Shown here: one piece after another, positions 1-41,779 of the stretch | How the letters are laid out: each line of letters opens with the position of its first letter | Position numbering within the stretch: position 1 is the first letter of the stretch | From: a virus | Taxonomy: Duplodnaviria > Heunggongvirae > Uroviricota > Caudoviricetes | Direction: 5' to 3' (one strand) | DNA: 41,779 nucleotides | Virus record (IMG/VR): IMGVR_UViG_2721755647_000004 | Translations under genes and position numbers: made by a program | Notes under the pieces: generated by a model | The model's database searches: none | Told to the model about the DNA's origin: nothing | Seen by the model: only the letters and a program-made list of their open reading frames with translations

Positions 1-91
1 CACAACATCCGAGAACAGCAACACCCGATACTTTTTCCTGGCTTCCAGCAACGGGGTTTCTTCCTCCGTTGCATATACAGCTCACCTTTTT

Positions 92-385
92 TCACCCACG
101 ATTAACCAACAGCCAGACCAGCAGACACGCCACCACCGGCACAGCAAAATCCATCAGGCTTGCCACATCCCAAGCACGCGGATCAAAACCGCCCCACCAC
201 GGCATATTCATTCGCTTGCCATGCCCGAACATTTCAATCCAGCGATATTCTGCCTGGGTATGTTCACGCGCAATGAAGAACGTACAACCGGCTATCGCTC
301 CGTAAGCCCAGTTTCCGGTAAAAAGACCAACCAGTATCTGCGCAGCCACAGCACAAAGTGCATGAAGTAAGGGGCTTATATCCAT
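92..385 (-). CDS. hypothetical small membrane protein at the distal end of the tail-fibre region
   Basis: Complete 97-aa ORF with two hydrophobic stretches (AVAAQILVGLF; VPVVACLLVWLLV). No family recognised. Confidence 0.35.
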   Translation of the reverse strand: MDISPLLHALCAVAAQILVGLFTGNWAYGAIAGCTFFIAREHTQAEYRWIEMFGHGKRMNMPWWGGFDPRAWDVASLMDFAVPVVACLLVWLLVNRG

Positions 386-397
386 TATTTCCTCCTT

Positions 398-676
398 TCA
401 GCTCCATTCCCGAAGCGGTGTTTCCAGCTCCACGACATAATCAGAGAATACAGAAACATCAAACAAGTCATCAAGAATGCGAATGTTGACAAAATAACCA
501 TCATTCCGGATACAGACAGGTTCTCCCTCTTCTGTTACCCCTGTTTCTGTGTAGGTGAAACCAATTTCATCAACTAACAGTTTATTCTGGAGGTCTTCAT
601 CTTCCGCCCAGCCAAGAGATGACAGGAAGGCCTTAAACTGCAGTTTGTCATAAAACTTCAAAGTTAAATCTTTCAT
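398..676 (-). CDS. hypothetical acidic protein directly downstream of stf; possible tail-fibre chaperone or accessory protein
   Basis: 92-aa ORF whose start overlaps the stf stop (ATGA at 673..676). Sits where lambda has tfa but is half the size and not recognisably Tfa. Confidence 0.4.
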   Translation of the reverse strand: MKDLTLKFYDKLQFKAFLSSLGWAEDEDLQNKLLVDEIGFTYTETGVTEEGEPVCIRNDGYFVNIRILDDLFDVSVFSDYVVELETPLREWS

Positions 677-2739
677 ACGACCTCTTTTAATTGCCTGTCA
701 TTTAATTCTTTATGCCATATGCGGAAATTGCGAATATGGCCAAACAGATGTCGTTCTCCAGTATTCGTCTGCCCTCCAAATCGGATATTTTTATCAGCGG
801 TCACGCCATTATATTCACAATAAACTTCATTAACCGCTTTACCATTTGTCACCACATGAAAGTAACCATCAGCTTTTGCAATACATCCAAATGTGGTTTT
901 CTCTGCAAATACATCTGTCGCTGCGCTATTAACATACGAGCCTGAAGGGTTTGACAGACTCATATATAACTTACCACTACCTCTGTTGATTGCTGCAATT
1001 GCTGATTGCCCGGTATTGGCTGCTGCTATATCCCACACGCGGGGTGCGGCGTTTGGTGCAATATCCCAGTTTTTATGAATCTCAAGTGAAAAAGTAAATG
1101 GTAACTTATAAAGATTATTTCTGGTGGGGATACTAACCAAATCACTGGCTCTTGTCGTTGCGCTGCCTCCTGAAATAATAAATGATGATACACACGGCCC
1201 ATTCTCTACTTGTGGGGTGGCAAGATAAATATAGTCACCAGATACTGTTGCCCCACCCCGCTCAGGAGAATACTGTATCTGAGAGCCTATTTTTAACTCA
1301 CCATCAATTGCCTGAATCGTTGCCTCTGCAAAAATCCAGCCTGTGGTCTTATCCTTCCTGACTCGTGCCGTAATTCTGCCGGCAGCACCACCTGTCATAT
1401 TAATTTCAAGCGTTTGCGTATCAATGTACGCATCGCCAAGAAAAGTTGTTGCACTACCATCATACTTATCAAACCGTATACGTAACCTTACCTGTCGTTC
1501 TGTTTTAAAACGGCATGAGGTTGTCACGTACTTATTATCGCCTGAGACATCAACTGACTTTGTTGCAGCAATTGATGCCATATTAATAGCCGAAGTTTGC
1601 CCAACCAGAGAATCGTTGCAGACAAACTTTCCATAAGTAAAACCAAAACTATCCGTCCCGGTTTCGGGCACATCCATGTTTGATGACTTCCCCCAGCTGG
1701 CTGGACTTTCCGAATTGAGCATGTAGTTCGTTCTTTGTCCCTCAATAAGCAGGCCATCACACTCAAATCGCGGCTCATTAATTTCCGCCGTTTTCAGTTC
1801 GCCAGATTTGTTGATATATGTTGCCGTTGATGCGCGACTGAAATTAACCTGTTTATCACTGGCGACCTGAACCACATCGTCACCAATAGCTATTTTTTTA
1901 TAGCCCGGAGAAAAACCCGCAATCATATCCAGTGAATCGTTAAACGGTATCCACACATCAGGCAGCGGCGGCACTATATTCGCATAGGGCTCTGCAGTCA
2001 CTTCCGCTGCGGCTTCTGCGCGGTCTGCCGCCTTTTCAGCTCGTGTCGCTGCCGACAGAGCCTCATCCTTTTTCTGCCCGGCCTTTGTTGCGTCTGCTGC
2101 AGCCTCCCGCGCTTTTGTGGTGGCGACTCCGGCATTTTCAGCGGCTGACTCTGCATTACGGCGGGAAGCCTCTTCACTGTCTGCGGAGGCTTCTTCTGAC
2201 GCACGGGCATTTGTCTCTGAACGTTCTGCCGCTGTTGCTGCGTTTTGTGCGGCTGTTTTTGAAGAAGCTGCCGCTTTCGCGCTGTTACCTGCATTCGTCT
2301 CTGATGTTTTCGCCGCGTTCCTGGACGATGCCGCTGCTGTTTCTGATTTCTTTGCTGCCGCTGCGCTCTGAGAGGCGGCTTCAGCGTTGCGTGCCACATC
2401 CTCCACCATTACCTCAAAACGACGCAATGCCTCCGGCATGACATCCTCTTCCGTCATGGCACCCAGAAAATCATTCAGCGTCCCCGGCTTAGAATCCTCA
2501 TACACGGTGATGGTCCCGGCATGTGAAGGCGGAAAACCTTCAACCAGCAGGATAACGCTGTACTGGCCATACTCGACATCCATGCTGTAACGTCCGGCTT
2601 CATCCGGATTTTCTGAGGCCACCGTGTTCACCACAACCGTGGTGCTGTTACGTTTTGCTTTGAGCTGAATGGTGCAGTTCTGTATCGGTTTTCCTGCACC
2701 GTCTTTCAGCACGCCTGAAATCTGTACTGCCATATTCAC
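673..2739 (-). CDS. stf: side tail fibre protein Stf
   Basis: N-terminal ~115 aa (MAVQISGVLKDGAGKPIQNCTIQLKAKRNSTTVVVNTV...) match lambda Stf from memory. Central Ala/Ser/Glu-rich repeat region; C-terminal domain not recognised. Confidence 0.8.
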   Translation of the reverse strand: MNMAVQISGVLKDGAGKPIQNCTIQLKAKRNSTTVVVNTVASENPDEAGRYSMDVEYGQYSVILLVEGFPPSHAGTITVYEDSKPGTLNDFLGAMTEEDVMPEALRRFEVMVEDVARNAEAASQSAAAAKKSETAAASSRNAAKTSETNAGNSAKAAASSKTAAQNAATAAERSETNARASEEASADSEEASRRNAESAAENAGVATTKAREAAADATKAGQKKDEALSAATRAEKAADRAEAAAEVTAEPYANIVPPLPDVWIPFNDSLDMIAGFSPGYKKIAIGDDVVQVASDKQVNFSRASTATYINKSGELKTAEINEPRFECDGLLIEGQRTNYMLNSESPASWGKSSNMDVPETGTDSFGFTYGKFVCNDSLVGQTSAINMASIAATKSVDVSGDNKYVTTSCRFKTERQVRLRIRFDKYDGSATTFLGDAYIDTQTLEINMTGGAAGRITARVRKDKTTGWIFAEATIQAIDGELKIGSQIQYSPERGGATVSGDYIYLATPQVENGPCVSSFIISGGSATTRASDLVSIPTRNNLYKLPFTFSLEIHKNWDIAPNAAPRVWDIAAANTGQSAIAAINRGSGKLYMSLSNPSGSYVNSAATDVFAEKTTFGCIAKADGYFHVVTNGKAVNEVYCEYNGVTADKNIRFGGQTNTGERHLFGHIRNFRIWHKELNDRQLKEVV

Positions 2740-2791
2740 TCCACAAATAAAAAAGGCGCCATTTCTGGCACCCGTATCTGGGTTATAAAAT

Positions 2792-5700
2792 TCAACTGAT
2801 ACTGATACCAGCTGTAGATTTCTTCATCACAACAACAAGAAGGTCGCTGATACTGGTCGTTGGCGTCCAGTTATTAGCACCATATGAAGAAACATTGAAA
2901 GTCAGGGTGACATGGCCGTGTCCGGCAGGCATATCAATGACTGATGAAAATACCCTGCTGACATCCGTCGCGGGTTGCTGAAAGATTTCCTGTCCGTTCT
3001 TCAGCACCTGCAGCTTACAGGTTGAATACCAGTATGACTGTTGGTTGTTGCTGTTGAAGTTTTCATGCTTACCACCGCGAAACAGAACGGGGGGGATTAC
3101 TATCTGACGGTCAAAAGCCTGGTCATCGTACACAGTGACCGTTATTGTACCGCTGGCATAACTGCCATTTCTCGGAAAGGCTTTTCCCACCGTTTTGACA
3201 ATATCACCTTCAATCTGGTTGGCTGACAGTTTTCCCAGAATCCGACAGTTCTGATTAATCGTGACGTTGTTGAGCGTCCCGGAGTTCGCGTTCACGTTAC
3301 CGCTGATATCCGCATTTTTCGCAGAAAGTCGACCATCAGGTGTCAGTGAAAACGTTGGGGGATTGCCACCGCTGGTAATGGTGGGAGCCGTCAGATATTT
3401 CAGGAACACTTCGTTCATGAATATCTGATCGCCCTGCCCAACAAACATCGGCTTTGTGTTGCCATTCGCAGGATTAATCATCGCAATCCTGTCCGCCGCC
3501 AGCAGCACCTGACTCTGCATACCGTCAGGAGTATTCTCAATACCGGCACCAATACCCGCGATATAAAGGCGTCCGTCCTGCATCTGCTGCAGCTTCACAG
3601 CCCACATGCTGTTCAGGTTATTATTTGTATCAACCTGAACCTTCTGTATCTGCTGGATCGCTGCACTCTGGTCTTCCAGTTTCTTATTGACGGTCTGCGT
3701 GATTTCATTGCTGACACCCGTAATGGACGTCCTGATTTCAGCCAGGTCAGGCGCAAGCTGACCGTTATCAATCTGCGTCCACAACTCCTGAGCCAGATGG
3801 GTTTTCCCTATCTCTCCTTTGAAAAAATTCAGATAGCCGGATGCATCATCACTCGGCTGGCCAACAGCCTCCACAAATGCCGATTTGCCAACGGTGTTCA
3901 CACTGCGGATGTAAAAATAATAATCATGGCCCGGTTTGATATTGATACTGGCGGCTATCCAGTACAGCGCCGTGCCAAGATAGCGTGCTGTGGTTTCAAC
4001 CTGCCTGATATCCGCAATCCGCTTTTCCGAGAACCAGAACTCAAACTGTACCGTCGGATCATAAACCGCAAGATGCGGCGTGGCGGTTATCTGAAAATAC
4101 CCCGGTGTCAGCTCAATCTGCGACGGCGCTGCCGGTGCGGCAATCCGGAACGATACCGATGCCGGATCGCCCTGCTGCCCCCACGCATTTACTGCCCGGA
4201 CTGTCAGCCTGTAGTTCCCCAGCGCCAGTTGTGTGAAGCGGTATGTGGTTTCCGCCGTCCGGGCTGTGCTGACCAGCCGCTCACTGCCGTCATCCGCTGC
4301 CACGGTCAGGCGAAGCATGAAACTCACGCCCTTCACCACCTTCGGCGTGTCCCAGCGGGCCAGTACCTGATACTCCCCGCTGTCTGCGGTGACTTCGGCA
4401 GTCAGGTGCTGCACTGCTGGCGGCGTGACACCATTCACCGTGCCGCTCTGGTCGCCGTCAAAGTGCGCCCCGTTATCCACGATGGCTTCTTTTTCCGGTA
4501 CATGCTGCACGGCGGTGATGGCATACGTGCCGTCGTCGTTCTCACGGATACTCACGCAGCGGAACAGGCGCTGGCGCAGCGTCGGCAGCTTCAGCCCCCA
4601 CACGCTGTATCCGGCAACGCCGTCAGGAACACGGCTAACTTTCACCTTCACGCCGTCGGTGACGGACTGGACCTCCACGCTGACCGGATTGCCATTTCCG
4701 TCAACCAGGCTTATCAGCGTGGTGCCGGAGGATGGCAGCATGATTTCACGGTCGAGCGTCAGTGTCCGCGCCTGGCTGTTCACCGCCAGCACGCGCCCGC
4801 CGATGCTGATACCCGCATAGTCATCATCGCAGATTTCAATGACATCGCCCGGTACATGGCGAAGCCCTTCTGCGCCCACGCTGAAGTCCACGGTCTGCGT
4901 TTCCAGCAGCTCCGTTTTAATCAGCCACAGCCCGGCGCGGTGTGCCTGCCCCCGACTGGTACAGCCAAAGGCATCCATCTTCGTGACGTTACGACCGTAA
5001 CGGGCAATGGCCTGCGTGTCCTCCACAAGCTCTGTCGCCGTCTCCCAGCCGTTATCCGGGTCAATCCAGTTCACCTCAACGGCATTATGGCGGTCTTTCA
5101 GGGCGCTGAAGCTGTAGCGGAACGGCGCACCATCATCCGGCATCACCACATTACTGCAGTTATAGGTCCACACCTTATCCGATGGTCGGTCCTGCACGAA
5201 TGTCAGCGTCTGTCCGTTCCATACCGGCATACAGCGCATCGCCGAGCAGAAATCACTGAGCACATCCCACGCCTTACGCTGTGTGGTCAGCCAGGCATTA
5301 CAGGTGATGCGCGGCTCCGTGCCACCAAAGCCATCCGGCACCGACTGGTCGCAATTCTGGCCGATGACATACAGCGCCCATTTGTCCACATCCGCCGCAC
5401 CGAGACGTTTCCCCATGCCGTAGCGCGGATGGGTCAGCATATCCCACAGACACCAGGCCATGTTGTTGCTGTATGCTGGCTTAAACGTTCCGTCCCAGAT
5501 ACCGCTGTATTGCCGCGTCTGCGGGTTATAGTTCGACGGCACCTGCAGAATGCGCCCGCGAAGATGATAATTACGGCTCACCTGCTGACTGCCGAACTGT
5601 TCCGAGTCCACCTGCACGCCGACCAGTGCCGTGTTCGGGTAGCACTGTTTCACATCGATGATTTCGGTGTATGACGACCAGAGCGTTTTGTTCTGCAGCT

Positions 5701-6274
5701 GGTCTGTGGTGCTGTCCGGCGTCATCCTGCGCATCCGGATATTAAACGGGCGCGGCGGCAGGTTACCCACCACCACCGAGGCCAGATACTGCGAGGTGGT
5801 TTTGCCCTTAATGGTGATGTCTTTTTCCGTCACCCAGCCACCGTTACGCTGTATCTGAACCAGCAGGCGGACTTCCGACGGATTCCTGTCCCCCTTTGAG
5901 GTGGTTTCCACCAGTGTCTGCACGCCGAAAGTAAAACGCAGACGGTCAATGTTTGCCGACGTGATGGTCCGGGTGATCGGCGTGTCATATTTCACTTCTG
6001 TACCGAGCACCGTCTCGGAACCGGAGGATTCAAACCCCTCCGGCGGAGTCTGCTCCTGCTCACCTGCCCGGAACACCACCGTGACACCGGATATGTTGGT
6101 ATTCCCCTCAGTGTCCAGCACCGGCGTACTGTTCAGCAGCACGCTTTTTAATCCATCCACCGGACCTTCAACCGGCCCTTCGCTGATGGCATCGATCACA
6201 CTCAGCAACTGCGTGGACTTCAGGTTGTCCTTCGCTTCGCGCGGGGTATGCCCCTTACTGCTGCCTTTACCCAT
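2792..6274 (-). CDS. J: tail tip host-specificity protein J
   Basis: 1160-aa ORF following I in lambda order; size and position match lambda J (1132 aa). Confidence 0.9.
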
Positions 6275-6334
6275 TCCTCACGCTCCGTAAACGACAAAAC
6301 CGCCCGCAGGCGGTTTCACATAAAACATTTTGCA

Positions 6335-7006
6335 TCAGCGACCAATCACCACAACCTGACCACCGTCCCCTTCGTCTGCCGTGCTGATCTCCTGAGAAAC
6401 CACGCGTGACCCCACGCGCATTTCACCGTACAGAACGGGCAGAACATTGCCCTGGGCAACCATGTTATCCAGTGAGGAGAAATAGGTGTTCTGTTTGCCG
6501 TTATCCGTTGTCTGTGTACGGGGAGTTCTGGCTTTCGGTGCCAGCATCTGCGCCACACCACCGAGCACCATACTGGCACCGAGAGAAAACAGGATGCCGG
6601 TCATACCACCGGCCCCAATGGCTGCCCCCCATGCTGCAAGGGTGGCTCCGGCGGTAAAGAATGATCCGGCAATGGCGGCAGCCCCCAGGACAATCTGGAA
6701 TACGCCACCTGACTTGGCCCCGGCGACTCTGGGAACAATATGAATCACAGCGCCATCAGGCAGAGTCTCATGTAACTGCGCCGTTAACCCGGACGTGCTG
6801 ACGTCCCGCCCGGCAATCCGTACCTGATACCAGCCGTCGCTCAGTTTCTGACGAAACACCGGGAGCTGTGTGGCCAGTGCGCGGATGGCTTCAGCCCCCG
6901 TTTTCACACGAAGGTCGATGCGGCGGCCAAATCGTTGCAAATCCCCGTAAAGGCAGATGCGCGCCATGCCCGGTGACGCCAGAGGGAGTGTGTGCGTCGC
7001 TGCCAT
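6335..7006 (-). CDS. I: tail assembly protein I
   Basis: 223 aa, the same length as lambda I; N-terminus MAATHTLPLASPGMARICLYGDLQRFGRR. Confidence 0.9.
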   Translation of the reverse strand: MAATHTLPLASPGMARICLYGDLQRFGRRIDLRVKTGAEAIRALATQLPVFRQKLSDGWYQVRIAGRDVSTSGLTAQLHETLPDGAVIHIVPRVAGAKSGGVFQIVLGAAAIAGSFFTAGATLAAWGAAIGAGGMTGILFSLGASMVLGGVAQMLAPKARTPRTQTTDNGKQNTYFSSLDNMVAQGNVLPVLYGEMRVGSRVVSQEISTADEGDGGQVVVIGR

Positions 7007-7647
7007 TTGTCGGTATACCTCTCTCGTTTGCTCAGTTGTTCAGGAATATGGTGCAGCAGCTCGCCATCACCACAGTAAATGGCGGCATGATTCGGCACCG
7101 ATGAACCAAAACAGCACAGCAGCACATCGCCCGGTTGTGCTGATGACAACGGCACCTGATACAGCCCTGTGGCCTCCAGATTATCCAGATAGAGATTCTG
7201 ACCGTGACGCCACCAGTCATCCTCGCGATGAAAATCCGGCATCTCAATCCCCGCCAGATGATAAGCATCCCGGAACAGCGTGTAACAGTCCGTCACCCCG
7301 TGCTCAAAGCGCCGCCCGGTGAGATGCGGCACACAGCGGAACTTATGAATCGCCCCCCGGCAGACCAGCCACCACGGCAAATCACTCTGCACCTGCAGCC
7401 GCCGGTCGGCCTCACTCAGCCAGGGCAGACCACCGGGGTGACTGTGGACCAGCGCCACAATCTCACCCTGCATTTCTGCCTGCAGCCAGTCTTCCGGCGA
7501 CATACGGAAATACGCCTCCGGCTCACCGGAGATATTCACGCAGGGGAAATATCTTTCCCCCTCCGGCGTGCTTACCACGAAGCCGCACGACTCCGCTGGC
7601 GCACATCGCCGGGCGTGCGCCAGAATCGCTGATTCTGTCTGTGTCAT
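6904..7647 (-). CDS. K: tail tip assembly protein K (MPN/JAMM-like HSHP motif plus NlpC/P60-like region)
   Basis: The ORF overlaps I by 103 nt, as K does in lambda. The 247-aa reading frame may be longer than the real protein: an internal Met at 7503 gives 199 aa, the lambda K length. Confidence 0.8.
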   Translation of the reverse strand: MTQTESAILAHARRCAPAESCGFVVSTPEGERYFPCVNISGEPEAYFRMSPEDWLQAEMQGEIVALVHSHPGGLPWLSEADRRLQVQSDLPWWLVCRGAIHKFRCVPHLTGRRFEHGVTDCYTLFRDAYHLAGIEMPDFHREDDWWRHGQNLYLDNLEATGLYQVPLSSAQPGDVLLCCFGSSVPNHAAIYCGDGELLHHIPEQLSKRERYTDKWQRRTHSLWRHRAWRASAFTGICNDLAAASTFV

Positions 7648-7652
7648 GGGAT

Positions 7653-8351
7653 TTACTGCGAAAGTTTGTTAATGGAAAGGAAGCCGCCAAAGTTGCCGAC
7701 GTTATTGCGAAACTTACAGCCACTCAGGCATTTGCTGCATTTATCCTTCGTGATATCGGACGTCGGCTGGTCATATTCATCCGCGACCGCCGGACCGCTA
7801 TAACCGCACTCATCACCGCGATAGGTCCAGGTGCAGGTGTTGGCCAGCATGATGCGCCCCGGAAAAACAGCACCATCCGTTTCCGTCGGCGTGGACAGTA
7901 CAAAAGAGGCACTCACCGCGCTCAGTTCGCTGCACTGCTCAATGCGCCAGCGGCTGATCACCTCCTGCTCCGGATCGGCGTCACTGTTTCCGTTGACGAA
8001 GTTCACCGCATCCAGAAAACGGGCGTAAACCTTACGCCTGACCACCGTTCCGCCGACCAGACTCTGCAGATCTTCCGCCATCCCGGTGACCATACCGTAC
8101 AGGTTAGAAACCGTCAGCGTGGGGCGCGTACTGGTGCCTTTGCCATTCAGTTCAAAACCACTCCCCTGAATGGGATACGGCTGATACTGTCGCCCCTGCC
8201 AGGTGACCGGCTCACCTTTTTCGTTCTGCTCATTACAGAAAAAATAACGTTCTCCACCGACCTCTGTCAGATCGATTTCCCAGAGCACCACGCTGGCCGA
8301 CTGCTCCGCACGGGTGCATTCATTCAGTGTTTCCTGCCGGATATCCTGCAT
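7653..8351 (-). CDS. L: minor tail protein L
   Basis: 232 aa, the same length and position as lambda L. Confidence 0.9.
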   Translation of the reverse strand: MQDIRQETLNECTRAEQSASVVLWEIDLTEVGGERYFFCNEQNEKGEPVTWQGRQYQPYPIQGSGFELNGKGTSTRPTLTVSNLYGMVTGMAEDLQSLVGGTVVRRKVYARFLDAVNFVNGNSDADPEQEVISRWRIEQCSELSAVSASFVLSTPTETDGAVFPGRIMLANTCTWTYRGDECGYSGPAVADEYDQPTSDITKDKCSKCLSGCKFRNNVGNFGGFLSINKLSQ

Positions 8352-8680
8352 CAGATCACCACCTGTTCAAACTCTGCGCTGAACTCAACACGCAGCATAC
8401 TGACCCGCGACGACCATTTTGCGCAGGTCACCTTTATCTGCCGCCACTCATAAGGCGGCGTCCACAGAAAGGCTTTCCAGCCCCCGTGCTCAGCCAGAAA
8501 CGACTCCAGCGCCGTGGCCTCCCAACGGGGAACAGAAAGCGTCACGCTGTACGTTTTCAGGTCGGCATTCAGCCCGGCAGGCGCTCGCTGGGAATAGCCA
8601 TCACCAAAGCGCACTTTCCTGACGGAAGGGGCCGAAGCCACATCCATACCGGGTTTCACTTTCCAGCGGAAGGTCTTCAT
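8351..8680 (-). CDS. M: minor tail protein M
   Basis: 109 aa, the same length and position as lambda M; overlaps the L start. Confidence 0.9.
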   Translation of the reverse strand: MKTFRWKVKPGMDVASAPSVRKVRFGDGYSQRAPAGLNADLKTYSVTLSVPRWEATALESFLAEHGGWKAFLWTPPYEWRQIKVTCAKWSSRVSMLRVEFSAEFEQVVI

Positions 8681-11244
8681 CGTCCACCTCCGGAGAACAG
8701 ACCACCATCGCGCATCTGTGCCTGAATTTCATCACGGGCACCCTTGCGGGCCATGTCATACACTGCCTTCAGCATCTGTGGACCTGGCAGACCATTCGTA
8801 CCGTCGTTCTGAATCACCACGTTGTTGTTCTGCTCAAATCTGATACCCTCTGAACGCCGCATTTGCGCCGGACTTCCGGTGCCACCGACATAACCACCGG
8901 TGGCATAGCCGCGCATCAGCCGGTAAAGATTTCCTACGCCAATCCGGCTGGTTGCCTCCTTCGTGAAGACAAATTCACCACGGTGAACAATCCCCGCTGG
9001 CTCATATTTGCCGCCGGTTCCCGTAAATCCTCCGGTCGCAAAATGGAATTTCGCCGCAGCTGCCTGAATGGCTGTAACGCCTGACGCTGATGCGCCGCCG
9101 CCAATGGCGCTGCCGATACTTCCGACAATCCCCACCATTGCCTGCTTAAGCAGAATTTCTGTCATCATGGACAGCACGGAACGGGTGAAGCTGCGCCAGT
9201 TCTGCTCACTGCCGGTCAGCATCGCCGCCATATTCTGTGCAATGCCATCAAAGGTCTGCGTGGCAGCACTTTTTACCTGCGACATACTGTCCGTGGTGCT
9301 CTCTTCCCACTCACTCCAGCCGGACTTCAGGCCTGCCATCCAGCTCCCGCGAAGCTGGTCTTCAGCCGCCCAGGTCTTTTTCTGCTCTGACATGACGTTA
9401 TTCAGCGCCAGAGAATTATCGCCATACTGTTCCTTCAGGCGCTGTTCCGTGGCTTCCCGCGCTGCCTGCCGGTCAGTCAGCCCCCGGTTTTTTGCATCAA
9501 TGGCGGCCCGTTTTGCCCGTTGCTGCTGTGCGAATTTATCCGCCTGCTGTGCCAGCGCGTTCAGGTGCTCCTGATAGGTGACCTTGTCGCCAAGTGCAGC
9601 CAGCTGGCGTTTGTACTCCAGCGTCTCATCTTTATGCGCCAGCAGGGATTTCTCCTGTGCAGACAGCTGGCGACGTTGCGCCGCTTCCTTCAGTACCGCG
9701 AACTGACTCTCCGCCTTCCACAAATCCCGGCGCTGCTGGCTGATTTTCTCATTCGCTCCGGCATGCTTCTCCAGCGTCCGGAGTTCTGCCTGAAGCGTCA
9801 GCAGGGCGGCATGAGCACTGTCTTCCTGACGCTCTCCTGCAGACACCTTCACGCCGGACTGCTTCGGCTTTTTCAGTGTCGCTTCATAGTCCTTTTTCGC
9901 CGCCGCCATCAGCGTGTTGTAATCTGTCTGCAGGATTTTTCCGTCTTTCAGGGCCTTATTCAGTTCTTCCTGACGGGCGGTATATTTCTCCAGCGGCGTC
10001 TGCAGGCGTTCATAAGCCTTCTGCGCCTCTTCGGTATATTTCAGCCGTGATGCCTCAGACTCGGCCCAGTCCTTTGCTGCCATCTCTCTGGCCTTTTCAA
10101 GATCGGCCTGCAACGTGGCGGCTGAAAGCCCAAGTTGCGCATTCGCTCTGTCCTCCCATGCTCCCCGGAGATTAGCAAGAAATGCGGATGTTTTACCGCG
10201 CCGGTGGCTCCGGCTCTGATACCACTGCCATTTTTTGTCCGCCTCATCAAAAGCCTTTTCTGCTTTCTCCAGCATTTCCCGGGCAGTGTCCGGGCGACCA
10301 ATATCCAGCACCGAATCCCACATGGATTTGAATGCCCGCGCTGTCCTGTCTGCCCAGGTCTCCAGCGTGCCCATGTTCTCTTTCAGGCGGCGGGTCTGGT
10401 CATCAAACCCTTTCGTTGCGGCCTCGTTCGCCGCCTGCAATGCCCCGGCTTCATCTCCGGAACGCTGCAACTGAGCAACATACGCAATCTGCTCCGCCGT
10501 CACGTTATGGAACTGACGTGCCATCGCTGTCAGTCCCGACGTCGGGTCTGTGGTCAGCTTCCCGAAGGCTTCAGCGACCTTGTCCACCTCCACGCCGGAT
10601 GCAGAGGAGAAACGCGCCACACTCTGGCTGATCGCCTCAAACTGCTCACCACCACGCACACCTGCATTCACCAGCGCCGTCAGTGACTCGCTGGTCTGGT
10701 TAAACGTCAGCCCTGCCGCCTGCCCGGCTCTGGACAGGACCAGCATACGATCTGCCGTCAGTCCTGCCTGATTACCGGAAAGGACCAGCGTTTTATTGAA
10801 ACTGGACAGGGTTGAGTCCCCCTGATACCAGGCATACGCCAGCGCACCGGTCGCCACCGCCAGCGAGGTGGCCCCGACCATCGGCAGGGTGATCGCACCG
10901 GCAAGCCCCCTGAACATGGGGATCATCCCGCCGAAGGAGTCCTTCACCTGACCACCCTGTTGCAGCAGGATCAGCCACGGACTTTGCCCGCCTGCAAGCT
11001 GCGTGGCCACGTCGGTGAACTGCGCAGGCAGCATACGCATGGCAGCTTTATACTGCCCGACGGAAATCCCCGCTTTCTGTGCAGCCAGTGCCTGTCGGCT
11101 CAGCGACTGTTCAACGACTGCCGCTGTTTTTTTCGCATCACTTTCCGTACCGGAAAAATGACGCCTGACTCTGGCCATCTGCTCGTCAAATCTGGCCGCA
11201 TCCAGACTTAAATCAACGACCAGATCGCCTACCGGTTCAGCCAT
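8677..11244 (-). CDS. H: tail tape measure protein H
   Basis: 855 aa (lambda H is 853); starts MAEPVGDLVVDLSLDAARFDEQ as lambda H does. Confidence 0.95.
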   Translation of the reverse strand: MAEPVGDLVVDLSLDAARFDEQMARVRRHFSGTESDAKKTAAVVEQSLSRQALAAQKAGISVGQYKAAMRMLPAQFTDVATQLAGGQSPWLILLQQGGQVKDSFGGMIPMFRGLAGAITLPMVGATSLAVATGALAYAWYQGDSTLSSFNKTLVLSGNQAGLTADRMLVLSRAGQAAGLTFNQTSESLTALVNAGVRGGEQFEAISQSVARFSSASGVEVDKVAEAFGKLTTDPTSGLTAMARQFHNVTAEQIAYVAQLQRSGDEAGALQAANEAATKGFDDQTRRLKENMGTLETWADRTARAFKSMWDSVLDIGRPDTAREMLEKAEKAFDEADKKWQWYQSRSHRRGKTSAFLANLRGAWEDRANAQLGLSAATLQADLEKAREMAAKDWAESEASRLKYTEEAQKAYERLQTPLEKYTARQEELNKALKDGKILQTDYNTLMAAAKKDYEATLKKPKQSGVKVSAGERQEDSAHAALLTLQAELRTLEKHAGANEKISQQRRDLWKAESQFAVLKEAAQRRQLSAQEKSLLAHKDETLEYKRQLAALGDKVTYQEHLNALAQQADKFAQQQRAKRAAIDAKNRGLTDRQAAREATEQRLKEQYGDNSLALNNVMSEQKKTWAAEDQLRGSWMAGLKSGWSEWEESTTDSMSQVKSAATQTFDGIAQNMAAMLTGSEQNWRSFTRSVLSMMTEILLKQAMVGIVGSIGSAIGGGASASGVTAIQAAAAKFHFATGGFTGTGGKYEPAGIVHRGEFVFTKEATSRIGVGNLYRLMRGYATGGYVGGTGSPAQMRRSEGIRFEQNNNVVIQNDGTNGLPGPQMLKAVYDMARKGARDEIQAQMRDGGLFSGGGR

Positions 11245-11671
11245 ACCGGACTCCTCCTGCGATCCCTTCTGATACTGTCATCAGCATTACGTCATCCTCC
11301 GTCATGTCCGCCACATCCGGGGAAACGGGGATAACTTCATTCACATCCGGGCCAAAGCGGACGCCTCCGGCAAGCCCTGCCGCTTTCTGCATCAGCACAT
11401 CATCTTCAGGCTCTTCGTCAGCCTCACGCCGGTTCAGCAAACTGAAATCCAGCGGATGCATCTCCGGATCGCTGAAAAACAGGCTGAGCACGGTGTACGT
11501 CAGCCCGGAAAAGTGCATATCCAGCAGAACATCATGAAAATAATGGGTACTGTAAAAGCGGTGCCAGTCGGCATACTCCGTGGATGACATCCCGGCAAGC
11601 ATGGCGCGCCAGTCGGGTCGCCCCATCTCACGCGCCAGTTTCAGGGCAAAACTCAGCTCACCGTCGAACAC
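11237..11671 (-). CDS. T: tail assembly protein T (C-terminal part of the G-T frameshift fusion)
   Basis: 144-aa ORF overlapping the end of G; slippery heptamer GGGAAAG on the minus strand at 11671..11677. Confidence 0.8.
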   Translation of the reverse strand: MFDGELSFALKLAREMGRPDWRAMLAGMSSTEYADWHRFYSTHYFHDVLLDMHFSGLTYTVLSLFFSDPEMHPLDFSLLNRREADEEPEDDVLMQKAAGLAGGVRFGPDVNEVIPVSPDVADMTEDDVMLMTVSEGIAGGVRYG

Positions 11672-12075
11672 TTTCCCGCAGAAACAGGCTCTGCAGGCCC
11701 GACGTCCTCTGCCTGTTCAGGGGCATCATTCATCACAAACTCATACATACCGGACAGCCGGTACACCACGTTTTCAGCATGAGAAATTGCCTCTGTGGGC
11801 CAGGTGGTAAGCACTTCCTGCTCAATCTGTTTAACGGCTTCATTCATGGAAGGCTGCTTTGTCTTCTGCGGATGGTTATGCCACAGGGACATAGCCACCA
11901 CAAAAGCACCGGTTCTGATGGCGTCTTCCACAGTAAACTTCCGGTTGCTGTCTGACTCCGCCTGTTCTGCCTGCCGTTTCATCAGGGCGAGATGCTCAAT
12001 ACGCTGCAGGGCTGACAGTTCAGAAAGCGTGACGGTCACGCCGTTATGTTCAAATGATTCGGTTTTCAGGAACAT
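11653..12075 (-). CDS. G: tail assembly chaperone G
   Basis: 140 aa, as lambda G; lies between V and T. Confidence 0.85.
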   Translation of the reverse strand: MFLKTESFEHNGVTVTLSELSALQRIEHLALMKRQAEQAESDSNRKFTVEDAIRTGAFVVAMSLWHNHPQKTKQPSMNEAVKQIEQEVLTTWPTEAISHAENVVYRLSGMYEFVMNDAPEQAEDVGPAEPVSAGKCSTVS

Positions 12076-12090
12076 CGCTGACTCTCCGGA

Positions 12091-12831
12091 TTAACTGTCG
12101 GTGACAGTGATTTCTGCAACCGCAGCAAGTTCACCATTACCGGATACAACCGGAATGTTGACCTTACCTGCAGCAACGCCTTTCACGGTGATGGTCATAC
12201 CACTGACCGACACGATGGCTTTTGTTTTATCCGCTGACACCGCACGGAAGCTCTTGTCAGTTGCGCCCTCCGGCTGGAATGCCACGGTCAGCGTGGTGCT
12301 CTGCCCTTTCACCACCGAGGAGCTGGCAGGCGTCACAGTCATACCGGTTGCCGCCGTCACCGTACTGCGATCTTCTGCCATTGACGGACGGCCCACATTG
12401 GTGACCTTCACCGTACGGGTGATCACTTCCTTCGCCGTCACCGCCTTACCGATACTGCTGACCCAGCCACGGAACACATCGACCGTGCCGTTCGGGAAGC
12501 GGATTTTATAGGCACGGGTATCCCCTTCATTAAACCACGCCAGCAGCGCCTGCTGCCCCTGCTCTCCGGGCATCCACGCCAGCGTGAAGCTGGTATCTCC
12601 GGCGGATTTCTGCCCCTGCCCGGTCGCGGTCCAGTCCGCATCTTCATCATCGAGATAACTGTCGTCATAGGACTCAGCGGTCAGTTCGCCGGGCGTCAGG
12701 TCTTTAACTTTAGCCAGACGCGACCAGTCAACATCTGAAAGCGGGTTCGCATAAGGGTCGCCGCTCCCGTTATAAACCCACAGGGTGGTCCCGGCACCTT
12801 TCACCGGCATTACAGGATTTGGTACAGGCAT
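12091..12831 (-). CDS. V: major tail tube protein V
   Basis: Start set at [20 protein letters not shown] to give 246 aa as in lambda V; the ORF track extends 10 codons further upstream to 12861. Confidence 0.9.
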
Positions 12832-12838
12832 ATCGTCC

Positions 12839-13234
12839 TCACATTTCATAGGTAATGACATACGTCAGATCGGCTGAACTCCACAGGCCCGCATCATCGT
12901 CGCGCCGGTAGTCATAGCCACTGGCCACCATACTGGTGATCAAATCTGACAGTGCCGGGATATCGCTCATCACCGGATAAATCCGGAACTCCATCCACGA
13001 ATCCAGCTCTGAATCCGGCACCTGAGCAGGCAGGAAAACTTCGATATGCAGCTCAGCCTGCCAGGTATCGCTGTCCAGCTCTTCGCCCGTGTATTCAGCG
13101 CCGGTGAGATAAACGGCAACTGCCGGAAAATCCGCCTCATCAAAAACAGCGGGGCGACCATCAAAAAGCGTCGCCCCGGTGTCATGTTTTTCCAGTGCAT
13201 CCAGTACGGCTGCACGGAGTTCTGTATGTTTCAT
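12839..13234 (-). CDS. U: tail terminator protein U
   Basis: 131 aa, as lambda U. Confidence 0.9.
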
Positions 13235-13809
13235 CGCTTTATTACCATCCTCAGTTGATGCTGCAGCGCATAGCCCAGCTCTTTCGGAAGACGTTCACGC
13301 CGTATCCGCTCAATATTCTGTTTAAACGCCGTGGTCAGCGGCACTGCCATCGGGATTTTCACCACATCAATGGGGTAACGGTTTTTCCCGGCCACACGCT
13401 GCATGACATGCCACCGGCCATTTTTCAGTTGCTGAATAAACGCGCCGGGAATACGACGGTTTCCCACCACAAGCACGCTGCCGCCACCTTTCAGGGCTGA
13501 ACGCTGCCCCTTTTTACGACGCCTGCGTCGGGACAGGACAATCCGCGCGTTACCCAGCTTTATTACGGGCAAATCCCCCCGGTTAACCTTGATTCTGGCC
13601 TGCGGATTTTTGACCGTGGCCCTTTTCAGCCTGGCCCTTTCCTTTACCAGTTTCCGGCGTACCTTTGTCTCACGGGCAACCTGTGACGCCGACTGCGATA
13701 TCGCGGATGAAGCAACGCGGTTAATGGCCATTGCGGCGGCACCGGGCACCGCCGTTCTGCTGATACGGCTGAGGTTTTCAACGGCCTGCTCAAGACCTTT
13801 TATGGCCAT
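13231..13809 (-). CDS. Z: tail completion protein Z
   Basis: 192 aa, as lambda Z. Confidence 0.9.
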   Translation of the reverse strand: MAIKGLEQAVENLSRISRTAVPGAAAMAINRVASSAISQSASQVARETKVRRKLVKERARLKRATVKNPQARIKVNRGDLPVIKLGNARIVLSRRRRRKKGQRSALKGGGSVLVVGNRRIPGAFIQQLKNGRWHVMQRVAGKNRYPIDVVKIPMAVPLTTAFKQNIERIRRERLPKELGYALQHQLRMVIKR

Positions 13810-13820
13810 ACATCCCCCTT

Positions 13821-14174
13821 TCAGCGGCGACGGTTAACGGCAGGCGGTACGCCCCGCCCAAGCCAGAGATGACAGCTTCCGCCATCATCCGGCGAAATCC
13901 GGTCTATCCAGAAGTTTTCCTCACCGATGGTCAGCGTGTCGCCGCGCCGCAGCTGCCGCACATCATCAGTCCGGACAAACAGGGACGGGCTGGAGCCTTC
14001 AACGCGCACGCCCTGTCCGGCATAGCTGATATTTTCAGGGTCATCAAAAACACCACGTATCACAGCACCGGACTGCTCACCAGATGTCATGGTGGCTGAC
14101 GTTCCCATGTACCCGCGTATCGTTTCATCGGCGCAGGCAATGGCAGCATCGAACAGGTTATCGAAATCAGCCAC
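13821..14174 (-). CDS. FII: head-tail joining protein FII
   Basis: 117 aa, as lambda FII. Confidence 0.9.
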   Translation of the reverse strand: MADFDNLFDAAIACADETIRGYMGTSATMTSGEQSGAVIRGVFDDPENISYAGQGVRVEGSSPSLFVRTDDVRQLRRGDTLTIGEENFWIDRISPDDGGSCHLWLGRGVPPAVNRRR

Positions 14175-14185
14175 AGCGCCTCCCG

Positions 14186-14581
14186 TTATTGCATTCTGGC
14201 CAGGCCGCGCTCTGTCATTTCAGCTGCCACACCGACAGAGACACGGAACGCCGTTCCCGGCAGCACAAATGCCACAGCCTCATCCCGCGTGGCGTGAAGT
14301 GCATCAGTATGCAGCGTCACCAGTGCCACAACCGTGACCAGTTCAGCCGTATCAGTCACGGTATCCGGCTGCGCTGATACAACCTCATTTTCATGTCCGG
14401 TCAGCGCATTTTCCGGGCTGACAGATGTGTCCTGACCGGCAGCGTCATCCGTGTCATCAAGCTCCTCTTCCAGCTCTGCCACACGGAGTGCCAGTTCTTC
14501 TTTCGTCCCCGTCAGGCTGACATCACGGTTCAGTTGCTCACCCAGCACCTGAAGACGGGCAATCAGTTCATCTTTCGTCAT
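14186..14581 (-). CDS. FI: DNA packaging protein FI
   Basis: Start at MTKDELIARLQVLGEQLNRDVSLTGTKEELALRVAEL (lambda FI-like) with GGAG Shine-Dalgarno upstream; the ORF track extends to 14620. Confidence 0.85.
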   Translation of the reverse strand: MTKDELIARLQVLGEQLNRDVSLTGTKEELALRVAELEEELDDTDDAAGQDTSVSPENALTGHENEVVSAQPDTVTDTAELVTVVALVTLHTDALHATRDEAVAFVLPGTAFRVSVGVAAEMTERGLARMQ

Positions 14582-14622
14582 GGACTCCTCCACAGAGAGA
14601 AAATGGCCCCGAAGGGCCATGA

Positions 14623-15648
14623 TTACGCCAGTTGTACGGACACGAACGCATCAGGGTCAGCCAGCAGCATCAGCGGTGCTGACTGAATCATGGTGAACTC
14701 ACGCGCCGGATCGCCGGTGGTCACCCAGTTTTTCGGGTAGCGGGCAGAGGCGTTAATACCTTCGCGCTGTGCGTCCGCATCCTGAATGCAGCCATAGGTG
14801 CGCAGACCGCGTGCCTGAGTGTTCCCCAGCACCATCGTGTTGTCCGGAAGGAAGTTCTTTTTGACGTCGTTTTCCACGTACTGTCCGGAATACACGACGA
14901 TCGCCGTATCACCATACATCCCCTTATAGGACACCGCTTCGCCCAGGTCTTTTACCGCTGTCTCCAGTTCGGAATTAGAGCCGCGACGGGTATCCAGCTT
15001 CTCCCTGACGGCTTTGAAGGAACGGAACAGCGCCCAGCCTTTCGGATCAAACACGATGATGTTCACCACACCGCTGGCGTTCAGCGCGTAGGCTTCGATA
15101 TCGTCGGTCGGGTCATACGTGGACTTGTCACGCTTGCTCCACTCCGTGCCGCCGGACTGTGTGATGTTATTCGCCGCACTGCGGCCCATATCCACCTCAA
15201 CCGGATCGAAGGCTTCACCGGTCATGGTGTATTTGCCCTTGAGCACGGCAGAAACGGCCTGCATCTCTTCGACCTGAGCAATGGCCAGCTCTTCGTCTCG
15301 CATGTTCTGCAGGATAATGCGACGGCGGCGGTAAGCCGGGTCCGCCACATTCTGTGGATCTTCATCCGGCAGGCGACGCAGGGTCATCTGCGGATTCACC
15401 TCATGCTTCGGCTTGACATATCCCGGTGTAAATTCAGAGGTGGAGCCGCCACGGGAGCGGATAACCTCACCGGAAACAATCGGCGAAACGTACAGCGCCA
15501 TGTTTACCAGTCCCGGAATTTGTGAGAGATAGACTTTCTCCGTGGTGAAGGGATAGCTCTCACGGAAAAAGAGACGCAGAAACAGCGGATCAAACTTAAA
15601 TTTCTTCTCATTTGCCGCCAGCAGCTGGGCGGTTGTGTACATCGACAT
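14623..15648 (-). CDS. E: major capsid protein E
   Basis: Start at MSMYTTAQLLAANEKKFKFDPLFLRLFFRESYPF (lambda E N-terminus), 341 aa; the ORF track extends 9 codons upstream. Confidence 0.95.
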   Translation of the reverse strand: MSMYTTAQLLAANEKKFKFDPLFLRLFFRESYPFTTEKVYLSQIPGLVNMALYVSPIVSGEVIRSRGGSTSEFTPGYVKPKHEVNPQMTLRRLPDEDPQNVADPAYRRRRIILQNMRDEELAIAQVEEMQAVSAVLKGKYTMTGEAFDPVEVDMGRSAANNITQSGGTEWSKRDKSTYDPTDDIEAYALNASGVVNIIVFDPKGWALFRSFKAVREKLDTRRGSNSELETAVKDLGEAVSYKGMYGDTAIVVYSGQYVENDVKKNFLPDNTMVLGNTQARGLRTYGCIQDADAQREGINASARYPKNWVTTGDPAREFTMIQSAPLMLLADPDAFVSVQLA

Positions 15649-15703
15649 AAAAAAATCCCGTAAAAAAAGCCGCACAGGCGGCCTTTAGTGATGAAGGGTA
15701 AGG

Positions 15704-16036
15704 TTAAACGATGCTGATTGCCGTTCCGGCAAACGCGGTCCGTTTTTTCGTCTCGTCGCTGGCAGCCTTCGGCCAGAGCACATCCTCATAACGGAACGTG
15801 CCGGACTTGTAGAACGTCAGCGTGGTGCTGGTCTGGTCAGCTGCAACCGCCAGAATGCCAACGGCAGCACCGTCGGTGGTGCCATCCCACGCAACCAGCT
15901 TACGGGTGGCGGTGTCCAGCATCAGCGGGGTCATTGCAGGCGCTTTCGCACTCAATCCGCCGGGCGCGGTTGCGGTATGAGCCGGGTCACTGTTGCCCAG
16001 CGGCTGGTAATGGGTAAAGGTTTCTTTGCTCGTCAT
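15704..16036 (-). CDS. D: capsid decoration protein D
   Basis: [42 protein letters not shown]... matches lambda D; 110 aa. Confidence 0.95.
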
Positions 16037-16045
16037 AAACATCCC

Positions 16046-17345
16046 TTACACTGGTGTGTTCAGCAAATCGTTAACGGCATCAGATGCCGGGTTACCTGCA
16101 GCCAGCGGTGCCGGGGCACCCTGCATCAGACGATCCAGCGCAGTGTCACTGCGCGCCTGTGCACTCTGTGGTGCTGCGGCCAGAATGCGGCGGGCCGTTT
16201 CCACGGTCATACCGGGGGTTTCAGCCAGCACGCGTGCCTGTTCTTCGCGTCCGTGAGCCTCCTCACAGTTGAGGATCCCCATAATGCGGCTGTTTTCTGC
16301 CGCAACCGCTGCGGTGATCTGCGCGTTCACGTCCGGCTGCGCCGCGCTGGCGTTTTCGCCCTCCGTCGCTGGCACCACGTCAGTAACGTCAGCCTGCGAA
16401 GCAGTGGCTGAAACAGTTGTTGATTGAGTCTCTTTGGTCATTCGCCCTCCTGAGAGACGGGATTTACGTGCATCCAGTGCATCACGCATGACGGTGATCG
16501 CATCGGTGCTGTTAACAAGTTCATCAGCCAGTCCGGCATCAATGGCCTCCTGACCGCTGTACACTGCAGCCTCGGTATCCAGCACAGCCTGCACGGACAG
16601 GCCGGTATATGCCGACACCTTCTGCGCAAATATCCGACGGGTTGCATCCATCCGGGACTGCAGTGTCTCCCGGACGTCATCCGGAAGATGGCTGTAGGGG
16701 TTGCCATCCACCTTATGGCTGCCGCTGTAAATCAGCGTGATTTCCACGCCCTGTTTCTCCAGCGCAGCACCGTAATTACTGTGAGCCATCATGACGCCGA
16801 TGGAGCCTGTCCGGGCGGTCTGCGTGACCAGACGCCGGGAAGCGGCGCTGGCAAGCAGCTGACCTGCACTGCAGTTCATGTCGTTGGCCAGCGCCCATAC
16901 CGGTTTTATGTCACGCACACGGGCGATGATGTCAGCGCAGTCAAATGCCCCCGCCACCATCCCGCCGGGCGTGTCCATATCGAGCAGAATGCCGTCCACC
17001 ATCGGATCGCTGGCAGCCTGTTGCAGACGGGCGATAATGCCGTTGTAACCGGTCATTCCCGAATACGGCTGCAGCGCCCGCGTCCGGCTGACCAGCGTGC
17101 CGGACACCGGCAGCACGGCGATGCCGTTCATGACCTGATAACTGCGGGCCTGTCGTGGTCCGTCATCATTAACGGATAACGCCAGCGCCGCGGGTGCCTC
17201 TCCGGCAGTCAGGCTGTCGCCAGATACTGCATCCGTCAGGCGGCTGATCCCAAGCTGGCCTGCAAGCGCACAAAAGAAAACCCGCGCATAGGCGGGTTCA
17301 AGCATCAGCGGCTCATTAAAAGCCATGCTGGCAATATGCGGGAGA

Positions 17346-17365
<20 letters not shown>
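16046..17365 (-). CDS. C: capsid assembly protease C, with the scaffold Nu3 nested in frame
   Basis: GTG start at 17365 gives VTAELRNLPHIASMAFNEPLMLEPAYARVFF (lambda C-like) and 439 aa; overlaps the end of B. Confidence 0.85.
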
Positions 17366-21046
<3,681 letters not shown>

Positions 21047-21072
<26 letters not shown>

Positions 21073-21592
21073 TCAGCAACCCCGGTATCAGTTCATCCAG
21101 CGCGGCTGCTTTGTTCATGGCTTTGATGATATCCCGTTTCAGGAAATCAACATGTCGGTTTTCCAGTTCCGGAAAACGCCGCTGCACCGACAGGGGGATC
21201 CCGTCGAGAATACTGGCAATTTCACCTGCGATCCGCGACAGCACGAAAGTACAGAATGCGGTTTCCACTACTTCAGCGGAGTCTCTGGCATTTTTCAGCT
21301 CCTGTGCGTCGGCCTGCGCACGCGTAAGTCGATGGCGTTCGTACTCAATAGTCCCAGGCTGGAGATCTGCCTCGCTGGCAGCCCTGTAATCCTCAACCTC
21401 TTTACGGAGTTTTTCATTTTCGATATCAGCTTCCCTCTGCGCATACCACTGAATTGCCATGGCGGTATCAAATACAGATTCAACGCCCTTACTACCTCCG
21501 GAGACGCAAGGGAGTCCCTGAGACTGCCAGCGTTCAATCGTTCGCGGATCCACGTTGAAAATTTCGGCAAGTTTCTTTTTATTAACCTTCAT
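21047..21592 (-). CDS. Nu1: terminase small subunit Nu1
   Basis: 181 aa; the central and C-terminal sequence ([49 protein letters not shown]...) matches lambda Nu1; the N-terminal HTH part is divergent. Confidence 0.9.
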
Positions 21593-21800
21593 GAAACAGT
21601 CTCACAATAAATACAGGGTCCGACATGAAAGTGCCCGAAAATGACTTTTTTAGGCGTTTTCATGTCGGACCTTTTACGGATTCGATATTAGAAAAAACAA
21701 ATAGTTATGTTCGAGAAGTACCGACATGATTTTCCCCGGAAAAATTTCATAAATAGCGAAAACCCGCGAGGTCGCCGCCCCGTAACCTGTTGGATCGACG
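21593..21800 (-). other. cos: cos site (cosB, cosN, cosQ); cosN 12-nt cohesive end at 21759..21770
   Basis: The plus strand reads ccggaaaaatttcataaatagcgaaaacccgcgaggtcgccgccc, the reverse complement of the lambda left end GGGCGGCGACCTCGCGGGTTTTCGCTATTTATGAAAATTTTCCGG. The following cgtaacctgttggatc resembles the lambda right end. Confidence 0.9.
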
Positions 21801-21928
21801 GAAAGGACCCGAAAACGAGAATAATTATCACTTACAGCAAGAATCGAATCTGATCTATTATGGTGCTTGCTATTATGTGCCGGCACAAGTGCGTCGTTTA
21901 CCGTCATTTCACACAGAGGCATCATCAA

Positions 21929-22180
21929 ATGAAAATCAGAAATATTCTCGCTATCTCCCTTGCGACATCATCCTTCAGTTGCCTGGCATTTAAATCCTCG
22001 CCCAATGTGCTACCAGGACCAACGAATCAACTAACTGCGGTAGAAAGTAAAATTATCGGACATTTTTATGCCCCACACAGTACATTACCCGGAACAACCA
22101 TCACAGGGACATGTGACGCCTCCCCCGTCCCGGGATGCACCTGCCCGTTTTGTACTATGCTGCGTAGCCAAAACCGATAA
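21929..22180 (+). CDS. hypothetical small secreted protein (signal-peptide-like N-terminus)
   Basis: ATG at 21929 gives MKIRNILAISLATSSFSCLAFKSS...; no homology recognised; just beyond cos. Confidence 0.3.
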   Translation: MKIRNILAISLATSSFSCLAFKSSPNVLPGPTNQLTAVESKIIGHFYAPHSTLPGTTITGTCDASPVPGCTCPFCTMLRSQNR

Positions 22181-22543
22181 CATCCGCATTTACCTGGTAT
22201 TCCATGATGAGTTCACGCAGCGACTGATAGAGGAAGGAAAGATGGTTAGTAAAAGCAAGGCACATTGCCGCCGCATGCTGCAGGCATTGCAACAGACGAG
22301 AGCAGGTATTTTTGACCAGTTGGAAAACTGCCAGCATACTTTGCCCGAGTATATCGCCATCTCATCGGAAACCAGTGCAACTCTTATTCATCGGGTTCCA
22401 CCAGAGAAAAAGAAGAAATGAACAGTGAGGCGTTGTGTGGCATACAACGCCTTCTTCCATCATTCCTCGTCAGCCATGACAAAAATATAACCGCTGGCTC
22501 TTTCATTTTTCTCCTGCTTCCAGCCCCTCTCTATCTGGAAGCA

Positions 22544-22870
22544 TCAAGGACGTGACGGCGTAAAGATAAATTGTCTCTTCACTCCCTGACAGGGGCGATT
22601 CTTTTCAAATCGCCATTTCGCCATGGCCTTCACCACTTCATCACGAAACAAATTATGAGGCTCTGAGCGGAGAAAAACGATCCGTGTCACAGTCCCATCA
22701 GCACCAATATCGAACTTAACCTCAACCAGCCCCTTGATATAATTTGCTGCAGCATATTCCGGATATCGTGGATACACCGTCACTAATTGCCGGGGCTCAT
22801 CAGCTTTTTGCTGCGAGCATCCCACTGCCAGGACAGATAACAGAAAAAGTAGTAAAAGGCGTCTTTTCAT
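22544..22870 (-). CDS. lipoprotein with TonB C-terminal-like domain
   Basis: Start at MKRRLLLLFLLSVLAVGCSQQ (lipobox LAVGC). The body YPRYPEYAAANYIKGLVEVKFDIGADGTVTRIVFLRSEPHNLFRDEVVKAMAKWRFE fits the TonB_C pattern (YP..A...G.V.V.F.I..DG.V......F...A..A...WRF). Confidence 0.6.
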   Translation of the reverse strand: MKRRLLLLFLLSVLAVGCSQQKADEPRQLVTVYPRYPEYAAANYIKGLVEVKFDIGADGTVTRIVFLRSEPHNLFRDEVVKAMAKWRFEKNRPCQGVKRQFIFTPSRP

Positions 22871-23350
22871 TTTTATTCCTACGGGTCTTATTCTGACAAT
22901 ATATCCTGTGTTCCAGACTGCCACATCACCACATCCTGTGCCATTATCTGACTCACATTACATACATCGCATCGGGATACAGTAGTAGCACTTTCTGTAA
23001 TACAGCTTCCTGTTTCTTCCACCATCGCACCGGGATAAACCCGCGAATCATTAACGCGGTAAAAACCCGGTGTGCATCGTTTTTAATTATTCCCGCACAC
23101 TCACGCAGAAGGAATTCCCCGTCGGGCTACGGTCATGGTTAATGCGGGAATACGGCGACGATACAGCGCAGCTAAAAGGGTAATGGACGGATAGACCGGT
23201 TTATTTCATTCCACAGGATTCTGAGTGTCCCCAACTTCCTCCAATAGTCTGAGCCCACCTGTGTAGTTTTAATTTTCATCAATCCATTTAACTATCGTTT
23301 AATTGTTGTCACATAGGATTCTGCCGTTTTTAACAATGCAGGATAATAAG

Positions 23351-23644
23351 ATGAAAAAAATGTTGTTTTCTGCCGCTCTGGCAATGCTTATTACAGGATG
23401 TGCTCAACAGACGTTTACTGTTGGAAACAAACCTACAGCAGTAACACCAAAGGAAACCATCACCCATCATTTCTTCGTTTCGGGAATTGGGCAGAAGAAA
23501 ACTGTCGATGCAGCAAAAATTTGTGGTGGTGCAGAAAATGTTGTTAAAACAGAAACCCAGCAAACATTCGTAAATGGATTGCTCGGTTTTATTACTTTAG
23601 GCATTTATACTCCGCTGGAAGCGCGTGTGTATTGCTCACAATAA
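23351..23644 (+). CDS. bor: Bor outer-membrane lipoprotein (serum resistance)
   Basis: MKKMLFSAALAMLITGCAQQTFTVGNKPTAVTPKETITHHFFVSGIGQKKTVDAAKICGG... is near-identical to lambda Bor (97 aa); opposite strand to the late genes, as in lambda. Confidence 0.95.
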   Translation: MKKMLFSAALAMLITGCAQQTFTVGNKPTAVTPKETITHHFFVSGIGQKKTVDAAKICGGAENVVKTETQQTFVNGLLGFITLGIYTPLEARVYCSQ

Positions 23645-23675
23645 TTGCATGAGTTGCCCATCGATATGGGCAGCT

Positions 23676-24137
23676 CTATCTGCACTGCTCATTAATATAC
23701 TTCTGGGTTCCTTCCAGTTGTTTTTGCATAGTGATCAGCCTCTCTCTGAGGGTGAAATAATCCCGTTCAGCGGTGTCTGCCAGTCGGGGGGAGGCTGCAT
23801 TATCCACGCCGGAGGCGGTGGTGGCTTCACGCACTGACTGACAGACTGCTTTGATGTGCAACCGACGACGACCAGCGGCAACATCATCACGCAGAGCATC
23901 ATTTTCAGCTTTCGCATCAGCTAACTCCTTCGTGTATTTTGCATCGAGCGCAGCAACATCACGCTGACGCATCTGCATGTCAGTAATTGCCGCGTTCGCC
24001 AGCTTCAGTTCTCTGGCATTTTTGTCGCGCTGGGCTTTGTAGGTAATGGCGTTATTACGGTAATGATTAACAGCCCATGACAGGCAGACGATGATGCAGA
24101 TAACCAGAGCGGAGATAATCGCGGTTACTCTGTTCAT
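23676..24137 (-). CDS. Rz: spanin inner-membrane subunit Rz
   Basis: Start at [45 protein letters not shown]; 153 aa, lambda Rz-like. Confidence 0.9.
23735..23917 (-). CDS. Rz1: spanin outer-membrane lipoprotein Rz1 (embedded in Rz, +1 frame)
   Basis: 60 aa: [60 protein letters not shown], matching lambda Rz1. Confidence 0.9.
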
Positions 24138-24248
24138 TGCTGACCCCACAAACAGATTTCACGCTCAATCTCACGACGAGTCATGAGACCTTTCCATTGC
24201 TTACCGCCAGCATATGTCCAGCGACGTAGCTGATCACATGAGCCTTTG
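24134..24248 (-). pseudogene. R: C-terminal fragment of SAR endolysin R (phage 21 type), separated from its 5' part by the IS insertion
   Basis: Minus-strand translation reads [37 protein letters not shown] stop. The stop overlaps the Rz ATG. Confidence 0.85.
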
Positions 24249-26202
<1,954 letters not shown>

Positions 26203-26591
26203 CCTTTGATATCGCCCTGGTTTATTTTGCGAAGAAGCGTCGATGTTCTGAAATTACCAGCACCCACGTTGTAAACGAATGAGTAAAGAGCGCCGCGCGT
26301 TGTTTCCGGTATATCGACTGTGATGTACGGGTTAATTTGTCTGGCGACAGTGGCAAGGTCTTTATTCAGGAGTGCTTTGCATTCTGCTTTGGTATACGTT
26401 TTACCGAGCATGATGTCTTTTCCTGTATGCCCGTGACATACAGTCCATACACCAACAATATCTTTGTATGGTATGTAGCTGACACCTTCCAGACCATCGT
26501 TACCACTTGGGCCAGTGATTAACACTGATGCTATAGCAATTGCTCCGCCACCAATAGCAGCAGCAACGGCTTTTCGTAATGATGGAGGCAT
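26203..26591 (-). pseudogene. R: N-terminal fragment of SAR endolysin R (phage 21 type), truncated by the IS insertion
   Basis: [59 protein letters not shown]... has a signal-anchor-release N-terminus and lysozyme fold. The frame joins the 24134..24248 fragment across one copy of the target repeat to give a 165-aa protein. Confidence 0.85.
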
Positions 26592-26806
26592 TATTCACCT
26601 CTCGCAGCCTTGCGCTTATCTTCTTTAATCTTGAAATAAAGGTTTGTCAGGTACGTCAGCAGGCCAAATACCAGGCTACCCAGCACACCTATTGCCGCCC
26701 ACTGTGAGGGCGTGACTTTATCGAGCAACTGTAAAAACCAGTACCCGGCACTACCTGCTGAGGTACCATAGGCGACACCCGTTGTTAACTTATCCATGGA
26801 TTTCAT
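26591..26806 (-). CDS. S: class II holin / pinholin S (phage 21 type) with dual-start motif
   Basis: 71 aa: [71 protein letters not shown]; Met1 and Met4 starts; two TM segments; stop overlaps the R start. Confidence 0.9.
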
Positions 26807-26937
26807 AACCCCACCTCGCAGACAAAGCGGGTGTAAATTAAGGGGATACTACGTATCGCAATAAAGGCAGAAACGTAACAGATTCGGAGTCAGTGAATAA
26901 CTCAGGTATTGGGTTATCAGCTAATATCGAGACTCAA

Positions 26938-26968
26938 AAAATGGAAAAACCCGCTCGACGGCGGGTTT
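26938..26968 (-). terminator. intrinsic terminator-like hairpin upstream of S (candidate tR')
   Basis: Stem aaacccgc/gcgggttt with loop tcgacg at 26947..26968. On the minus strand it is followed by a T-run (tttttccatttttt). Confidence 0.45.
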
Positions 26969-27394
26969 AAGCTGTGTGACGAAGTAACCACTCTTAACAG
27001 CATAACCAATTTTTTACGTACGTAAACTACTAAATGATATTTGTGAGAATGCCACCGAGTGTTCAAAACACCACCACAAATGCATAAGAAAACTTCAACA
27101 AATAACCAGTTAATAATTTCCGATGTTATTTTTAGTTTGTTTAAATTAAGCTAAAGAATTATAGAGCACTTATAAATAAGTGCCATTAATATAAATTAGC
27201 TAATAGATTTATTTTTGTTCAGACAAGAGCCATGAATAGGATTAGATAGAAAAGGTTCCGATAAAAATAGAGATCTACTTCACAAATTAAATGAGAAACT
27301 AAAACTTACATCTTGAAATAATCACATTGATTAGATGAATATTTATCGCGCAGTGACATCATTTTTTAATAATAGTTCAAAAAAAGGGCGTACA

Positions 27395-28477
27395 ATGAAA
27401 AAATTAACAGTGGCAATTTCTGCTGTAGCTGCATCAGTACTGATGGCGATGTCTGCTCAGGCAGCTGAAATTTATAATAAAGACAGTAACAAGCTGGATC
27501 TATACGGGAAAGTTAATGCCAAGCACTACTTCTCCTCTAATGATGCAGATGATGGTGATACTACTTATGCCCGTCTTGGCTTCAAAGGTGAAACCCAAAT
27601 CAACGATCAACTGACTGGTTTCGGTCAGTGGGAATATGAATTCAAAGGCAACCGTGCTGAATCTCAAGGTTCTTCCAAAGACAAAACCCGTCTTGCATTT
27701 GCAGGCCTGAAATTTGGTGATTACGGCTCAATCGATTACGGCCGTAACTACGGTGTAGCATACGACATCGGTGCGTGGACTGACGTTCTGCCAGAATTCG
27801 GTGGTGATACCTGGACCCAAACAGATGTGTTCATGACTGGTCGCACTACTGGTGTTGCAACTTATCGTAACAACGACTTCTTTGGTCTGGTCGATGGCCT
27901 GAACTTTGCTGCTCAGTATCAGGGTAAAAATGACCGCACTGACGTAACTGAAGCCAATGGTGATGGTTTCGGTTTCTCCACTACTTATGAGTATGAAGGA
28001 TTCGGCGTGGGTGCAACCTATGCTAAATCAGATCGCACTGACGGTCAGGTCGCCTATGGTAAGAGCAAATTCAATGCCTCCGGCAAAAATGCGGAAGTAT
28101 GGGCTGCAGGCCTGAAATATGATGCGAACAATATCTATCTGGCTACCACATATTCTGAAACTCAGAATATGACCGTTTTTGGTAATAACCATATTGCAAA
28201 CAAAGCACAAAACTTTGAAGCAGTAGCACAATATCAGTTTGACTTCGGTCTGCGTCCATCTGTTGCTTACCTTCAGTCAAAAGGTAAAGACCTTGGTGTT
28301 CATGGTGACCGAGACTTAGTCAAGTATGTCGATGTCGGTGCTACTTACTACTTTAATAAAAACATGTCCACTTTTGTTGATTACAAAATCAACTTAATTG
28401 ACGATAGTAAGTTTACCAAAACAGCTGGTATTGATACCGACGACATCGTCGCTGTAGGTCTGGTTTATCAGTTCTAA
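27395..28477 (+). CDS. nmpC: outer-membrane general porin, phage-borne NmpC/Lc (OmpC/OmpF family)
   Basis: [23 protein letters not shown] signal peptide, [24 protein letters not shown] and C-terminal ...VAVGLVYQF porin signatures; AAAGGG Shine-Dalgarno upstream; between Q and S as in DLP12 and PA-2. Confidence 0.9.
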
Positions 28478-28610
28478 TCTGACTTACGAAAAAGATATGT
28501 TGCGGGAGGCTTTGCCTCCGCAACATATAAGTGGAGCCCTCAAGCCACTTCCTTTAGAAGCACTACCTTGCTTCTTACTATATAAACCTTCTGTTATATA
28601 TTACCCTTTA

Positions 28611-28641
28611 TTTTGGGGGCGTTTCCACGCCCCATTTTTAA
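28611..28641 (+). terminator. rho-independent terminator downstream of nmpC
   Basis: Hairpin ggggcg/cgcccc (28616..28634) followed by attttta. A second GC hairpin gttgcgggaggc-tttg-cctccgcaac lies at 28499..28524. Confidence 0.5.
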
Positions 28642-28665
28642 TAACTTTTAGTAAACAATTGCATA

Positions 28666-29064
28666 TCAATTAGAATTATTAGCAACGATATCCATATCTA
28701 ACCGGATATCTAATGCCATTAACATCCCTTCAATTATGCCCTCAGCCTTCTGTAACCTTTTCCCGATATAACCATCCGAGCAGCAATGCTTACTTGCCAG
28801 TGACATGAATGTCATACCACATACATAATAATCTACTAATAAATCGTGTAAATCGCTGTTGTTCTTTTTCAGACGGGCCATGCACCCGCAAATGATCATC
28901 GCGTCATCGTCACAACATTGCGGGCGAGATTTTACTTTTGAAGGAATTAATCCCTTAAAACCGGCGGCAATGGACGACCAGGTCACATCTTCATGATTAT
29001 TAGCCGCCCACGCACCCCAACGCTCAAGAACCATCTGAATATCACGCATCAACTTACTCCACAA
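28666..29064 (-). CDS. Q: late-gene antiterminator Q (phage 82 / DLP12 QuuD type)
   Basis: ...[75 protein letters not shown]... recalled as DLP12 QuuD-like; the true start may be the internal Met at 29049. Confidence 0.8.
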
Positions 29065-29271
29065 AAATCAGACCAGAACGCCAATTACAAGCAAAAATCA
29101 ACAAAACAGTATTAGTTGATTGTTATCTCTGACTTCATACTCCTGTTCCTGTCAGGGTTTTGGCGTAATTCTTCAGTATTCGGTAATCGGTCAAAACAGA
29201 ACCGGGGAAACGATATAAGCGCAGACGCCCCCAGCGGTGGCGAAGAAGTTCTGCCATATTAAACTCAAACA

Positions 29272-29634
29272 TCATTCATTCCCCATTTCGGTGATGGTCA
29301 GTTCCAGCCTCCCACCTTTGGTAACAGGCATCTTCACAACGCGGTAATCAACGACCTGAGCATCATCCAGCCAGAAACCTGCTTTAGTGAGTGCGTCAAA
29401 AGCGGCTTTTTGCAGATTATCCAGGTCACGGCGACGGCGATCCGGCATGTGGCACTCAATGCGGATTTTCACAGGCATAGCCAGGCCGATATCCAGCATT
29501 GCGTTTTTAATGATTCGGGCGACGTTATCGCGGTATGCCTGCCCCTCTGCGCTGACGTGCGTGCGCCCGCGATTATGGCGGTAATAGCGATTATTGCTCG
29601 GAGGCCAGGGTAATGTGATGCTGTAGGTATTCAC
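29272..29634 (-). CDS. rusA: Holliday junction resolvase RusA
   Basis: 120 aa: [47 protein letters not shown]..., RusA family. Confidence 0.9.
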
Positions 29635-29921
29635 GCCTTAATAACCCCCTCTTTCAGCCACATAACCTGTGTTCTCGCCATACCTTCCAGCGCGCATTCT
29701 TTTGCATATGCAGCATCGACAAAATGTGTGCGGCGGTCGATTTCGTCGTGGCAGGCAGAACATGCAATGGTGGCAATCAGGTCTGGCGGTTTGGTACCGG
29801 TGCCGCACAATCCAGTCAGCCGGATATGTGCCAGTACAGACGTTTCAGGGTTGCCATTACATACGCCAGGGATTCTTACCTGGCATTCCCGACCACGCGC
29901 TGCTTTTCTCAAATCAGCCAT
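29631..29921 (-). CDS. ybcO: YbcO-like phage protein (Cys-rich, putative nuclease)
   Basis: Start at [47 protein letters not shown], 96 aa; the ORF track extends to 29960. Confidence 0.7.
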
Positions 29922-30083
29922 GACTCCTCCTTGCTGCCAGTCGCAACCATTTTTTATCAACCAGGCTGGCGGTATATCCGAGCAGTGTTGGTATTTCGGA
30001 TGGCTTCAGCTCAGGCTTACGCTTACGACGATTTGATACTCTGTAGATGTGTCCGTTCATGACACGAATAAGCGGTGTAGCCA

Positions 30084-30539
30084 TTACGCCTCCTGCTTGT
30101 CGCGGAGCAGCTGGAACTCGCAGCTCTGCGGAATAGTCAGGTGGCAGCCAATATTCACCGCCCAGGCTTCAACCTTACACAGGAAGACATACATCTCTCC
30201 GGTATCAAGATCGGAGGTATGGCGTAACGACTGGATAGTGGTGATATCACCGGTTACGACATCAACCAGGTCTTTGGTTTCATAACCGAGATATGTGTGT
30301 TTGAGAGCATCTTTTACCCAAGCTGGAGTGGCGAACGTTTTACCCCTGCTGATGAGGTATTCACTGATTTCGCTGTACCACATGTGGCTGAGTGCATTCT
30401 GGGAAAGACTGCGTCTCTCGCGCCACGGTTTAAGCACCATGCGAAAGCATTTGCCGTCTTCCAGATAAGTCTGGATCTGCTGACCGACAGCGGTGAAGTT
30501 ACCGCGATGTAATTTGATGCCATCTTGTGGGAGGTTCAC
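30084..30539 (-). CDS. NinB/YbcN-like protein of the nin region
   Basis: 151 aa in the ninB position downstream of P; recalled as DLP12 YbcN-like, not verified. Confidence 0.6.
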
Positions 30540-30806
30540 GCTTCACCTCCGCAGAGATCAAACGCTGGATGCAAGACATCGCAGGTGCATTTCTGCATCT
30601 GTGACAAGGTGATGAGTTCAGATTGTGGTCGCATTTAAGTCCCCTTAAATGCGCAGAAGTCACCGGAGTTGTTCAGGCTCCGATGAGAGGATTATGGCGG
30701 ATTGATTACGATAAATCAAAACTATCTTGAAGCCAAAACAGTGATCTTCGCTTTAAAAACCTTGTATACTTTCACCTAATCACAGCCAGAACTATGGATC
30801 TAACCA

Positions 30807-31184
30807 ATGACCAACAAAGAAAACAAAGATAAATATATTAACAAGTTCAAGAAAGAGCTTTCAAAATATATACAACCAACTGCTGGAGTGGACATTCAAT
30901 TATTTAACTCTAAGGATGGTGGTGGTGTAATTAAAGCCACTTTGAATAGAAGTGGAAAAAGAAAATCATCTATTGCAGGTAATTTTACTAAATTAGGTGA
31001 GGCAATTACCTCGAGTGGGCAGAGGGTTTTTGGTGGTGATCTATCAAATGTAAATTTTTACGGAACAAATACGATTTTTGATGGAGATACAATATTTTTA
31101 ATTAAATCACCTGATTCAGAGGAGTGGTCATCACAAAAAGCTTCCAAAGACGTAGAGGGAATCGTATTTGGAGGGAAAAAATGA
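30807..31184 (+). CDS. hypothetical soluble protein, first gene of an AT-rich antisense two-gene module
   Basis: 125-aa Lys/Gly-rich ORF with no recognised domain; opposite strand to the flanking P and ninB genes; stop overlaps the next ATG (ATGA). Confidence 0.5.
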   Translation: MTNKENKDKYINKFKKELSKYIQPTAGVDIQLFNSKDGGGVIKATLNRSGKRKSSIAGNFTKLGEAITSSGQRVFGGDLSNVNFYGTNTIFDGDTIFLIKSPDSEEWSSQKASKDVEGIVFGGKK

Positions 31185-31609
31185 TTAACATTACTACTAA
31201 GGATGGCACTCAAGTCAGTGGTGAAGTAAGAGATCTAGTAATTCTTCTTGAAACTGATGGAAAAACGGTGTCTGATTATTTGCAGCCAATCCCTCCCAAA
31301 AAAGATACACACTGGAGCATGATTTTCATTCCGGTAGCAATTTATATACTACTTAATCTTGTATACATTATTGCTCACCCATTATTTCCTGAAAAATATC
31401 TAAAAACATCAACATCTATATTTCTATTCATTTCCTTCATATTAAGTGCAATAGTAGCATATTTTGTTTTCCATAAGCATAAATCTGCCACTCTATCCAT
31501 ATGCAGCTTAGTGTTCTTAGTGTTAATTGTAGGTGCTAACGTAGGGTTTATCAGTTACAGCGACCTAACACAAAAAGCGACGCAAAAATTAGATAGTTTG
31601 TCTAAATAA
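31181..31609 (+). CDS. hypothetical membrane protein (about three predicted TM helices), second gene of the module
   Basis: ATG at 31181 with GGAGGG Shine-Dalgarno six nt upstream. Short soluble N-terminus, then WSMIFIPVAIYILLNLVYIIA, SIFLFISFILSAIVAYFVF and LSICSLVFLVLIVGANVGFI. Confidence 0.55.
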   Translation: MINITTKDGTQVSGEVRDLVILLETDGKTVSDYLQPIPPKKDTHWSMIFIPVAIYILLNLVYIIAHPLFPEKYLKTSTSIFLFISFILSAIVAYFVFHKHKSATLSICSLVFLVLIVGANVGFISYSDLTQKATQKLDSLSK

Positions 31610-31687
31610 TTATGTTGCCATGCGAAGTATGCATGGCTGCATGTCTGCCTTCCATTTAAAATGGGCTAAGACCTATAACCCTAAATA

Positions 31688-32401
31688 TTATTCTTTATTA
31701 TCTTCTTTACCACTTCGCACCATCCCGTTCGACTTGTTGCGGTTGTACTTCGCCTGAAGCAGCTGGATTGGCGTCGGGCCATGCTCGGCAGCCGGTGCTG
31801 CAATCGCCCGGCGCACAGGCGGTACTGGTTTGCCCTCGGTGACGCGCCTCTCCCACATGTCCAGCAGATCGCCGGCTTCACGCGCCAGCTCACCATGCGT
31901 TAACTGGCGCTCTGTGCTGCGGTGGCGCAGTTCGACGCAGATGTGGTACATGACAGGCTGTGACCACGGGAAATGCTCGCTGGAAGTGAATTCGAAGGAA
32001 CGATTACGCCAATCCCAGTATTCGGTTATGACTTGGTCAACAGTGATACCTAACGCCCCGCCACTCTGCTTACACCACGCTACGAACTGGCCGGGCGACG
32101 GCAGGAATGGTCGCTCCTGTCGGCGGGCCACGCGCATTCCGGCGTTAACCTGCTCCATAGTGGTAATTCCATTTTCACGGAAAGCCATAACCCACTGACG
32201 GCGGATTTCGTTCAGCTCGTTCTGGTCGCGGTTCGCGAGGCTTGCCGGAAATGTCGCAAGCAGCTGGCTGAACACACCGTTGATGATCTGCGCCACCTGC
32301 TGCACCTGCGGCTTTTCGTCGTATTGTTCCGGCATGTTGTTGGCGATTCGACGCATCTGCTCACGGTCAAAGTTAATCATCTGCGCGGCAATATTTTTCA
32401 T
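31688..32401 (-). CDS. P: replication protein P (helicase loader)
   Basis: N-terminal ~110 aa MKNIAAQMINFDREQMRRIANNMPEQYDEKPQVQQVAQIINGVFSQLLATFPASLANRDQNE... match lambda P; the C-terminal half is divergent. Confidence 0.85.
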   Translation of the reverse strand: MKNIAAQMINFDREQMRRIANNMPEQYDEKPQVQQVAQIINGVFSQLLATFPASLANRDQNELNEIRRQWVMAFRENGITTMEQVNAGMRVARRQERPFLPSPGQFVAWCKQSGGALGITVDQVITEYWDWRNRSFEFTSSEHFPWSQPVMYHICVELRHRSTERQLTHGELAREAGDLLDMWERRVTEGKPVPPVRRAIAAPAAEHGPTPIQLLQAKYNRNKSNGMVRSGKEDNKE

Positions 32402-33417
32402 AGCTCCACCCCGTAAATCCAGTCAGTGTTTGTCAGGTCGAGTTTTGGTTTGCTGGCAGTCACACCAGCCTGTTGCTTGTTGCGGTTAATTTCGAGCTGA
32501 GTCCACTTGTCGCGGAGTTTTGCTGGACTCAGCACGTTACCGGACCAGAAGTTGTCCTGGCAGGCCCAGCGGAACAGAACGCACATGTCGCGATGGTTAC
32601 GCCCGTCACGCTCACGCATCAGGCGGATGTCGTTGGCCCACCCTGCAAAATTCGGTTTTCTGGCTGATGGCGCGATGGTCTTCACCATGTCAAACATCCA
32701 CTCTGCGGCGGTCAGGTCTTCTGCTGTCCCCCACTTGCTGCCGCTCTGAATTGCAGCATCCGGTTTCACCACAGGAAGATCGTTTTCTGGCTGGTCAGAG
32801 GATTCGCCAGAATTCTCGGACGAAAAAGGTTTTATATTGTCTTTTGTTAGTTTGTCTTTTGTGTTTACCTGATTCGGGTAAACGTCTTTACCTGATTTGG
32901 GTAAACTTTTCTTACCTGATTCAGGTAAATTTACCTCTTTCAGGTAAACTTTATTTTTCTTACCTGATTCGGGTAATGTTGACCATTCACTGACCACATT
33001 ATTAATGCCGATATTCCGCCCGCTCTGAATAAAAATCCCACGCTTTACCAGAACACTTTTTGCAGCAGAACACTTGTGCGGCAATATCCCGGTCAACTCG
33101 GAAAGTTGCTCGTTGCTCACCCAATCCAGTTTTTTATTAAAGCCATATGTTTTGCGCATGACAGCCAGGAAGACCAGAAGCTGGTGCTGTGTTAATCCGG
33201 CCAGCATCACAGCTTCCAGCAACTCATTTGCAATGCGCGTATAACCATCATCGAGATCTGCCACGCGCGGCTCCTTTTGTGCCACATCCGGCACTGGAAA
33301 ATTGAATATCTCAGCAGTGTTTGCCATAATTCCTCCCGCAATGAGTGTGTTACGATTTGCACCTGAAAGTCGGTTCTGTTCGCGCAGACCGGCTTTCGCC
33401 ATTTCTGAACCTGTCAT
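32398..33417 (-). CDS. O: replication initiator protein O
   Basis: 339 aa immediately upstream of P with the start overlapping the preceding gene; the replication origin iterons lie inside it (peptide repeats LPESGKK). Confidence 0.8.
   Translation of the reverse strand: MTGSEMAKAGLREQNRLSGANRNTLIAGGIMANTAEIFNFPVPDVAQKEPRVADLDDGYTRIANELLEAVMLAGLTQHQLLVFLAVMRKTYGFNKKLDWVSNEQLSELTGILPHKCSAAKSVLVKRGIFIQSGRNIGINNVVSEWSTLPESGKKNKVYLKEVNLPESGKKSLPKSGKDVYPNQVNTKDKLTKDNIKPFSSENSGESSDQPENDLPVVKPDAAIQSGSKWGTAEDLTAAEWMFDMVKTIAPSARKPNFAGWANDIRLMRERDGRNHRDMCVLFRWACQDNFWSGNVLSPAKLRDKWTQLEINRNKQQAGVTASKPKLDLTNTDWIYGVEL
32866..32976. repeat. ori iterons: five 18-bp repeats TTACCTGATTCGGGTAAA (variants) inside O
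   Basis: Copies at 32866, 32888, 32912, 32931 and 32960; each has inverted TTACC / GGTAA ends; flanked by an AT-rich stretch. Confidence 0.85.
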
Positions 33418-33959
33418 ATTGCCCCCAGCATGGTGGTGACCATCGCCATCAATGGACCAGCCAGATCCGGGTCCACACGAAACATCGACACAATGCCTTC
33501 ACTCATCTCCTTCAGTTTCTGGTGGCGTGGTGCGTTGAGAATGACAGCCTGTTTTGCCTCACTGAGTTCCTTTTCCATTTCAGCCAGCCGAGCCATGTAG
33601 CTATCCTGCTCAACCAGGTGGCCGCGATATTCCAGCGGTAGTACCGCCAGAATTGCCGGGGTCAGTTCACGCACGTTATTTCGGTATTTTTCAGAATCGA
33701 ATTTGTTATCGAGAAAGCGGAACAGCTTCTGGCGTGCACGGCTGACATCATCAGGGAAATCGATGGTGCCGCCGCCCTGCTCCCGATACTCATTCACAAT
33801 GAGTGCGGCAACAACATCCTGATTATCTGCAGCCGACCAGGCGCGAACGGCATCACGGATTTTTTCGTGGCCTGGCGCCTGTTTTGTTTGAGAACGATTT
33901 ATCACCGCAGTCGGGCTAAATCCGCTAGTCTGTTGGTATGTAAGTGGTTGCATAGTCAT
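33414..33959 (-). CDS. hypothetical protein in the cII position (possibly YdaT/CII-like)
   Basis: 181-aa ORF between cro and O with ATGA overlap onto O; not lambda CII (97 aa). The family assignment is from uncertain memory. Confidence 0.45.
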   Translation of the reverse strand: MTMQPLTYQQTSGFSPTAVINRSQTKQAPGHEKIRDAVRAWSAADNQDVVAALIVNEYREQGGGTIDFPDDVSRARQKLFRFLDNKFDSEKYRNNVRELTPAILAVLPLEYRGHLVEQDSYMARLAEMEKELSEAKQAVILNAPRHQKLKEMSEGIVSMFRVDPDLAGPLMAMVTTMLGAI

Positions 33960-33983
33960 TGCCTTATCAGTTAACGCCGCAGT

Positions 33984-34210
33984 TTAGGCGGCAGAATTAC
34001 TCGCGTTAAACAATGGTGCGAGGTCGGGACGAATATCTGCTGGTTTAATCTTTCCACCAGTGGCTGAGACAATTTTCATTACATAGCGGGCATCAATTCC
34101 GCCACCGTGTAGCCAACGCCAAACTGTGGGTTGGGCTACACCGCATAGATCTGCCAGTCGTTTTTGACTACCTGTAATACTGATTGCGAGTTGAATGGTT
34201 TGATTTGTCA
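33984..34210 (-). CDS. cro: Cro-like repressor (HTH)
   Basis: MTNQTIQLAISITGSQKRLADLCGVAQPTVWRWL...; divergent from cI across an operator region. Confidence 0.8.
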
Positions 34211-34321
34211 TTATCAATTCCTATTGGTATTGCAATGAATAAATAATAGCAATGCGTATTAATCCAAGCAATAGCAAAACGTGTTTTGACCATCAATACG
34301 CAAGCGTATAAATTAAAACTT
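34211..34321. promoter_or_regulatory. immunity-region right operator and pR/pRM region between cro and cI
   Basis: AT-rich divergent intergenic region with the AATAGCAA motif at 34245 and 34270 (25 bp apart); the same motif recurs at the putative left operator. Confidence 0.55.
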
Positions 34322-35014
34322 ATGAAAAAAGAAACTCTTGCTGATCGCTTAAACCTAGCGATGGAACAATCTGGAATGTCTCAAGGCGCTCTTGCAAAGG
34401 CGTCTGGCGTAGCTCAACCCACAATCTGGAGACTGACAAGCGGCAACGCGCGCGGCTCAACAAAAATTGTTGAAATAGCTAATGCATTGGGTGTTCGAAC
34501 AGAATGGCTCTCATCAGGCATAGGCCCGATGAGAAATGACGGTCAACAATCAGGGAAGCCTGCTGTCAGCTATTCCAAATACTTTAAAATTGACGTTCTT
34601 GATATAGAAGTGAGTGCCGGGCCGGGAGTCATCAACCGTGAGTTTGTAGAAGTTCTACGCTCGGTTGAGTACTCGTTTGACGATGCTCGTCACATGTTCG
34701 ATGGTAGGAAGGCAGAAAATATCCGCATCATTAACGTACGCGGTGACAGCATGTCAGGAACGATTGAACCTGGTGATCTTCTATTCGTTGATATCACGGT
34801 TAAATCTTTCGACGGTGATGGTATCTATGCGTTTCTGTACGACGACACAGCCCATGTAAAGCGCCTGCAAATGATGAAGGATAAGCTGCTGGTTATCTCT
34901 GATAACAAAAGCTACTCACCGTGGGACCCGATCGAGAAAGATGAGATGAACCGGGTATTTATCTTCGGGAAAGTTATTGGGAGCATGCCGCAGACGTATA
35001 GGAAGCATGGATAG
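34322..35014 (+). CDS. cI: CI-like prophage repressor (HTH_XRE plus S24 LexA-like peptidase domain)
   Basis: MKKETLADRLNLAMEQSGMSQGALAKASGVAQPTIWRL HTH; C-terminal RGDSMSGTIEPGDLLFVD ... KRL catalytic Ser/Lys motifs. An alternative TTG start lies at 34286. Confidence 0.9.
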   Translation: MKKETLADRLNLAMEQSGMSQGALAKASGVAQPTIWRLTSGNARGSTKIVEIANALGVRTEWLSSGIGPMRNDGQQSGKPAVSYSKYFKIDVLDIEVSAGPGVINREFVEVLRSVEYSFDDARHMFDGRKAENIRIINVRGDSMSGTIEPGDLLFVDITVKSFDGDGIYAFLYDDTAHVKRLQMMKDKLLVISDNKSYSPWDPIEKDEMNRVFIFGKVIGSMPQTYRKHG

Positions 35015-35094
35015 TACCAATTAAAAATTATCAACCGGGCATTGTGCTCATTCAGTAAAACAACTTAATTATTCATTTTAGAATGGAGAACTTA

Positions 35095-36156
35095 ATGGAT
35101 ACTTTAAAATATGAGAAATTCTCTGATTTTGATCACAATGACCCATTTTTTGACTCTTTAAAAAAAGATTATAAAGAGTTTCCTCTTTGGTTAGAAAAAA
35201 AAGCCAGAGAAGGAGAATCAGCTTATGTGCTCTATGATGACAAGCATAAAATCGAAGGTTTTATGTATCTAAAAGAAAATGATGATGCAAATGACATTAA
35301 TCCAGCGCTCCCACCAGGACGTCATCTAAAGATAGGAACATTCAAATTTGAATCTAAAGGCACCCTTCGCGGACAACGATTTCTAAAAAAAGCGTTTGAC
35401 CATGCATTTTCATCAAAATCTGATGATATTTATGTTACTGTTTTCGACAAACACGTCCATCTAATAAAACTTTTCCAAACGTACGGATTTTACATTCATG
35501 GTGAAAAAGAAACACATAACGGGAAAGAGTTTGTATATGCGAGGTCTTTGCATGAGCCTTATGGTGATATTTTATTAGATTACCCTCGAATAATGACATC
35601 AAGGGCCAACAAATATTTACTGGCGATTTATCCCGAATATCACACTAGACTATTCCCTGATTCAAAACTTGTAAATGAATCACCAGATATTGTCAAAGAT
35701 ATATCCCATGCTAACAGCATTCATAAAATTTACATATGTGGAATGCGTTCTGTGATGGGAATGAAAAGAGGAGATATCATTGTCATCTATAGAACCGGAG
35801 ACAAAAAAGGGCCAGCTCGCTATCGTTCTGTAGCCAGTACATTATGTGTAGTTGAGAGCGTAAAAAATATTTCTGAATTTTTAAGCGAAGATAGTTTTGT
35901 AGACTATTGTATTCGTTTTAGCGTATTTTCTGAAGATGAACTCAGAAAAATCTATAAAGAACGTCGATACCCTTTCATTATAAGATTCACATACAATCTG
36001 TCTTTGCCAAAGAGACCCAATCGTGCTATTTTAATAGATCATGTGGGGCTAAATGGTTCGCGTGCATTCCGATGGAGTCACTTTAAACTCACAAATGAGC
36101 AGTTCTTAAAGATCATCGAGTTAGGCAAGATAAATGAAAGTTTTATTATCCATTAA
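35095..36156 (+). CDS. hypothetical protein, first gene of the rex-position cassette; N-terminal GNAT-like fold and C-terminal PUA/ASCH-like region suspected
   Basis: ATG at 35095 with GGAG six nt upstream; about 353 aa; AT-rich; 80 nt downstream of the cI stop on the same strand. Domain calls come from motif inspection only. Confidence 0.55.
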   Translation: MDTLKYEKFSDFDHNDPFFDSLKKDYKEFPLWLEKKAREGESAYVLYDDKHKIEGFMYLKENDDANDINPALPPGRHLKIGTFKFESKGTLRGQRFLKKAFDHAFSSKSDDIYVTVFDKHVHLIKLFQTYGFYIHGEKETHNGKEFVYARSLHEPYGDILLDYPRIMTSRANKYLLAIYPEYHTRLFPDSKLVNESPDIVKDISHANSIHKIYICGMRSVMGMKRGDIIVIYRTGDKKGPARYRSVASTLCVVESVKNISEFLSEDSFVDYCIRFSVFSEDELRKIYKERRYPFIIRFTYNLSLPKRPNRAILIDHVGLNGSRAFRWSHFKLTNEQFLKIIELGKINESFIIH

Positions 36157-36511
36157 GCCTGAGTTTGCAGAAAAAATATTGAACGGAACAAAGCGGTTCG
36201 AGTTTCGTAAAGGTATATTCAAAAATCCGCAAATTAGCACCGTTGTTATTTATGCCACGATGCCATTAGGTAAAGTTGTTGGTCAATTCCGTATTGAATC
36301 AATACTAAGTGACGAACCGGAATCTCTTTGGAAAAAGACGGAAAAGCACGCAGGTATTTCTAAGCAATTTTATGACTCATATTATTCAGGTAGAGAAAAG
36401 GCCTACGCAATAAAAATTGGTGAAGTGGAAAGATATAAAGAACCAATTCCTATCTCTGCTCTAGGTAGTAATATTAAGCCACCACAATCATATCTTTACC
36501 TACCTGCGTAA
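36134..36511 (+). CDS. ASCH-domain protein, second gene of the rex-position cassette
   Basis: 125 aa; N-terminal NGTKRFEFRKG fits the ASCH GxKxxExR motif; overlaps the preceding gene by 23 nt. Confidence 0.6.
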   Translation: MKVLLSIKPEFAEKILNGTKRFEFRKGIFKNPQISTVVIYATMPLGKVVGQFRIESILSDEPESLWKKTEKHAGISKQFYDSYYSGREKAYAIKIGEVERYKEPIPISALGSNIKPPQSYLYLPA

Positions 36512-36515
36512 GAAT

Positions 36516-36542
36516 CCCGGCCACCGTGCCGGGTTTTCTTTT
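36516..36542 (+). terminator. rho-independent terminator ending the cI-cassette transcription unit
   Basis: Stem cccggc/gccggg (36516..36521 and 36528..36533), loop caccgt, followed by ttttctttt. Confidence 0.7.
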
Positions 36543-36639
36543 GTCCCCTCATCACACAAACCGTTCGAAAAACCACCACATCCTCCCTTCAGTTATCGCT
36601 ATGCGATGCAAGTCACAAAATTAATTCTTTTTGCTATCA

Positions 36640-36780
36640 AACATTTAATATCAAAACACATCAACCAATAGCAATAAGTATTGATATCACCAATAGCAAT
36701 AGCTATTATCACCATATCGCAACAACACAACGATACGGCAACCACCTGATTCACCGTTGCGATGACCGCTTAGATCCGCA
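36640..36780. promoter_or_regulatory. putative left operator and pL region
   Basis: CAATAGCAAT repeated at 36666 and 36691 (25 bp apart) with TATCACC-containing elements; lies between the terminator and the leftward early genes. Confidence 0.5.
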
Positions 36781-36782
36781 GT

Positions 36783-37193
36783 TTGAATTTCAGCAGGCTT
36801 CGGGGAGTGCGAGGGGTGAAACGGACGCGTGAACGTCGGTGTGACCAGCTGAAATTAACTCAACATTTCATACCTCAGTCGCTTCAACGAGGCGGTTTAG
36901 TTATGACAACCGGCGGCCATCCACCGCCTGAATACGCGCAGAAGTCTCTATATGTTCAGCAGCCCAGCTTACGGGCAGGAGTTTTTATGGTTCATCAACA
37001 TTACGGAACACAGACCGTTAATCGCGGTGCGGTCATGCCAGGAATGCTGGTCAAACACAAAGATGGTACCTGGACTGCATCAGCTAATTTACGCGGACGG
37101 CTTTATCTGCATCGCGGCATCGAGCGCACTTATACCCGTGACTTGCTCGTGGAAGTTTTTCTCGACGGACGCGGCAACGGCCTGAATCACTAA
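36783..37193 (+). CDS. hypothetical early-left protein with Arg-rich N-terminus (possible N-like antiterminator or other pL gene)
   Basis: 136-aa ORF; N-terminus [15 protein letters not shown]; alternative ATG at 36903 with GAGG upstream. No family recognised. Confidence 0.35.
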
Positions 37194-37267
37194 CCCCCTT
37201 TCCTGTTTTCCTAATCAGCCTGGCATTTCGCGGGCGATATTTTCACAGCTATTTCAGGAGTTCAGCC

Positions 37268-37564
37268 ATGAACGCTTATTACATTCAGGATCGTCTTGAG
37301 GCTCAGAGCTGGGTGCGTCACTACCAGCAGATCGCCCGTGAAGAGAAAGAGGCAGAACTGGCAGACGACATGGAAAAAGGCCTGCCCCAGCACCTGTTTG
37401 AATCGCTATGCATCGATCATTTGCAACGCCACGGGGCCAGCAAAAAAGCCATTACCCGTGCGTTTGATGACGATGTTGAGTTTCAGGAGCGCATGGCAGA
37501 ACACATCCGGTACATGGTTGAAACCATTGCTCACCATCAGGTTGATATTGATTCAGAGGTATAA
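37268..37564 (+). CDS. gam: Gam host-nuclease inhibitor, short form
   Basis: [60 protein letters not shown]... matches lambda Gam residues 41 to 138. Confidence 0.95.
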
Positions 37565-37569
37565 AACGG

Positions 37570-38355
37570 ATGAGTACAGCACTCGCAACGCTGGCAGGGA
37601 AGCTGGCTGAACGTGTCGGCATGGATTCTGTCGACCCACAGGAACTGATCACCACTCTTCGCCAGACAGCATTTAAAGGTGATGCCAGCGATGCGCAGTT
37701 CATCGCATTGTTGATCGTCGCCAACCAGTACGGCCTTAATCCGTGGACGAAAGAAATTTACGCCTTCCCTGATAAGCAGAACGGCATCGTTCCGGTGGTG
37801 GGCGTTGATGGCTGGTCCCGCATCATCAATGAAAACCAGCAGTTTGATGGCATGGACTTTGAGCAGGACAATGAATCCTGTACATGCCGGATTTACCGCA
37901 AGGACCGTAATCATCCGATCTGCGTTACCGAATGGATGGATGAATGCCGCCGCGAACCATTCAAAACTCGCGAAGGCAGAGAAATCACGGGGCCGTGGCA
38001 GTCGCATCCCAAACGGATGTTACGGCATAAAGCCATGATTCAGTGTGCCCGTCTGGCCTTCGGATTTGCTGGTATCTATGACAAGGATGAAGCCGAGCGC
38101 ATTGTCGAAAATACTGCATACACTGCAGAACGTCAGCCAGAACGCGACATCACTCCGGTTAACGATGAAACCATGCAGGAGATTAACACTCTGCTGATCG
38201 CCCTGGATAAAACATGGGATGACGACTTATTGCCGCTCTGTTCCCAGATATTTCGCCGCGACATTCGCGCATCGTCAGAACTGACACAGGCCGAAGCAGT
38301 GAAAGCTCTTGGATTCCTGAAACAGAAAGCCACTGAGCAGAAGGTGGCAGCATGA
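37570..38355 (+). CDS. bet: Bet (Red-beta) single-strand annealing protein
   Basis: 261 aa: [66 protein letters not shown]... Confidence 0.95.
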
Positions 38356-39032
38356 CACCGGACATTATCCTGCAGCGTACCGGGATCGACGTGAGAGCTG
38401 TCGAACAGGGGGATGATGCATGGCACAAATTACGGCTCGGCGTCATCACCGCTTCAGAAGTTCACAACGTGATAGCAAAGCCCCGCTCAGGAAAGAAGTG
38501 GCCTGACATGAAAATGTCCTACTTCCACACCCTGCTGGCTGAGGTTTGCACCGGTGTGGCTCCGGAAGTTAATGCTAAGGCGCTGGCCTGGGGAAAACAG
38601 TACGAGAACGACGCCAGAACCCTGTTTGAATTCACTTCCGGCGTGAATGTTACTGAATCCCCGATCATCTATCGCGACGAAAGTATGCGCACCGCCTGCT
38701 CTCCCGATGGTTTATGCAGTGACGGCAACGGCCTTGAACTGAAATGCCCGTTTACCTCCCGGGATTTCATGAAGTTCCGGCTCGGTGGTTTCGAGGCCAT
38801 AAAATCGGCTTACATGGCCCAGGTGCAGTACAGCATGTGGGTGACGCGAAAAGATGCCTGGTACTTTGCCAACTATGACCCGCGTATGAAGCGTGAAGGC
38901 CTGCATTATGTCGTGATTGAGCGGAATGAAAAGTACATGGCGAATTTTGACGAGATGGTGCCGGAGTTCATCGAAAAAATGGACGTGGCACTGGCTGAAA
39001 TTGGTTTTGTATTTGGGGAGCAATGGCGATGA
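38352..39032 (+). CDS. exo: Exo (lambda exonuclease, Red-alpha)
   Basis: 226 aa: [54 protein letters not shown]... Confidence 0.95.
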
Positions 39033-39211
39033 AGCATCCTCACGATAATATCCGGGTAGGCGCGATCACTTTCGTCTACTCCGTTACAAAGCGAGGCTGG
39101 GTATTTCCCGGCCTTTCTGTTATCCAAAATCCACTGAAAGCCCAGCGGCTGGCTGAGGAGATAAATAATAAACGAGGGGCTGTATGCACAAAGCATCTCC
39201 CGTTGAGTTAA
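39023..39211 (+). CDS. small early protein (lambda orf60a-like)
   Basis: 62-aa ORF overlapping the end of exo; assignment from memory. Confidence 0.5.
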
Positions 39212-39375
39212 GAACGAGTATCGAGATGGCACATAGCCTCGCTCAAATTGGAGTCAGGTTTGTGCCAATACCAGTAGAAACAGACGAAGAATTTCATACG
39301 TTAGCCACATCCCTTTCACAAAAGCTGGAAATGATGGTGGCGAAAGCAGAAGCAGATGAGAGAGACCAGGTATGA
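39184..39375 (+). CDS. small early protein (lambda orf63-like)
   Basis: 63-aa ORF following the orf60a-like gene. Confidence 0.45.
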   Translation: MHKASPVELRTSIEMAHSLAQIGVRFVPIPVETDEEFHTLATSLSQKLEMMVAKAEADERDQV

Positions 39376-39451
39376 CAACCACTGAATGCATTTTTCTGGC
39401 AGCGGGCTTCATATTCTGTGTGCTTATGCTTGCCGACATGGGACTTGTTCA

Positions 39452-39667
39452 ATGACACCTCAGCAAGAAAACGCCCTTCGCAGTATTGCCCGTCAGGCTA
39501 ATTATGAAATCAAAAAAGCCAGACAGCAGTTTCCGGATAAAAACGTCGATGACATTTGCCGTAGCGTACTGAAGAAGCACCGCGAAACGGTAACGCTGAT
39601 GGGATTCACACCGACTCATTTAAGCCTGGCGATCGGCATGTTAAACGGCGTCTTTAAGGAACGGTGA
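39452..39667 (+). CDS. small early protein (lambda orf61-like)
   Basis: Start at MTPQQENALRSIARQANYEIKKARQQ; the ORF track extends upstream to 39386. Confidence 0.5.
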   Translation: MTPQQENALRSIARQANYEIKKARQQFPDKNVDDICRSVLKKHRETVTLMGFTPTHLSLAIGMLNGVFKER

Positions 39668-39765
39668 ACATGAAAAACAAAATCATCATGGAGCTACAGG
39701 CTCCTTTTTTATTATTCGCATTCACCCTCAAGCGTATTAACCAACAATTCAGGGATTAATGAAAG

Positions 39766-39984
39766 ATGGCAGACATCATTGATTCAGCATCAGAAATTGA
39801 AGAATTACAGCGCAACACAGCAATAAAAATGCGCCGCCTGAACCACCAGGCTATATCTGCCACTCATTGTTGTGAGTGTGGCGATCCGATAGATGAACGA
39901 AGACGCCTGGCCGTTCAGGGTTGTCGGACTTGTGCAAGTTGCCAGGAGGAGATCGAACTTAAGAACAAACAATGGGGACTGTGA
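39766..39984 (+). CDS. TraR/DksA-family C4 zinc-finger protein
   Basis: 72 aa with CCECGDPIDERRRLAVQGCRTCASC (CxxC...CxxC). Confidence 0.7.
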   Translation: MADIIDSASEIEELQRNTAIKMRRLNHQAISATHCCECGDPIDERRRLAVQGCRTCASCQEEIELKNKQWGL

Positions 39985-40031
39985 TGGCCTCAAAGCAGCA
40001 AATTTCAACATCGTCCAACTGAGGTGTAAAA

Positions 40032-40271
40032 ATGTTCAGAATCATTTTTCCTAACACCTGGTACGTCGACCACCACGGCACTCCCTGCAAAATCCTGCGT
40101 TCTACCCACAACAAAGTTCACTACATCCGAAAAGGCAGAACATGTATCGCCAGCATGTTCCGCTTTAATCATGACTTTGAACCTGTGAATAAAGCTGATG
40201 CAGATCGGATAGCAGAAGAGATCGAAACGGCAGAACACATTAAGAAGTTACGTGCCATACGCAGGAAATAG
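40032..40271 (+). CDS. hypothetical protein
   Basis: 79-aa ORF between the zinc-finger gene and xis; no family recognised. Confidence 0.35.
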   Translation: MFRIIFPNTWYVDHHGTPCKILRSTHNKVHYIRKGRTCIASMFRFNHDFEPVNKADADRIAEEIETAEHIKKLRAIRRK

Positions 40272-40410
40272 AAAAATTGATAAATTCAATACTGCATTTC
40301 TCAGCATTAAATTTATCTCTATGACCAGTCAAGAGATGTACCTGCCATGAGCTTAATATCATGTCAGATATATCGGTCACAAACTCCCTCAGCAGCTAAG
40401 AGGAGGACAA

Positions 40411-40647
40411 ATGTCTCGACTAATCACTTTACAGGACTGGGCTAAAGAAGAATTTGGGGACTTAGCACCAAGTGAGCGAGTTCTGAAAAAATACGCGCAA
40501 GGGAAAATGATGGCCCCACCCGCTATAAAAGTTGGTCGCTACTGGATGATTGACCGAAATTCCCGTTTTGTAGGAACGCTTGCAGAACCGCAACTCCCAA
40601 TAAACGCAAACCCAAAACTCCAACGGATAATCGCTGATGGCTGCTAG
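40411..40647 (+). CDS. xis: excisionase-like protein
   Basis: 78 aa directly upstream of and overlapping int; AGGAGG Shine-Dalgarno at 40390..40395. Confidence 0.65.
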   Translation: MSRLITLQDWAKEEFGDLAPSERVLKKYAQGKMMAPPAIKVGRYWMIDRNSRFVGTLAEPQLPINANPKLQRIIADGC

Positions 40648-41779
40648 ACCCCGATCTCACAAAATCTCTATACCCAATTTATATTGCAAATTAGATAAGC
40701 GAACCGGAAAGGTATATTGGCAATACAAACATCCACTATCCGGTCGTTTTCATAGCTTAGGAACTGATGAGAATGAAGCAAAACAAGTTGCTACTGAAGC
40801 AAATACCATTATTGCTGAACAACGTACCCGACAAATATTAAGCGTCAATGAGCGTCTGGAAAGAATGAAAGGCAGGCGCTCAGACATTACGGTGACAGAA
40901 TGGCTTGATAAATATATTTCTATCCAGGAGGACAGGCTGCAACATAATGAACTAAGACCCAACTCCTATCGGCAAAAAGGCAAACCCATTCGTCTTTTCC
41001 GTGAGCATTGTGGAATACAACACCTCAAGGATATTACCGCACTTGATATTGCCGAAATAATTGATGCTGTAAAGGCTGAAGGTCATAACAGGATGGCGCA
41101 AGTCGTGAGAATGGTGTTAATCGACGTCTTCAAAGAAGCACAACACGCAGGACATGTTCCGCCAGGATTTAACCCAGCGCAGGCAACAAAACAACCGCGA
41201 AATCGAGTAAACCGCCAAAGATTATCACTGCCCGAATGGCAGGCAATATTTGACAGCGTAAGCAGACGGCAGCCCTATTTAAAATGCGGGATGCTACTTG
41301 CTCTTGTCACTGGACAACGTTTAGGCGATATCTGCAATTTGAAATTCTCTGATATCTGGGACGACATGTTGCACATTACTCAGAAAAAAACCGGTTCAAA
41401 ACTTGCTATTCCGCTTAACCTGAAATGCGATGCTCTGAATATTACCCTTCGTGAAGTTATATCTCAGTGCAGGGATGCTGTTGTTAGTAAATATCTGGTC
41501 CATTACCGTCACACAACCTCTCAAGCAAACAGAGGAGACCAGGTTTCTGCGAATACTCTGACAACGGCTTTTAAAAAGGCCAGGGAAAAATGTGGCATAA
41601 AATGGGAGCAAGGAACTGCGCCCACATTTCATGAGCAGCGATCTCTGTCAGAACGGTTATATCGGGAACAGGGTCTGGATACGCAAAAGTTGTTAGGCCA
41701 TAAATCCAGAAAAATGACCGACCGATACAATGATGATCGTGGTAAAGACTGGATTATCGTAGATATCAAAACAGCATAG
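40637..41779 (+). CDS. int: tyrosine-type phage integrase
   Basis: 380 aa with C-terminal catalytic-domain motifs (R...HEQRS ... LLGHKS...Y); the stop codon is the last three bases of the window. Confidence 0.9.
   Translation: MAARPRSHKISIPNLYCKLDKRTGKVYWQYKHPLSGRFHSLGTDENEAKQVATEANTIIAEQRTRQILSVNERLERMKGRRSDITVTEWLDKYISIQEDRLQHNELRPNSYRQKGKPIRLFREHCGIQHLKDITALDIAEIIDAVKAEGHNRMAQVVRMVLIDVFKEAQHAGHVPPGFNPAQATKQPRNRVNRQRLSLPEWQAIFDSVSRRQPYLKCGMLLALVTGQRLGDICNLKFSDIWDDMLHITQKKTGSKLAIPLNLKCDALNITLREVISQCRDAVVSKYLVHYRHTTSQANRGDQVSANTLTTAFKKAREKCGIKWEQGTAPTFHEQRSLSERLYREQGLDTQKLLGHKSRKMTDRYNDDRGKDWIIVDIKTA

Follow-up and report, generated by a model that had tools for sequence, protein, structure and literature searches.

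In Ur-lambda, the chains that correspond to the Stf N-terminus assemble into a dodecameric collar where gpV and gpM meet (PMC12617516). The distal part of lambda's own side tail fibre is gp37-like, binds OmpC and requires Tfa. A different type of fibre is found in the Rhodobacter gene transfer agent (RcGTA), whose head fibres bind the capsule (PMC7296036, PMC5026251, PMC10218006). Additionally, the DUF4376 proteins V22 gp27 and A5 gp9 were experimentally shown to be fibre chaperones (PMC7289586, PMC10579305). Phage 21 uses LamB via J (bioRxiv 10.1101/2024.04.15.589635); in the literature searched, we found no paper on the phage 21 Stf and no characterisation of the three proteins of its side-tail-fibre cassette.

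The window analyzed here is the whole 41,779-nucleotide stretch of DNA of IMG/VR virus record IMGVR_UViG_2721755647_000004 (Caudoviricetes). In the reading that we favor and hold to be probable, the window carries the phage 21 side-tail-fibre cassette in a complete lambda-like prophage, with a three-part Stf whose head would bind glycans and with a small protein, orf92, as its putative assembly or accessory partner. The features of the locus are as follows.

2792 to 6274, minus strand: J, central tail fibre/host-specificity protein, 1160 aa, an open reading frame that is 83% identical to lambda J along its entire length and whose phage 21 counterpart bears the annotation central tail fiber
2754 to 2773, minus strand: terminator-like hairpin and T-run in the J-stf gap, a consensus match only from a pattern scan, where phage 21 also has an annotated terminator
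673 to 2733, minus strand: stf, side tail fibre, 686 aa, ATG at 2733 and stop at 673-675, matching PHROG 1419 and others ("tail protein/tail fiber")
2383 to 2733, minus strand: Stf aa 1-117, lambda-type N-terminal collar/attachment domain (PF08400, identity to lambda Stf, match to PDB 9E7M/9MGH)
1975 to 2382, minus strand: Stf aa 118-253, Ala/Glu/Ser-rich shaft, assigned by composition
676 to 1974, minus strand: Stf aa 254-686, mobile distal module with two ConA-like beta-sandwich domains, putative carbohydrate-binding head
1147 to 1749, minus strand: GTA head-spike-fibre domain (NF048003), Stf aa 329-529, NCBIfam score of 55.3 bits against a cutoff of 36
691 to 1083, minus strand: LamG/ConA-like C-terminal domain, Stf aa about 551-681, with a conserved RHLFGHIRNFRIWH motif (PF13385, fold match, family conservation)
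398 to 676, minus strand: orf92, 92-aa acidic protein, candidate fibre assembly/accessory protein, translationally coupled to stf
92 to 385, minus strand: orf97, small membrane protein (PHROG 1443, hydropathy)
16 to 72, minus strand: scar of a lambda-type tfa, aa 156-174 of 194, ATEEETPLLEARKKYRVLL, 84% identity by tblastn

As evident from this layout, J, stf and orf92 were all located on the minus strand, and stf followed J in the late operon after a gap of 58 nt (2734-2791), which is the gene position of a lambda-type Stf. The gap contained the terminator-like hairpin alone, which confirmed an earlier observation that no lom lies between J and stf. In the list of open reading frames, stf was given as 2739..673 with a GTG start; translation almost certainly begins at the ATG at 2733 instead (protein MAVQISG..., 686 aa), since a GGAG is present 7-10 nt upstream and this start agrees with the lambda Stf start, with the phage 21 annotation and with a cluster of 2,232 proteins of 686 aa. 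RefSeq divides stf into two features in the genome closest to the window; we regard this split as an annotation artefact because that genome differs by two substitutions and no indel and the open reading frame is intact, findings that also exclude a frameshifted stf as in lambda PaPa. An IS21 element was observed in the lysis region of this prophage, and therefore this particular prophage may not make particles.

The PF08400 family ("prophage tail fibre N-terminal") covered Stf aa 3-133 with an E-value of 5.8e-69 (score of 230 bits, cutoff 26.6 bits), and the presence of this collar domain places the protein among the lambda-type Stf proteins. The sequence identity was 74% to lambda orf-401 over aa 1-158, with near identity as far as about aa 117, and about 80% to lambda Stf over aa 1-117, in agreement with the preliminary description of this DNA, in which the first ~115 residues had been called lambda-like. 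We also found that aa 1-94 matched the chains of PDB 9E7M/9MGH from Ur-lambda with an E-value of 5.6e-51. The long Ala/Ser/Glu-rich region that had been noted next was likewise present at aa 118-255, with 36% Ala, 12% Glu and 12% Ser. It could be aligned loosely with the Ala-rich segment of lambda, with 53% over 107 aa of low-complexity sequence, and the shaft would be trimeric and helical.

The distal part of Stf was unrelated to that of lambda; BLASTP gave no alignment better than E 5 between the C-terminal ~430 aa and lambda orf-314, and the gp37-like tip homologous to orf-314 was thus absent. The C-terminal domain had earlier been considered impossible to place, which was correct with respect to lambda but not with respect to domain and structure prediction, as these revealed a GTA head-spike-fibre domain and, C-terminal to it, a LamG-like domain. 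In particular, a phmmer search with Stf as a single sequence matched the PDB sequence of RcGTA Rcc01080 with an E-value of 1.3e-9, and the family profile matched it with an E-value of 5.2e-20 over 235 residues; this homology, together with a score above the curated cutoff, assigns the domain to NF048003. The match of the C-terminus to PF13385 (Laminin_G_3) had an E-value of 1.2e-4, which is under the Pfam gathering score. The AF2 monomer model of the distal module showed a pLDDT of 93 and a pTM of 0.90, and its jelly-roll beta-sandwich had a significant structural match to the ConA-like lectin/LamG fold. A lectin fold is by itself no proof of sugar binding; homology and fold together suggest that the module would bind glycans.

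The preliminary description had proposed a swapped receptor-binding module, and this proposal is supported by three observations. First, a lambda-like Stf N-terminus is joined to a distal module that is unrelated to that of lambda. Second, the swap is physically documented by the tfa scar at 72..16, in which 19 residues of lambda Tfa (aa 156-174) remain just downstream of the cassette as the sole Tfa-like sequence; a fuller C-terminal scar (aa 156-194, 87-89% identity) was found in the Escherichia ruysiae loci L006 and L007. Third, a P2-type fibre N-terminus was found to carry the same distal module, accompanied by orf92 and orf97 and adjacent to a Caudo_TAP remnant of 74 aa, and the module was also joined to PF12571 and PF03406 N-termini. 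A direct BLASTP comparison with orf-314 and Tfa of lambda ruled out the alternative named beforehand, that these genes are a standard lambda Stf and Tfa, and the proposal stands. This swap of a fibre tip is phage mosaicism of an ordinary type, and its sole unexplored part is the partner gene.

The start of orf92 overlapped the stf stop as ATGA, an overlap that was read in the window and its closest relatives, and the encoded protein had a pI of 4.09. BLASTP against lambda Tfa gave no alignment at E <= 100, and orf92 did not belong to the Tfa/Caudo_TAP family (PF02413); orf92 is thus not Tfa, as had been stated from the outset for this small acidic open reading frame. In Pfam and NCBIfam, orf92 had no match even at E 0.1; it matched PHROG 1361, a family without known function, with an E-value of 1e-41 over residues 1-91 of 92.

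Upon comparison with other prophage fibre modules, we found an orf92 homologue directly after the distal module in 16 of 22 loci, which were from several genera. In 14 of these 16 loci, from Escherichia, Leclercia, Silvania, Buttiauxella, Atlantibacter, Aeromonas and Noviherbaspirillum, the homologue overlapped the fibre gene or lay no more than about 15 nt from its stop, and the remaining spacings were 37 nt downstream (L009) and about 220 nt (L010). The small open reading frames of L018 and L023 (alphaproteobacterial/symbiont) were alike by eye and were left out of these counts because their HMM matches were below significance. We rejected the idea that orf92 varies strictly in step with the variable part of the module; the correlation (Pearson r 0.65) was largely phylogenetic, and L007, with a module of 46% identity and an orf92 of 90% identity, broke the pattern.

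In the Noviherbaspirillum locus L022, a DUF4376 protein (PF14301, E 4.9e-24) had the orf92 homologue as its N-terminal domain. An orf92 HMM built without the L022 sequence still matched it with an E-value of 2.7e-8, and the L022 fibre was a member of the distal-module fibre family (E 7e-38). This fusion is a single case, as the orf92 of the window had no match to DUF4376 and L022 alone has this domain among the relatives, and orf92 is not a general N-terminal domain of DUF4376 chaperones, since three other DUF4376 proteins have unrelated N-termini. Most likely, orf92 is a dedicated assembly or accessory protein for the Stf head and acts in place of Tfa. An earlier suggestion of a different chaperone therefore holds in that orf92 is not Tfa, is conserved downstream of the module across genera and is fused to DUF4376 in one locus, whereas the chaperone role itself is plausible only. 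The prediction of the module as a self-contained monomer was highly confident, and RcGTA has a single fibre subunit on each spike. Domains of this kind often fold unaided, so that the head may not require a chaperone.

If orf92 is not a folding chaperone, it could be an adaptor for branched fibres, attaching a second, short fibre to the lectin-like head, which we consider unlikely. In 8 of the 16 loci with an orf92 homologue (L006, L008, L009, L011, L012, L017, L019 and L025), the next gene encoded a short fibre protein of 146-358 aa without a long attachment domain, and in E. ruysiae this gene was located between orf92 and orf97. Among the short fibres scanned, all but the 146-aa open reading frame of L025, five carried their own Peptidase_S74 intramolecular chaperone, that of L011 carried Phage_tail_C_2, and that of L017 matched fibre PHROGs only. 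However, no second fibre gene followed orf92 in the window, in phage 21 or in the P2-type, Aeromonas and Mu-type loci, yet orf92 was intact in all of them. An adaptor whose second fibre had been lost in this prophage and in phage 21 would be vestigial there or would serve as a cap.

The genes cor, lom and llp sit near the tail genes of other phages, and orf92 and orf97 could be cargo that is unrelated to fibre assembly (e.g., superinfection exclusion, receptor masking or anti-defence) and hitch-hikes beside the fibre gene, an explanation that we find improbable for the pair. Unlike typical cargo genes, orf92 was found immediately behind the fibre gene in several genera, even where its identity had fallen to about 30%, and its homologue was fused to a fibre-chaperone domain in L022. 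PADLOC gave no match, and orf92 is thus not a known defence or anti-defence protein. For orf97 alone, the cargo explanation is reasonable. This protein was strongly hydrophobic in two segments (aa 3-24 and aa 74-95) by hydropathy, was preceded by an AAGGAGG Shine-Dalgarno sequence and matched PHROG 1443, also a family without known function, with an E-value of 2.4e-58 over residues 1-96 of 97; it accompanied the cassette in both lambda-like and P2-like settings, exclusively in loci from Escherichia, and its phage 21 counterpart is annotated as a putative membrane protein. It is very improbable that the distal module is a structural or enzymatic (depolymerase/esterase) domain and not the receptor-binding part, as its best fold matches were non-catalytic binding domains of enzymes and toxins, Stf matched no catalytic family in Pfam or NCBIfam, the homologous RcGTA fibre acts in adsorption, and the centre of the module was hypervariable and mosaic, the pattern expected of a specificity determinant.

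In the favored reading of a phage 21 cassette with a glycan-binding head, Stf aa 1-117 would form the lambda-type collar that keeps the side fibres attached to the tail tip, the alanine-rich shaft would correspond to aa 118-253, and aa 254-686 would form a mobile head with two ConA-like lectin domains, of which the first is homologous to the RcGTA head spike fibre. Through this head, the phage would most likely attach rapidly and reversibly to a glycan on the cell surface (O-antigen, capsule or LPS core), and J would then engage LamB for irreversible adsorption. Recombination would have brought in the head and removed the lambda gp37-like tip and most of tfa, leaving the scar, and orf92 and orf97, the latter a putative small inner-membrane protein, would have arrived with the head as co-travelling genes.

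A further reading, which we put forward tentatively and slightly doubt, is that orf92 is the founder of a new class of tail-fibre partners of ~90 aa, which are acidic, have an alpha/beta fold and no Pfam family, and comprise at least 667 sequence clusters. Such partners would be dedicated to lectin-type (GTA head-spike-fibre-like) heads as a folding/assembly factor or a retained cap/adaptor, would substitute for Tfa, and would travel in a cassette that side fibres of siphoviruses and baseplate fibres of myoviruses can exchange. If so, the cassette is a ready-made, Tfa-independent receptor-binding unit that could retarget lambda- or P2-based particles to surface glycans.

Side fibres set the speed and strain range of adsorption for lambda-like phages and for engineered lambda particles. 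Assigning the head to the family of capsule-binding GTA head fibres leads to a specific prediction that can be tested, namely a glycan receptor, and a domain of a gene transfer agent capsid is now linked to coliphage tails. If orf92 is necessary for fibre function, it must be co-transferred when the head is used in host-range engineering, and it would add one more family to the short list of fibre chaperones. Current understanding is not overturned by these findings.

Comparison with known systems revealed the highest similarity to phage 21 (OL657228), in which CPT_21_22, CPT_21_23 and CPT_21_24 (side tail fiber, hypothetical protein and putative membrane protein) are the same three genes in the same order. 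The DNA identity was 98.5% over positions 1-3000 of the window, J is directly upstream, the same terminator is present and there is no lom; the 46 nucleotide differences were concentrated in the Ala-rich shaft. The whole cassette is therefore essentially that of phage 21 and not a new sequence. It was present at a coverage of at least 80% in 449 of 5,426 complete E. coli genomes (about 8%), and Stx-converting phages also carry it.

The P2-type tail fibre H of L003 (P0087) shared the distal module (88% identity from VPPLPDVW onward), followed by homologues of orf92 (89%) and orf97 (81%). In contrast, its N-terminus was PF12571 (P2-type baseplate attachment), it was located in a myovirus prophage, and its displaced chaperone remnant was a Caudo_TAP of the P2 G type. 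The chaperones V22 gp27 (from an Alteromonas phage) and A5 gp9 are similar to orf92 in being encoded directly downstream of the fibre gene, and the orf92 relative of L022 has DUF4376 as its C-terminal half; however, the orf92 of the window is without this domain, and the other DUF4376 proteins go with unrelated fibres.

The Ur-lambda Stf and Tfa (PDB 9E7M/9MGH) system was similar in the collar/attachment domain, the Ala-rich shaft and the position after J, and the expected role of Stf is likewise that of an accessory fibre that speeds adsorption. The distal 433 aa of the window Stf are instead unrelated, lectin-like domains, and Tfa is reduced to its 19-aa scar. The RcGTA head spike fibre (Rcc01080/GhsB, NF048003; PDB 6TB9 and related entries), of which residues 2-10 alone were resolved experimentally, contains a homologous jelly-roll domain that shares the motifs RFE..LLIEG..TN and PQxE.G...SS.I.T...TRA.D with Stf, and this protein mediates adsorption to capsular polysaccharide. 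In RcGTA, the domain is on the capsid as one subunit, and an N-terminal Leu-Gly repeat anchors it to a pentameric base, whereas the window has it on the tail, in the end part of a side fibre that starts with a lambda collar domain, together with an additional LamG-like domain.

The side tail fibre gene stf was found at the left end of the window, where J, stf and two small genes followed one another:

6274..2792, minus strand, J (1160 aa)
2733..673, minus strand, stf (686 aa from the ATG at 2733)
676..398, minus strand, orf92, an acidic 92-aa ORF whose start overlaps the stf stop as ATGA
385..92, minus strand, orf97, a small membrane-protein gene that begins 12 nt after orf92, behind an AAGGAGG site

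The mechanical ORF list gave a GTG at 2739 as the stf start. We prefer the ATG at 2733, since it encodes MAVQISG (compare MAVKISG in lambda Stf), is preceded by a GGAG 7-10 nt upstream, and agrees with both the phage 21 annotation and a cluster of 686-aa proteins with 2,232 members. J ran almost directly into stf; the gap of 58 nt contained only a terminator-like hairpin, and no lom was found in it. With gene positions, overlap and gap read from the window, what the preliminary description had observed was borne out in every element, including the small ORF with an overlapping start after stf and the direct passage from J to stf.

The lambda-like N-terminus and the Ala/Ser/Glu-rich region reported earlier for Stf were both recovered. 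Residues 1-117 corresponded to the lambda collar domain (PF08400 at E 5.8e-69), were ~80% identical to orf-401, the N-terminal part of lambda Stf, and matched the solved Ur-lambda chains 9E7M/9MGH at E 5.6e-51. In Ur-lambda, a collar of twelve such N-termini at the gpV/gpM junction bears four trimeric fibres (PMC12617516). The following residues (aa 118-253; 36% Ala, 12% Glu and 12% Ser) aligned loosely to lambda's own Ala-rich segment and probably form a trimeric helical shaft.

The distal module of Stf (aa 254-686) showed no similarity to lambda orf-314, the lambda distal tip. Although this C-terminus had been described as unplaceable, we found that NCBIfam NF048003 ('GTA spike fiber' domain) matched aa 329-529 with 55 bits (cutoff 36), and that Rcc01080, the head spike fibre of the Rhodobacter gene transfer agent (RcGTA), matched the module at E 1.3e-9. 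A profile built from 18 family members matched 235 residues of Rcc01080 (E 5.2e-20), the two sharing motifs at each edge of the domain, and Laminin_G_3 matched weakly over the last 130 residues of Stf. The AlphaFold2 model (single chain, 52-sequence alignment) was all-beta, with a pLDDT of 93 and a pTM of 0.90. At E <= 1e-3, the family comprised 2,799 cluster representatives. Across loci, the module had a mosaic centre and conserved ends: in one Escherichia ruysiae locus (L006) it was 92-97% identical across the first domain and 32-50% across the second, and in another (L007) it was 12-45% identical across both domains and 77-80% at the two ends. This looks like the pattern of a specificity-determining region between recombination-prone flanks. 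We also observed that the family profile matched aa 261-403 of Sf11 gp17, a Shigella phage distal tail protein (PDB 9OCC chain C), at E 2.2e-6, in the region described as a C-terminal 'extra appendage of unknown function'; the lectin-like domain may therefore also decorate a distal tail protein.

Directly past orf97, window 72..16 (minus strand) encodes ATEEETPLLEARKKYRVLL, which was 84% identical to aa 156-174 of Tfa, the assembly protein of lambda Stf. This scar was cut short in the window, unlike in the two E. ruysiae loci (L006 7010-7117 and L007 5867-5983), where it extended through the Tfa C-terminus (aa 156-194, 87-89% identity). Just past the position of the window's left end, sitD, of the sitABCD iron/manganese transporter cargo, starts in phage 21 and in the closest E. 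coli genome. As the scar begins at Tfa aa 156, the incoming DNA took the place of the earlier fibre tip and of tfa codons 1-155. In an independent case, a P2-type prophage, the fibre had a PF12571 N-terminus and the same distal module as its C-terminus (88% identical, from VPPLPDVW), followed by homologues of orf92 (89%) and orf97 (81%) and then a 74-aa Caudo_TAP remnant, and other relatives of the module carried a PF03406 N-terminus. From this P2-type parallel and the PF03406 relatives, the unit of exchange is the distal module plus orf92, with orf97 as an extra in Escherichia. The swap of a receptor-binding module suggested earlier is thus supported by the lambda-type collar, the tip unrelated to orf-314, the tfa scar and the P2-type parallel.

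A module-profile search of species-representative genomes yielded 22 loci, and in 16 of these the fibre gene had an orf92 homologue as its next downstream neighbour. Its start overlapped the fibre stop or lay within ~15 nt of it in 14 of the 16, the distances in L009 and L010 being 37 nt and ~220 nt. These loci belonged to Escherichia, Leclercia, Silvania, Buttiauxella, Atlantibacter, Aeromonas and Noviherbaspirillum, with identity down to about 30%; the six loci without orf92 were mostly partial module matches in alphaproteobacterial metagenome-assembled genomes (MAGs). An orf92 profile search returned 667 clusters, the best 120 of which were unnamed or called hypothetical. In a Noviherbaspirillum MAG (L022 4888-5502), a 204-aa protein was orf92-like over its N-terminal 80 residues and DUF4376 in its C-terminal half (E 4.9e-24); an orf92 HMM made without this sequence still matched it at E 2.7e-8, and its gene directly followed that of a 315-aa fibre of the module family (E 7e-38). 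The DUF4376 proteins V22 gp27 and A5 gp9 are fibre chaperones by experiment (PMC7289586, PMC10579305). In other DUF4376 proteins the N-terminal domain was a different one (Caudo_TAP-like in one case), and the fibre upstream differed too. Given these differences and the fusion, the orf92 fold appears to be an interchangeable module of fibre-assembly proteins, present exactly where the fibre is of the Stf-head type.

The best, if tentative, reading of orf92 is that of a dedicated assembly or accessory protein, because of its linkage, the DUF4376 fusion and the displacement of tfa. The same evidence favours the different chaperone that the preliminary description had thought possible; against the need for one, the Stf head was predicted as a self-contained monomer, and variation in orf92 did not follow the variable centre of the module, which fits action on the conserved ends but would also result from simple recombination. 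Nor is RcGTA known to need a chaperone. Alternatively, orf92 could serve as the adaptor of a branched fibre, since a short second fibre (146-358 aa) came next after it in eight of the 16 loci, including:

L006 5614-6654, second tail-fibre gene
L008 5593-6297, second tail-fibre gene
L012 5527-6486, second tail-fibre gene
L019 2347-3423, second tail-fibre gene
L011 5557-6414, second tail-fibre gene (the one with Phage_tail_C_2; the four above carry Peptidase_S74)

An intramolecular chaperone of the Peptidase_S74 type was part of five of the eight, and a Phage_tail_C_2 domain of one; those phages may thus have branched fibres or two fibres. However, orf92 had no second fibre gene behind it in phage 21, in Aeromonas, at the P2-type locus or in the window itself. 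Both small genes could also be exclusion-type cargo. Such a role is plausible for orf97, which encodes a membrane protein, occurs in Escherichia alone and does not always lie adjacent, but it is hard to reconcile with the deep synteny of orf92.

From its homology to Rcc01080 and its predicted fold, the Stf head most likely binds a surface glycan; an enzymatic head is unlikely, as its top matches were non-catalytic. Lambda Stf and the L-shaped fibres of T5 are accessory, reversible adhesins. Since phage 21 takes its receptor LamB through J (bioRxiv 10.1101/2024.04.15.589635), Stf would be an accessory, reversible adhesin; our literature search for work on phage 21 Stf found no study. Rcc01080 forms a flexible fibre in RcGTA, as a single subunit on a pentameric capsid base; it binds capsular polysaccharide, and fibre mutants adsorb poorly (PMC7296036, PMC5026251, PMC10218006). 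Hynes et al. had earlier pointed to homologues in phages, where the annotation was tail protein or carbohydrate-binding protein.

The remainder of the window was a complete lambda-like prophage: besides an integrase at the right end, it had genes for head, tail and lysis, O and P, and a repressor resembling cI. An IS21-family element (24335-26136, plus strand), encoding IstA, of 340 aa with an rve domain, and IstB, of 260 aa (PF01695 at E 8e-112), separated the lysozyme gene R (26591..26187) from Rz (24149..23676) within the lysis cassette, so the prophage may be impaired in lysis. Beyond R, on the strand opposite the lysis genes, was a 380-aa general porin (27335-28477, plus strand; Porin_1 at E 2e-151), reminiscent of the Lc/NmpC porins known from PA-2 and DLP12. 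In the closest E. coli genome (NZ_CP043181.1), the equivalent of window 673-2733 (6673-8733) was an intact 686-aa stf that RefSeq/PGAP had split into two features, one of 574 aa named 'phage head spike fiber domain-containing protein' and the other a pseudogene named 'prophage tail fiber N-terminal domain-containing protein'. Two substitutions and no indels separate its DNA from that of the window, so the split, which recurs in many genomes, is an artefact of annotation.

Window 1-3000 was 98.5% identical to the classical lambdoid phage 21 (OL657228), in which the three genes are labelled side tail fiber, hypothetical protein and putative membrane protein. Of the 46 differences in these first 3 kb, 24 fell within ~80 nt of the Ala-rich stf shaft (2398-2479, minus strand), a cluster that may stem from slippage in the repeats or from recombination over a short patch. 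The same cassette was present in the isolated phages ev017, PhiR63_2, PhiR57_1, mEp460 and Perceval, and, at a coverage of at least 80%, in 449 of 5,426 complete E. coli genomes. What is new here is the assignment of the Stf head to the GTA head-spike-fibre/ConA-like lectin family, the identification of orf92 as a fibre partner that is widely conserved but uncharacterised, the tfa scar, and the definition of the mobile cassette; the cassette itself is that of phage 21, sequenced before, and an instance of ordinary tail-fibre mosaicism.

Follow-up and report, generated by a model that had tools for sequence, protein, structure and literature searches.

A Prophage Lipoprotein with a TonB C-Terminal Domain as a Possible Decoy for TonB-Dependent Entry

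A minus-strand gene at positions 22544–22870 of a tailed-phage sequence (IMG/VR record IMGVR_UViG_2721755647_000004; the 41,779 nucleotides analyzed are called the window below) encodes a 108-aa lipoprotein, the folded part of which matches the C-terminal domain of TonB (TonB_C). The function favored here, with somewhat less than even confidence, is that of a lysogenic-conversion lipoprotein acting as an unenergised competitor or trap that lowers TonB-dependent entry into the cell. The localisation, binding partner and phenotype of the protein are those that we infer. Both phage 21 and RefSeq carry an annotation for this gene. Literature searches turned up no study of what it does, and the phage 21 genome announcement is silent on it.

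Gene Model and Local Map

The original prediction assigned the feature to 22544–22924, which is the extent of a longer minus-strand open reading frame (126 aa) with a GTG start. The inner 327 nt, including the stop codon, are the coding sequence annotated in phage 21 (CPT_21_73, UMO75484.1) and RefSeq (WP_000830178.1, "TonB family protein"), and the encoded proteins are identical. The real start is probably the ATG at 22870 instead of the GTG at 22924, and the first 18 codons of the predicted interval (22871–22924) are probably untranslated; the remainder of the interval stands as the gene. The Shine–Dalgarno motif AGGA (22877–22880, minus strand), recognized in the sequence and in the phage 21 annotation, is located 6 nt upstream of this ATG. 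The signal peptide with its lipobox (residues 1–18, MKRRLLLLFLLSVLAVGC) is encoded at 22817–22870, the tether connecting the lipid anchor to the domain (residues 19–25, SQQKADE) at 22796–22816 and the TonB_C domain (residues 26–104, corresponding to E. coli TonB 153–231) at 22559–22795, all on the minus strand. These parts were delimited by a pattern test, by lineage comparison, and by profiles, alignment and an AF2 model, respectively.

The 480-bp intergenic region upstream of the gene (22871–23350) is common to it and to the divergent iss/bor serum-resistance lipoprotein gene (23351–23644, plus strand). The Rz i-spanin gene with the embedded Rz1 o-spanin gene (23735–23917) occupies 23676–24149 on the minus strand; this is a true spanin pair, which ends the lysis cassette preceding the TonB_C gene. 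On the downstream side, at a distance of 763 bp, position 21781 matches the right-hand end of phage 21 (cos cut). The position expected from the original prediction, that of a moron beside bor and cos, agrees with this map.

Two stable hairpins (22428–22543, minus strand; folding z = −2.97) are located 3′ of the stop codon, at about 22515–22543 and 22428–22452, the second being followed by a U-rich stretch. They are a possible end of the moron transcript. No terminator was called at 22428–22543 by the consensus scan; in L101-type relatives a canonical terminator is found immediately 3′ of the gene. The G+C content of the gene is 46.8% versus 50.9% for the window, and this atypical composition is combined with patchy presence among related phages, as is characteristic of morons. 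Further envelope morons, iss and an OmpC-like porin gene, are carried by the same prophage. Scans of the whole window gave 0 Rfam matches and 0 tRNA genes. The small open reading frames flanking the gene and two at the left end of the window had no Pfam match, and no cor gene was found among them.

Family, Distribution and Selection

The protein belongs to a clade of single-domain lipoproteins. In several lineages of enterobacterial prophages, their genes occupy the last position, behind the lysis cassette. This slot holds across lineages about 40% identical and with several endolysin types. An endolysin homologue is encoded upstream on the same strand in 89 of the 108 viral loci with sufficient upstream sequence; two of the apparent misses, checked by hand, both have endolysin and Rz/Rz1. 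In loci L090 and L098–L104, no more than about 130 nt separate the spanin stop codon from the start of the gene, and L101, the one of these scanned over the gap, lacks a terminator ahead of the gene and has a strong one behind it.

Of 5426 complete E. coli genomes, 1224 contain the DNA of the gene, strains 536 and NC101 among them; among 50,697 phage records, the gene was found in only 15. Copies in E. coli and Klebsiella are overwhelmingly phage-borne; in Raoultella and Erwinia related genes occupy non-prophage chromosomal sites. The gene is under purifying selection, with dN/dS of 0.12 at dS of 1.5 when the phage 21 type is compared with the Stx-phage type. In a rough NJ tree without support values, the lipoprotein clade is sister to gammaproteobacterial TonB domains and is not nested in E. 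coli TonB; recent capture from E. coli tonB was rejected on this topology.

Lipoprotein Signal and Predicted Location

The N-terminus follows the PROSITE-type lipoprotein rule (LFLLSVLAVGC, Cys18, K/R within the first 7 residues, here at residues 2–4), which bears out the LAVGC lipobox signal peptide of the original prediction. Cys18 is predicted to be the lipidated residue. The lipobox is kept in all phage variants despite the diverged signal peptide, and the Cys is invariant in the family. The +2 position is taken by Ser19 in this protein and by Ser, Thr, Ala or Val in its relatives, never by Asp. Lipoproteins without Asp at +2 are directed by Lol sorting to the outer membrane, and such sorting is predicted for the TonB_C lipoprotein. 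The tether consists of 7 residues here and of 6–8 in every lineage examined. With Ser at +2 and a 7-residue tether, the domain would be held against the periplasmic side of the outer membrane, the place where TonB and its transporters meet.

The TonB C-Terminal Domain

The domain is recognized by Pfam PF03544 with 49.2 bits (E 7.3e-13; gathering score 24.6) and by TIGR01352 with 47.4 bits (cut-off 27.1). Thus, the HMM search proposed with the original prediction returned the TonB_C family. An ungapped alignment of 80 residues with solved E. coli TonB (151–230) has an E-value of 1.4e-14, and 32 of 78 residues (41%) are identical to TonB 153–230 without gaps.

The AF2 model has a pLDDT of 89.3; it replaced a model made from 6 near-identical sequences (pLDDT 60.8). 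In Foldseek comparisons, it matches TonB in the BtuB complex (2GSK_B) with an rmsd of 1.0 Å and in the FhuA complex (2GRX_C) with 0.8 Å, the target-normalised TM being 0.91–0.92 for receptor-bound TonB; the E-value for 1U07_A is 4.6e-8. For the E. coli domain structures 2GSK, 2GRX, 1U07 and 1XX3, the rmsd is 0.8–1.5 Å and the target-normalised TM about 0.9. The modelled fold is a three-stranded sheet packed on two helices, like that of solved TonB C-terminal domains, and the structure prediction called for earlier agrees with the profiles. The viral structure library contained no significant match for the model.

Seven residues of the TonB C-terminus have been reported to be functionally important: Y163, F180, G186, F202, W213, Y215 and F230. 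All seven are kept in the lipoprotein, where Y163, F180, G186, F202, W213 and F230 are unchanged and Y215 is replaced by F. The conserved YP motif is retained, and both proteins carry a similar net positive charge (14 K/R and 8 D/E here, 14 and 7 in TonB). In contrast, replacements are seen at the positions reported as contacts of the TonB box or the barrel (Q160Y, R158T, R166Y, V225K, V226R, R204D and N208K). Two of these replacements, V225K and V226R, affect exposed residues of the β-3 strand (residues 94–103 in the AF2 model), with whose counterpart in TonB a TonB-box strand pairs. The last 4 residues of TonB are missing.

The protein scores 45–69 bits against NCBIfam NF008080–NF008084, the cut-offs of which are 265–448, and it has 108 aa versus about 240 aa in TonB, a cleavable lipoprotein signal and no spacer. 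Its identity as a TonB energy transducer is ruled out by the equivalog scores, by the length and by the lack of spacer and anchor. Unlike TonB, it possesses neither an N-terminal inner-membrane anchor nor a proline-rich spacer or ExbB/ExbD link, and so it cannot transduce energy; its signal sequence suggests lipid anchoring to the outer membrane instead.

Expression in the NC101 Lysogen

Published RNA-seq data compare the NC101 lysogen with a prophage deletion in LB culture; the deletion also removes sitABCD. In this comparison, logFC is −9.91 (P 1.6e-11) for the identical gene GQ584_RS06965 (WP_000830178.1), −9.76 for the cI-type regulator and −6.15 for iss. The holin, lysozyme and terminase genes (RS06935, RS06950, RS06975 and RS06980) are missing from the table. 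Since its transcript reaches a repressor-like level and those of the flanking lysis and terminase genes are undetected, the gene is a genuine moron, and this part of the original prediction is upheld by the expression data.

Expression in the lysogen implies that a promoter must lie in 22871–23350. No sigma-70 promoter with a 16–18 nt spacer and at least 9/12 matches was found upstream on the minus strand, and no Fur box with at least 12/19 matches was found in 22400–23400. The Fur-regulon genes checked did not differ significantly between lysogen and deletion (logFC: fiu −0.75, fhuF −0.62, fyuA −0.54, exbB −0.44, fhuE −0.31, fhuA −0.23). This result argues against a strong global TonB block, the test being a weak one because of growth in LB and the loss of sitABCD together with the prophage.

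Possible Role as a Decoy

In the proposed mechanism, the lipoprotein would reside in the outer membrane, its 7-residue tether holding a stand-alone TonB C-terminal domain. This domain could dock by β-strand augmentation on the TonB-box segments of TonB-dependent transporters and/or on TonB-box-bearing invaders, e.g., group B colicins. As a result, fewer foreign phages (T1/phi80 type), colicins and microcins would enter the lysogen by TonB-dependent routes. The effect would probably be partial or selective, with no global TonB shutdown.

Such a decoy is plausible by analogy. According to the account given in PMC9841981, an overproduced periplasmic TonB domain inhibits transporter-mediated iron import (Howard 2001), and a TonB-box peptide lowers colicin killing and phi80 infection (Tuckman 1992). 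The constructs of Howard et al. (2001), as described there, resemble the phage protein as unenergised periplasmic TonB domains competing with native TonB; they were soluble, artificial and of native TonB sequence, whereas the phage protein is natural, diverged and predicted to be lipid-tethered.

A second analogy is provided by T5 Llp and by Cor (phi80, N15, HK022), small phage lipoproteins of the inner leaflet of the outer membrane. They approach FhuA, a TonB-dependent transporter, from the periplasm and dock on its periplasmic face, where the surface they act on overlaps the TonB docking site. In sequence and fold they are unrelated to the TonB_C lipoprotein, which has no Cor or Llp among its PHROG matches and is unmatched in the viral structure library, which reportedly contains many matches to the Llp fold. 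Their genes are located among pre-early or tail genes, whereas the TonB_C gene follows the lysis genes.

The targets of exclusion would differ as well. The tail tip protein encoded in the window is 99.4% identical to phage 21 J, the receptor of which is LamB. Protection of the Cor type against the phage's own kind is consequently ruled out, and any exclusion would hit other phages. Of the interpretation put forward originally, the TonB_C lipoprotein and its moron status are retained on the basis of profiles, lipobox and NC101 expression, and the binding of TonB boxes and the exclusion of phages or colicins stay a hypothesis.

At the residue level, the kept structural core and the seven functionally important residues plausibly speak for a decoy, and the changed TonB-box and barrel contact residues plausibly speak against it. 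The carriers include uropathogenic-type strains such as 536, in which infection requires TonB; a strong TonB block would therefore come at a cost. A more specific form of the proposal, in which a lipid-tethered copy of the TonB docking domain excludes TonB-dependent agents and iron uptake is spared through altered contacts or limited copy number, is put forward tentatively and is rather unlikely to be right in full. No family of the PADLOC defence-system models was matched (0 families), and prophage protection in NC101 has been attributed to an sRNA acting on LamB, which is distinct from the TonB_C gene.

Like Bor/Iss and other lambdoid morons, the TonB_C gene lies between the lysis genes and cos and encodes a small predicted outer-membrane lipoprotein; it is transcribed while the prophage is repressed, has a G+C content below that of its surroundings and is dispensable for phage growth. 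It differs from bor in its unrelated protein family and in its orientation, as it lies on the late strand and bor on the opposite one.

Alternative Explanations

The TonB_C lipoprotein could instead serve the host as a conversion factor, tuning or stabilising a single partner in the envelope, which could be a specific transporter, a signalling transporter or some other β-strand ligand. Together with Iss/Bor and the prophage porin, it would then contribute to fitness or virulence. High lysogen expression from a site divergent from iss, the company of other envelope morons and the chromosomal homologues in Raoultella and Erwinia are consistent with this role; these homologues make a cell-envelope function unrelated to defence possible. 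Altered contact residues on a preserved core are the pattern expected for a new partner, and specialised TonB_C domains are known to bind other ligands, such as ferredoxin in the case of FusB (PDB 9HI3). However, there is no candidate for the partner, the great majority of copies in E. coli and Klebsiella are carried by phages, and nothing ties the gene to serum resistance or virulence. A host-serving role is considered unlikely, though it keeps a real share of probability.

A late lysis accessory, made together with holin, endolysin and spanin and helping or timing outer-membrane disruption, is improbable. It is suggested by the best PHROG match (phrog_1267, "Rz-like spanin", E 5e-43) and by the gene order, i.e., the upstream endolysin gene, the close spanin spacing, the terminator pattern of L101 and the persistence of the arrangement across diverged lineages with different endolysins. 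The protein also shares with the o-spanin Rz1 its predicted nature as an outer-membrane lipoprotein and its place at the end of the lysis cassette. Nevertheless, expression in NC101 without holin, lysozyme and terminase means that the gene is more than a part of the late transcript. Every phage examined has a separate Rz/Rz1 or i-/o-spanin pair, and the modelled folded TonB_C domain contrasts with the short proline-rich o-spanins. In phage 21, bor in the opposite orientation separates the gene from Rz. Moreover, morons are known to accumulate between the lysis genes and terminase, which is one of their hot spots. Spanin identity is rejected because of the separate Rz/Rz1, the globular domain and expression while the lysis genes are silent, and the spanin label of PHROG 1267 is most likely an annotation artefact.

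A similarly low probability is assigned to the trapping of TonB itself, in which the lipoprotein would pair with the C-terminal domain of host TonB reaching the outer membrane. Disulfide-linked TonB homodimers have been reported to form in vivo through F202, W213, Y215 and F230, which are conserved here (Y215 as F), and TonB C-terminal fragments crystallise as dimers (1U07, 1IHR). Such trapping would mean a global TonB defect, of which the NC101 RNA-seq data carry no significant sign; moreover, the phage fragment corresponds to the longer TonB constructs, and its model best matches the monomeric receptor-bound form.

Older labels ("TonB fragment", "partial tonB-like membrane protein") in phage ev017, phage Perceval and CP-933N imply a dead tonB fragment picked up by a phage, as coverage of only the last third of TonB might also suggest. 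This reading is effectively refuted by purifying selection and high lysogen expression, along with an intact ribosome-binding site, a dedicated and conserved signal peptide with lipobox, and the separate single-domain lipoprotein clade.

Significance

Even if its role proves to be different, the protein is a highly expressed, conserved prophage envelope protein adjoining the virulence gene iss, for which no study was found in the literature. If TonB docking is what it disturbs, it would be the first TonB mimic of natural origin and an added mechanism of prophage-mediated exclusion. Decoy action, if true, would represent a new, fold-independent route to receptor-level exclusion. About a fifth of E. 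coli strains would then be protected against whole classes of TonB-dependent phages, colicins, microcins and siderophore–antibiotic conjugates. Siderophore-conjugated (Trojan-horse) antibiotics enter cells via TonB-dependent transporters. Given its frequency among complete E. coli genomes, the gene could influence how phages are chosen for therapy, the gut ecology of colicins and microcins, and the response of strains to Trojan-horse antibiotics.

Gene, Product and Prophage Context

The prophage in the window is phage-21-like and lambdoid, and is inserted beside icd. Several E. coli chromosomes are 100% identical to the window over 24 kb, as is strain 536 except for one insertion; between the 3' end of the lysozyme gene and cos, phage 21 matches the window at 99.7% identity. 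The open reading frame at 22544–22924, originally predicted to encode a lipoprotein with a TonB C-terminal (TonB_C) domain, is present, with the strand now corrected to minus and the start to ATG: the 126 aa counted from GTG include an inner coding sequence of 327 nt (22544–22870), annotated in phage 21 and RefSeq and preceded by AGGA 6 nt 5' of its ATG. Its product begins with MKRRLLLLFLLSVLAVGC, followed by SQQKADE and about 80 further residues. The predicted lipobox signal peptide holds, as the N-terminus conforms to the PROSITE-type rule for lipoproteins, with Ser at position +2. The neighbours were also named correctly: iss/bor (23351–23644) is found on the opposite strand, and the position equivalent to the phage 21 cos cut is 21781.

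Phage 21 has the identical protein as CPT_21_73 ("TonB C-terminal domain protein"), and RefSeq lists it as WP_000830178.1 ("TonB family protein"), so both gene and domain are known as annotated objects. Among 5426 complete genomes of E. coli, 1224 carry the gene's DNA. The literature searched, including the phage 21 genome paper, contained nothing on its function.

IS100 (IS21 family; 24249–26202, istA 24335–25357, istB 25354–26136) interrupts the phage-21-type endolysin gene, is flanked by a 6-bp duplication (CCTTTG) and is absent from strain 536; with this interruption, the window's prophage copy should be unable to lyse its host. An OmpC-like porin gene (about 27395–28477, plus strand) forms a moron between the Q antiterminator gene (quuD) and the holin gene, and its counterpart in the lysogen E. 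coli NC101 is expressed (logFC −7.18). In NC-SV, the NC101 prophage closely related to that of the window, an sRNA (svsR) at the 3' end of cI is reported to reduce both LamB and the adsorption of phages. The window's own cI-like gene is located at 34322–35014 (plus strand); an Rfam scan of the window gave no match.

The TonB C-Terminal Domain

By every available test, the remainder of the protein is a TonB C-terminal domain. The profile search and structure prediction suggested as checks both agree with this assignment: Pfam PF03544 is matched at 49.2 bits (cut-off 24.6, E 7.3e-13), and the AlphaFold2 model, built from 53 sequences (pLDDT 89.3 overall, 97–98 across the domain), fits TonB of the BtuB complex at 1.0 Å and of the FhuA complex at 0.8 Å. 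TIGR01352 is scored at 47.4 bits (cut-off 27.1). Residues 24–103 align without gaps to E. coli TonB 151–230 of the solved structures (E 1.4e-14), with 32 of 78 residues identical to TonB 153–230.

The phage protein retains the β3 strand (residues 94–103), the YP motif, a positive charge close to that of TonB, and all seven residues found important by scanning mutagenesis of the TonB C-terminus. TonB R204, N208 and R212 have been implicated in plug or barrel contacts, as reportedly has R166 in the FhuA–TonB structure. At the contact positions compared (all but K231) every residue is substituted in the phage protein, mainly by K98, R99, I102, Y33, Y39 and D77, N208 and R212 both being replaced by Lys. 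The only Cys of the mature domain, residue 94 (22589–22591, RPCQG), through which disulfide-linked dimers might form in the periplasm, is found in the phage 21 type and the JLK-2012 copy. It is not conserved: other variants have Arg, Tyr, Ser or Thr at this position.

The protein is not TonB proper: it scores 45–69 bits on five TonB equivalog models with cut-offs of 265–448, and has neither the inner-membrane anchor nor the proline-rich spacer. Nor is it a spanin, despite its match to PHROG 1267 (E 5e-43), a family with that label: the phage has a separate Rz/Rz1 pair (23676–24149 and 23735–23917), and the protein is a folded domain.

Family and Genomic Position

When 1.8 billion representative proteins were searched, the closest relatives from outside E. 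coli proved to be small (107–133 aa, 35–46% identity) and to share one plan: a signal peptide, usually with a lipobox, a tether of 6–8 residues and a single TonB_C domain. In a rough neighbour-joining tree, built without support values, they form with the phage proteins a clade sister to gammaproteobacterial TonB domains. Most members that could be placed are located in prophages; in IMG/VR, proteins related to the query alignment are encoded on 218 contigs, and two diverged subtypes add 15 and 24 loci. A few members, in Raoultella and Erwinia, are chromosomal with no phage genes nearby. The copies of Klebsiella phage ST13-OXA48phi12.4 (4923–5291 of its locus) and of the Raoultella planticola chromosome (6770–7105 of its locus) differ by a dS of only 0.24 (dN/dS 0.29). 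As no phage genes surround the R. planticola copy, phage–chromosome transfer has been recent.

In phage 21, JLK-2012 and ST13-OXA48phi12.4 the order on the late strand is holin, endolysin, spanin, TonB_C gene and small terminase subunit. Of the 108 viral loci with enough upstream sequence, 89 have an endolysin homologue 5' of the gene and on its strand, and these endolysins belong to several unrelated types; two apparent exceptions, checked by hand, possess a lambda-type endolysin and Rz/Rz1. In loci L090 and L098–L104, the TonB_C gene starts at most about 130 nt after the spanin stop codon, and L101 has a canonical terminator immediately after the gene. In prophage locus L111 (4328–4639), a 3' remnant of a different, L098-type o-spanin gene is found just upstream of the TonB_C gene, and the prophage has its own lambda-type endolysin and Rz/Rz1; the TonB_C gene seems to travel with the tail end of a lysis cassette. 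This synteny could reflect a lysis function or a favoured slot for moron insertion.

Expression in a Lysogen

Expression data come from PMC12803456, whose RNA-seq table sets NC101 against a derivative deleted for NC-SV, a prophage inserted at icd; the cultures were in mid-log LB, 10 minutes after infection by a lytic phage unrelated to it. For GQ584_RS06965 ("TonB family protein") the logFC is −9.91 (P 1.6e-11), a fold change in freshly infected cells and not a count. This is the fifth most extreme value of the prophage genes among the rows listed, at the level of the cI-type regulator (−9.76) and far beyond iss (−6.15). Holin, lysozyme and both terminase genes are not among the rows listed. 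The product is WP_000830178.1, identical to the window's protein, and the cos-to-iss region of NC101 is 99.9% identical to the window. Together, these data indicate transcription from the repressed prophage, independent of the late neighbours, and they decide the reading of the synteny for a favoured moron slot over a lysis function.

The promoter must lie within the 480 bp between the gene and the divergent iss, where consensus scans found no convincing sigma-70 promoter and no Fur box. Two stable hairpins are located 3' of the stop codon. Between the gene and cos, an annotated 60-aa ORF (22155–22337, minus strand) is overlapped by a 117-aa ORF (22068–22421, plus strand); Pfam matched neither. 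In NC101, the counterpart of the 60-aa ORF gives an RNA-seq signal (logFC −7.48), possibly the 3' part of the TonB_C transcript.

Possible Function

Lipoproteins with a +2 residue other than Asp are sorted to the outer membrane. By such established rules, the phage protein would be lipidated at Cys18 and sorted there, its 7-residue tether holding the domain no more than a few nanometres from the inner leaflet, the site at which the C-terminal domain of TonB meets the TonB boxes of its transporters. Structures of the complexes show β3 of TonB paired with the TonB box as a neighbouring strand. Since the TonB features listed above are retained and the protein cannot be energised, its simplest activity would be competition for, or trapping of, TonB-box strands. 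Work cited in PMC9841981 describes inhibition of transporter-dependent iron import by an overproduced periplasmic TonB domain, and lowered colicin killing and phi80 infection with a TonB-box peptide. T5 Llp and Cor are likewise phage-encoded lipoproteins, docking at the periplasmic face of FhuA. The TonB_C lipoprotein differs in being unrelated to them: neither family is among its PHROG matches, and the model found no significant match in a viral structure library.

A simple global form of the TonB mimicry originally suggested against TonB-dependent phages and colicins faces real contrary evidence, beginning with the substituted contact residues. Six Fur-regulated genes among the rows listed showed no significant difference between lysogen and deletion in NC101, all being slightly higher in the lysogen (by 0.2–0.75 log2 units), a comparison confounded by LB medium and co-deletion of sitABCD. 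Uropathogenic-type strains such as 536 rely on TonB during infection, and because carriers include such strains, blocking TonB strongly would come at a cost. The tentatively favoured reading is partial or selective competition, or trapping of invaders that bear TonB boxes. Tail-tip protein J shares 99.4% identity with its counterpart in phage 21, a phage that natively uses LamB as receptor, so any exclusion would affect other phages and not those of the phage 21 kind.

A host-serving envelope role with another partner is rather unlikely. An accessory role in lysis would suit the conserved slot at the end of the lysis cassette, but expression in the NC101 lysogen, with holin, lysozyme and terminase genes outside the rows listed, makes it improbable, and sequestration of TonB itself is just as doubtful. 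The gene can hardly be a dead fragment, given a dN/dS of 0.12 (dS 1.5) when the phage 21 type is compared with that of Stx phages and JLK-2012 (72% identity), and a lipobox retained despite a diverging signal peptide.

Within the literature searched, what appears to be new is the recognition of a separate clade of TonB_C proteins with a single domain and a lipid anchor, the constant position of the gene behind prophage lysis cassettes, the signs of purifying selection, and the expression data marking this lipoprotein as the product of a highly expressed conversion gene. The decoy mechanism, if true, would add to receptor-level exclusion a new variant made from a host-derived fold.

Follow-up and report, generated by a model that had tools for sequence, protein, structure and literature searches.

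An intact Lc/NmpC-type porin cassette with an IpeX homologue between Q and the probable late promoter of a lambda-like prophage

Introduction

Porins of the Lc/NmpC type are long-known "morons" of lambdoid phages—the gene has been known since the 1980s, and its arrangement was published decades ago. The lc porin gene of lambdoid phage PA-2 was reportedly described by Blasband et al. in 1986. The same gene, deposited in the 1986 GenBank record of PA-2 (J02580), gave the porin family its name, and the record holds Rz, R and S on one strand, followed after ~590 nt by the porin on the other strand. In the DLP12 (qsr′) prophage of E. coli K-12, the layout runs quuD–nmpC (opposite strand)–essD–rrrD–rzpD, with nmpC broken by IS5 after codon 346. 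DLP12 also encodes IpeX, a 167-nt sRNA that forms part of the porin transcript and is released from it by processing (PMC12197685). IpeX represses ompC and ompF (PMC5069750; PMC3617542), with reviews conflicting on base pairing as its mode of action (PMC5069750, PMC3617542), and clinical isolates contain measurable ipeX RNA (PMC7177473). A further point of reference is phage 933W, in whose record the late promoter pR′ (20666-20693), the qut site (20707-20714) and a terminator (20726-20748) come directly after the antiterminator gene Q.

Here, we examined a stretch of DNA of 41,779 nt (hereafter, the window), which holds a complete lambda-like prophage extending from the integrase gene (40637-41779) to the tail fibres, with the late genes on the − strand. 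The porin gene of this prophage is an intact allele of the Lc/NmpC moron, and both the gene and this particular allele were already known. Our explanation of the whole locus, to which we assign a probability of about 0.88, is that of an Lc/NmpC moron cassette placed between Q and the late promoter, carrying the porin together with IpeX and oriented divergently from late transcription.

An intact porin gene of the Lc/NmpC family

The gene around which the cassette is built has the following position.

27395..28477, + strand: Lc/NmpC-type porin gene, with the signal peptide at 27395-27463 and the mature porin at 27464-28474

In the ORF list of the window, 27395-28477 (+) is an ORF of 360 aa plus a stop codon, with a Shine-Dalgarno sequence (AAGGG) located 6 nt 5′ of the ATG at 27395. 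A longer porin ORF of 380 aa, starting from an ATG at 27335 and annotated in some phage records, was considered and rejected: it is devoid of a Shine-Dalgarno sequence, and the signal peptide would be buried within the product. The encoded protein covers the Pfam PF00267 (Porin_1) profile in full (positions 1-337 of 337; E=1.9e-151, 504.7 bits against a cut-off of 23.7), and its score for the NCBIfam OmpC subfamily (521.2 bits) exceeds the cut-off of 484. Solved chains of OmpC, OmpK36, OmpK37 and PhoE align with it from the mature AEIYNKD to the C-terminal YQF (E ~1e-137), and this end-to-end alignment revealed no internal stop or frameshift—the latter being the defect that the first-pass annotation of this DNA had named as speaking against its own reading, i.e., a full-length OmpC/OmpF-family porin with a signal peptide. 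The ORF, the Porin_1 match and the chain alignment all uphold that reading. The first 23 residues are those annotated as sig_peptide for PA-2 lc; they precede AEIYNKD and end in an A-x-A cleavage site, and the mature chains in the PDB begin at residue 24.

The pore-lining residues K16, R42, R82, D113, E117 and R132 (OmpF numbering) are all kept in the window porin, as are the loop-3 motif LPEFGGD and the C-terminal Phe (YQF). The same columns are also found in deposited OmpC chains. Drawing from the 62% identity to OmpC and the end-to-end alignment to the OmpC and OmpK36 chains, the protein is predicted to be exported via the Sec pathway and to form a trimeric, 16-strand outer-membrane barrel. 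The chromosomal porins OmpC, OmpF and PhoE of E. coli and OmpD of Salmonella share the Pfam family, the pore-lining residues, the loop-3 motif and the C-terminal Phe; unlike these general porins, the window porin is phage-borne and is followed by an sRNA of its own that would act against the host porins.

Relatives, allelic differences and prevalence

Protein comparisons revealed that the window porin is 100% identical to the porins of phages ev017, ev207, 2G7b, Perceval and several PhiR phages. Identity amounts to 90.7% both with PA-2 Lc (GenBank J02580) and with the reconstructed K-12 NmpC—the two proteins against which the first-pass annotation had proposed an alignment—and to 81% with P7 NmpC, falling to only 62% with K-12 OmpC. 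The differences from Lc and NmpC are gathered in five blocks, all of which align with surface loops L4-L8 of OmpF, and the L4-L8 allele of the window thus differs from that of DLP12 NmpC. Between PA-2 Lc and the window porin there are 34 differences, including a 3-residue and a 2-residue deletion in the window protein (360 vs 365 aa), and the N-terminal 150 residues (L1-L3) are essentially identical. At the DNA level, the PA-2 record and the window share the order of genes and 90.6% identity across 2.5 kb, together with the 23-aa signal peptide.

The correspondence with DLP12 comprises both the gene order given above and the flanking genes ybcN, ninE, ybcO, rusA, ylcG and quuD. However, the DLP12 nmpC gene is broken and the window gene is whole, and the porin promoter in the window is still joined to IpeX, with no IS5 between them, unlike in K-12. 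The insertion sequences differ accordingly in their position: IS5 in nmpC for DLP12, and IS100 in the endolysin gene for the window prophage.

The same layout recurs in the records of E. coli 536, phage ev017, K-12 DLP12, PA-2 and 434B, and positions 27100-28700 of the window are 100% identical in E. coli 536 and many further genomes. The cassette lies in the same place, and together with its flanks is 99.3-99.9% identical in DNA, in ev017, ev207, 2G7b, Perceval (from LF82) and the PhiR phages of ECOR strains; these phages produce virions and their lysis cassette is intact, whereas the window prophage has IS100 in rrrD. Altogether, the cassette was found at 99-100% identity in at least 19 GenBank phage records, always between Q and the holin gene, and several of these records name a propagation host. 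The exact porin sequence occurs on at least 1000 contigs, where it is named either "porin OmpC" or "outer membrane porin protein LC". Counting genomes with a place covering at least 80% of a 1.6-kb query (27100-28700, flanks included), we find the cassette in 2462 of 5426 complete E. coli genomes (~45%).

A self-contained cassette and its expression

The porin is part of a self-contained cassette of ~1.65 kb (~27031-28690), composed of an AT-rich regulatory region, the porin gene itself and an IpeX-homologous 3′ extension with its terminator. The first of these parts is as follows.

27031..27394, + strand: AT-rich regulatory region upstream of the porin, 25-28% GC

The GC content of 25-28% upstream of the porin compares with ~46-55% further out on either side, in the nin genes next to Q and in the DNA of the lysis genes and IS100. 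Several traits of a moron are combined at this locus—a terminator of its own, a deviating base composition, and flanks (Q and pR′) that are contiguous in 933W. Moreover, in Lambda_4B5 the same site holds a different gene in reverse orientation, encoding the lipocalin Blc. The window retains, without any change, the two CRP sites of the PA-2 annotation (J02580), at 26972-26992 and at 27267-27287 (the second site). A consensus scan called no sigma-70 promoter on the + strand upstream of the porin, and no homology of this upstream region to the ompC promoter/micF region was found. An OmpR C1-like box at 27305-27324 (14 of 20 matches to ompC C1) was discarded as a candidate, as 241 of 2000 dinucleotide shuffles scored as well.

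The Perceval porin, identical in protein sequence to that of the window, is transcribed 10-fold over the prophage background in the E. coli LF82 lysogen (PMC9928086), and NmpC protein has been detected in extra-intestinal E. coli (ExPEC) isolates (PMC2947995). The proposal in the first-pass annotation that this is a lysogenic-conversion gene holds in the sense of a moron that is intact in a lambdoid prophage and whose identical allele is transcribed in a lysogen. According to PMC3333887, nmpC is quiescent in strains including K-12, so expression of the porin may depend on conditions.

The IpeX homologue and predicted terminators between the porin and Q

Downstream of the porin, two features of opposite polarity overlap in the intergenic region that separates it from Q.

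28475..28641, + strand: homologue of the IpeX sRNA, a 3′ extension of the porin transcript, 93.4% identical to the nmpC-quuD intergenic region of K-12 DLP12
28489..28529, − strand: long hairpin (28496-28529), followed by CTTTTTCG on the − strand only; read from the sequence and from folds

Folding of the 167-nt stretch that begins at the stop codon and ends at the T-run gave a z-score of -6.9 relative to shuffles, as for a highly structured RNA. On the + strand, an intrinsic terminator consists of a stem at 28616-28633 followed by ATTTTT, ~140 nt past the porin stop. The hairpin at 28496-28529, located just after the porin stop, has no T-run on this strand, where it corresponds to the 5′ stem-loop of IpeX. 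The terminator of its own that had been ascribed to the porin gene in the first pass thus exists as a canonical + strand terminator, but it lies ~140 nt beyond the stop codon and ends a unit made of porin plus sRNA. On the − strand, the hairpin and T-run at 28529-28489 probably terminate the early transcript in which Q is contained.

The identification of IpeX relies on homology to the K-12 locus together with the literature. Rfam contains no family matching the IpeX region, either across the whole window at the gathering threshold or across 26800-28750 at E values up to 5; the weak matches to sau-19 and Trp_leader recognise hairpins only and were rejected. We also note that IpeX, positioned downstream of the porin, belongs to the cassette and had been overlooked in the earlier reading of this DNA. 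Another sRNA, svsR of a related AIEC prophage (PMC12803456), was considered and set aside, since it maps to the 3′ end of cI and has no relation to the porin cassette.

Q and the placement of the late promoter

The elements that bear on the start of late transcription, all located on the − strand, are listed below.

28666..29049, − strand: late-gene antiterminator Q (QuuD type); Pfam Phage_antitermQ, E=7.7e-54; named quuD in identical genomes
26945..27026, − strand: homologue of the 933W pR′-qut-terminator module, between the porin start and S, from alignments to the 933W annotation
27026-27021, − strand: -35 element TTTACG of the pR′ homologue
27004-26999, − strand: -10 element TATGCT of the pR′ homologue, after a spacer of 16 nt
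~26993, − strand: predicted transcription start of the pR′ homologue
Within the module, − strand: initial transcribed AAGAGTGGTTAC, identical to 933W
26985-26978, − strand: qut-equivalent, by homology to 933W
26968-26947, − strand: terminator hairpin of the pR′ homologue module, then a T-run
27352..27378, − strand: sigmaE-like elements GAACT (27378-27374), 16 nt, TCACT (27356-27352), read from the sequence and pointing to S
26591..26806, − strand: S21-type (pin)holin gene essD, which opens the lysis cassette; Pfam Phage_holin_2_1, E=2e-35

The Q protein of the window is 81% identical to Q933W across 120 aa. Its relation to Q21, as judged by comparison with solved structures, is distant (E=4e-8), and the binding element of Q21 is therefore not transferable to this locus. 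The Q protein of lambda belongs to a different family, so lambda is of no use for placing pR′ here; moreover, no homology to the Q-pR′-tR′-S region of lambda was found in the intergenic regions between Q and S of the window. A more suitable reference emerged when the intergenic region between S and the porin was used as the query against 2.3 Gb of sequence, yielding matches to Stx phages and phiP27 (E=7e-8 and 2e-14): ~85 nt around the − strand hairpin at 26968-26947 resemble the sequence that follows Q in these phages. In 933W, the distance from the promoter TTTACG-16-TATCAT to the second terminator is 258 nt, and the same pR′-to-tR′ distance was obtained for the Sakai Stx phages by dRNA-seq/Term-seq (PMC7547250); the annotated 933W promoter is therefore the experimentally supported one.

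The window shares with 933W and with Sakai Sp5 (the source of the StxS sRNA) the -35 element, the 16-nt spacer, the AAGAGTGGTTAC and the hairpin of the form CCCGCC....GCGGG followed by a T-run. The two modules differ in three respects. The -10 element is TATGCT in the window vs TATCAT in 933W—the former is weaker, with 4 of 6 matches, and the consensus scan did not call the pR′ homologue. Additionally, the 933W module overlaps the 3′ end of Q, whereas that of the window lies 1.64 kb from Q, with the porin cassette between them. Finally, the 933W region past the first hairpin (the second terminator at +258 and StxS-S) has no counterpart in the window, where S follows after ~140 nt. The pR′-like module of DLP12, by comparison, is identical to that of the window.

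The TAAGAGTGGTTAC core motif occurs once in the window. Of the 12 loci compared, 9 have a single copy, always on the late strand, and in the 8 of these with Q and late genes annotated the copy falls between the two. The PA-2 record (J02580) contains no Q, and there TAAGAGTGGTTAC is located between lc and S. In phiP27, a further gene separates the TAAGAGTGGTTAC module from Q, the distance being 1.37 kb. Taken as a whole, these comparisons identify the pR′ homologue at 27026-26945 (−) as the probable Q-dependent late promoter, a function in concert with QuuD that is predicted purely by homology. In the stretch between Q and the porin stop (28665 to 28530), the consensus scan called no promoter on the − strand, and inspection by hand revealed nothing above 8 of 12 matches.

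An independent indication comes from a study of the DLP12 lysis module, in which a reporter fragment spanned -121 to +650 of the operon (PMC7918800). The primer Pdlp12Fw (at -121) maps to 27448-27467 (−) of the window, which places the published +1 of the DLP12 lysis operon near 27346, between the porin ORF and S. The sigmaE-like elements at 27352-27378 coincide with this +1, and we tentatively assign them to it.

With the pR′ homologue located on the S side of the porin, the late transcript most likely begins beyond the porin, which would then lie outside the late transcription unit, as both homology and primer mapping suggest. Antisense transcription of the porin gene would then most likely have a single possible source, an early transcript that runs on past Q. 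The porin does not appear to occupy a position downstream of pR′/qut, as stx does in Stx phages, since the sole homologue of the module lies on its S side. The first-pass expectation that late transcription crosses the porin antisense is thus probably wrong, in view of the pR′/qut homologue at 27026-26945 and of the DLP12 +1, both beyond the porin.

Prophage context and lysis genes

Beyond the holin gene, the − strand carries a lysozyme gene (E=1.9e-33) and then Rz. The profile matches for Q, for holin S and for the lysozyme all fall on the − strand, in agreement with the first-pass description of a porin gene situated between Q and S on the opposite strand. The endolysin gene rrrD is split by IS100 (~24248-26203; istA and istB), an IS100-rrrD junction shared by only 5 of 5426 complete E. 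coli genomes. With this gene disrupted, host lysis by the window prophage is very probably blocked; the porin cassette has remained intact.

The classical logic for PA-2 is the exclusion of its own kind by removal of OmpC. In the window, the last 200 residues of the tail-tip protein J are 99.5% identical to J of phage 21, the native receptor of which is LamB (PMC11336670). Own-kind exclusion in the style of PA-2 does not obviously apply here; exclusion would be aimed at other phages, because J matches that of a LamB user. In the library searched, no report on the phenotype of PA-2 lysogens was found.

Alternative explanations

The placement of the porin outside the late unit has to be weighed against an arrangement in which the late promoter would sit just after Q and Q-modified polymerase would cross the porin antisense for ~1.8 kb to reach S, with head-on interference between the two transcripts. 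Such an arrangement would agree with lambda and 933W, where pR′ overlaps the end of Q or comes immediately after it, and the − strand hairpin and T-run at 28529-28489 could in principle be a tR′-like terminator. However, the − strand shows no promoter-like site at 28665-28530, the 933W-type pR′/qut/terminator homologue lies beyond the porin and its TAAGAGTGGTTAC is single in the window, the published +1 of the DLP12 lysis operon likewise maps beyond the porin ORF, and phiP27 provides a case where the module is separated from Q by >1.3 kb with a gene between—all of which leaves a late unit containing the porin decidedly improbable. A gene that is intact but silent, under silencing of the H-NS type as for nmpC and ompN in laboratory strains, and that confers no phenotype on the lysogen, is also unlikely in our judgment. 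The upstream GC content of 25-28% is typical of silenced, horizontally acquired DNA, the + strand upstream yielded no consensus promoter, and nmpC is, according to PMC3333887 (citing Prilipov 1998 and Highton 1985), not expressed in many E. coli strains. On the other hand, the silence in K-12 is ascribed to an insertion element that is absent from the window gene; the identical allele reaches 10-fold over the prophage background in LF82 (PMC9928086); NmpC appears in ExPEC proteomes (PMC2947995) and ipeX RNA in clinical isolates (PMC7177473); and thousands of genomes carry the ORF in perfectly conserved form.

The gene could also be taken for a chromosomal ompC paralogue, or for host DNA beside a prophage remnant, given that PGAP names it ompC and that its score lies above the NCBIfam OmpC-subfamily cut-off. 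Yet the window is a complete prophage, the protein shares only 62% identity with K-12 OmpC, and at least 19 GenBank phage records have the same cassette in the same place between Q and the holin gene. An identity as chromosomal ompC is refuted by the presence of the cassette in the packaged genomes of isolated phages, and we attach next to no probability to this explanation as a whole.

Proposed mechanism and implications

Returning to the moron cassette between Q and the late promoter, the following sequence of events would account for the locus. The cassette would be transcribed on its own in the lysogen, as the literature describes for the identical allele in Perceval, and the porin would be exported and inserted into the outer membrane as a trimeric 16-strand barrel, as its 62% identity to OmpC suggests. 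IpeX would be cut from the porin transcript and lower host OmpC and OmpF, as described for the IpeX of DLP12, with the net effect that part of the host OmpC/OmpF is exchanged for the phage porin. This exchange may alter the permeability of the cell as well as the receptors that its surface presents to phages and colicins. The late transcript, in turn, would start from the pR′ homologue (27026-26999, −), diverging from porin transcription with no overlap between the two. In this particular prophage, IS100 in the endolysin gene would cripple the lytic programme, with the porin cassette remaining whole.

Two further readings, which we consider jointly and to which we give only a slim chance, extend this scheme. 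The porin and Q units are convergent, with strand-specific terminators that would be interdigitated—the + strand one (28616-28641) lying past the − strand one (28529-28489). Were this so, the 3′ UTR of the Q mRNA would match all of IpeX in perfect complementarity, across ~150 nt, and the IpeX/porin transcript may act as an antisense brake on the Q mRNA and thereby on the lytic switch, analogous to the paQ RNA of lambda; conversely, induction could destroy IpeX and relieve the repression of the host porins. If true, this speculative antisense reading would couple a lysogenic-conversion cassette to the lysis-lysogeny switch. In the second reading, which is more modest, the allele of loops L4-L8 may represent a distinct surface serotype, selected for escape from phages, colicins or antibodies that recognise Lc/NmpC.

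A cassette positioned between Q and the late promoter would account for the fact that functional phages tolerate a reverse-oriented gene at this site. The findings also bear on genome annotation: the RefSeq/PGAP label "ompC" is borne here by a phage Lc/NmpC porin that is accompanied by IpeX, a regulator of the true OmpC and OmpF. Finally, given its occurrence in ~45% of complete E. coli genomes, the cassette is of relevance to the outer membranes of clinical strains—to their permeability, to the entry of antibiotics and to their receptors for phages and colicins.

Probable late promoter and lysis-operon start

The stretch at 26945-27026 (-), lying 1.64 kb from Q, was identified as a homologue of the pR'/qut/first-terminator module of phage 933W. 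Of the CRP sites annotated for PA-2, the first corresponds to 26972-26992 and coincides with the conserved qut/initial-transcribed region; for this reason, its annotation as a CRP site may be mistaken. Closer to the porin gene, we observed a further set of promoter elements on the same strand:

27352-27378 (-): SigmaE-like promoter elements directed towards the lysis genes, with +1 at ~27346

These elements overlap the ribosome-binding region of the porin on the opposite strand and agree with the published +1 of the DLP12 lysis operon, whose place in the window was deduced from the position of a primer.

In the Stx phages, the first hairpin with a T7 run occupies approximately nucleotides +26 to +48 of the transcript from pR' (927-949 of the 933W locus analysed and 1051-1072 of a second locus, L007). 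Since the published lysogen transcript, StxS-L, reaches +258, transcription there seems to continue through this hairpin. In the window, the homologous hairpin is the sole terminator before S—a configuration that might be related to the low-level expression of DLP12 lysis genes reported in K-12.

Disruption of the endolysin gene

The SAR-endolysin gene rrrD is interrupted by an insertion sequence:

24248-26203: IS100 (IS21-family), with imperfect terminal inverted repeats
24335-25357: istA of IS100
25354-26136: istB of IS100
24134-24247 and 26193-26591: rrrD fragments on either side of IS100

Because of this interruption, the prophage should be lysis-defective. Among 5426 complete E. coli genomes, the same IS100/rrrD junction was present in just five: Rb-3, FDAARGOS_1256, 85.0412, TUM13754 and ECE170.

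Porin alleles and tail-tip protein J

When the porin (27395-28477) was compared with its counterparts in PA-2, K-12 and Chlobot, the differences were found almost only in surface loops L4-L8; there is next to no variation in the signal peptide or in loops L1-L3. Phage alleles fall into at least three classes, which are ~100%, ~94% and ~91% identical to that of the window. The receptor-binding C-terminus of the tail-tip protein gpJ (2795-3394, -) is 99.5% identical to the corresponding end of J of phage 21, a phage for which LamB is the native receptor (PMC11336670), and only 55-57% identical to lambda J.

Probable convergent terminators and further accessory genes

Within 28489-28641, terminators of both strands are convergent, strand-specific and interdigitated:

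28616-28641 (+): + strand terminator
28529-28496 (-): hairpin of the probable - strand terminator, followed by a T-run and situated beyond the + strand terminator

A Q transcript ending at the - strand terminator would be complementary, over ~150 nt, to the entire IpeX homologue.

Two more accessory genes were found just past the lysis cassette:

23351-23644 (+): iss/bor, serum-survival lipoprotein
22544-22870 (-): TonB-family fragment

In the related prophage Perceval, the TonB fragment is reportedly expressed 8-fold above background. Escherichia virus Lambda_4B5, a relative with a similar Q, carries a reverse-oriented gene for the lipocalin Blc (3586-4110 of the locus analysed) at the position occupied here by the porin. 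Directly behind Q there appears to be a hot spot for accessory genes in reverse orientation.

Follow-up and report, generated by a model that had tools for sequence, protein, structure and literature searches.

The main new result of this work, drawn from comparative sequence analysis, is that two small genes lying antisense to the early operon of a lambdoid prophage represent one instance of a two-gene module that is widespread, carries no name and occurs in strict pairing. The first gene, A, encodes a soluble protein, and the second, B, encodes a predicted membrane protein with three transmembrane (TM) segments. An earlier reading of the same DNA without database searches (the sequence-only reading) had concluded that neither protein matches anything that could be named. 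This holds for the curated libraries, in which no match was found, but each of the two proteins belongs to a large, conserved family that carries no name.

The window, that is the whole stretch of 41,779 nucleotides that was analysed, is a lambdoid (phage 82/DLP12-like) prophage of Escherichia coli strain 536, located beside sitBCD. The prophage looks defective. Both genes of the pair are found in the interval between P and ybcN, on the plus strand and antisense to the early-right operon, which occupies the minus strand. The interval between P and ninB/ybcN corresponds to the position of ren on the lambda map. The features of the cassette and its surroundings are as follows.

25636-26806: the lysis genes essD, rrrD and rzpD, away from the A-B cassette
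30084-30539, minus strand: ybcN, with a match to NinB that is slightly below the Pfam threshold
30536-30634, minus strand: an open reading frame (ORF) of 32 aa
about 30700-31650: a low-GC island in the composition profile, with a GC content of 0.30-0.39 against 0.50-0.63 in the flanks, which contains the entire insert
30765-30770, plus strand: a -10-like TATACT, 36 nt upstream of the A start
30807-31184, plus strand: gene A, 125 aa, soluble and basic (pI 9.5), from the ORF list
31170-31175, plus strand: a GGAGGG Shine-Dalgarno sequence for B, within the 3' end of A and 5 nt before the B ATG
31181-31609, plus strand: gene B, 142 aa, a three-TM membrane protein, from the ORF list and hydropathy
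31612-31642: a GC-rich hairpin directly after the B stop, with a 7-bp core GCCATGC/GCATGGC (31617-31623/31631-31637)
31688-32401, minus strand: P (Pfam PF06992, E 7e-49)
32398-33417, minus strand: O
minus strand, early-right operon: a cro-like HTH gene, followed by a gene for a YdaT-domain protein
minus strand, remainder of the early-right operon: ninE, ybcO, rusA, ylcG and Q

The sequence-only reading had described two plus-strand genes antisense to the pR operon, placed in the slot that lambda uses for ren. Both genes are indeed found at the coordinates listed above, and the same coding sequences are present in the RefSeq annotation of E. coli 536, where A and B appear as the hypothetical proteins WP_000182282.1 and WP_000608370.1, respectively. 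The flanking genes are P on one side and the NinB-like ybcN on the other. The reported ATGA overlap between the A stop and the B start (31181-31184) and the GGAGGG motif serving B can likewise be read directly in the sequence. The prophage also bears bor and an OmpC-like porin, two further conversion morons.

Homologues of A and B with 65-92% identity are present in Escherichia, Shigella, Enterobacter and Klebsiella. Pairwise comparisons, in which synonymous sites are near saturation, gave dN/dS values of 0.08-0.11 for A and 0.08-0.13 for B, indicating that both are under strong purifying selection. Because dN/dS lies between 0.08 and 0.13 and both proteins are conserved across phyla, A and B can be regarded as real genes and more than chance reading frames.

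Among complete E. coli genomes, 46 of 5,426 contain this cassette, with at least 99% identity and the same flanks in every case. Conservation in other prophage nin regions, which the sequence-only reading had suggested examining, was also observed: prophages of Klebsiella, Enterobacter and other Enterobacteriaceae carry the A-B pair at the equivalent slot, again antisense and directly ahead of NinB or DUF1367, the gene with which the nin region begins. Prophages that share the slot differ in their replication modules, which are of the O/P, DnaB-type helicase or IstB/DnaC type, and in their other cargo. In one Enterobacteriaceae prophage (L003), the slot between P and NinB also accommodates DndB-like and HNH genes as well as a colicin-like and immunity-like pair. 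Searches with megablast and tblastn of deposited phage genomes (50,697) and PLSDB plasmids (72,556) did not detect the cassette.

The A protein had been characterized as soluble and rich in Lys and Gly, and it contains 17 Lys and 15 Gly in its 125 residues and no hydrophobic segment. Its best PHROG is 18061 (function unknown), and it has no match in Pfam, NCBIfam or PADLOC. A profile built from enterobacterial A proteins, run exhaustively with HMMER, identified 111 cluster representatives (50% identity) at E<=1e-3, nearly all of which are full-length proteins of 120-135 aa. Members of the family share the recurrent motifs YINNFRR..L..YLKPGiG, GGA(I/V).EF, Q.aFGGNL.G..F.GTN and RI.LIK(D/G)....W...A..D, and the enterobacterial proteins align with a distant A subgroup with an hhalign probability of 99.6% (E 1e-24). 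P0130, considered as a further member, is a false positive of the A profile and was identified as a cadherin-repeat protein. Running Pfam on 73 members of the family gave no family common to them, and the A profile matched PDB sequences at noise level only. No DNA-binding or enzymatic domain is recognisable in A, and its structural model is of low confidence (pLDDT 58). One representative of the family (P0104) consists of an A domain fused to an HNH nuclease and to a C-terminal domain without a known family; this A-HNH fusion was found on contigs from several sequencing runs.

The B protein had been described as a short N-terminus followed by three hydrophobic helices, a topology on which hydropathy prediction and the AlphaFold model agree. 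The three hydrophobic segments span residues 47-65, 79-97 and 106-124 approximately and are preceded by a polar N-terminus of about 45 residues, of which residues 1-36 form a conserved, polar domain built of a beta-hairpin and a helix. In the AlphaFold model (pLDDT 68), three long helices come after this small hairpin-and-helix domain. The loop between TM2 and TM3 is basic (HKHK in the window, RFK in relatives), and the protein ends in a short polar tail. The positive-inside count (66 versus 52) weakly favours an N-in orientation, in which the N-terminus is probably cytoplasmic. A GTG-started B of 161 aa would also be possible from position 31124; since B homologues begin with MI(N/I)ITTKDG, the ATG at 31181 is supported as the start. 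The best PHROG of B is 16940 (function unknown). As for A, no credible match was found in Pfam, NCBIfam or PADLOC, with Pfam giving sub-threshold TM noise only. A profile of the B family likewise gave nothing above noise against PDB sequences, and a structure search with the B model (pLDDT 68) returned generic helical bundles only.

The two families are found together. A scan of genomes for the A family recovered 23 loci. These belong to Nitrosomonas, Neptuniibacter, Thiohalobacter, Salinisphaerales, Alpha- and Deltaproteobacteria, a candidate Acidiferrales metagenome-assembled genome (MAG), Nitrospira, Thermodesulfobacteriota, Myxococcales, Synechococcus, Saganbacteria, Gemmatimonadota, Mariniflexile, Flavobacterium and Bacteroides, and the family thus has members in Gamma- and Betaproteobacteria and in Bacteroidota as well. 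An ORF with three TM segments directly follows A in 20 of the 22 genome loci analysed, and the two loci that lack such an ORF are a contig end and a degraded copy. Most of the downstream ORFs encode 117-143 aa, with two disrupted or truncated versions (91 and 154 aa), and the same 4-nt overlap is present in 12 genome loci. The order of A followed by a three-TM gene was also seen in all metagenome, plasmid and prophage loci examined, which brings the overall number to about 30, most of them with the 4-nt ATGA overlap.

These partners are related to each other and to B. Homology between the window B protein and the partners encoded beside distant A genes is shown by hmmsearch (31.7 bits) and by an hhalign probability of 97.6% (E 4e-12). 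The B-like partners share an N-terminal domain of the pattern MK.G..EG(T/S)pEE(V/I).d(L/F)..n.G(L/F)...dY.e.P, a W..IP motif opening TM1, an RFK-type basic loop between TM2 and TM3 and a P.E motif in the tail. The presence of a homologous three-TM partner after A across phyla thus indicates that the pairing, the gene order and the predicted translational coupling are ancient and obligate. The phyletic pattern of the A family is patchy, and the distribution indicates a pair that is mobile and has spread horizontally. For 20 non-enterobacterial loci, the nearest three genes to the left and to the right were compared and showed no homology between loci, and because neighbours are unrelated, A and B together represent an autonomous unit. 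A third conserved gene could be ruled out on the same grounds, except for rep in the plasmid subgroup.

The boundaries of the enterobacterial cassette were delineated by comparison with its diverged copies. Upstream, similarity begins near 30740, about 65 nt before the A ATG, beyond which the flanks are unrelated; downstream, it stops just past the hairpin, near 31642 (loci L003-L008). The conserved upstream part, aligned over the same loci, also contains a GGA(T/A) remnant of a ribosome site. The sequence-only reading had proposed a -10-like TATACT at 30765-30776. The element is present and is aligned in the diverged copies, but it spans 30765-30770 only and its assignment as a promoter is weak. 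In diverged Klebsiella and Enterobacter copies the window TATACT aligns with TATAGT, preceded by TGA in an extended -10-like arrangement (TGATATAGT), and it may serve as a promoter element; a consensus promoter scan misses it because the -35 region is poor.

The 7-bp stem-loop that had been noted at 31617-31637 after the module is likewise present and conserved, and it can be extended to 31612-31642. In the diverged copies the hairpin is retained, with a longer stem of 15 bp and a z-score of -6.7 in the Klebsiella type. On the plus strand no U-tract follows on its 3' side, and it is therefore not a canonical plus-strand terminator, whereas on the minus strand the Klebsiella-type hairpin is followed by UUUAUUUU. 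The hairpin, with which the cassette ends on its right side, may act on transcripts of the early operon, may stabilise the cassette mRNA, or may do both. A 13-nt imperfect direct repeat that flanks the cassette (30746-30758 and 31649-31661) was considered as a further boundary feature and is probably a chance match. Rfam detected no RNA family between 30400 and 31900. In its composition, position and ends, the region resembles a moron and we classify it as such on this basis: it is a discrete insert of deviant base composition (GC 0.33 for the cassette versus 0.51 for the window) placed between genes that are adjacent in related phages.

Relatives of the pair are found in diverse genomic contexts. 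In a lineage of P2-like prophages, the pair is located in the gpA-gpQ region beside GAPS4 or DUF4145 genes; this region of P2-like prophages was defined as a defence hotspot by Rousset et al. (PMC9122126). The P2-type variant was not found in complete E. coli genomes. In a region flanked by conjugation genes (TrwC relaxase and TraG-type coupling protein), the pair lies between a caspase-like peptidase (Peptidase_C14) and DUF4238. An uncultured Bacteroides carries it exactly between the mod and res genes of a type III restriction-modification (R-M) system, on the same strand, and a proteobacterial MAG shows the type I order hsdM-hsdS-A-B. Another locus places the pair within a toxin-antitoxin (TA)-rich island, some loci adjoin an integrase or transposase, and one marine phage-like contig carries the pair. 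The closest non-enterobacterial relatives of the window pair directly follow rep on small ColE2-type mobilizable plasmids, and on one such rep-A-B contig with mobilisation genes, the rep product is 82% identical to that of 5-kb plasmids of Klebsiella, Serratia and Salmonella. Many chromosomal copies have housekeeping genes as neighbours, but mobile-element or defence surroundings of the kinds just listed make up a notable share of the loci. Among 109 neighbour proteins pooled over loci, PADLOC matches include SoFic, mad2, PDC-S05 and PDC-S22. As far as can be judged from these example loci, the contexts of the relatives fit a role in defence or conflict.

We also asked whether the pair corresponds to any described system. 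PADLOC-DB v2.0.0 (2023), a comparison that the sequence-only reading had recommended, yielded no model matching the pair, with zero matches at E<=10 for the window proteins and zero credible matches at E<=1 for four distant pairs (five pairs in total). Pfam, NCBIfam and PADLOC linked neither the window pair nor the distant pairs to any toxin or antitoxin family described so far. The protein accessions, PHROG identifiers and peptide strings of A and B were not found in the literature library searched or in the DefensePredictor supplements. SNIPE (PMC13190303), considered as a related system, is an unrelated system consisting of a single protein.

We tentatively propose, with a confidence somewhat short of even, that A and B form a self-contained conflict module of the TA or abortive-infection type, in which a membrane effector, B, would be kept under the control of the cytosolic A. 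Such a module would be an analogue, though not a homologue, of RexAB or of TA systems with a membrane toxin. The cassette is a moron inserted into the slot between P and ninB/ybcN and transcribed against the early lytic operon. In a lysogen, with pR repressed, a weak promoter of its own would drive its expression, and after induction, convergent transcription from pR would silence it. A would be a small cytosolic partner translated just ahead of B from the shared mRNA through translational coupling, and B a small protein of the inner membrane with its conserved N-terminal domain probably facing the cytoplasm. By binding this domain, A could hold or regulate B as an antitoxin or a sensor. An invading phage, or the loss of the element, would then set B to work as a membrane effector by titrating, degrading or triggering A. 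In type II TA loci, the antitoxin gene usually comes first and the toxin gene second, with overlapping start and stop codons, and the soluble-first, membrane-second order of A and B with its overlap matches this layout. The A-HNH fusion would fit a role of A as a module for regulation or sensing to which toxic effectors of more than one kind can be attached. Within this frame, the suggestion made from the sequence that B belongs to a membrane-disrupting abortive-infection or superinfection-exclusion system is plausible, and the genomic contexts support it in part.

Several observations count against a conflict role. Many chromosomal copies have housekeeping neighbours, and no PADLOC model is matched. 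The promoter is weak by consensus, the hairpin is not a canonical plus-strand terminator, and the prophage is seemingly defective. Further points are the absence of copies in the phage-genome and PLSDB searches, the lack of a recognisable DNA-binding or enzymatic domain in A, the low confidence of its structural model and the weak topology signal of B, and neither A nor B is linked by homology to toxicity, membrane damage or phage resistance.

A broader version of the proposal is possible, and we hold it a little more loosely. It would make the pair a phylum-spanning and previously unrecognised anti-phage (abortive-infection) system, in which A represents a new sensor or regulator fold wired either to a three-TM effector or to an HNH nuclease. 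Lambdoid and P2-like prophage hotspots would carry such a system, as would conjugative elements, R-M operons and small plasmids, and the P-ninB slot of lambdoid prophages would be a site for defence cargo comparable to the gpA-gpQ region of P2.

Other explanations have to be weighed against the conflict module. One is superinfection exclusion without cell death, in which B, with A as an accessory, would block DNA entry or an early membrane step in the manner of SieA or Imm. A small inner-membrane protein encoded on a prophage moron antisense to the lytic genes would suit such a function, as would relatives in prophage hotspots that house the exclusion genes old and tin (PMC9122126). However, copies outside prophages are common too, both in bacteria of many phyla and on small plasmids. 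The strict requirement for a cytosolic partner and the A-HNH fusion would be easier to explain with a regulated effector than with a passive block, and Pfam and PADLOC revealed no relationship to Sie, Imm or Cor proteins. We consider exclusion unlikely.

Quite unlikely, in our assessment, is a pure addiction function, that is a TA pair that stabilises plasmids, prophages and islands through post-segregational killing and has no anti-phage role. The antitoxin-like gene in first position, the membrane protein in second and the 4-nt overlap between them would all be expected of such a pair, and so would its location directly after rep on small mobilizable plasmids and the solitary chromosomal pairs scattered among housekeeping genes. 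The embedding of the pair in R-M operons and phage defence hotspots speaks against it, as does the lack in A of a recognisable DNA-binding domain through which it could regulate its own expression. Since defence is a further role of many TA modules, the addiction model overlaps with the conflict-module proposal.

Equally doubtful is a role unrelated to conflict, for example as a membrane complex acting in stress tolerance, in the handling of ions or small molecules or in envelope modification (lysogenic conversion). Such a role would agree with the mostly housekeeping neighbours of the chromosomal copies and with the conversion morons bor and OmpC-like porin in the same prophage. Yet comparison with transporter and envelope families gave TM matches at noise level only, the pair shows a patchy distribution shaped by horizontal transfer, neither neighbours nor pathway partners are conserved, and R-M and defence genes recur in the contexts of the example loci.

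Finally, a function in the phage cycle tied to the slot, such as ren-like protection from Rex or control of replication or lysis timing, is highly improbable: the position between P and ninB/ybcN, where lambda has ren, and the three TM helices that B shares with class I holins would allow it, but it is largely excluded because the pair is oriented opposite to the early operon, matches no Ren, nin or holin family, and is widely found outside any phage, and the prophage has its own lysis cassette elsewhere.

If the conflict-module proposal is correct and A-B acts in defence or as a TA module, it would add a new pair of protein families without Pfam, NCBIfam or PADLOC annotation, distributed from E. 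coli uropathogens to cyanobacteria and Bacteroidota. With 267 residues in the two proteins together, it would be a compact model in which to study how a small membrane effector is controlled by a cytosolic partner, and it would point to the ren slot of lambdoid prophages as worth searching for further cargo of this kind. Should the pair have another role, its strict pairing and coupling across phyla would still define a conserved membrane complex worth naming.

The pair was also compared with several known systems. Profile searches of the kind that the sequence-only reading had named as decisive for a known ren/nin gene pair gave no Ren or nin family match, and the strand of A-B is opposite to that of O, P, ybcN, ninE, rusA and Q. 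Similarly, B differs from class I holins in having no holin Pfam match and in lying outside the lysis cassette. With classical morons (lambda bor and lom, and those of HK97/HK022), the cassette shares its nature as a discrete insert, its deviant GC content, its opposite orientation, a promoter-like element and a terminal hairpin. Unlike in these morons, the promoter and terminator of A-B are not canonical, and on small plasmids the pair is fused to the rep transcription unit.

Systems that combine a HAD hydrolase or a TIR protein with a TM protein have been described from phage hotspots (Rousset et al. 2022; PMC9122126). They resemble A-B as short cassettes in prophage hotspots with a presumed membrane effector, and a subfamily of A-B is located in the same P2 gpA-gpQ hotspot. 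The difference is that A is neither a hydrolase nor a TIR protein and contains no other known domain.

Among TA systems with membrane toxins, CptA/CptB (YgfX/SdhE, type IV) and GhoT/GhoS (type V) have, like A-B, a soluble gene upstream of a membrane gene within one operon. Further likenesses to this class are the presence of copies on both chromosomes and mobile elements and a gene order and overlap that follow the antitoxin-toxin convention. A-B differs from CptAB and GhoST in the absence of Pfam or NCBIfam homology and in the architecture of B, which consists of a conserved, predicted-cytoplasmic N-terminal domain and three TM segments.

PrrC is encoded by an abortive-infection gene nested in an R-M locus. 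Copies of the A-B pair between type III mod and res, and directly after hsdM-hsdS, are reminiscent of this arrangement, whereas nesting in R-M loci concerns only 2 of about 20 A-B loci and there is no relation in sequence or domains.

The lambda RexA/RexB system, located downstream of cI and dispensable for lytic growth, comprises a soluble prophage protein, RexA (about 280 aa), and an inner-membrane protein with four TM segments, RexB. A-B differs in that neither protein matches Pfam RexA or RexB and the pair has no PADLOC match, in that A has 125 aa against about 280 in RexA and B three TM segments against four in RexB, and in that the pair occupies the ren slot instead of the position downstream of cI and has spread far beyond phages. 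What A-B and RexAB have in common is that both are prophage-borne pairs of a soluble protein and a small multi-pass inner-membrane protein, both consist of accessory genes dispensable for lytic growth, and for both, the logic of a sensor coupled to a membrane effector is plausible.

Relatives of the A-B pair, in which a gene for a soluble protein (A) precedes one for a protein with three TM segments (B), and a fusion protein with an A-family domain were found in the following arrangements.

L038 3966-9919 (uncultured Bacteroides sp. UMGS1534): mod, A-B pair and res, all on one strand
L062/L063 246-1589: P0104, 447 aa, with an A-family domain at the N-terminus, an HNH nuclease in the middle and an uncharacterised half at the C-terminus
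L070 3-1745, and L072/L073: rep followed by the A-B pair with an 11-nt overlap, on small plasmids

The Bacteroides locus encodes a type III restriction-modification system, and the pair is inserted between its mod and res genes. The sequence of P0104 comes from 1.7-kb contigs of several sequencing runs. The rep of the small plasmids is of a type known from 5-kb mobilizable enterobacterial plasmids, and the A-B pair follows it without a promoter region of its own.

Within prophages, the interval between P and ninB can carry more than the A-B pair, as seen in an Enterobacteriaceae prophage (GCA_030132385.1).

L003 4748-11959: A-B pair, DndB-like and HNH genes, and a colicin-like/immunity-like pair

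The presence of all these genes together suggests that this slot is a multi-cargo hotspot. The colicin-like and colicin-immunity-like products are 377 and 174 aa long, respectively.

The prophage in the window is probably defective, because its integrase gene, with IS100 (istA) immediately downstream, and its tail-fibre gene are both truncated (window 40637-41779 and 4327-4690). Despite this damage the A-B cassette is intact, and it shows at least 99% identity in 46 complete E. coli genomes. The late region also has other cargo genes, antisense or accessory.

Window 24501-28477: TonB-family protein, bor, and OmpC/NmpC-like porin (between Q and the lysis genes)

Two features lie near the cassette edges.

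Window 30746-30758 and 31649-31661: imperfect 13-nt direct repeat, CTTCGCTTTAAAA / CTTCCATTTAAAA, bracketing the cassette
Window 31663-31681, minus strand: weak terminator-like hairpin, GGGTTATAGGTCTTAGCCC then ATTTTAAATG, just past the P stop codon

The two halves of the repeat lie near the ends of the segment that resembles other copies of the cassette, and could represent a junction remnant or a chance match. The hairpin occupies the tR2-like position; its folding energy is no better than that of shuffled sequence.

On the opposite side of the cassette, two signals lie upstream of ybcN and of a small ORF of 32 aa.

Window 30719..30691, minus strand: sigma-70-like promoter, TTGATT-17-CATAAT
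Window 30630-30639/30644-30653: perfect 10-bp inverted repeat

Both coincide with annotations of phage 82 (X92588), which places a putative promoter and a "possible regulator-binding site" at the matching positions, and on this basis the nin region may have a promoter of its own, divergent from the A-B cassette.

A different gene pair is found directly downstream of the repressor gene, on the same strand.

Window 34322-35014, plus strand: cI-like repressor
Window 35095-36511, plus strand: N-acetyltransferase (353 aa) and ASCH-domain protein (125 aa), genes overlapping

These genes are a second uncharacterised pair in this prophage, probably expressed in the lysogen, and they occupy the slot of rexAB in lambda.

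Follow-up and report, generated by a model that had tools for sequence, protein, structure and literature searches.

Putative OR and OL operators of one sequence type in the immunity region of a lambda-like prophage

A short motif recurs on the two sides of an immunity region, and the question is whether its copies are the OR and OL operators of one repressor specificity, and of which one. The window studied here, that is the whole stretch of 41,779 nucleotides (1-41779), looks like a lambda-like prophage that is almost complete and runs in inverted orientation. The low coordinates are taken up by the tail genes, the head genes and the terminase; the lysis/Q/nin region, P, O and a YdaT gene come next, and after them cro, cI, cargo, kil, gam, bet, exo and an ORF at 40637-41779 up to the right end. 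This layout is taken from the order and size of the ORFs, and family-library scans covered the immunity-region proteins only. No tRNA genes are found in the window.

Sites of one type in OR and OL

A sequence-only reading of this DNA had noted the motif AATAGCAA between cro and cI, and again beyond the cassette that follows cI, with a spacing of 25 bp. The 8-mer is indeed present on the + strand at 34245, 34270, 36667 and 36692, its longer form CAATAGCAAT at 36666 and 36691, and the spacing is exact in both pairs, in OR as well as in OL. Scanning both strands of the whole window yields six copies against 1.48 expected, a number reached in none of 100 dinucleotide shuffles of the window, and the two outlying copies, at 21867 and 41403 (- strand), have no full 16-bp site. 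Such a site is a pseudo-palindrome, AATAGC-N4-(G/C)(C/G)TATT, with AATAGCAA as its left half. The outer AATA/TATT is almost invariant and positions 5-6 are either GC or CG, the variant half being AATACG. The dyad symmetry is imperfect in that positions 5-6 flip between GC and CG, and only 5 of 8 pairs are symmetric in OR1. Centres of the half-sites stand 10 bp, one helical turn, apart, which would fit a dimeric helix-turn-helix protein.

The cro-cI intergenic region (34211-34321) has 110 bp, from the cro ATG at 34211 on the - strand to the cI ATG at 34322, and both starts agree with the annotation of the near-identical phage 4A7. It carries three 16-bp sites in steps of 25 bp, starting at 34245, 34270 and 34295 (Table 1); the third had been missed before because it lacks the AATAGCAA 8-mer. 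OR1 is located between the -35 and -10 of the predicted PR and overlaps the -10, OR2 overlaps the PR -35 by 2 bp, adjoins the PRM -35 and is centred near -43/-44, and OR3 falls within the spacer and -10 of the predicted PRM. The promoter scan does not call PR because its -35 hexamer is weak, with 3 of 6 consensus matches. Its layout is that of PL, namely a -35, 5 nt, and a 16-bp operator whose last 4 bp begin the -10, with the next operator overlapping the -35 by 2 bp, and in a Klebsiella phage both promoters read TTGCTA-17-TATTAT. The PRM -10 ends 7 nt before the cI ATG and a Shine-Dalgarno sequence is absent there, so transcription probably starts around 34321-34322, at the cI AUG itself, and the cI mRNA would be leaderless.

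Beyond cI, OL has two strong sites over PL with the geometry of OR1 and OR2 at PR. OL1 is placed between the PL -35 and -10, and the -10 begins with the last 4 bp of the site, as at OR1. PL ranks second among the eight promoter-like matches in 33900-37000, tied for the top score of 10/12. The distance from OR to OL is about 2.4 kb.

Table 1. Features of the immunity region, by position in the window
Feature	Position	Strand	Sequence	Remarks
cro-like gene	33984-34211	-		75 aa; YdaS / P22-Cro-type helix-turn-helix; Pfam YdaS_toxin 9.6e-15
Candidate fourth OR site	34216-34231		AATTCCTATTGGTATT	sixth-best matrix match in the window, 16.3
PR (predicted)	34243-34271	-	TTGCTT-17-TATTAT	-35 at 34271->34266, 17-nt spacer, -10 at 34248->34243; read from sequence
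OR1	34245-34260		AATAGCAATGCGTATT	top matrix score in the window, 22.3
OR2	34270-34285		AATAGCAAAACGTGTT	motif and matrix match
PRM (predicted)	34286-34314	+	TTGACC-17-TAAATT	promoter scan
OR3	34295-34310		AATACGCAAGCGTATA	repeat finder (D1, I1); matrix score 17.8
cI repressor gene	34322-35014	+		230 aa; Pfam HTH_3 and Peptidase_S24
Two-gene cargo, rex position	35083-36511	+		357-aa protein and 125-aa ASCH-domain protein
Intrinsic terminator	36516-36541	+		terminator scan; ends the cI-cassette transcript before OL
Candidate OL3	36623-36638		AATTCTTTTTGCTATC	2 mismatches to the pattern; weak matrix score, 9.1
OL2	36667-36682		AATAGCAATAAGTATT	matrix score 20.1; overlaps PL -35 by 2 bp
PL	36681-36709	+	TTGATA-17-TATTAT	transcribes toward kil-gam-bet-exo
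OL1	36692-36707		AATAGCAATAGCTATT	matrix score 21.1; 7 of 8 dyad pairs symmetric

The sites are also recovered by a position weight matrix trained only on sites of the Salmonella phage ST160 and a Klebsiella phage, some of which (OR2 and OR3) are identical to those of the window itself. The six top matches in the window all fall within 34216-34310 and 36667-36707. Composition-matched block shuffles have maxima with a mean of 13.2, going up to 21.3; single matrix scores are therefore not decisive, and the argument rests on clustering, spacing and conservation. The matches at 27026 and 12507 are set aside, their scores lying within the shuffle range, and AATCCCCTTTCCTGTT, a high match after kil, is rejected as an operator because the type-B phages described below have it too. 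As a separate matter, the TATCACC-like TATCACCA occurs twice inside OL/PL, 22 bp apart (36685-36692 and 36707-36714). As a pair of lambda-like half-sites (TATCACC) it is rejected and probably reflects chance, since it is conserved neither in 4A7 nor in the Klebsiella phage.

Replacement of the operators together with the CI N-terminal domain

We then consider the proteins that may read these sites. The N-terminal domain of CI is 434-like, with the recognition helix QPTIWRL, and its closest solved structure is the 434 repressor (E = 1.6e-5, residues 7-66), while a PDB search places the C-terminal domain closest to UmuD. Ala99-Gly100, Ser143 and Lys180 do not vary and correspond in alignments to the cleavage and catalytic residues of UmuD and of lambda CI. 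The Cro-like protein has PDB matches in Xfaso-1 Cro (3bd1) and XPH1 (5w8y). It is 69-81% identical to the Cro of Salmonella and Klebsiella phages with the immunity of the window, called type A here, and 47% identical to Cro of the type-B phages. The recognition helices of the two proteins are nearly alike, GVAQPTIWRL in CI and GVAQPTVWRW in Cro, and because of this likeness (QPTIWR and QPTVWR) Cro very probably binds the sites of CI. The gene annotated 'cII' in related phages (33414-33959, - strand) belongs to the YdaT family (PF06254, 2.4e-29) and is not a homologue of lambda CII; together with the YdaS-type Cro it points to a switch of the Rac/CP-933P kind. DNA-damaging bacteriocins induce the phages 4C10 and 4A7 (bioRxiv 10.64898/2026.05.26.727859), which are 98.9% identical to the window over 33900-36900, and such induction agrees with an S24 repressor.

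Overall, the sites stand out in a phylogenetic footprint. In an ungapped OR alignment of five phages from Escherichia, Salmonella and Klebsiella, variation is seen in 3 of the 48 operator columns against 31 of the 62 other intergenic columns (Fisher p = 3e-7). Variation is limited to the two central columns in OR1 and to 1 of 16 columns in OR3, and is absent from OR2; the PRM hexamers are invariant across the genera. Prophages of Kluyvera intermedia, K. cryocrescens, K. georgiana, Citrobacter pasteurii and Raoultella lignicola have the helix-turn-helix of the window's CI, with sites at -77, -52 and -27 from the cI ATG, as in the window, and with a further 25-bp pair 1.8-2.9 kb downstream. None of the type-A sites is present in a prophage of Klebsiella grimontii, which has a type-B helix. 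An O157:H7 prophage shares the OR of the window, and although its OL context has diverged, two strong sites 25 bp apart are kept over TTGACT-17-TATTGT. Taken together, the site positions are conserved in at least eight species. Of 5426 complete E. coli genomes, 718 (13%) have the type-A OR, and 265 have the window's version of OL. The result is a testable operator map for this immunity type, whose E. coli carriers include UPEC 536 and O157:H7 strains and which is also found in prophages of Salmonella, Klebsiella, Kluyvera, Citrobacter and Raoultella.

The heteroimmune relatives are of special value here. The type-B phages PhiR47_2, PhiR5_1 and PhiR34_1 have the CI C-terminal domain, the YdaT gene and the flanks in common with the window, with 96-98% identity in the YdaT gene and about 90-96% in cI from codon 46 on. 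They cannot be aligned with it over 33955-34457, which covers cro, OR and cI codons 1-45, and OL is replaced over 36624-36715, a block of 92 bp. Both OR and OL of type B carry ACAACC/GGTTGT dyads in place of the window motif. A Klebsiella phage of type C, with a third N-terminal domain, has GAAC/GTAC-N7-GTAC/GTTC dyads, again in OR and OL. OR and OL of type A have 10-24 seven-mers in common and those of type B 15-17, whereas comparisons between types give 0-7. These comparisons uphold the proposal that OR and OL belong to one operator type, the motif being replaced at both in heteroimmune relatives together with the CI recognition helix and Cro. The likeness of OR and OL is not a by-product of linkage through the cassette, since PhiR47_2 combines the window's own cargo cassette with type-B immunity. 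The boundaries of the immunity module are thereby fixed at 33955-34457 plus 36624-36715. Types A, B and C each show their own operator motifs with one CI C-terminal domain and one promoter scaffold, and so amount to natural orthogonal repressor/operator pairs on one scaffold.

In addition to the five sites, two more positions are candidates. The one at 34216-34231, a possible extra operator, covers the cro ribosome-binding site, at about +5 to +20 of the predicted PR transcript, and stands 29 bp from OR1. Its counterpart is found 28-29 bp before OR1 in every type-A relative scanned, ST160, the Klebsiella phage and five other species among them, with listed scores of 12.2-16.3, and type B likewise has a type-specific dyad over its own cro ribosome-binding site. 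Variation affects 6 of the 16 columns of this site, and the Shine-Dalgarno sequence of cro falls in its left half. The candidate OL3 is in essence a single good half-site, 44 bp upstream of OL2. Its -44 offset is kept in ST160, the Klebsiella phage, the O157 prophage and CKJ, and it falls in the immunity-specific 92-bp block. As an operator it is a candidate only, either weak or confounded with a conserved flank.

The proposed switch and its alternatives

The arrangement agrees with that of a lambdoid CI/Cro switch on four points: divergent genes for a repressor (HTH + S24) and a Cro-like protein surround a short intergenic region, at least three dyad sites in OR lie over two divergent promoters, a second operator cluster of the same type lies over an outward early promoter beyond cI, and, when heteroimmune relatives are compared, a change of the repressor recognition helix goes with a change of operator sequence. 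Where the sites lie, how they are arranged, how well they are conserved and how they change along with the repressor are direct observations, and on the strength of these sequence comparisons we hold it very likely that the sites serve as OR and OL in a bistable CI/Cro switch of the lambda type.

In a lysogen, dimers of CI would occupy the 16-bp sites with the consensus AATAGC-N4-GCTATT. With dimers on OR1+OR2 and OL1+OL2, the -10 and -35 of PR and PL would be covered, and neither the cro/replication operon nor the kil-gam-bet-exo operon would be expressed. CI on OR2, adjoining the PRM -35, would probably activate PRM, and OR3 inside PRM would serve negative autoregulation of cI; an order of occupancy among the sites and looping between OL and OR would presumably belong to the same scheme. 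The PRM transcript, probably leaderless for cI, would run on through the cargo genes to the terminator at 36516. After DNA damage, RecA-stimulated cleavage of CI at Ala99-Gly100 would lead to induction, and Cro, of the YdaS family, would most likely act on the sites of CI.

Among the other readings, the one that survives best, although we regard it as improbable, is that the repeats bind only Cro or the YdaT-type CII analogue and that CI reads something else nearby. Cro is swapped along with the operators, so that co-variation alone does not point to CI; indeed, this comparison cannot assign a protein to a site, because CI, Cro and operators are inherited as one module. A site with one mismatch to the CP-933P YdaT repeat TTGATT-N6-AATCAA is also present at 34200-34217, over the cro start codon. 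Yet the exchange of operators goes with an exchange of CI residues 1-45, including helix 3, with the remainder of CI kept, and CI and Cro have a common helix in each type, QPT(I/V)WR in type A and VSQ.A(I/V).K in type B. A relative (L019) with another CI C-terminal part, 56% identical overall, nevertheless has the same N-terminal domain and sites. The repeat finder detects no other repeated dyad in the 110-bp OR, and the YdaT gene lies outside the swapped block, its product being only distantly related to CP-933P YdaT.

Operators of a CI/Cro switch are also preferred to the reading, more doubtful still, that OR and OL are alike merely as paralogous promoters, i.e. as PR/PL copies or UP/-35 elements with no operator function. 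The -10 TATTAT and its spacing to the repeats are identical in PR and PL, as such copies would have them. The -35 hexamers, however, differ (TTGCTT and TTGATA) while the 16-bp units are kept, and a third unit occurs in PRM, on the opposite strand and in another promoter context. The units are dyad-symmetric and do not diverge, whereas the spacers between them diverge freely, and a single promoter scaffold is combined with a different matched OR/OL motif in each of three immunity types. Chance recurrence in AT-rich intergenic DNA, to which the AT-rich OR and OL and the occasional high score in block shuffles might lend some colour, is effectively refuted by the comparative data, that is by the positions conserved across species and the footprint, and runs against the shuffle result for the 8-mer and the common 25-bp spacing of both regions.

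Known immunity types and the cargo slot

The comparison with known immunity types puts the window nearest to the 'ST104' type and matches it with none of the imm-lambda, imm-434 and CP-933P motifs, which bears out the suggestion of a specificity unlike that of lambda. Half-sites of the TATCACCGC type, as in the 17-bp imm-lambda operators, are absent from 34212-34321 and 36616-36715 at up to one mismatch; the 14-bp imm-434 operator ACAA-N6-TTGT has no match in the whole window; and CP-933P GTTTAGTAA, an 18-bp palindrome consensus, is not found in OR or OL at up to one mismatch. A literature search found no paper containing any of the six site sequences.

For lambda, the operators, the leaderless cI mRNA, the rexAB genes and the OR-OL distance are well established. 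The window resembles it in the divergent cI and cro, in three OR operators interlocked with PR and PRM and in OL over PL, as well as in an HTH + S24 repressor that has the Ala-Gly, Ser and Lys residues, in a cI mRNA that is probably leaderless, in the accessory genes placed between cI and a terminator (rexAB in lambda) and in an OR-OL distance of about 2.4 kb. It is unlike lambda in having 16-bp AATAGC-N4-GCTATT operators with a centre-to-centre spacing of 25 bp in place of the 17-bp TATCACCGC type, a CI only about 25% identical to lambda CI, a YdaS/P22-Cro-like Cro, a YdaT-family 'CII', and no N gene after PL. Conceptually, this standard lambda-style OR/OL system leaves the lambda paradigm unchanged. 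Helix 3 begins with a glutamine here as in the 434 repressor, but it reads QPTIWRL in the window and QQSIEQL in 434.

The repressor of ST104, SE1 and ST160 was recognised as a distinct type by Villafane et al. 2008 (PMC2629481, Table 1), where no operator is described. CI of the window is 86% identical to ST160 C2, with residues 18-58 of the helix-turn-helix 100% identical, and ST160 has the same three OR and two OL sites in the same geometry. The DNA-binding domain is thus essentially identical to that of ST104/ST160 C2, and the immC sites are the same. Unlike the window, ST160 has a P22-like genome with gp24 (N analogue) after PL, and its C1 (transcriptional activator, the cII counterpart) and cargo genes differ. 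Judged by sequence, the immunity of the window is of the 'ST104-type' specificity, which is very common and whose operator sequence appears to have had no earlier experimental study. Cross-immunity with this type we only infer, because the 92% whole-protein threshold of PMC2629481 is not reached.

In architecture, the closest experimentally dissected relative is CP-933P of E. coli O157:H7 with its PaaR2/YdaS/YdaT switch (PMC8630535, PMC9986795). There the CI analogue and a YdaS-type Cro footprint on shared OR repeats, four in number, PL is regulated and has matching OL1-3, the repressor mRNA is leaderless, and a toxin-antitoxin cargo stands directly behind the repressor (PMC8630535). The YdaS-type Cro and YdaT-type CII analogue are alike in both, and the four OR sites of CP-933P resemble the possible fourth site here. 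On the other hand, PaaR2 is a protein of 15 kDa whereas the window CI has an S24 autocleavage domain, and YdaT is only about 30% identical. Besides the imperfect copy over the cro start, a perfect copy of the CP-933P YdaT repeat is observed at 30702-30719, upstream of two AT-rich ORFs on the + strand (30807-31609). A CP-933P-like YdaT site is set aside, the window YdaT being distantly related and the CP-933P site being located at the other end of ydaS.

The early-left part is best compared with phi80 (JX871397), in which cI, one cargo gene and OL3-OL2-OL1 with pL follow in the same manner, with OL1 over the -10 and OL2 over the -35. The annotated phi80 OL3 is 44 bp upstream of OL2, an offset equal to that of the window's OL3 candidate. 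A Kil homologue downstream and a tL1A-like stretch are further features in common. The operators (AAATCCACA...) are unrelated, and phi80 has nutL and N while the window has neither; no N-like antiterminator gene is found between PL and kil (36716-36986). In the window kil occupies 36987-37190 (PRK11354, 1.8e-17), and the 270-nt leader between PL and kil is conserved in both immunity types, with 36866-36926 resembling the phi80 tL1A terminator region. Kinship with HK022 is rejected, since HK022 gives no match and the sole match is a phi80/HK225 tL1A-like stretch. No Rfam match to a put-like or other known RNA is obtained in 36400-37300 at E <= 1, and the fold of the leader is no better than that of shuffles (z = 0.72).

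Finally, the placement of the cassette inside the immunity region, as proposed by the sequence-only reading, holds: it lies between the cI stop (35014) and the terminator (36516-36533 in the terminator scan), upstream of OL and within the OR-OL interval, a position that parallels rexAB between cI and OL in lambda. The two genes match the PADLOC candidate defence system PDC-M11 (A 2.9e-133, B 6.8e-52), B being a Pfam ASCH protein. Comparison with PhiR70_1 and Perceval delimits the cargo slot to 35015-36515, from directly after the cI stop up to the terminator, and the terminator is kept behind every cargo variant. The slot is an exchangeable cargo hot spot, a rex-position place for defence genes with transcription from the predicted PRM, and is relevant to forecasting superinfection immunity, prophage induction and the expression of prophage-borne defence systems.

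A wider picture may be drawn only tentatively, and we rate it as somewhat less probable than an even chance. It would be a distinct and very common immunity type whose 16-bp AATAGC-N4-GCTATT operators are read by a 434-like CI and a YdaS-type Cro through convergent QPT(I/V)WR helices. Its sites would outnumber those of lambda, with a fourth one in OR that covers the cro ribosome-binding site and with an OL3 placed 44 bp before OL2, and an OR-OL loop would enclose an exchangeable anti-phage cargo slot. If this is true, defence genes would be wired straight to the lysogenic promoter.

As for the cargo itself, the pair is labelled GevT toxin / GevA antitoxin in GenBank PV340567, and protein A is called an N-acetyltransferase by RefSeq; no relevant paper on GevT/GevA, PDC-M11 or the PhiR phages was found in a literature search. 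In relatives with the same flanks, the slot contains HipA/HipD, a SIR2-family protein, various hypothetical genes, or only a remnant of the ASCH gene.

Follow-up and report, generated by a model that had tools for sequence, protein, structure and literature searches.

Two overlapping genes lie directly downstream of the cI-type repressor gene in the window, the whole 41,779-nucleotide stretch of phage DNA analyzed here. Are they a new system, and what could they do for the phage that carries them? An earlier note, made from the DNA letters, described them as an AT-rich cassette in the rexA/rexB position and proposed an undescribed defense or exclusion module. The placement and the proposed role can be considered separately from the novelty of the pair, and they fare differently.

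The repressor gene (34322..35014, + strand) encodes HTH and S24 peptidase domains (Pfam HTH_3, 1.2e-6; Peptidase_S24, 1.5e-18). Its start is the ATG at 34322, which corresponds to the 230-aa form of cI called in sibling prophages, and it presumably heads the lysogenic (pRM-type) transcript. An AT-rich spacer of 80 nt (35015..35094, + strand; 28.7% GC) separates cI from ORF1 and carries a GGAG Shine-Dalgarno sequence at 35086-35089; a consensus scan of the spacer found no terminator-like hairpin or site, in agreement with what had been noted by eye. ORF1 (35095..36156, + strand, 353 aa) could alternatively begin at an in-frame ATG at 35083, present in the ORF listing, but the start at 35095 is favored because of the position of the GGAG and because nearly all homologs are 353 aa long. 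ORF2 (36134..36511, + strand, 125 aa) starts inside the last 23 nt of ORF1, and this overlap suggests translational coupling; the coordinates first given for both genes are thus correct. A clean intrinsic terminator (36516..36543, + strand) follows, as claimed, consisting of a CCCGGC-loop-GCCGGG stem with six G-C pairs (36516-36533) and then TTTTCTTTTG. It would close the cI-cassette transcript: as no terminator is predicted ahead of it, we infer that ORF1 and ORF2 are co-transcribed with cI in the lysogen.

Beyond the terminator lies the left operator region (36664..36701), in which a repeat scan found ACCAATAGCAATA twice without any mismatch, at 36664 and at 36689. Copies of this repeat with two mismatches occur at 34216-34279, between cro and cI, and the window holds six matches of this type vs 0.68 expected by chance. 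With operator-like repeats both beyond ORF2 and between cro and cI, the cassette lies between cI and OL/pL and therefore occupies the rexA-rexB position in the repressor operon, as had been proposed. Its AT-richness, previously an impression, can now be given as a number: the GC content of the 1.4-kb cassette is 35.3%, vs 50.9% for the window, and is the window minimum, with only 0.25% of equally long windows having GC as low. An Rfam search of the whole window returned no matches.

The pairing, at first taken to be undescribed, has in fact been described. The cassette is a re-identified system, already catalogued and named, and not a new discovery; it is almost certainly PDC-M11, also known as GNAT-EVE + ASCH. 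ORF1 matches the PADLOC model PDLC04419 (PDC-M11A) at 2.1e-133 (residues 6-356, profile positions 10-356 of 357) and ORF2 matches PDLC04425 (PDC-M11B) at 6.8e-52 (residues 1-123, profile positions 1-122 of 132), so that the PADLOC comparison suggested as a check for an unknown system instead assigns both proteins to a catalogued candidate. PDC-M11 requires the two genes to be adjacent on one strand, as they are here, on the + strand with a 23-nt overlap. PADLOC lists its PDC systems as candidates, and this family was picked up through its embedding in RM, BREX and DISARM loci. Phage PhiR47_2 (PV340567.1) carries a 100%-identical copy whose products are labeled “GevT toxin / GevA antitoxin”, with GevT corresponding to ORF1 and GevA to ORF2; the PhiR phages are credited in a subsequent article to Brenes & Laub 2025. 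GNAT-EVE + ASCH has been described computationally as a toxin-antitoxin-like operon typical of beta- and gamma-proteobacterial prophages (Bell et al., 2020; PMC7641849), and that article credits the prediction to Iyer et al. (2013). The features that define the operon in Bell et al. (2020), i.e., an N-terminal GNAT fold, a fused C-terminal EVE/PUA-like barrel and an ASCH gene in the same operon, are all found in the window. The cassette resembles PDC-M11 and these operons in its full-length model matches, gene order, overlap, two-domain architecture and gamma-proteobacterial prophage location; no difference of substance was seen, the cassette lacking only the PIN-type extension and the AAA_17 ATPase that some relatives have. 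A literature search for GevA, GevT, GNAT-EVE and PDC-M11 found no experimental description and did not locate the source of the Gev names.

ORF1 is a fusion of a GNAT-fold acetyltransferase (approximately residues 1-150) and a PUA-like (EVE/ASCH-type) nucleic-acid reader domain (approximately residues 165-353), in line with the domain call made at first sight. It is the short form of the protein: relatives of about 500 and about 620 aa have an N-terminal PIN-type extension. The usual acetyl-CoA motif of GNAT enzymes is Q/RxxGxG/A; ORF1 has RGQR at this position, a departure that counts against the explanation preferred below.

ORF2 is an ASCH-domain protein (Pfam ASCH PF04266, 2.5e-8), and the GxKxxExR motif picked out by the earlier note is present as G18-T-K20-R-F-E23-F-R25. 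In an alignment of 80 ASCH sequences, ORF2 of the window and 79 from other loci, K20, E23 and R25 are invariant. ORF2 also matches NCBIfam NF008917, in which ribosomal protein L22 is fused to an ORF2-type ASCH domain, at 2.8e-15, and this match is counted as a link to translation, as is the in vitro binding and cutting of single-stranded RNA by the homolog ZmASCH (PMC5615036). The fold of ORF2 resembles that of the ORF1 reader domain; a paralogous relationship between the two rests mainly on the fold, because only the first 20 columns aligned, at a probability of 20%, when the profiles of GevA and of the C-terminal domain of GevT were compared.

With few exceptions the two genes adjoin and overlap each other, and they move as a unit among prophages, integrative elements and defense islands. 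The conserved co-occurrence that had been suggested as a check is evident: across 80 loci from 80 species of many phyla, each GNAT gene has an ASCH gene alongside, and in 77 of the 80 the ASCH gene lies immediately downstream and overlaps the GNAT gene 3’ end. The cassette itself is present at ≥99% identity in 275 of 5426 complete E. coli genomes (~5%), the exact protein occurs in ~12,500 sample blocks of an assembly collection index, and relatives range from Enterobacterales to Lactobacillus prophages and include an archaeal virus. The neighbors of the pair are heterogeneous (S24 repressors, integrases, AAA_17, KwaB, HsdR_N, SIR2 and relaxases), and an AAA_17 ATPase gene adjoins about one in nine of the related GNAT-ASCH loci. 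A position beside a repressor gene recurs in E. coli lambdoid prophages, where all eight loci shown have the order repressor, pair, kil-gam-bet-exo, and in a Dickeya P2-like prophage, where repressor C and int flank the pair; it does not extend to other species at large, in which only 4 of 61 upstream neighbors are S24 repressors. Lj965 and psiM100 have the pair beside packaging genes and away from any repressor gene, and expression in the lysogen may therefore not be general.

How far does the analogy to lambda rex extend? Like RexA-RexB, the cassette comprises two genes that follow cI on its strand and precede OL/pL, with presumed expression in the lysogen and a proposed role in abortive exclusion of a superinfecting phage. 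The likeness stops there. The Pfam and PADLOC libraries both include Rex models, yet scans of the cassette with these libraries returned only ASCH and PDC-M11, and neither a sequence nor a fold relationship to RexA or RexB was found. RexB is a multi-pass membrane protein, whereas no such architecture is apparent in ORF2, a small protein of the ASCH fold, and the predicted chemistry of the cassette is acetyl transfer as opposed to the membrane depolarization of Rex. In its GNAT fold, and in the proposed combination of a growth-arresting acetyltransferase with a small adjacent neutralizer, the pair resembles the type II GNAT toxins TacT, AtaT, KacT and ItaT. However, those systems, which act by acetylation of aminoacyl-tRNA, consist of a single-domain GNAT toxin and an upstream RHH/DUF1778 antitoxin; the two-domain architecture of the 353-aa ORF1 and the downstream ASCH partner place the cassette outside TacAT/AtaRT/KacAT.

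A toxin-antitoxin behavior of the pair is likely, and genetic data point in this direction. In a Tn-seq study of D. dadantii 3937, the prophage ASCH gene Dda3937_01763 and the CI repressor gene 01765 are essential, and the locus tag 01764 is absent from the essential list (PMC13566846). In the genome of this strain, the ASCH protein (ADM97071.1) and the GNAT protein (ADM97072.1) have consecutive accessions; by mapping the locus tags to these accessions, we infer that Dda3937_01763 is the ASCH partner of the GNAT-ASCH pair, a mapping weakened by the statement in the Tn-seq paper that the 3937 locus tags are not ordered (PMC13566846). If the mapping is right, an essential ASCH partner is what would be expected of an antitoxin. 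In one E. coli genome, IS5 is inserted in the acetyltransferase gene and the ASCH gene is still annotated.

Taken as a whole, the cassette is probably a lysogen-expressed two-gene exclusion module of the toxin-antitoxin type, a short-form GNAT-EVE + ASCH pair that sits as a moron in the lambdoid rexAB slot. The defense reading of the earlier note thus stands as the leading hypothesis; an anti-phage role, considered by itself, is somewhat favored. Antitoxin-like genetics and the presence of the pair on many kinds of mobile elements would also be expected of a module that serves addiction only, stabilizing the prophage or other element by post-segregational killing and giving no protection against other phages. 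Such a limited role is unlikely: the pair is found in known exclusion-gene slots, namely the rexAB position and, in SopEPhi, the interval between gpA and gpQ, which in P2 is a defense hotspot holding old and tin (PMC9122126), and its family came to notice within RM, BREX and DISARM loci.

How the ASCH protein would neutralize its partner is a separate matter. YqfB-type ASCH proteins are amidohydrolases that act on N4-acetylcytidine and have Thr in place of Glu in GxKxxExR. A DarT/DarG-like arrangement can accordingly be imagined, in which GevT acetylates an RNA or DNA base and the ASCH protein strips the acetyl group in the manner of YqfB, and base acetylation by GNAT-EVE proteins was indeed proposed by Iyer et al. 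(2013), according to Bell et al. (2020; PMC7641849). Enzymatic reversal is nevertheless quite unlikely here. The ORF2 family retains the canonical motif, with E23 invariant where YqfB has T; BLASTP of ORF2 against the YqfB sequence used for comparison gave a best E of 0.16, which is not significant; and the closest solved relative, ZmASCH from Zymomonas mobilis, is reported as an RNA-binding RNase and not a deacetylase (PMC5615036). Neither the motif residue nor the BLASTP result supports ORF2 as a YqfB-like deacetylase or, with it, the idea of an ASCH hydrolase that reverses acetylation; the earlier note had mentioned an ASCH reader or hydrolase as the partner of an acetyltransferase effector.

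The same relative raises the opposite assignment of roles, in which the ASCH protein would be the effector RNase and the GNAT-reader protein its sensor or regulator. ORF2 matches ZmASCH (5GUS/5GUQ) at 8e-16, and the ZmASCH residues Tyr47 and Ser128 align with ORF2 Y40, invariant among the 80 sequences, and S119, conserved in at least 90% of them. ZmASCH binds single-stranded RNA and, with Mg2+, degrades it, an RNase activity reported in vitro only (PMC5615036). Yet Lys53 of ZmASCH is not conserved, being replaced by G46 in ORF2, and an origin of ZmASCH in a GNAT-EVE operon was ruled out: the gene upstream of it encodes an unrelated 375-aa protein, and no GNAT-EVE gene adjoins it. A toxic effector, moreover, should not be essential by Tn-seq while its partner is dispensable, and GenBank names the ASCH protein as the antitoxin. 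Reversed roles are thus improbable.

Finally, the pair might modify nucleic acid of the phage or the host to the advantage of the phage that carries it (anti-restriction or epigenetic marking), with no exclusion of competitors, but this is very improbable. A speculation in Bell et al. (2020; PMC7641849) is that prophage GNAT-EVE proteins may shield phages from host RM systems, and the location near packaging genes, off the repressor, in Lj965 and psiM100 would suit this role. In the window and its relatives, however, the pair belongs to the repressor operon, precedes pL and is followed by a terminator ahead of the lytic genes, and a simple pair of modification enzymes would not be expected to include an ASCH gene that seems essential.

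For the exclusion module of the toxin-antitoxin type, the following course of events can be proposed. In the lysogen, both cassette genes would be transcribed along with cI. The reader domain would steer the acetyltransferase to nucleic acid, most likely an RNA of the translation apparatus (tRNA or aminoacyl-tRNA); RNA or tRNA as the substrate is a tentative choice, one possibility among others. The ASCH protein would restrain the enzyme, either through direct binding or through occupation of the same ligand. Once a second phage infects, the ASCH control would be lifted, and the ensuing acetylation would arrest the cell and abort the infection, by analogy to Rex at the same position in lambda.

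The module is common and resides in classic exclusion slots, and the literature searched gives no substrate, trigger, neutralization mechanism or chemistry for GNAT-EVE/ASCH, which makes it well worth pursuing at the bench. An acetyltransferase that is guided by a reader domain and restrained by a protein resembling that domain would be a chemistry new to abortive infection.

The window is a lambdoid phage in which the 'leftward' genes occupy the plus strand. O-, YdaT- and YdaS-family genes span 32398-34217 (−), with the YdaS and YdaT members in the cro and cII positions (33414..34217, −; Pfam 1e-14 and 2.4e-29, respectively); cI (+) ends at 35014, and a kil-like ORF, bet and exo follow from 36783 (+). 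Between cI and the left operators lie two plus-strand ORFs with a 23-nt overlap, as the earlier note described: ORF1 (35083/35095..36156), encoding a GNAT domain fused to a PUA-like reader domain, and ORF2 (36134..36511), encoding an ASCH protein. ORF1 almost certainly starts at 35095, the start also chosen in that note, rather than at 35083, because GGAG lies 5 nt upstream and homologues, with few exceptions, span 350-357 aa from the matching Met. A terminator scan of the 80-nt cI-ORF1 spacer found no terminator-like hairpin, in agreement with the initial reading, and the clean terminator placed after the pair is borne out by a strong stem at 36516-36533 (6 G-C pairs, then a T-run). The sequence ACCAATAGCAATA is present twice at 36664-36701, and two-mismatch variants occur in the cro-cI intergenic region; the six window matches, compared with 0.68 expected by chance, mark these repeats as putative operators. 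No N-like antiterminator gene is apparent from pL to the kil-like ORF (36783..37193; 36545..37270 examined), and an Rfam scan of the whole window returned zero RNA families.

The AT-richness of the cassette, previously judged by eye, is confirmed by computation: its GC content is 35.3% vs 50.9% for the window, the lowest of any equally long stretch. A second AT-rich island (30807..31609, +; 33.6% GC) runs antiparallel to the P and nin genes on either side and holds two overlapping ORFs of 125 and 161 aa, the latter with many hydrophobic segments; PADLOC gave no match for either, and Pfam none above threshold. The P-ninB slot of sibling prophages is filled by a protein of the SIR2_2 or invasin-like type, or by a resolvase with EamA, which suggests a variable moron or defence hotspot.

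The feature is real and was accurately read, and the pairing, which the earlier note put forward as a candidate undescribed module, is already known: it has a catalogue entry and GenBank names, and it is very common. Both proteins match PADLOC-DB v2 profiles end to end, ORF1 to PDC-M11A (2.1e-133) and ORF2 to PDC-M11B (6.8e-52); the pair is a full member of PDC-M11, the GNAT-EVE + ASCH operon type. The PDC set comprises 145 explicitly untested 'phage defence candidates', nominated because their members turn up inside BREX, DISARM or type I RM loci (Payne et al., preprint). The same (PIN)-GNAT-EVE architecture, which an ASCH gene accompanies in almost all operons, was predicted to constitute a toxin-antitoxin system, its PIN-less form being 'commonly located within prophages in β- and γ-proteobacteria'; as of that report, none of these modules had been characterised (Bell et al., 2020; PMC7641849). 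The same paper credits the first description to Iyer et al. (2013). The ORF1 protein is 100% identical in eight phage records, and a cI-cassette DNA query matches seven deposited coliphages at ≥98.8%. In one of the identical records, PhiR47_2 (PV340567.1), the genes are annotated 'GevT toxin' and 'GevA antitoxin'; the PhiR phages are traced to Brenes and Laub (2025) in a later paper.

A one-genome-per-species pattern scan yielded 215 confirmed relatives, of which the best 80 loci were kept; these come from Proteobacteria, Bacteroidota, Bacillota, Acidobacteriota, Verrucomicrobiota and others. An ASCH homologue is found in all 80 loci: in 77 it directly follows the GNAT gene on the same strand, with an overlap at that gene's 3' end, and in the remaining three it is encoded on the opposite strand, no more than 2.3 kb away. 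Linkage evidence does not get stronger than this. The other neighbours vary (S24 repressors, integrases, AAA_17 ATPases, KwaB, HsdR_N, SIR2_2, relaxases, ordinary metabolic genes), which marks the pair as an autonomous mobile unit. The GNAT-reader family numbers 1631 hits in a 90%-clustered database and 1421 clusters at 50% identity, and includes forms of ~500 and ~620 aa with an N-terminal extension that fits the PIN-GNAT-EVE architecture (Bell et al., 2020). A ~358-aa gene with a hydrophobic C-terminal tail and neither a Pfam nor a PADLOC match recurs near the pair in 12 of the retrieved loci, representing 11 species (in locus coordinates, L090:3893-4969, L008:4903-5973, L010:4835-5971, L012:4888-5961, L021:4861-5988 and six further loci). 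It lies directly upstream on the same strand in six of the 12 and downstream, up to ~2 kb from the pair, in the other six; absent from the window, it may be an accessory third component.

Among 5426 complete E. coli genomes, 275 carry the cassette, in every case as a single chromosomal copy with ≥99% identity, and the exact ORF1 protein is indexed in ~12,500 sample blocks of an assembly collection. All eight E. coli loci displayed have the order P, O, YdaT, YdaS / S24 repressor, GNAT-reader, ASCH, kil, gam, bet, exo; the E. coli position is thus the rexAB slot, as proposed from the cI-pair-operators order of the window. Adjacency to a repressor, a check suggested earlier, holds in these eight loci and fails in two other prophages, Lj965 and ψM100. 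In Lactobacillus prophage Lj965, the pair (Ljo_0304/0305; L095:2807-4902) directly follows four phage tRNA genes (Ser, Glu, Tyr, Phe), an anecdotal adjacency that would be suggestive if the toxin targets tRNA. In archaeal prophage ψM100 (L097:2536-4381), the 492-aa ORFD is a full-length PDC-M11A long form (1.7e-119), and ORF5, a PDC-M11B (4e-44), overlaps it by the 23 nt seen in the window. Most of ORFD falls within the annotated 'inserted fragment IFa', so the bacteria-archaea divide is one that the module crosses as a phage insertion. Repressor C and integrase flank the pair and one unknown gene in a Dickeya P2-like prophage, a position that, by comparison with P2, is again the lysogenic operon. 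In Salmonella phage SopEΦ, the pair sits between gpA and gpQ, the P2 hotspot holding old and tin (PMC9122126). A toxin-antitoxin pair serving addiction only is unlikely, given that the pair occupies known exclusion slots.

ORF1 gave zero Pfam hits and was therefore modelled with AlphaFold2 from 34 homologues; the model is a confident one (mean pLDDT 86, pTM 0.83) and, together with Pfam, upholds the domains first assigned by eye, a GNAT and a PUA/ASCH-like barrel in ORF1 and ASCH in ORF2. The reader domain and the entire ORF2 are look-alikes; by sequence, only the opening strand-helix aligns (KYLLAIYPEYHTRLF vs KVLLSIKPEFAEKIL; hhalign probability 20%). ORF2 matches PF04266 (ASCH) at 2.5e-8, and its motif, G18-x-K20-x-x-E23-x-R25, spotted in the initial reading, shows no variation at K20, E23 or R25 across an alignment of 80 ASCH sequences. 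A DarTG-like scheme, in which the ASCH protein reverses the reaction enzymatically, is quite improbable: ORF2 keeps the canonical E23 and has no significant BLASTP similarity to YqfB. The crystallised Zymomonas protein ZmASCH, clearly homologous to ORF2 (8e-16), binds nucleic acid and, with Mg2+ present, cleaves ssRNA in vitro (PMC5615036); in the alignment, ZmASCH Tyr47 corresponds to the invariant Y40, Ser128 to S119 (at least 90% conserved) and Lys53 to G46.

An RNase effector role for the ASCH protein is very unlikely; the chief counter-argument is the following Tn-seq pattern, which, provided that it concerns this pair, is also the outside evidence that tells most about function. Essential genes of D. 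dadantii 3937 prophage 1 include the CI repressor Dda3937_01765, the 'ASCH domain-containing protein' Dda3937_01763 and two others, and Dda3937_01764 is missing from the list; 3937 locus tags are not ordered (Tn-seq of Pectobacteriaceae; PMC13566846). The family ASCH and GNAT proteins of this strain have consecutive accessions, ADM97071.1 and ADM97072.1. If 01763 and 01764 are this pair, the ASCH gene is indispensable and the GNAT gene losable, the signature of an antitoxin and a toxin. Compatible with this, as an anecdote from one genome, IS5-family ISKpn26 interrupts the acetyltransferase gene of E. coli MSI001 (NZ_CP076645.1 3658194-3660856), where the downstream ASCH gene is still annotated. 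A modification function serving the phage itself is highly improbable given placement in a repressor operon terminated before pL.

Beyond the observed folds, linkage, overlap, mobility and placement of the pair, the cassette as a whole is probably a lysogen-expressed exclusion module of the toxin-antitoxin type. It resembles lambda Rex in position and presumed outcome, but its proteins are unrelated to RexA/RexB in Pfam and PADLOC scans. ORF1 resembles type II toxin-antitoxin GNAT toxins in fold and logic, yet departs from their architecture by having two domains and an ASCH partner encoded downstream, and is structurally no closer to these toxins than to any other GNAT. The GNAT substrate can be named with much less certainty. 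ORF2 matches the C-terminal 'unknown domain' (profile positions 191-310 of 311; 2.8e-15) of NCBIfam NF008917, a model in which ribosomal protein L22 is joined to a domain of this ASCH type, a possible Rosetta-stone link of this ASCH subfamily to the ribosome; with the ZmASCH activity, the match hints weakly at RNA of the translation apparatus as a target. The cassette would be transcribed together with cI, the GNAT domain would acetylate a nucleic-acid substrate selected by the reader domain, the ASCH protein would neutralise the GNAT-reader protein, and superinfection would free the toxin.
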